From the NCBI RefSeq assembly GCF_001194135.2, contig NC_068985.1:114147948-114211947 (forward strand): a stretch of 64,000 nt of DNA. Direction: 5' to 3'. Source of the stretch: Octopus bimaculoides. Lineage: Eukaryota. Positions 1-64,000 of this stretch are shown piece by piece (the first letter of the stretch is position 1; each line of letters starts with the position of its first letter). A program made the translations under genes and the position numbers. The notes under the pieces were generated by a model. The model made no database searches. It was not told where the DNA came from and saw nothing but the letters and a program-made list of their open reading frames with translations.

Positions 1-27816: not shown

Positions 27817-28548
27817 TTATTCAAAAAGATCACCAATGGCTTCAACCATGGCATCCAGACGACTCTGGAATCTCCTGCAACTCTTCTGTATAGTCACCTT
27901 GTTTAAGTTGGTGAATGCTGCCATAGTCCTTGCCTTCAGTTCATCTTTGGTGTTGCAAAGACATTTGTCGGTCTCTCGCTCAACTGTGCCCTACACATAA
28001 TAACCAAGGGGGTTTCAGTCTGGGGAGTTAGGTGGCCAAATGTTAGGGGTGATGTGGTCACAAAATTTGTCTGACAGCCATGACTGGGTTCTCCTGCTTG
28101 TGTGGTATGGTGCAGAGTCCTGTTGCCAGACATAGAGTCTTCCTGCAGCCACCTTCTTGACCCAGGGCAGCACTACCTCCTCCAGGCACTTGATGTAGGC
28201 CTCCATGTTGAGTCTGAGACCATGTGGGAAGATGGAAGCATAACATTACCCTCACTAGTGATCACTCCAAACACCATGATGTTAACTGAATGTTTGATTT
28301 TTATCACTCTCGGTACATGCCAGACCCTCTGAAATGTTCATATCGGAGCTTCTGGCATGAATGCCAAGTAGTATAGCATGTTGTTTCCAAATTTCTGGCA
28401 GAGTGAATTGCATCATGGTGCTGTTTTTCTCACAGATGGTGCCCAGCTGACCCTACTACATTGTGTATTCGACAAAATCAAAAACACAACAACGTGCATG
28501 CACAAAATAAAAAATATAAAATAGTGACAATTTATCCATTGCACCCTG
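27817..28548 (-). mobile_element. Decayed, internally deleted Tc1/mariner-superfamily transposon of the maT (DD37D) type
   Basis: Minus-strand frames give HSVNIMVFGVITSEG..FIFPHGLRLNMEAYIKCLEEVVLPW..WQQDSAPYHT..WPPNSPD*NPLGYYV*GTVE..GDLFE*. There are 37 residues between the QQD aspartate and the third catalytic position (here mutated D>G). One TIR end, CAGGGTGCAA with TA at 28549-50, is present; the other TIR was not found. Stops and a frameshift are present. Confidence 0.85.
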
Positions 28549-28589
28549 TATGTATGTACGTATGTATGTATATACATACAGATGAAAAC

Positions 28590-28709
28590 AGTTTGATTCA
28601 GACTTCTCGGTACTCTGAGTTTTAAGTGTGTGACTAGTCTTTGGCCATTAGGGTCTGAAAACTAGCCACATGCTTGAAACTCAGAGTACCAAGGAGTCTG
28701 AATCAAACT
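28590..28709. other. 49-bp-arm imperfect inverted repeat
   Basis: The arms differ by 6 transitions; spacer about 22 nt. Confidence 0.85.
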
Positions 28710-28789
28710 TTTGATCTATACATATAACTCCCAATAAATGTGTTGAGTACACTTATTTCATTTGTCTACTCACTCTCTCTCTCTCTCTC

Positions 28790-28857
<68 letters not shown>

Positions 28858-29998
28858 AGAAAGCAAAGAGACATCTTTCACTTTCTGTCAACCAAATCCA
28901 CTTACAAAGTTCTGGTTGAGCCAAGGTTATAGCTTAAAACTTTTCACCAAGGTGCCATGCAATGGGGCCGAACTCAGAATCATGTGATTGGGAAGCCGGC
29001 TTCTTACCACACAGTCATGCCTGCGCCTGTAGTCCACCATGATGATGATTGTGGAAAATGACTATGGTGGTTGTTATGATGATGACAGTGGTAACAATGG
29101 TGATGATAATTGTGATGATGATGATGGTGGTGTTGATGCTGATCAGAATGCAACTATTCTGATAATGGTAACCACAAGTTAAGATTATGGTCAACAATGG
29201 TAATGGTGTGGATGATGGTCATTATGCTGCTGCTGTTGATGACGATGAAGGATGCCAATGGTAACATAAAAGTCATTGTGGTGATGACAAAGAGATGCTA
29301 AAAGTACTACAGGATGACAGTAGTAGAAATGCTGATGGCTATCTTAAAAGTACACCTATCACACAACAATAACTACCACCACCACCACTACTACTACTAC
29401 TACCATCACCACCACTGTAGTTAATCTTATAAGAGGAGGGGAGACAGAACAAGGATGAAAGAAGGGGAGTTGATAAAGAAAGTGAATAGAGTCAAGTGTC
29501 ACATGATCAAAATGAGAATCACAGCTTGTGTATAAAGTGATTTCCCAGCACAGCATTCCAAAAGTATGTTACATCAACTACAACAGTTTCTGTTGATATA
29601 AAACTAGCACTGGGCTATCACCTTTCCAAAAGATATTTCAGCTATGTTGGGTCTGTATGTACGTGTGTGTTTAATTTAAATAATCCTCTATACAATAGAC
29701 AAAGGCCTGAAATTTGTCAGGGAGAGAGAACGGGCTAGTCAATTATACAGCCCCAGGGCTTAACTGATACTTATTTCATTGACCTTTGAAAGGATGAAAG
29801 GCAAAGATGACCTTGGTGAAATTTGAACTCAGAGCATAAAGACAGATGAAATGCCACAAAATAATTTTACATTGCATTAAGCTAAAGAATTACTCAATAC
29901 TTAATATAGAGTATATATTTGTCGGACAGTCTAATGAAGGCTAATCACACTGAAACTTCAATCAGTCAACACTATACTTGTGAAAAAATAATTGTGTA

Positions 29999-30029
<31 letters not shown>

Positions 30030-31061
30030 ATGTGTGTGTGAGTGTGTGTGTATGTATGTGGGAGGGGGCGTATCTGTATGTGTACACAAACACACAACCA
30101 TACCAAATTTTCTAATAGTTTATTGATAACAGGATCGCTAAAAAGCTAGGTTGATCTGAATAAGTTTCAGATTCAAAACAATAGGACAAGAGAATTTTAA
30201 AGCAACAATGAAAAATATCTCAGCATATGACTGGTACTAAATTTTATTGCGCCTGCTTAATAATTTCAATAAAAAAAAAAAGACTTTTTCACTTACTGAG
30301 CGTTAAACTAATACATCTGTTTGTTGTCTACACCACCTGTCTTCATCTTTTGTGAATTCTCCCCCTATACACACACACACACACACACATATATATATGT
30401 ATATATATATATATCATCATCATTTAATGTTTGTTGTCCATGGCATGGGTTGGATGGTTTGACCAGGGCTGGTAAGATGAGGGGCTGCACCAGACTCTAA
30501 TCTGATTTGGCATGGTTTCTACAGCAGAATGCCCTTCCTAATACCAGCCACTCCAAGAGTGTAATGGGGGCTTTTAATGTGCCACTGGCATGGGTGACAG
30601 TCACGTGACACTGGCATCAACCCCATAGCCCCCTGTGAGACCCAGTGCTTGAATGGTGCCTCTTACGTGCCACCGGCATGGGTACCAAACAAAATATTCA
30701 CATGCTTTTATTTATAGCTTTTCTACTTCGAGATCCACAGTTCCAAAAATTAAAAAAAAATAAAAAAGAATTATTCTACCTTATCTTGAAGTTTTGAAAT
30801 TCTCATGGCATCAACAGTATACAATTCTTACAGATAAGAATGACAGAGAAATTAGAAATTCAAAGGTTTGTTTTGGTTCAATGGTAGAATGCCTCTCATG
30901 TTTACAAGAGATGTGGATTCATGTCCCACGAGCAGCATTTTTTTCCTCTCCAAAAAGCTTTTTAACCAGATATTTACATACTATTATTTATAGCTTTACT
31001 GCTTCAAGATCCACTGTTCCCCAAAAGAATTATACACACACACACACGCACACACATCTTT

Positions 31062-31465
31062 CATATGTTTCAGTTGTTAGACTGCGACCATGCTGGGGCA
31101 CCGCCTTGAAGAATCTTTTGTCAAACACCTCAACCCCAGTACTTATTCTATTGAGCTCTTTGCTGAGCTGCTAAGTTACAGGGATGTAAACAAACCATCA
31201 CCGGTTGTCAAGTGGCAGTTGGGGGACAAACACAAAGAGACACACTGATATATCATCATCATATATATATATATATATATATATNNNNNNNNNNAGAGAG
31301 AGAGATGTATATATATGGCAGGCTTCTTTCAGTTTCCATCTACCAAATCCACTCACAAGGCTTTGGTTGGTCTGTGGCTATAGTAGAAGATACTTGCTCA
31401 AGGTGCCATACAGTTGGACTGAACCCAGAACCATGTGGTTGGGAAGCAAGCTTTTTTACCACCCA
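31062..31465 (-). mobile_element. Family-2 SINE copy
   Basis: Collinear with 43816-44194; small gap inside its microsatellite. Confidence 0.7.
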
Positions 31466-31604
31466 GTCATATCTATCACAACTGTTCTATGCTTTGTTTA
31501 AATTCTTTATTATGAAGTAAATATCCTTGAGTTAACACCAATTGCTTTGCTTGTCCATCTTCCATTTTTGATCTATTTATGTATATACACACACACACAT
31601 ACAT

Positions 31605-31638
<34 letters not shown>

Positions 31639-32159
31639 TATGGATGGACGGACAGACAGACAGATTTATGAAGGAATTAGTATAATCAGTTAAATTCAAT
31701 CCTGTAATATATTACTATAGAGGGATTATGTCGAGTAACCAAGAGGGATGAAACTAAATACTAATGCAAAAAAGTCTTAGTCCAATTTTGATCAACTTTA
31801 ATCTTTTCAAATCCTATAAAAGCAGGGAGGTGGGTTTAGCTACCATGAAAGTATAAGAGACCAGATCCCTTCGTTAAACACCAATCACCAGCAGTACCTA
31901 GTGTTGTTATGCGCCCCTACTCCCAACCCATGTAATGTAATTTCATTCTCTACCCTCATTCATCACAGTGGATAAGTTGTTTGAACAATTCGTCACTGTC
32001 ACACTAATTGTAACGACAACGAAAACAACAACAACAACAATGATGATAATAATAATAATATTGAACAAAAAAAAACGCCACAGACTTGAATAAGGAAATA
32101 AACTTTTTTTTTTTTCTCATCTAATATCTCACAATGATTAATGAAAATAATGAATAATG

Positions 32160-32190
<31 letters not shown>

Positions 32191-32671
32191 GAGAGATAAG
32201 AGGATAACTGATGACACAATTGAAAAGATAGGACATCATCATGATTATCATCATCATCATCATCACCAAAACGAAACAAGAGCAAGTATTAAGCTAATTT
32301 GATTAAGGACTGAGATGCAGTGAGAGAGAGACAGAACTGAAAATACAATTGAACAAGACCCTGTGTGTGTGTGTGAGAGAGAGAGGGGGAGAGAGAGAGA
32401 GAGAGAGAGAATGAAATGAGGAGGACTGGTCCTAAGCCTCTGCTCATGAGGAAAAAACAGACCAATAGAATGTCTGATGCAGATATGGCTGTGTGGTAAA
32501 GAAGCTTGCATGGCAACCACGTGTTTTAGGGATCAGTTCCACTGAGCAGTACCTTGCAAATTTCTTCTACTACAACCCTGGGCTGAACAATGCCTTGTAA
32601 GTGAATTTGGTCAATGGAAATTGTGTGGAAGCCTGTTGTATATGTGTGTGCATGTGTGTGTGTATATATAC

Positions 32672-32905
32672 ACCATTTTGAGCATGGCCGTTGCCAGTAC
32701 CGCCTGACTGGCCCTCGTGCCGGTGGCACGTAAAAGCACCCACTACACTCTCAGACTGGTTGGTGTTAGGAAGGGCATCCAGCTGTAGAAACTCTGCCAA
32801 ATCAGATTGGAGCCTGGTGTAGCGATCTGGTTCACCAGTCCTCAGTCAAATTGTCCAACCCATGCTAGCATGGAAAGCGGACGATAAATGATCATGATGA
32901 TGATA
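32672..32905 (+). mobile_element. Family-4 element
   Basis: Collinear with 26662-26915. Further copies at 3020-3200, 4500-4690, 9395-9560, 18912-19230, 30415-30690, 41110-41220, 46510-46820 and 59875-60070. Confidence 0.7.
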
Positions 32906-33599
32906 TGCACATATCCATATACACATTGCCTAGTGGTTAGGGTGTTGCAAAACACTGCATCTCACATTGCTCTGCAATCACTTTGGCACTCGAAGTGTGG
33001 AACACTGCGTACCTGTTAAGGCAACGTCGATTTAATGGAGGGAGTAACCATATGAACCCTGGCTGAAAACCACTGGTTTGGACCGGTTGAATGTTTGCAT
33101 TGCACCATTAGGTCACTTGCTCCATCAATTTGACATTACCTGTGCAGGTACACACTGTGCCACATGTCGAAGTGGTACTGGGTTACCATTCACAAAAGTG
33201 ACCACCAGCAAACTAGAACATTTCTCACTGATTTACATCCCAAAAGAAGTCACCAAAGAAGAACTTCTCTGATTCCATTCCATTCCATACCGTATGGGGT
33301 ATAAAAAGTAAAAGAAAAACAAAGGATTATCTTGTGGGTGTGGCAAAATGGTAAGTGGGGTAGGGCTGAAGAAGAGAAAAGAAAAATAACAAAACTGGGT
33401 GGAAATACTAGGAGGAAAGCTGAGCCAGAAGACATAATAATAAACACAGAAGTGACAACACAAAACTCAATTCTGGCTATGAACACATATCTGATTTTGA
33501 GTGAGACAATCAGCTTCTTTCTCTTTCTCTTTCTTTGTTCTCCCTCTCCAAATTCCAGTGCACACATATGCATCATCTCATTTCGCCACACACATACCA

Positions 33600-34210
33600 T
33601 TATTATCACCATCATCATCATCATGTATCATTATTATTATTATTATTATTATTATTAGTGTTAATAGTAATAGTAGCAGTAGTAATATCATCAATATCAC
33701 TATTGCCATTATTTCTATCGTTGTTGCCACACCTATTATTATCATTAACATCATTGCTGTCATTATTATTATTATCGTCATTATTATCATCATCATCATC
33801 ATCGTCATTATTATCATCATCATCATCATCATCATTATCGTCATTATTATCATCATCGTCATCATCATCATTATCGTCATTATTATCATCATCGTCATCA
33901 TCATCATCATCATCATCGTCATCGTCATCGTCATCATTATCATCATCATCCAACATCATCATCATTATCATCATCATCATTATCATCTTCATCATCATTA
34001 TCATCTTCATTTTCATCATCATCGTCATCGTCATCGTCATCATCATTATCATCATCACTATTATTATTATCATCATTATTATTGTTGTTGCTGTTATTAT
34101 TATTATTATCATTATTATTATTATTATCATTATTATTATTATTATCGTTATTATTATTATTATCGTTATTATTATTATCATTATTATCATTATTATTGTT
34201 ATTTAGCATA
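33600..34210. repeat. Compound (ATC/ATT)n microsatellite block
   Basis: Direct inspection. Confidence 0.95.
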
Positions 34211-34465
34211 TTAATATCATTATCATTGCTGTAGCAGCAGCAGCAGCCAGAAGACCCAAGGCCGTTTTACCAGAAACTGATTCCGTTCTGTGTTTCTTTC
34301 GCAAAATGAAGCCTAAGTAAATACCTTAACACCTAATATCGCCTCTCACAGCTATTTCTTTGTATGCATGTAGCAAAGGAAGGAAAGTAAGGGTTAGGGT
34401 TCATGCATGTGAATGCATGTAGAGCTGTTGGGGTGGAGGTGGGGCATCGTGGGATCTGTCTTTGC

Positions 34466-34514
<49 letters not shown>

Positions 34515-35658
34515 TTTCTCAGATAGTTTTGGACCCACTTCTAAAGCAAACCTGAGCATTTTCCATCCTCCTCCCCACACTACCACTACCCTTGCCTCCA
34601 CTGTCTTGCTCCCTTCCTACGATGGTAATCCTAGTCACTACCACCACCACCACCACCATAGCTATTAACACCACTACCACTACCACTACTACTATCGCTG
34701 ATTTTATTACTGCCACCATTACCCTCATTGGTTGTTGATAACATGTTTACCTCCAACCACCACAACCACCACCACCATATATCTGAACAATGTTGGCTAT
34801 GTATGAGTGTGTGCGTGTGTGTACATGCGTGTGTGTGCATGTGCATGTGTGTGTGTGTGTGGTTTAGACCCAAGCTATGAACAATGAAATTGAGATTGAA
34901 GTGTCTTGTACATAACAATAATAAAGTTTTAAAAGAAAATAAAAAGGAAGAATGCCTGGTGTTGTTGCTGCTACTACTACTGTTGTTGTTCTGTTGTAAT
35001 TGTCATTGTGTCATCAGTGTCACAGAGAGAGAGATAGAGAGAGAGAGAGAGACAGACAGAGAGACAGAGATAGACAGAGTATGAAAGAAAGAGGACAAGC
35101 TTTATCTCAATTTCAGTTTCCCTGGTCCATCCCACCCCACACCCATGATTCATCACCTCTCTATGAATCAAGAATGCCTAGCTACCCTTGAAGATAACAA
35201 AGACAAACCTGTCTTAAACAGATTGCAAAAATAAAATAAATCATTCACAAACAATACAAGAAATCTATTATTGCTACATGGGCCAAAAATGCCTTCCAGT
35301 GTTTAGCTGCATATCTTTAGGCTCTAAGTTCGGATTCAGCCAAGGTTAATTTTTGCCTCTGTTCTGTATGGATTATATAAAGAACCTTGCTTCCCAACCA
35401 TGTTGTCTTCAGTTCAATCTCACTTGGTTCAGCCCCAAACTGAAAGAAGCTCATCACACACACACACACACATTATTGACCACACATATATATATATATA
35501 TGTATTTCCCAGTAGATTGCAGTTTTGTGTGGTGAAGATTACTCTCTCAAAACACCAGGTATTAAAACACCTGAGTAGCAGGGAGAGCAAATAATGAAGA
35601 AGGAGAGCTTCTAACAATGTGAAAAGGGTAAGTTTAGTAGCCTTTACATATTTCAGGC

Positions 35659-35690
<32 letters not shown>

Positions 35691-36098
35691 GAAGGTTTGG
35701 AGGTGATGTACAGAAATTATATAGAAAAAAATTAAGGTACTNNNNNNNNNNNNNNNNNNNNNNNNNNNNNNNNNNNNNNNNNNNNNNNNNNNNNNNNNNN
35801 NNNNNNNNNNNNNNNNNNNNNNNNNNNNNNNNNNNNNNNNNNNNNNNNNNNNNNNNNNNNNNNNNNNNNNNNNNNNNNNNNNNNNNNNNNNNNNNNNNNN
35901 NNNNNNNNNNNNNNNNNNNNNNNNNNNNNNNNNNNNNNNNNNNNNNNCACCTAATCGTGTAGGATTTTCAAATCCTACACGATTAGGTGAAAAGCGCTTT
36001 ATTTAATTTATAAAACATGTGACATTAATAAAAATCTGTAAATGTACAAACATCCAGATTTCTGAGTACCTTAATTTTTTTCTATATATATATATATA

Positions 36099-36289
36099 TT
36101 TTCCAAGTGGCTGTTTTCCTATGTGTTCGTTCCGTGGTCTGTAGTTCATTATTCTAACGTTCTGTACCCTGATATGCATCTATATACACATGTAGATGTA
36201 CGTATGTACATATATGTGTGTATACATGCATATATATTCTTTGTATTATTACATTATCGAACGCACGCGTCCTTTTTACAAGTAAGTTT

Positions 36290-36290
<1 letters not shown>
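36099..36290 (+). mobile_element. Body of the hammerhead-carrying repeat (copy D subfamily) without the ribozyme part
   Basis: ttccaagtggctgttttcctatgtgttcgttcc...gtaccctgatatgcatctatatacacatgtagatgta matches 52495-52655. Confidence 0.55.
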
Positions 36291-36331
<41 letters not shown>

Positions 36332-37064
36332 TACAAACAGGTTTCTTTCAGTTCCCATCTACCAAAGTCACTGACAAGATTTTGGTCTACCCTTGGCTAT
36401 AGTAGAAAACATTTGCTCAAGGTACCACACGGTAAGACTGAGCCCACGACCTCATGATTGGGGCGCCAGCTTTTCTCTTCTCGTCTCTCAACCATGCAGC
36501 CATACCTATACTTGTATTTTTTTTTCTATTTTTACTGTATCAGCATTAGTGAAGTCACTTTGTAACTGGCAAGAGTAAAGAGACCCATCCATCAAATGAA
36601 AGAGGAAGATAAGAAATAGGATGGACCAGCTAAAATTCTCAATTTGGTGTCTTTATTTCATAAAAGTAGATCGTATATATGTATACAATGACACACAAAC
36701 ATACATATATATACACAAGCATAGATAATGAAATCCTATAATATGAGAACTAGATTATAAACCCAATCTAGCTCAAGTTTTTTATTTAAGAGAAACACAT
36801 TTGGTTTCTTAAACCATTCAGGTCATTACATCTATAGCTACCAAGTCAAAGGTTAAGACAGAAAAAAAGGAAGAAAGGAAGAAAGGAAGTATAATAAACA
36901 AAACTATACAAGTGTGGAAAAGAAAATACAATTTACAAGATTTGTAGTCGGATAGCAAGTAAAGAATATTCATTCATACGCACATGTAGACAGCCACTTA
37001 TACATACAAATATTCATAGTGTGTATATAAGCAATGTGAACACGCACCTAGTTATAGGACAGCT

Positions 37065-37096
<32 letters not shown>

Positions 37097-37270
37097 GAGA
37101 GAGGAAGGCAGAGACAAAAAAAGTCAAACAAATAGAGAGAGAAAGAGGAAGAAAGAGGGAGAGGGAGAGAGAAAGAGAAGAAGGCAGAGACAAAAAAGAA
37201 AGTCAAACAAATAGAGAGAGACACACAAACAGACAGAGAGAGAGACAGACAGACAGACAGACACAGAGAT

Positions 37271-37309
<39 letters not shown>

Positions 37310-37376
37310 GACAGACAGAGAGAGAGACAGAGAGAGACAGACAGACAGAGAGAGACAGACAGACAGAGAGACAGAC

Positions 37377-37429
<53 letters not shown>

Positions 37430-37597
37430 GAAACAGACAGACAGAGAAACAGACAGACAGAGANNNNNNNNNNNNNNNNNNNNNNNNNNNNNNNNNNNNN
37501 NNNNNNNNNNNNNNNNNNNNNNNNNNNNNNNNNNNNNNNNNNNNNNNNNNNNNNNNNNNNNNNNNNNNNNNNNAGACAGACAGACAGACAGACAGAC

Positions 37598-37646
<49 letters not shown>

Positions 37647-37789
37647 GAAACAGACAGACAGAGAAACAGACAGACAGAGAAACAGACAGACAGAGACAGA
37701 CAGACAGAGACAGACAGACAGAGACAGAGACAGACAGAGACAGACAGACAGAGACAGACAGACAGAAACAGACAGACAGACAGACAGAA

Positions 37790-37822
<33 letters not shown>

Positions 37823-37860
37823 GAGAGAGACAGACAGACAGAGAGAGATAGGCAGAGACA
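37065..37860. repeat. (GACA/GA)n microsatellite block
   Basis: Direct inspection. Confidence 0.95.
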
Positions 37861-38134
37861 GAGAAGGGAGAAGAAACAGTTTCCAGACACCTGCAGTCTT
37901 GGAAGAAAAAGAAATGATGACCTGAGTGGAAAAAGATGGCAAGGAGTCTGGGGATATCAGGGTTGGTAGTAAGAAGGAATTTGACAGCAGCCAAACGATA
38001 AAGGGTCACTGCAAAAGAGAACAGAGACAAGACACAACAATAACAATTCCAAGATGGCTGTCAGAAATGTTTGGTATGGCAGTGATGTAGACAAGGACTG
38101 TGAGGGTGAAGACAATCATTATAGCTATATCTTT

Positions 38135-40080
38135 CATGATGGTGATGGTGATAAGTGATGATGGCGATGGTGAAGATGATGGTGATGATGATGGTGGTGA
38201 TGATGGTAGTGTTGATGATGGTGGTGGTGATGATGATGGTGTTGATGATGGTGATGATGATGGTGGTGGTGATGATGGTGGTGGTGATGATGATGGTGGT
38301 GTTGATGATGGTGATGATGATGGTGGTATGATGATGATGATGATGATGATGGTGGTGGTAGTGATGATGATGATGATGATGATGATAATGATAATGGTGG
38401 TGATGNNNNNNNNNNNNNNNNNNNNNNNNNNNNNNNNNNNNNNNNNNNNNNNNNNNNNNNNNNNNNNNNNNNNNNNNNNNNNNNNNNNNNNNNNNNNNNN
38501 NNNNNNNNNNNNNNNNNNNNNNNNNNNNNNNNNNNNNNNNNNNNNNNNNNNNNNNNNNNNNNNNNNNNNNNNNNNNNNNNNNNNNNNNNNNNNNNNNNNN
38601 NNNNNNNNNNNNNNNNNNNNNNNNNNNNNNNNNNNNNNNNNNNNNNNNNNNNNNNNNNNNNNNNNNNNNNNNNNNNNNNNNNNNNNNNNNNNNNNNNNNN
38701 NNNNNNNNNNNNNNNNNNNNNNNNNNNNNNNNNNNNNNNNNNNNNNNNNNNNNNNNNNNNNNNNNNNNNNNNNNNNNNNNNNNNNNNNNNNNNNNNNNNN
38801 NNNNNNNNNNNNNNNNNNNNNNNNNNNNNNNNNNNNNNNNNNNNNNNNNNNNNNNNNNNNNNNNNNNNNNNNNNNNNNNNNNNNNNNNNNNNNNNNNNNN
38901 NNNNNNNNNNNNNNNNNNNNNNNNNNNNNNNNNNNNNNNNGTGGTGATGGTGGTGGTGGTGATGATGATGGTGTTGATGATGGTGATGATGATGGTGATG
39001 ATGATGGTGGTGGTGATGATGATGGTGATTATGATGATGTTGATGATGATGGTGGTGATGATGGTGGTGATGATGGTGGTGGTGATGACGGTGGTGGTGG
39101 TGGCAGTAATGATGACGGAGACGCAATGGTGATGATCATGGCAATAGTGGTGCTGATGGTAATAATGATGAGTATGGTGGTGTTGATGGTGATGGTGGTG
39201 GAAATGGTAAAGGGGAGAGTGATGGTGACCGGTCATAACAGTTACGATAGTAATGAAGGTGGTACCAGTCATCGTTAGTTAGGATGACGCTAATAACAAT
39301 AACGATAATAATAGTAGTAATAATAATAATAATAAGTAATGGTTAAAAATGGTGATGGGCCAATACAAATGGCGCCAACAATGACGACAGCGATAACTGA
39401 CGGTGTAGATAAAAATGGTAAAGTAATGGTGCCAAAGACGATTATAATAATAATGATACACATGACAACTACAGGAGAGAGAGAGAGAGAGAGAGAGAGG
39501 AGGAGAAATCACCATTTCTCAAAAGCAGAAAGAAAAAAAACAAAGCAACAAAAACGTTTCTTCTATCTTCCCAAAATAACATCAGTCTGTTTTGTTCGTA
39601 GCTTTTATTTCTCACATTCTTTTGAGACAATTATGACAATGATGATGATGGTGGTGGTGGTGGTGGTGGTGGATGGTTGTGATGGCGGTGGCGGTGGTGG
39701 TGATAGTGGTGNNNNNNNNNNNNNNNNNNNNNNNNNNNNNNNNNNNNNNNNNNNNNNNNNNNNNNNNNNNNNNNNNNNNNNNNNNNNNNNNNNNNNNNNN
39801 NNNNNNNNNNNNNNNNNNNNNNNNNGATAGCAGTGATGGTGATGGATGGTGGTGGATGGTTGTGTCGGTGGTGGTGGTGGTGGATCGCTGTGATGGTGGT
39901 GGGGATGATGATGGTGGTAATGGTGGTGGTGATGGATGGTGGTGGATCGCTGTGATGGTGGTGTTGGTAGTGATAGTGGTGGTTATAGTGGTGATGATGA
40001 AGGTGATCATGATGCTGATGAAGGTGATCATGATGATGATGATGATGAAGGTGATGATGATGATGACGATGGTGGTGATG
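38135..40080. repeat. (GAT/GGT)n microsatellite-rich region with gaps
   Basis: Direct inspection; a similar block lies at 19370-20320. Confidence 0.9.
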
Positions 40081-40921
40081 ATTATAGGTGTTATTTTCAG
40101 TGGGCGGTGGGGAAATACAGGTTTCAAGTAAATTACAGTAAATCTCATATTTTACAAAAACCCAACTTTTTCCCACCTCCCCCATTTCACTATCATCATT
40201 ACACTCACTACAACCACCATTTCCACCACTAACACTACCATCAACATGACCTTGTTAAGCACAGAGTGTTTTAGTACATCACTACATGAACGTAACCTTA
40301 ATGTTTGCTGTATCTTCAAATCTTCAAGTAATTTAGAAAACATAATAGATAAACAAATAAACAAATAAATACATAAATAAAAACACTTCTGTTGAACTCT
40401 TTGGTTCACCCAGGTTATACCACTCAACCACCCCAGACTTTTGTTTTCCTGCTCCCTCCCTTCTTTATTCCCCTCGCCCATTCTAACATTTGCAATTTCC
40501 ATTTGGTGTCATTGATGAGAGGTAAGGTTAGTGGAACTTTTAAGAAAAAAGAACAGGTGCTCCTTTTTGCATGGAAAAGAAAGAGTTGGCTATTGAAACC
40601 ACGGGCAGCAAGTATTTTGTTTGAAGATTTCTATCTAGCGTGCAAAATCGTATTTCAAGCAGATTCACACACATACATTTACATGAGCACAAAAGCCGAT
40701 TCAAATACAACAGTGACACAAATCGTATTCATTTCTATAACAAGGCATTGGGATGGCAGTGTGGTAAGAAGTTTGCTTCCCAAGCACAAGGTGCCAGGTT
40801 CAGTTGTACTGTGTGACACGGGGGCTATAGTGAAAGACACTTGCAAATGTCTTTTATTATTGTCCTGTGCCAACCAGAGCCTTGTGAGTGGATTTGGTAG
40901 ACAAAAACTGAATAAAGCCTA

Positions 40922-40968
<47 letters not shown>

Positions 40969-42019
40969 AACACACATATATGTATATGTATCTATGTGTG
41001 TGTGTTACTGTCTCTTTGCTTTGAATTCACATGGTAGTTGTGAAACAAGCGATATCTGTTTCCAATCTTTTGTGAAAAATGTTTGGTCATGGGGAATATT
41101 ACCTTATTTGGAGACAGTTGAGGTTTCGTGAATGGAAGGGCATCCAGCCATAGAAAATCTGCCACAATACATGCCGTCTGACCCATGGAAGCACGGGAAA
41201 GTGGACATCGTCATCATCATCACAAATATTTTGATAGCAAAATCTAACAACCATCATCTCTTCTTAAGCAATTACATACTATATATGTCAGTGTATAAGA
41301 TGCATCTATCTTATTTTTAAATGTAACAACAGAAGGCCATGTACCTAAGGTGACCATATTATGGATAAGATACCATGTGTATGAAAATTTGTTTTTCCCC
41401 ACCAAAAAGTTGGGGGTTGTCTTATGCGAGAGTGTGTCTTTTTAGAAAAAGATTTGTCTCCCCTTACACACACTTCCTGTTTTGACACCACATTTCCTGC
41501 TTAACACAAACTTTTAGCCCTTTTTTAAACCTAACACAATTCTCAATTCTCATGCATCCTTATTTTTCCAACCATTATATACATGAATTACCATTGAACT
41601 TTAAAAGCTCAAAGACAATATAATGTATTGGTATAGTTATTTTTTAATATATTATTTTCTTCAGTCTGTACTTCTTTGTAAAAAACATTTTCATTCTCCC
41701 TCTTCTTGAAAATTTGCTANNNNNNNNNNTTCTTCAGTCTGTACTTCTTTGTAAAAAACATTTTCATTCTCCCTCTTCTTGAAAATTTGCTAAGCAATGA
41801 AAGCTGGTTAGAAATCTTTATTGAAATATGCTTCCAGTTTAGCATTCTGCCTTATTATTTTTCATTTTCCTATTATTTCTCCTCGTGCGGTTAACACAAC
41901 CCCACCATTTACTGACTTTATATATATATATATATTCATTTATATTTATATAAGGGCATTACTACAGAATAATGCCACACACTAGACTTCCCAAATAAAC
42001 ATTAATCAAATATGACGTT

Positions 42020-42310
42020 GAGGGTTCTAGTTCATCTGATCAACGGAACAGCCTGCTCATGAAATCAACATGCAAGTGGCTAAGCAGTCCACAAACATGT
42101 GTACCCTTAATGTAGTTCACAAAGAGTTAAGACATGATACAGAATGTGACCAAGGTGGCCTTCTGAAATACGGTTACTACTCATTTTTGCCAGGTAAGTG
42201 GACTGGAGCAAGATGAAGTAAAGTGTCTTGCTCAAAGACACAACATATTGCTGTGAATTGAACTCACGACCTTATGATTGTGAGCTGAATACCCTAGCCA
42301 CTAATCCACA
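42020..42310 (-). mobile_element. Family-1 SINE copy
   Basis: actcatttttgccaggtaagtggactggagcaagatgaagtaaagtgtcttgctcaaagacacaac matches 225-300. Confidence 0.65.
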
Positions 42311-43511
42311 CACACACATACATGACAGCCTTTTATACAGTGTCTGTCAGCAAAATTTGCTCACAACCCAGGACTATGGTAGAAGACACTTGCCCAAGGG
42401 GCTGTGTAATGGGACTGAACCTGAAAACTCACAGCTGGAAAGCGAGCACCTTAACCACACAGCCATGCCTGTACCTGTACAACTGAATATTCCGGATATC
42501 TGGTCATCACATCTTAAATCATCATAGGCCCTTACAAAACTCATTAAAACTCTTTATATACATCAGTTATTCCCATTAATATTTCTGAATGTAGTTGAAA
42601 TGAGAGAAAAAGGAAAAAATAATTTAAGTAAAGAGCAAGTTTTATTAACCTAATAAAATACTGTAAATGCAGTAAAATTAAATATTGCACAGTACTTTGA
42701 GAAGCAACGATCCATTTTAGATAGAGTAGAAACTTTCTTTTAATGGCAATTAATTAACACAAATTAGCACGAATTCTCTTGACTCTAATCAACAACAGAT
42801 TTTTTTTTGTTTTCTTTTTTCCCCCTCAGTATTAGTCACTTTAGAGTTCTAGCTATTTGAGCATCAAATATATGTAAGAGTGAGTTACCAGTATCACCAT
42901 TTATTGCACCAGGAACATTACAACAACTCATCACAAAAGGAGAGCAGGAAAAAGAATGGAGGAATGTTTTTTATTGTTTAGCACCAGATTCTGTCTTCTT
43001 CCAAAAGACACCAGACCTGTGCTGAAAGGTGTTCAGAAGCCATGCCCATCTCAAATTTTCTTTCAGAAATGGTGCTTTTTAGATGTTGTCTCATGTGTTT
43101 GACATACTTTTTAAGAATTTAGTAGCTATTTCTAGTAGGCTAGCTGACCACATACAGGAGCCCTTACTAGTTCAACAGCAGCTGAGGATTAAATGCATAT
43201 AACACTCCATTTTAATTACATATACTAATGTATATGGCTGTCATTTAAAATTATACATATACTAAACTTAAGTTCTAGGAAAATGAAGCCAATTATATAT
43301 ATATATATATATATATATAAATATATATATATATCATCATNNNNNNNNNNNNNNNNNNNNNNNNNNNNNNNNNNNNNNNNNNNNNNNNNNNNNNNNNNNN
43401 NNNNNNNNNNNNNNNNNNNNNNNNNNNNNNNNNNNNNNNNNNNNNNNNNNNNNNNNNNNNNNNNNNNNNNNNNNNNNNNNNNNNNNNNNNNNNNNNNNNN
43501 NNNNNNNNNNN

Positions 43512-43544
<33 letters not shown>

Positions 43545-43815
43545 TTTCGTCAAACTACTTCATTCTGTGAGTTTTTCTCACTGGAGAAAGATGTTGTGGC
43601 CTGCCACTCACAGTCCTTGAATATCTCATGAGGTTGGTGATTTTGTGTCGCTATTTGAGCTATATTTTTTAGCTCCAATTTCTAGCAATTGCAGGTGCTA
43701 TTTTGGTCCCTTAATTATTTTACCTGTTTGGTTTTTAATTGCTACAGCCATCAATATCATAATGTATTTAATATATAATAATATACTAATTTATCGTTAT
43801 AATATCTTATTGTAT

Positions 43816-44194
43816 TTACTCTTTTACTTGTTTCAGTCATTTGACTGTGGCCATGCTGGAGCACTGCCTTTAGTCGAGCAAATCGACCCCAGGACTTATT
43901 CTTTGTAAGCCTAGTACTTATTCTATTGGGCACTTTTGCCGAACTGCTAAGTTAAGGGGACCTAAACACATCAGCATCGGTTGTCAAGAGATGTTGGGGG
44001 GACAAACACAGATACACATGCATACATATATACATATATACGACGGGCTTCTTTCAGTTTCCGTTTACCAAATCCACTCACAAGGCTTTGGTCAGCCCGA
44101 GGCTATAGTAGAAGACACTTGCCCAAGGTGCCACGCAGTGGGACTGAACCCGGAACTATGTGGTTGGTAAGCAAGCTACTTACCACACAGCCAC
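43816..44194 (-). mobile_element. Near-full-length, young tRNA-derived SINE (family 2) with an internal microsatellite
   Basis: Minus strand has A box TGGCTGTGTGGT, B box GGTTCAGTCC, CORE-like caccttgggcaagtgtcttc, internal (TA/CA)n, and a 3' part ending gactgaaacaagtaaaagagta. About 20 copies or fragments occur in the window. Confidence 0.8.
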
Positions 44195-44519
44195 TCTTGT
44201 GTATTTATATATATATATATATAAGGAGAGCGGTTGAAAGAGAGAAAGAATTGATGAGTAGCCATCAAAAGATAAATCCATGCTAATGGAGAGTTCAGTG
44301 AATATCAGGTTGTAAAACTTTAATACAGTATTAGAACACAGAGAATCCAAATGGGACTGGCTGATATGTATGTATATAGATAATCAGCTAAAATGATCTT
44401 TAAGAGAAACATATTTATGATAAAAGCAGAAAAGCATTAATTTCACATGTGATATTCCTGATGATTTGGGTAAACGTAGCTATTAAATTAATTTCCATTT
44501 TTTTTTCTATGGGGCAAAG

Positions 44520-44770
44520 ATCCCAGGCACCTTCCACTTAGGGTCCTATCAGAAGCATCCATCATTAAACTTCCTGATTGGTTTCCCAACCATGACCAAT
44601 TGAGAGTATGGATATTATTTAGCCGTCTCATTTTTGGTCCACCCTTAAGTCTTCTGGTTGGTTCATCTTGAAGAATGTGTCTCGTGATTCTTTCCTGCAA
44701 CATTCTCATCCCATGTCCTTCGTAGCAGTGCTGTAACCTCTCAATGCAGAGGACTAGTGGCTCAACCTGG
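44520..44770 (-). pseudogene. Degenerate fragment of the C-terminal ORF region of an RTE-clade LINE
   Basis: LCIERLQHCYEGHGMRMLQERITRHILQDEPTRRLKGGPKMRRLNNI..ASDRT resembles the RTE pattern IE.RQLRW.GHV.RM..ER..RRIL....G.R.RGRPK.RW.DNI..A.DR..W. Confidence 0.55.
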
Positions 44771-45142
44771 AGAAACTCCCTGATCCCTGAGTTATGTACC
44801 CTGTTGAGTAATGTTACTCAAGAGAACCTTCTGAGGAACTCTGGTTTAGTCACTTGTATTCATTATTGTACTCTTTCTGTCATTATCTAACATTTACAAC
44901 CACAGGTGAGAGTAGGCACACAAACTAAATTGAAGATTTATATTATGTGTCACAAAAACATAATTACACATGCAATATTGATGTCTAACTTAACGAAACA
45001 GCTGTTGAATATGAAGTATGAACTATGTGAAATTTATGCTTTTCTATTTTTATTCTGTATATACACACACATTATATATATACATATATATATATTCACA
45101 AATGGATATAAAAAAGGGAAGATAGAGGAAGTGTGTTCTTAC

Positions 45143-45328
45143 TTTGATGATGGTGCCAACGGTAGTTCCAATGAAAGCCACAGTGTAATCATAAGTTATC
45201 GATACAGCTACAGCAGAAGCTATTATCGAAGGGAAATCCTGTGTAATGGGAACCTCCACTGGTACAGTCCCAGCTATTGGTGTGTTGATATCTAAAGTTC
45301 CACAGTAATTGTCATCAATTTGGAGTGT
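45143..45328 (-). CDS. PlexA: Internal coding exon of a plexin (plexin-A-like), C-terminal part of the Sema domain
   Basis: On the minus strand: polypyrimidine acceptor tttcttctttaaaatctctttcAG, a 186-nt open phase-0/0 exon, then donor AAA|GTAAGA. Translation TLQIDDNYCGTLDINTPIAGTVPVEVPITQDFPSIIASAVAVSITYDYTVAFIGTTVGTIIK matches the plexin-A motif as I recall it (IDDNFCGLDIN.P.GG...YSVVFVGT.SG.LKK). Assigning the A subfamily rather than another plexin needs BLAST. Confidence 0.85.
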
Positions 45329-45414
45329 CTGAAAGAGATTTTAAAGAAGAAACATCAAGATTCATGAATTATTTTATTGTAATAATTAAAACAGCAACAA
45401 CAATAATAATAATA

Positions 45415-45840
45415 ATTCTTTCTACTATAGGTAGAAGACATGAAATTGGAGGAAGGGGATAATCAATTACATCGACCCTAGTACTAAAGTGATATGTTTT
45501 TTTCATTGACCCCAAAAATATGAAAGGCAAAGTCAACCTTATAGAAATTTGAACCCAGAATGTAATGATGAATGAAATGCCACTAAGTATTTTGCCTGGC
45601 ATGCTAACAATTCTGCCTCAATAATGATAATCCTTTCTACTATAGGCACAAGGCCTGAAATTCTGGGGAGCAGGGCTAGTCAATTACATTGACCCCAGTG
45701 CTCAACTGGCACTTAATTTATCGACCCTGAAAGGATGAAAGGCAAAGTTGACTTCTGCAGAATTTGTACAGAAAGATTGATGAAATAGCACTAAACATTT
45801 TGCCTGGCATGCTAATGATTCTGCCAGCTCGCTGCCTTAA
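45415..45840 (-). mobile_element. Two tandem family-3 SINE copies just 5' (upstream) of the plexin exon
   Basis: ctttctactatagg..gaaaggcaaagtcaacct..gccagctcgctgccttaa occurs twice. Other single copies at 7105-7290, 14855-15030, 29690-29870 and 53880-54100. Confidence 0.7.
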
Positions 45841-46952
45841 ATAATAATAATAATAATAATAACAACAACAACAATAATCCCAAATGGGAGATAGTACCAA
45901 CTGGTACTCTTAAACATTATGGCTAAATATCAGACAACCCAAAAGTATCAACAATACAAGAAATTGTTCTCATGTATTGCCCGCTTCTTAAGAAAAAACA
46001 CTTAATCTGAGAATACTTGGTTCTCATAAAACTCTTTCAAAACTGAAATATTACAAATTTAACAATCTTAGTCCTTAGCATCTGGTCTCCTTCTCCAATA
46101 ATTTATCATTGTTAATCCTAAATAACTCCCACAGTAAAGTGTCCAACTTGCTCTTACTTGAGATCTCTGGGTGATGCTTGGAACACTTTGTATAAAGCAG
46201 AGTAAAAAACAATGTAAATAATAATTATAATATAATAAAAACACATACACTAATATAACAAGAAACTAGACCCCATAACAAAAACTGATGCAGCACACCA
46301 ACCAGAGGAGTCTACATTCACCCAAATTCCACAAAAATAACACAATGCTGCTCACAACTCAGGGACATGGCAGTGCATTAGATGGTGCAGTAGAAACTTG
46401 CATAAGACTACCAAAGAGTAAATATTATTACAGATATACATATACAAAGATTGTCAATGCATACAGGCATGTCCTCTACATCCCTCTCTCAGCTGAGAGA
46501 TCCTAGTCTTGCAGGCTTGGGGGTGTTGGCGCCAGGTAAAAGTGCCGGTGTCATGCAAGAGCACCGGTTCCAGTGTCACATAATAGTGCCTGTGCTGGTA
46601 CCATGTAGAAGTGCCTGTGCCGGAGTCACAAAAAAGCACCCAGTACATTATGTAGAAGGGTTGGCATTAGGAAGGGCATCCAGCCATAGAAAACATGTCA
46701 AAACAGACATGTGGAGCCCAGGAAGCTCTTCAGCTGGTCAGCTACTGTCAAACTATCTAATTCATGCCAGCATAGAGAATGGACATTAAATGATGATGTT
46801 GATGATGATGATGATGATGGTGAGGATGAAAATGACCATTTTAACATCCTCTTTTTTGTGCTTGCCTAAGTCAGTAGGAGCTTATTTAGGTAAATTTTCT
46901 ATAGCTGGATGCCTTTCATATGCATACACACAAACATCATACACATACACAC

Positions 46953-46997
<45 letters not shown>

Positions 46998-47600
46998 GGC
47001 TTCTTCCAGTTTCTTTTAACCAAATCTCACTCGCAGGTGTTTGGTTGGTGAAGAAGCCATAGAAGACACTTGCCCGAGGAGATACACACTGTGACTGAAC
47101 CCCAAACCATGTGATTAGGAAACAACCCACGCAGCCATGTCTGTAGTGCTATTAGAGAGTGGAATTAATTACCAAATTACCAATCCTAAGGACTTTTGAG
47201 CTTGTGAAAGGGGTGGGTTAGCATTTTAGTATCTCACCAATCAATACGATATAGTATTATACCGATGACAGTCTTTTCTGCTGACAGACACTTTAATAGA
47301 AATATCTAGTAATTTATTTCTCATAAATACAACCAATTTAAAGTGAACATAAACACTAAAGGTGAACGGTTCACCAGGTCTTCAAATTTTGACCTTTACT
47401 ATGCCGCAGGTAACTGTGGTCACAGTATTGTTTTATTATGTTATAGCACTGTCACTAACCTGGGTCATCGACTAAATGAAATTTGAAGCATTCATCACTA
47501 CTGTAGCTACTGCAGCAGTATAGAGAAGGAAACAATGACATCATTGTTGTTGGCGGAGGTGATTGTCATCTGCGTAATGTGATGTTATAAAGCAGCATGC

Positions 47601-48540
47601 TAAAGGTTAAGCTAGTTATAAAAGTAAATCATTAATGGAACCAGAGTCACTAAAGATACATGGCAGTGTTCAGACAATATAAGTCTATCATCTGATAGAA
47701 GAAGAGTCACTGGTTCAAATCTCACCACTGGCAGNNNNNNNNNNNNNNNNNNNNNNNNNNNNNNNNNNNNNNNNNNNNNNNNNNNNNNNNNNNNNNNNNN
47801 NNNNNNNNNNNNNNNNNNNNNNNNNNNNNNNNNNNNNNNNNNNNNNNNNNNNNNNNNNNNNNNNNNNNNNNNNNNNNNNNNNNNNNNNNNNNNNNNNNNN
47901 NNNNNNNNNNNNNNNNNNNNNNNNNNNNNNNNNNNNNNNNNNNNNNNNNNNNNNNNNNNNNNNNNNNNNNNNNNNNNNNNNNNNNNNNNNNNNNNNNNNN
48001 NNNNNNNNNNNNNNNNNNNNNNNNNNNNNNNNNNNNNNNNNNNNNNNNNNNNNNNNNNNNNNNNNNNNNNNNNNNNNNNNNNNNNNNNNNNNNGTGTGCT
48101 TGCTATTTAAAAGGGCTCAGGTTCATCCTTGTAGATCACTAAAGGTTAAGCTAGTTATAAAAGTAAATCATTAATGGAACCAGAGTCACTAAAGATACAT
48201 GGCAGTGTTCAGACAATATAAGCCTATCATCTGATAGAAGAAGAGTCACTGGTTCAAATCTCACCACTGGCAGTGTGCTTGCTATTTAAAAGGGCTCAGG
48301 TTCATCCTTGTAGATCACTAAAGGTTAAGCTAGTTATAAAAGTAAATCATTAATGGAACCAGACTCACTAAAGATACATGGCAGTGTTCAGACAATATAA
48401 GCTTATCATCTGATAGAAGAAGAGTCACTGGTTCAAATCTCACCACTGGCAGTATGCTTGCTATTTAAAAGGGCTCAGGTTCATCCTTGTAGATCATTAA
48501 AGGTTAAGCTAGTTTCACTGGTTCAAATCTCACCACTGGC
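47601..48540 (+). repeat. 179-bp tandem repeat, at least 3 sequenced units, with a gap equal to about 2 more
   Basis: Unit starts (taaaggttaagctag) at 47601, 48140, 48319 and 48498, giving a period of 179; units are near-identical. Confidence 0.9.
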
Positions 48541-48894
48541 AATGTTAATTAAATGGGGCCCAGACTCATTCTTATGGATCAATCTTTAGCCATCTTAATT
48601 TGTAGTTTAAGGAACTAGAATTAACCGTTTTGTTTATCATGTTCCTCTTGAAAGACATTGCCATTGTTTCAATGAAAATAATGAAGAAATTAGTAAAATA
48701 ACATTGTCATTATTAAGCAGGTGTTTGGGATATACATTAATTTTGATGGAAAATTTTAAGTTTAAATCACTTTAAATCAAACTTCATATCATAGAAACAT
48801 GGGTAGTCTGACTGAGGCAGGTCTGTATCAAAGACAAGCAGATGCTTTTTTATCGATATACTAAAGAAGTAGATACTTTTTAATGGATCATTCA

Positions 48895-49205
48895 TCATCA
48901 TCATCATCATCATCATCAATGTTTAACGTCTGCTTTCCATGCTAGCATGGGTTGGATGATTTGACTGGGGACTGGTGAACCAGATGGTTACATCAGGCTC
49001 CAATCTGATTTGGCAGAGTTTCTACAGCTGGATGCCCTTCCTAACGACAACCACTCCGAGAGTGTAGTGGGTGCTTTTACGTGCCACCGGCACGAAGGAC
49101 AGTCAGGCGGTACTGGCAACGGCCACACTCAAAACGGTGTATTTTACGTGCCACCTGCACAGGAGCCAGTCCAGTGGCACTGGCAACGATCTCGCTTGAA
49201 TGACT
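48895..49205 (-). mobile_element. Family-4 element
   Basis: Reverse complement of 26662-26915 with a longer 5' part and a (CAT)n tail. Confidence 0.7.
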
Positions 49206-50587
49206 TTTCAGCTTAGCATCAATAATTATGTAACAATAAAGTCATCATTCACCATTTTAACATCCTCATTNNNNNNNNNNNNNNNNNNNNNNNNNNNNNN
49301 NNNNNNNNNNNNNNNNNNNNNNNNNNNNNNNNNNNNNNNNNNNNNNNNNNNNNNNNNNNNNNNNNNNNNNNNNNNNNNNNNNNNNNNNNNNNNNNNNNNN
49401 NNNNNNNNNNNNNNNNNNNNNNNNNNNNNNNNNNNNNNNNNNNNNNNNNNNNNNNNNNNNNNNNNNNNNNNNNNNNNNNNNNNNGGCCACACTCAAAACG
49501 GTGTATTTTACGTGCCACCTGCACAGGAGCCAGTCCAGTGGCACTGGCAACGATCTCGCTTGAATGACTTTTCAGCTTAGCATCAATAATTATGTAACAA
49601 TAAAGTCATCATTCACCATTTTAACATCCTCATTCACCATTTTAACATCCTCATTCACCATTTTAACATCCACATTTCCATGCTTGCATGAGTTGGACAG
49701 ATTTATTAAAGCATCTTCGCTACAGCCAAAAGCTCTTCCTTGTCACCTACCCTTACCTTTTTCTAAATAAGGTAATATTCCTCTATGACTAGACATGGTC
49801 TCACAGAATAATGGAAATGAATGACTTCAGAAGTGAGCATTATCATTGCAGTGGTCAGGGTATTACACATGCCATGATGAAATACTACCACTTCTGTAGT
49901 TTCTTTGCTCATAAGGGTGGCATAAGGTATGTGTAAGTATAGGAGGTAACAAACCAAATTTTCCTGGACTTTGTGTGACTTTATCCTCTATTGCTACTCT
50001 TCATTAATGTTTTTACTGCTAAAATCAAGCCATCTACTCAAAATTTCATAAACATTAACAAGGGAAAGCAGTTTTATATACCAAAATACCTCTTTTATAT
50101 ACAAGGGGTAGCTGAAAAGTTCCTGGCTGTAACCCTCATGACAATGGTATTTTTATCAGGTAACTAGGTTGCACTGACAGTAATTATCTTGGCAGAGATC
50201 AGTAATTAGTGCATGACAATGGTTCAGCATATATCTATGTCAACTGCTTCATAGCATGCACTGTTTATTTATGTAAACTTTCATCCCTGCGAGGACTGTA
50301 AATTCAACAAAACTGGTGAAGCTGGAGGCGACCGTAAATTCCATGAAAGACCAGAAGAATTTGCTGAATGTGTACGAATTTGATAGGAAGTCATAGTCAA
50401 AATGGCAGTGTAACTGCCAAAACTGCTGCTTTTCTACTATTATGGTGATTAAGTCTCGAACTGGGTTGGAAAATTTTACATGAAGAATAGTCTAACAAAC
50501 CTATCAGATTCCTTGAAATTTGCACGGTGACCTTTATTATTGATTCTGTGAGTGATAGTGGATATATATATATATATATATATATAT

Positions 50588-50840
50588 GGTCCGTGGGAAG
50601 AGCCATTTTAACGATGCGTCCTGCCTTACTCTTCGAAACGCGCCTGTGTTAGAATGGGGGCAGCTGATGAAGGAAAATGTTCTCTATGTGGCTTGTGTGT
50701 TTTCTTTACTCTGGTGATTATCATTTTTTGTCTATGTTTTCTTTGCAATGTCCTGTACCTAGATATGCACCTATACATACAGGTAGACGTAGGTATGCAC
50801 ATACCTGTATGTATATATGCATATACTCATTTATTATTTG

Positions 50841-50850
<10 letters not shown>
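50588..50850 (+). mobile_element. ~250-bp hammerhead-carrying dispersed repeat, copy B (probably Penelope-like/retrozyme-type non-autonomous element)
   Basis: Homologous to 26226-26435 (+) and 51801-52045 (-); flanked by (TA)n. The link to Penelope-like elements is inferred from their known association with hammerheads. Confidence 0.6.
50615..50675 (+). ncRNA. Putative hammerhead ribozyme, non-circularly permuted (copy B)
   Basis: TGCG-TC (50615-20), CTGCC (50621-25), CTTC-GAAA-CGCG (50631-42), GGCAG (50659-63), CTGATGA (50664-70), A-GGA. Stem I is CTGCC/GGCAG, stem III is ACGCG/TGCGT, and stem II is GGA/TTC after an extra A. Confidence 0.7.
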
Positions 50851-50882
<32 letters not shown>

Positions 50883-50984
50883 TAATAATAAGGGTGATAA
50901 ATTAGATATTAATTTAATTAACACCAATTTAAAACCAGTGGCCTAGCAGAAAGAAAATTCTGAAAATTCAGAAAAATTATATTA

Positions 50985-51287
50985 CATACATATGAGAAGG
51001 GATGACCACTAAGTGGACATCTATTATGCTAGAAATAGACCATCTACAGTCAAACCACAAAAGAAAAGAATGTTCTCCAGGGAAATTCAGCACACACCAG
51101 AACATGAACAAGACAAAAGAAAATATACAAAAAATGACTAATTCTTTATTTTTGTACATTTTCATTTGTCTTGTTCATGTTCTGAATTTCCCTGGAGAAC
51201 ATTCTTTTCTTTTGTGGTTTGACTGTTGATGGTCGATTTCTAGCATAAAGGATGTCCACTCAGTGGTCATCCCTTCTCACATGTATG
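50985..51287. mobile_element. Foldback MITE with ~140-bp inverted arms and TA flanks
   Basis: catacatatgagaagggatgaccact...aagacaaaagaaaat versus atttgtcttgttc...agtggtcatcccttctcacatgtatg. TA at 50983-84 and 51288-89. Confidence 0.75.
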
Positions 51288-51447
51288 TAATATATATATA
51301 TATATTATATATACATCAACCAGTACACAAACAGGTACAAAACTGCTGCAGATAGGGTTGTGTATATTCTCATCTGATTCAAAGCAAGTACATAGGGCAT
51401 GTAAATTTATGTCAACTGATGTTATGGGTTTATAGGTATCGCAAAAG

Positions 51448-51620
51448 ACCTGGTTGGAGGCCCAACCTTCTGAGTTCTTTTACAGGGCTTAGAAAAACTG
51501 GAGGACAGCTGCAATAAGTGAATGAATCTGAGAGAGGAATAGGTTGATTAAAATCCTAATTAACTGATCCCCCTGTATTTTTTTTAAATCCAAAACCAGG
51601 AACTTTTTAGCACCCCTTCG
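51448..51620 (+). mobile_element. Decayed mariner transposase C-terminus plus right TIR
   Basis: TWLEAQPSEFF / LQGLEKLEDSCNK*MNLREE*VD* (frameshifted) resembles the mariner C-terminus, e.g. TWLDGQ.SEFFLSGLQKLEQRAKKCIELRGEYVE. It is followed by accaggaactttttagcaccccttcg|TA. Confidence 0.65.
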
Positions 51621-51715
51621 TATATATAAAACAGCATGTAATCTATCGAAATATATACATCTATATATATTTATATTCAAGAGTATGTATGTATCCGTGT
51701 GTGTGAGTGTATATT

Positions 51716-51747
<32 letters not shown>

Positions 51748-51800
51748 TCTATATCTACCTATTGATCACAGCATCTCTCTCTCTCTCTCATATATATATA

Positions 51801-52045
51801 TAAATAATACAAATAATAAATGAGTATATGCATATATACATACATGTATGTACATACCTACATCTACATGTATATATAGATGCATATCTCGGTACAGGAC
51901 GATGCAAAAAAACGTGGACAAAATGGTAAACAGAGTACAGAAAACACACAGGCCACATAAAGAACATTTCCTTCATCAGCTGCCACCATTCTAAAACTAA
52001 GCGTTTCGAAGAGTTAGGGCAGGACACATCGTTAGCATGGCTATA
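51801..52045 (-). mobile_element. Hammerhead-carrying dispersed repeat, copy C
   Basis: The reverse complement aligns along the length of copy B (roughly 80-85% by eye). Confidence 0.65.
51969..52028 (-). ncRNA. Putative hammerhead ribozyme, non-circularly permuted (copy C)
   Basis: Minus strand reads gatgtGTC CTGCC ctaactcTTC GAAA CGC ttagttttagaatggt GGCAG CTGATGA A GGAaatg. It has the same core segments and pairings as copy B, with a G-U wobble in stem III. Confidence 0.7.
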
Positions 52046-52093
52046 NNNNNNNNNNNNNNNNNNNNNNNNNNNNNNNNTAACATTTACTTTACC

Positions 52094-52132
<39 letters not shown>

Positions 52133-52334
52133 TTGATCCTTTATATTGAACACTCAATATTTCATCTACATTCAATACTTTCTTTCATGGTGCCATCCAT
52201 TTTTATTTTATTTTATATTATATATTGTATATTATATTATATATTGTATATTCCATATTCTATACCCCACATTGGTTCTGCAGGAATATAAATAAAACAT
52301 AAAAAACAGACAGTGTTGGAACTCTTTTAAACAA

Positions 52335-52369
<35 letters not shown>

Positions 52370-52442
52370 TAGATAGATAAGGTCCAACCCATGCCAGCAT
52401 TGGCAACAGACGTTAAATGATAGTGGTGATGATGATTGTATG

Positions 52443-52655
52443 TGCCTTATCTTCGAAACGTCAGGTTAGAATAGGGGCAGCTGATGAAGGAATATTCCAA
52501 GTGGCTTTCCGTTTTCCTATGTGCTCGTTCTGTTGTCTGTAGTTCATTGTTCTAATGTCCTGTACCCTGATATGTATATATATACACATGTAGATGTAAG
52601 TATGTACATTTATGTGTGTATACATGTATACATATTCTTTGTATTATTATTATTA
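52443..52655 (+). mobile_element. Hammerhead-carrying repeat, second subfamily (copy D), cleavage-site segment degraded
   Basis: tgccttatcttcGAAAcgtcaggttagaatagggGGCAG-type segment followed by CTGATGA aggaatattcc. The body matches 36099-36290. Confidence 0.55.
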
Positions 52656-53027
52656 TATATATATATATACACACACACAGCTGTATCTATACAAAATGTG
52701 TATGTGACCTCCTGAGTCAGGACAAGAATGGGAATGTAGAGAATGCTCACTGATTAGATTTAAGGTCATTCCCTGACCTAAATAATTTACTGAATGAATC
52801 TCTTTCCCTGGCTTCCTCACTCTCTTTCAGCTGTCCTACTCTTTGCAATACGTAGGTGTGTAATAAAAAACAAGCTTGTGGCTGATGGAAGGCGGCTGTG
52901 TGTTGGTGTGTCAACTATTTGAATTAATTATATAAGCAGAAACAAAGATTTTAAAGTTTGCACACCAACACACACACGTGATCAACTATATAAAGCATTC
53001 AATACTATGTGTGTCTAAGTGCATGAC

Positions 53028-53066
<39 letters not shown>

Positions 53067-53084
53067 ATGGTGATATATTCGTTT

Positions 53085-53293
53085 TTACTCTTTTACTTGT
53101 TTCAGTCATTTGCCTGTGGCCATGCTGGAGCACCACCTTTAGTCGAACAAATCGACCCCAGGACTTATTCTTTGTAAGCCTAGTTCTTATTCTATCGGTC
53201 TCTTTTGCCGAACCGCTAAGTTACGGGGGACGTAAACACACTAGCATCGGTTGTCAAGCAATGTTGGGGGAACAAACAGACACACAAACATAT

Positions 53294-53326
<33 letters not shown>

Positions 53327-53356
53327 CATACATATATATATACAATGGGCTTCTTC
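53085..53356 (-). mobile_element. Family-2 SINE, 3' half
   Basis: Matches 43816-44050; the tRNA head is absent. Confidence 0.7.

Positions 53357-64000: not shown

What the first reader, a model, noticed from the sequence alone, without database searches (positions are those of the whole stretch)
51969..52030. Second intact permuted hammerhead (copy C) on the plexin sense strand
Seen: the minus-strand copy keeps GTC|CTGCC, TTC-GAAA-CGC and GGCAG-CTGATGA-A-GGA while the linkers have diverged from copy B (ctaactc vs ttactc; ttagttttagaatggt vs gcctgtgttagaatggg). One stem III pair changes from G-C to G-U, a structure-compatible substitution. Inference: if the plexin gene spans this position (the exon at 45143-45328 is internal, and no upstream exon was found nearer), this ribozyme would be transcribed in the pre-mRNA intron ~6.7 kb upstream of the exon. 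It could cleave co-transcriptionally between 52023 and 52022 and affect processing of an axon-guidance receptor transcript.
Basis: partly seen in the sequence, partly recalled or inferred. Interest (0 to 1): 0.75.

Follow-up and report, generated by a model that had tools for sequence, protein, structure and literature searches.

The report
Hammerhead-like motif in SINE-like repeat
The sequence does hold every piece of a rearranged ("type SGC") hammerhead ribozyme, but it is one copy of a short repeat scattered through this genome, has two very weak helices and no evolutionary support, so it is an untested ribozyme candidate belonging to the repeat, not a demonstrated regulator of the plexin gene.

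Summary
The minus strand 52027-51969 reads GUGUC|CUGCC-7nt-UUC GAAA CGC-16nt-GGCAG CUGAUGA A GGA, and a twin lies at 50616-50674 on the plus strand. The block order (site, GAAA, CUGAUGA) is the type-SGC non-circular hammerhead permutation published in 2023 (PMC10085705). That includes its extra nucleotide after CUGAUGA.

The motif is not plexin-specific. It sits in a ~260-bp interspersed, SINE-like repeat with five copies in this window, two of them 5'-truncated.

Evidence for a working ribozyme is thin:
- Stem II is 3 bp with no stability of its own, and stem III of copy C is about -1.5 kcal/mol.
- There is no compensatory change. The single G-C to G-U change is a CpG-to-TpG transition.
- Rfam gives no hit, and no relatives could be retrieved from any collection.
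- The GAAA and CUGAUGA blocks are the two most conserved stretches of the repeat, yet copy D keeps both while lacking the cleavage-site block.
- Loose hammerhead-like matches arise by chance at about 0.5 per Mb.

Copy C probably does lie in a plexin-A-like intron in sense orientation. Validated SGC ribozymes are slow even at 25 mM Mg, so an effect on the transcript is unlikely.

Verdict: passenger repeat copy carrying a real but unproven ribozyme candidate. I put self-cleavage at about 30%.

The parts
51804..52045 (-). Repeat copy C: one insertion of a ~260-bp SINE-like interspersed repeat. Its 5' end abuts an assembly gap.
   Evidence: nhmmer profile of the four copies, E=6e-76; blastn 86% identity to copy B; N run at 52046-52077.
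52018..52027 (-). Block S: GUG (stem III 3' strand), U16.1, C17, predicted cleavage between 52023 and 52022, then CUGCC (stem I strand).
   Evidence: Read directly; descriptor match.
52011..52017 (-). S-G linker CUAACUC (7 nt; 6 nt in copy B). Published SGC ribozymes have 2-4 nt here.
   Evidence: supplement alignment of PMC10085705.
52001..52010 (-). Block G: UUC (stem II strand), GAAA, CGC (stem III strand). Lies inside TCTTCGAAACG, the second-longest invariant run of the repeat family.
51985..52000 (-). G-C linker UUAGUUUUAGAAUGGU (16 nt). AGAAU at 51992-51988 could form a fourth, stem I/II-bridging helix with 51965-51961.
   Evidence: duplex energy -1.7 kcal/mol; about 26% chance of such a 5-bp helix arising by accident.
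51969..51984 (-). Block C: GGCAG (stem I strand), CUGAUGA, extra A, GGA (stem II strand). Identical in all four copies that reach this region, and the longest invariant run of the family.
51961..51965 (-). GUUCU: possible 3' strand of the fourth helix, or alternatively part of a local hairpin AGGA-AAUG-UUCU.
50587..50845 (+). Repeat copy B, full length, antisense to the plexin exon. Carries the better-paired twin motif at 50616-50674 (stem I up to 7 bp, stem III G-C instead of G-U).
52416..52653 (+). Repeat copy D, about 65% identical to the others. Blocks G and C are kept (1 change in 27 nt) but block S is replaced (6 of 13 nt differ), so it has no cleavage site.
26225..26433 (+). Repeat copy A, 5'-truncated just after stem I. 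It lacks block S and keeps blocks G and C.
36095..36251 (+). Repeat copy E, 5'-truncated downstream of all three blocks.
45143..45328 (-). Internal exon of a plexin-A-like gene (Sema domain, equivalent to plexin-A2 residues ~369-425), flanked by an AG acceptor and a GT donor.

Best explanation
Copy C is a passenger insertion of a high-copy, ~260-bp SINE-like retroposon that landed, in sense orientation, in a long intron of a plexin-A-like gene. The retroposon family carries near its 5' end a sequence that satisfies the minimal definition of a type-SGC (site-GAAA-CUGAUGA) hammerhead. That arrangement is therefore a trait of the repeat family, or of one subfamily, and not of the gene. Shown: the motif, the repeat family, the 5'-truncated copies, the orientation, and the conserved G and C blocks. 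Inferred: the element spreads by LINE-type reverse transcription from its 3' end. Blocks G and C are the family's selected core for a reason that does not require the upstream cleavage-site block. As RNA, copy C is at best a slow, inefficient self-cleaver that does not measurably change plexin pre-mRNA processing.
For: Five copies lie in 58.9 kb of non-gap sequence, on both strands. Two are truncated at the same (5') end, and the copies are flanked by microsatellites. The motif occurs only inside these copies. Stem II (GGA/UUC) has no stand-alone stability: +1.8 kcal/mol, or -0.3 if extended through an A.C mismatch. Stem III of copy C is -1.5 kcal/mol. A published SGC ribozyme has -6.2 and -4.8 kcal/mol for the same stems. 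There is no compensatory change in any helix; the only helix difference between B and C is a CpG-to-TpG transition. Copy D keeps blocks G and C (1 change in 27 nt) but has 6 changes in 13 nt across block S (Fisher p=0.003), so G and C are conserved without the cis cleavage site. Copies B and C both retain at least 20 nt upstream of the predicted cut, so their RNA templates were uncut there. Validated SGC ribozymes cleave at 0.007-0.19 per min at 25 mM Mg. Liberal hammerhead-like matches occur by chance at 0.53 per Mb per strand, so a repeat library of a few Mb is expected to hold some. Rfam gives no hit at gathering score, and no hammerhead hit at E<=10.
Against: The compact SGC arrangement is rare by chance: 0 hits in 55 Mb, and about 6e-9 per position by my own arithmetic. 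All core nucleotides, G10.1-C11.1, C15.2-G16.2, a GUC triplet and the class-typical extra nucleotide after CUGAUGA are present. The GAAA and CUGAUGA blocks are the two longest invariant runs of the family (11 and 15 nt; the next longest is 6), and they retain two CpGs in a CpG-depleted window. Differences between B and C avoid the helix and core positions (1 of 36 versus 8 of 24, p=0.002). A single uncorroborated type-GCS sequence did cleave in vitro in the published study. Nested-fold predictions that sequester the core are not informative, because validated SGC-1 and SGC-3 show the same behaviour.
Confidence: 0.6

Rival explanations
1. The repeat family carries a genuine, independently evolved type-SGC hammerhead that self-cleaves the retroposon RNA, or host read-through transcripts containing it, after GUC. 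Copies B and C are still competent. Copy C would then nick the plexin pre-mRNA intron as a side effect.
For: There is a full core and the correct block order, including the extra nucleotide after A9 seen in nearly all published SGC sequences. The compact descriptor gives 0 hits in 55 Mb of random sequence. Blocks G and C are the most conserved parts of the family. Substitutions between B and C avoid the helix and core positions. A possible fourth helix, AGAAU/GUUCU, sits in the position required in SGC-3. By my own recollection, hammerheads are already known in animal retroelements (Schistosoma Sm-alpha, Penelope-like elements, retrozymes).
Against: Stem II is not stable on its own and stem III is weak. 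There is no covariation. Copy D conserves G and C without S. Cleavage 37 nt inside the element would remove its own 5' end, and the copies seen derive from uncut RNA. The rate of loose chance matches is not negligible. No relatives could be retrieved to test conservation.
Confidence: 0.3
2. Copy C has been co-opted as a gene-specific, co-transcriptional regulator of the plexin transcript.
For: It has sense orientation and a probable intronic position about 6.7 kb upstream of the exon.
Against: It is one of five repeat copies in the window and the less well paired of the two motif-bearing ones. It shows no extra conservation relative to its antisense twin. The expected rate is too low relative to intron lifetime (inference). 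No orthologous locus carrying the repeat could be examined: the related plexin locus L001 has no copy.
Confidence: 0.03
3. The resemblance is accidental. TCTTCGAAACG is a tRNA-type T-loop / Pol III B box of a tRNA-derived SINE head and GGCAGCTGATGAAGG is an unrelated conserved core domain. Block S completes the picture by chance in one subfamily.
For: TTCGAAAC resembles the B-box consensus GGTTCGANNCC (my own knowledge). G and C are conserved in copies that lack S. Chance matches are common under liberal rules.
Against: There is no tRNA-like match by ARAGORN or by Rfam at E<=10 for either head. The sense strand of the A/B/C subfamily has conserved runs of 4-7 T downstream of block C, which would terminate Pol III. 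The coincidence of CUGAUGA, three complementary helices and tight spacing is about 1e-6 per family by my arithmetic.
Confidence: 0.3

Closest known systems
Type-SGC hammerhead ribozymes (HRIMA-1 motif and type-SGC variants; Eckert, Friedrich, Weinberg & Weinberg, NAR 2023, PMC10085705)
   Same: Same 5'-to-3' block order (cleavage site, then GAAA, then CUGAnGA). All conserved core nucleotides are present, stem I is 5 bp, and there is an unpaired extra nucleotide between CUGAUGA and G10.1. Only a few nucleotides lie upstream of the cut. A possible helix joins the 5' flank of stem I to the 3' flank of stem II.
   Different: No sequence homology: HRIMA-1 has an invariant AUGUU/AACAU stem I. Here stem II is 3 bp including a G-U, against 5 G/C-rich bp, and stem III is 4 bp against 5-6. 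The S-G linker is 6-7 nt against 2-4. The candidate fourth helix has 3-nt spacers on both sides and only -1.7 kcal/mol. The setting is a genomic animal repeat rather than metatranscriptome RNAs associated with hairpin ribozymes. There is no covariation and no assay.
GCS-1, the single type-GCS candidate from Caballeronia peredens (same paper)
   Same: A lone descriptor match without covariation support. It nevertheless cleaved in vitro, slowly (0.014 per min), which shows that such matches can be active without being shown to be biologically relevant.
   Different: Different block order, bacterial intergenic location, single copy.
Hammerheads of animal retroelements: Schistosoma Sm-alpha SINE-like repeat, Penelope-like elements, metazoan retrozymes (from my own knowledge; PLE paper listed)
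   Same: A hammerhead carried by a short, high-copy, non-autonomous repeat. The core-proximal pairs (CGUC|CUG, CAG-CUGAUGA, GAAA-CGC) are like those of the Sm-alpha ribozyme as I recall it.
   Different: Those are canonical type I ribozymes found by Rfam-type models, often in tandem arrays, and are biochemically validated. This motif is non-circularly permuted, dispersed, and undetected by Rfam.
Discontinuous hammerhead in mammalian Clec2 3' UTRs (Martick et al. 2008; from my own knowledge)
   Same: A hammerhead embedded in a Pol II gene transcript of an animal.
   Different: That one keeps the canonical strand order with a very long insertion, is conserved at orthologous loci, and was assayed. 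This one is a repeat copy with rearranged order.

Membership tests
Hammerhead ribozyme (any permutation) | Conserved core: C3 U4 G5 A6 N7 G8 A9, G12 A13 A14, A15.1-U16.1, H17 not G | tested here: met
   CUGAUGA 51979-51973, GAAA 52007-52004, U 52024, C 52023. G10.1-C11.1 and C15.2-G16.2 are also present.
Hammerhead ribozyme (any permutation) | Three helices I, II, III abutting the core | tested here: inconclusive
   Stem I is solid (5 bp, -6.8 kcal/mol). Stem III is 4 pairs with one G-U (-1.5 in copy C, -3.4 in copy B). Stem II is 3 pairs with one G-U and is not stable alone (+1.8, or -0.3 if extended).
Hammerhead ribozyme (any permutation) | Covariation supporting the helices | tested here: not met
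   Only two motif-bearing copies exist. There are 0 double changes and one one-sided C/U change at a CpG. No further copies could be retrieved.
Hammerhead ribozyme (any permutation) | Site-specific self-cleavage giving 2',3'-cyclic phosphate and 5'-OH ends | not testable with these tools
   Needs an in vitro transcription / cleavage assay with a G5 mutant control.
Hammerhead ribozyme (any permutation) | Match to Rfam hammerhead covariance models | tested here: not met
   0 hits at gathering score over the window. No hammerhead hit at E<=10 around copies C and B. No hammerhead model matched; models built on the classical circular permutations would in any case not be expected to align a non-circular one.
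Type-SGC hammerhead (PMC10085705) | Block order S, G, C on one strand | tested here: met
   The any-order scan labels both copies SGC.
Type-SGC hammerhead (PMC10085705) | Extra unpaired nucleotide between CUGAnGA and G10.1 | tested here: met
   A at 51972. Published alignments show CUGAUGA-U-G in nearly all rows.
Type-SGC hammerhead (PMC10085705) | Short linker (typically 3 nt) tying stem I to stem II | tested here: inconclusive
   The linker is 7 nt in copy C and 6 nt in copy B. It becomes 5 and 4 nt if stem II is extended to GGAAA/UCUUC through an A.C mismatch.
Type-SGC hammerhead (PMC10085705) | Fourth helix joining the other sides of stems I and II (required for cleavage in SGC-3) | tested here: inconclusive
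   AGAAU (51992-51988) can pair with GUUCU (51965-51961): 5 bp, -1.7 kcal/mol, with 3-nt spacers. It is present in B, C and (shifted) D and broken in A. A helix of this size has about a 26% chance of arising by accident.
HRIMA-1 motif (homologous family within type SGC) | Invariant stem I AUGUU/AACAU and association with hairpin-ribozyme-bearing metatranscriptome RNAs | tested here: not met
   Stem I here is CUGCC/GGCAG, and the setting is a genomic interspersed repeat.
SINE (short interspersed retroposon) | Short, dispersed, multi-copy, with 5'-truncated copies sharing the 3' end | tested here: met
   Five copies of about 160-260 bp on both strands. Copies A and E are truncated at the 5' side.
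SINE (short interspersed retroposon) | Small-RNA-derived head with an internal Pol III promoter | tested here: not met
   No tRNA found by ARAGORN. No tRNA, 5S or 7SL hit at E<=10. T4-T7 runs lie in the sense strand. Only a B-box-like TTCGAAAC is present.
SINE (short interspersed retroposon) | Target-site duplications | tested here: inconclusive
   Microsatellites flank the ends where they can be read: both ends of copies B and D, and the 3' end of copy C. The 5' end of copy C is lost in the assembly gap at 52046-52077, so no duplication could be read.

The most novel reading that the evidence does not exclude
An abundant animal retroposon family carries a functional, independently evolved type-SGC hammerhead. 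This would be the first non-circularly permuted ribozyme encoded in a eukaryotic genome. The window density of about one copy per 12 kb would scale to tens of thousands of copies if it holds genome-wide, which was not checked. Blocks G and C would form a conserved catalytic module, and sense-oriented intronic copies such as copy C would occasionally nick host pre-mRNAs.
Probability: 0.3. Interest if true: 0.75.

Novelty: new member of a known kind. Interest (0 to 1): 0.4.

Why it matters
Non-circular hammerhead permutations are so far known only from environmental metatranscriptome RNAs and one bacterial sequence. A working example inside a high-copy animal repeat would show three things: the rearranged topology evolves repeatedly, it exists in eukaryotic genomes, and standard covariance-model scans miss it. 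It would also add a self-cleaving RNA to very many introns. If the motif is inactive, it is a useful warning. Minimal hammerhead descriptors match chance sequence at roughly 0.5 per Mb, and a match inside a repeat is multiplied across a genome. Either way, the plexin-specific reading is not warranted.

Tried and rejected
1. Rfam: gathering scan of the window and permissive scans around copies C, B and D gave no hammerhead, tRNA or other credible family. The weak mir-297 and snoRNA hits are simple-repeat or chance matches.

2. Canonical hammerhead reading: the hairpin AGGA-AAUG-UUCU after CUGAUGA could be a stem II, but no GAAA follows it, so there is no type I/II/III ribozyme.

3. More copies for covariation:
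- Pattern scans of viral, metagenome and GTDB collections found only unrelated coding sequences (QLMKE-type).
- Two protein searches with repeat-derived ORFs found nothing.
- The related plexin locus L001 carries no copy.

4. Thermodynamic argument against activity: the nested MFE sequesters the core in copy C, but the same is true for validated SGC-1 and SGC-3, so I dropped the argument.

5. tRNA-derived head / B-box explanation: it has no model support, and T-runs argue against Pol III.

6. C/D-box snoRNA origin of CUGAUGA: there is no D box or terminal stem, and Rfam scores are about 14 bits against a gathering score of 45.

7. A second GUC|CUG site about 105 nt downstream, which would give a G-C-S order: only 4 stem I pairs and 2-3 stem III pairs, and post hoc.

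8. The pseudoknot-hammerhead structure paper PMC11300833 concerns a different variant.

9. The authors' own search descriptors (Supplementary File 1) are not held as text.

Full report
**What is in the sequence.**
On the minus strand the region reads 5'-GAUGUGUC|CUGCC-CUAACUC-UUC-GAAA-CGC-UUAGUUUUAGAAUGGU-GGCAG-CUGAUGA-A-GGA-AAUGUUCUU. A gapped pattern for the three blocks matches exactly twice in the window. One match is at 51973-52025 (-), the finding (copy C). The other is at 50618-50670 (+), copy B. None of 100 shuffles matched.

**What the arrangement corresponds to.**
In hammerhead numbering:
- CUGCC/GGCAG is stem I (1.1-1.5 with 2.1-2.5).
- CUGAUGA is C3-A9.
- GGA/UUC is stem II with G10.1-C11.1, after one extra A.
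- GAAA is G12-A15.1.
- A15.1-U16.1 plus CGC/GUG is stem III.
- C17 is the cleavage nucleotide.

The strand order is site block, then GAAA block, then CUGAUGA block. This is not a circular permutation of the classical ribozyme, so the helices cross. Exactly this order was described and validated in 2023 as the "type SGC" hammerhead (PMC10085705). That study reported 583 predicted examples from metatranscriptomes and cleavage at the predicted site. Disruptive and compensatory mutants showed that stems I-III and a fourth, stem I/II-bridging helix are needed.

The published alignments show stem I of 5 bp, a 2-4-nt S-G linker, stem II of 5 G/C-rich bp, and stem III of 5-6 pairs. They also show an unpaired nucleotide between CUGAUGA and G10.1 in nearly every row. 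The candidate shares the order, the full core, the 5-bp stem I and the extra nucleotide. It has a possible fourth helix in the right place: AGAAU 51992-51988 with GUUCU 51965-51961.

**Where it sits.**
The motif is part of an interspersed repeat. BLAST and an nhmmer profile find five copies in 58.9 kb of non-gap sequence:

| Copy | Coordinates | Strand | State |
|---|---|---|---|
| A | 26225-26433 | + | 5'-truncated just after stem I |
| E | 36095-36251 | + | truncated beyond all three blocks |
| B | 50587-50845 | + | full length |
| C | 52045-51804 | - | 5' end lost in the N gap 52046-52077 |
| D | 52416-52653 | + | about 65% identical to the others |

The shared 3' end, the 5' truncations, the ~260-bp size and the microsatellite flanks are what a SINE-like, LINE-mobilised retroposon looks like. 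I could not show a small-RNA-derived head. ARAGORN finds no tRNA. Rfam gives nothing at E<=10 for the heads of B or D. The sense strand also contains conserved T4-T7 runs. The hammerhead-like arrangement is therefore a property of a repeat family that, at this density, must be very abundant in the genome. It is not a property of the plexin locus.

**Is it more than chance?**
- A descriptor just loose enough to accept the candidate finds only copies B and C in the window and nothing in 55 Mb of composition-matched random sequence. My arithmetic gives about 6e-9 per position and strand.
With all six orders and blocks within 100 nt, random sequence gives 204 matches in 384 Mb, or 0.53 per Mb per strand. 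Of these, 30 are SGC.
- At that liberal rate a few Mb of repeat consensus per genome is expected to contain one or two accidental matches, and a high-copy family would then be seen in almost every window. At the compact rate an accident is unlikely (about 0.02 per genome).
- The honest position is between the two. Chance cannot be dismissed, but it is not comfortable either.

**What the copies say.**

In favour:
- Across A, B, C and D the two longest invariant runs are TCTTCGAAACG (block G) and GGCAGCTGATGAAGG (block C), at 11 and 15 nt. The next longest is 6 nt.
- Copy D has 1 change in these 27 nt against 35% divergence overall (binomial p=1e-4).
- Both CpGs of block G survive in all four copies, although the window has CpG o/e 0.30.
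- Between B and C, 1 of 36 helix/core positions differs against 8 of 24 linker positions (Fisher p=0.002).

Against:
- Copy D has the same-length segment GATTGTATGTGCC where B has GATGCGTCCTGCC. That is 6 of 13 positions changed, with no UH site and stem I broken (p=0.003 against its G and C blocks).
- So at least one lineage conserves G and C without the cis cleavage site. Whatever keeps those blocks constant does not need it.
- There is no compensatory change in any helix.
- Copies B and C both carry at least 20 nt upstream of the predicted cut, so the RNAs that gave rise to them were not cleaved there.

**Helix quality.**

| Helix | Candidate (kcal/mol) | Published HRIMA-1 example (kcal/mol) |
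|---|---|---|
| Stem I | -6.8 | -1.2 |
| Stem II | +1.8 (GGA/UUC); -0.3 (GGAAA/UCUUC with an A.C mismatch) | -6.2 |
| Stem III | -1.5 (copy C); -3.4 (copy B) | -4.8 |
| Fourth helix | -1.7 | -3.7 |

Stem II is the weak point. It is not closed by a loop here, so it gets no help from a hairpin. Copy C is the poorer of the two motif-bearing copies, with 5 stem I pairs against 7 and a G-U in stem III.

I first thought the nested MFE counted against activity, because it pairs GAAAC with GUUUU and AUGAAGGA with UUCUUUAU in copy C. The same calculation on validated SGC-1 and SGC-3 also buries the core, with penalties of 6.5 and 3.5 kcal/mol against 7.4 and 4.2 here. That argument carries no weight and I dropped it.

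**Gene context.**
- The exon at 45143-45328 (-) translates to a Sema-domain segment. Its only PDB matches are plexins, best plexin-A2 residues 369-425 (E=2e-5).
- It has an AG acceptor and a GT donor, so it is internal, and about 365 residues must be encoded upstream.
- In a related species' locus (L001) a ~1.2-kb exon encoding the N-terminal ~400 residues lies 6.4 kb upstream. tblastn with that product finds nothing between 45.3 and 64 kb of the window. The gaps there are at most 512 N.
- Copy C is therefore very probably inside an intron of at least 18.7 kb, in sense orientation.
- The functional consequence does not follow. Validated SGC ribozymes with far better helices cleave at 0.007-0.19 per min at 25 mM Mg. 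At cellular Mg, and within the few minutes an intron exists, a weaker version would cut a small fraction at most (inference). Nothing distinguishes this copy from the family's other copies.

**Comparative data.**
I could not obtain any.
- Exact-pattern scans of the viral, metagenome and prokaryotic genome collections returned only unrelated coding sequences.
- Searching the protein collection with open frames that run through the repeat found nothing.
- The only homologues of the exon are 50-60% identical, so the source species is not represented.
- The paper library holds no report of an SGC hammerhead in a eukaryotic repeat.

**Conclusion.**
The object is a passenger copy of a SINE-like repeat.
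- Most likely (about 0.6): at this locus it does nothing beyond being intronic repeat sequence, and it is at best a feeble self-cleaver.
- About 0.3: the family carries a genuine, convergent type-SGC ribozyme. This would be a noteworthy first for eukaryotic genomes, and a simple transcription/cleavage assay plus a genome-wide alignment of the family would settle it.
- About 0.03: a plexin-specific regulatory role.

Noticed in passing
window 50749-50758 (+), 51898-51889 (-), 52557-52566 (+): The repeat has a second GTC|CTG site (GTCCTGTACC, identical in copies B, C and D; GTCATGTACC in A) about 105 nt downstream of the CUGAUGA block. With blocks G and C it would give a G-C-S order, but only 4 stem I pairs and 2-3 stem III pairs. 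Probably coincidence.
   Followed up: partly
window 26232-26242, 50631-50641, 52012-52002 (-), 52451-52461; and 26256-26270, 50659-50673, 51984-51970 (-), 52476-52490: TCTTCGAAACG and GGCAGCTGATGAAGG are the two longest stretches identical in all four repeat copies (11 and 15 nt; next longest 6), even in the 65%-identical copy D, which lacks the cleavage-site block. Both CpGs are retained although the window has CpG o/e 0.30. What these blocks do for the repeat is unexplained.
   Followed up: partly
window 50978-51294: Near-perfect inverted repeat between copies B and C: arms 50978-51094 and 51178-51294 (117 nt, 94% complementary), with an inner pair 51098-51133 / 51149-51184. It looks like a foldback or MITE-like element.
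   Followed up: partly
window about 50300-50440 and 51440-51625: Stretches that, from memory, resemble the 3' part and terminus of a mariner/Tc1-type transposon. The 2 kb around the finding is a patchwork of mobile-element fragments and microsatellites.
   Followed up: no
whole window: Strong CpG depletion (o/e 0.30) with TpG/CpA excess (1.39), GC 36.8%, 21 assembly gaps (5139 N) and very frequent (AT)n, (GATA)n, (CT)n and (CA)n microsatellites. The plexin exon has only 50-60% identical relatives in a 5.8-billion-protein collection, so the source is a poorly sampled animal lineage.
   Followed up: partly
window 52046-52077: A 32-N assembly gap abuts the 5' end of copy C, 18 nt upstream of stem III. 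The upstream context of the candidate, and the true 5' end of this copy, are unknown.
   Followed up: no
L001 2309-3598 and 10001-10270: In a related species (ENA contig of 1.4 Mb) the homologous plexin exon lies 6.4 kb downstream of a large exon encoding the N-terminal ~400 residues. That 20-kb locus contains no copy of the repeat.
   Followed up: partly
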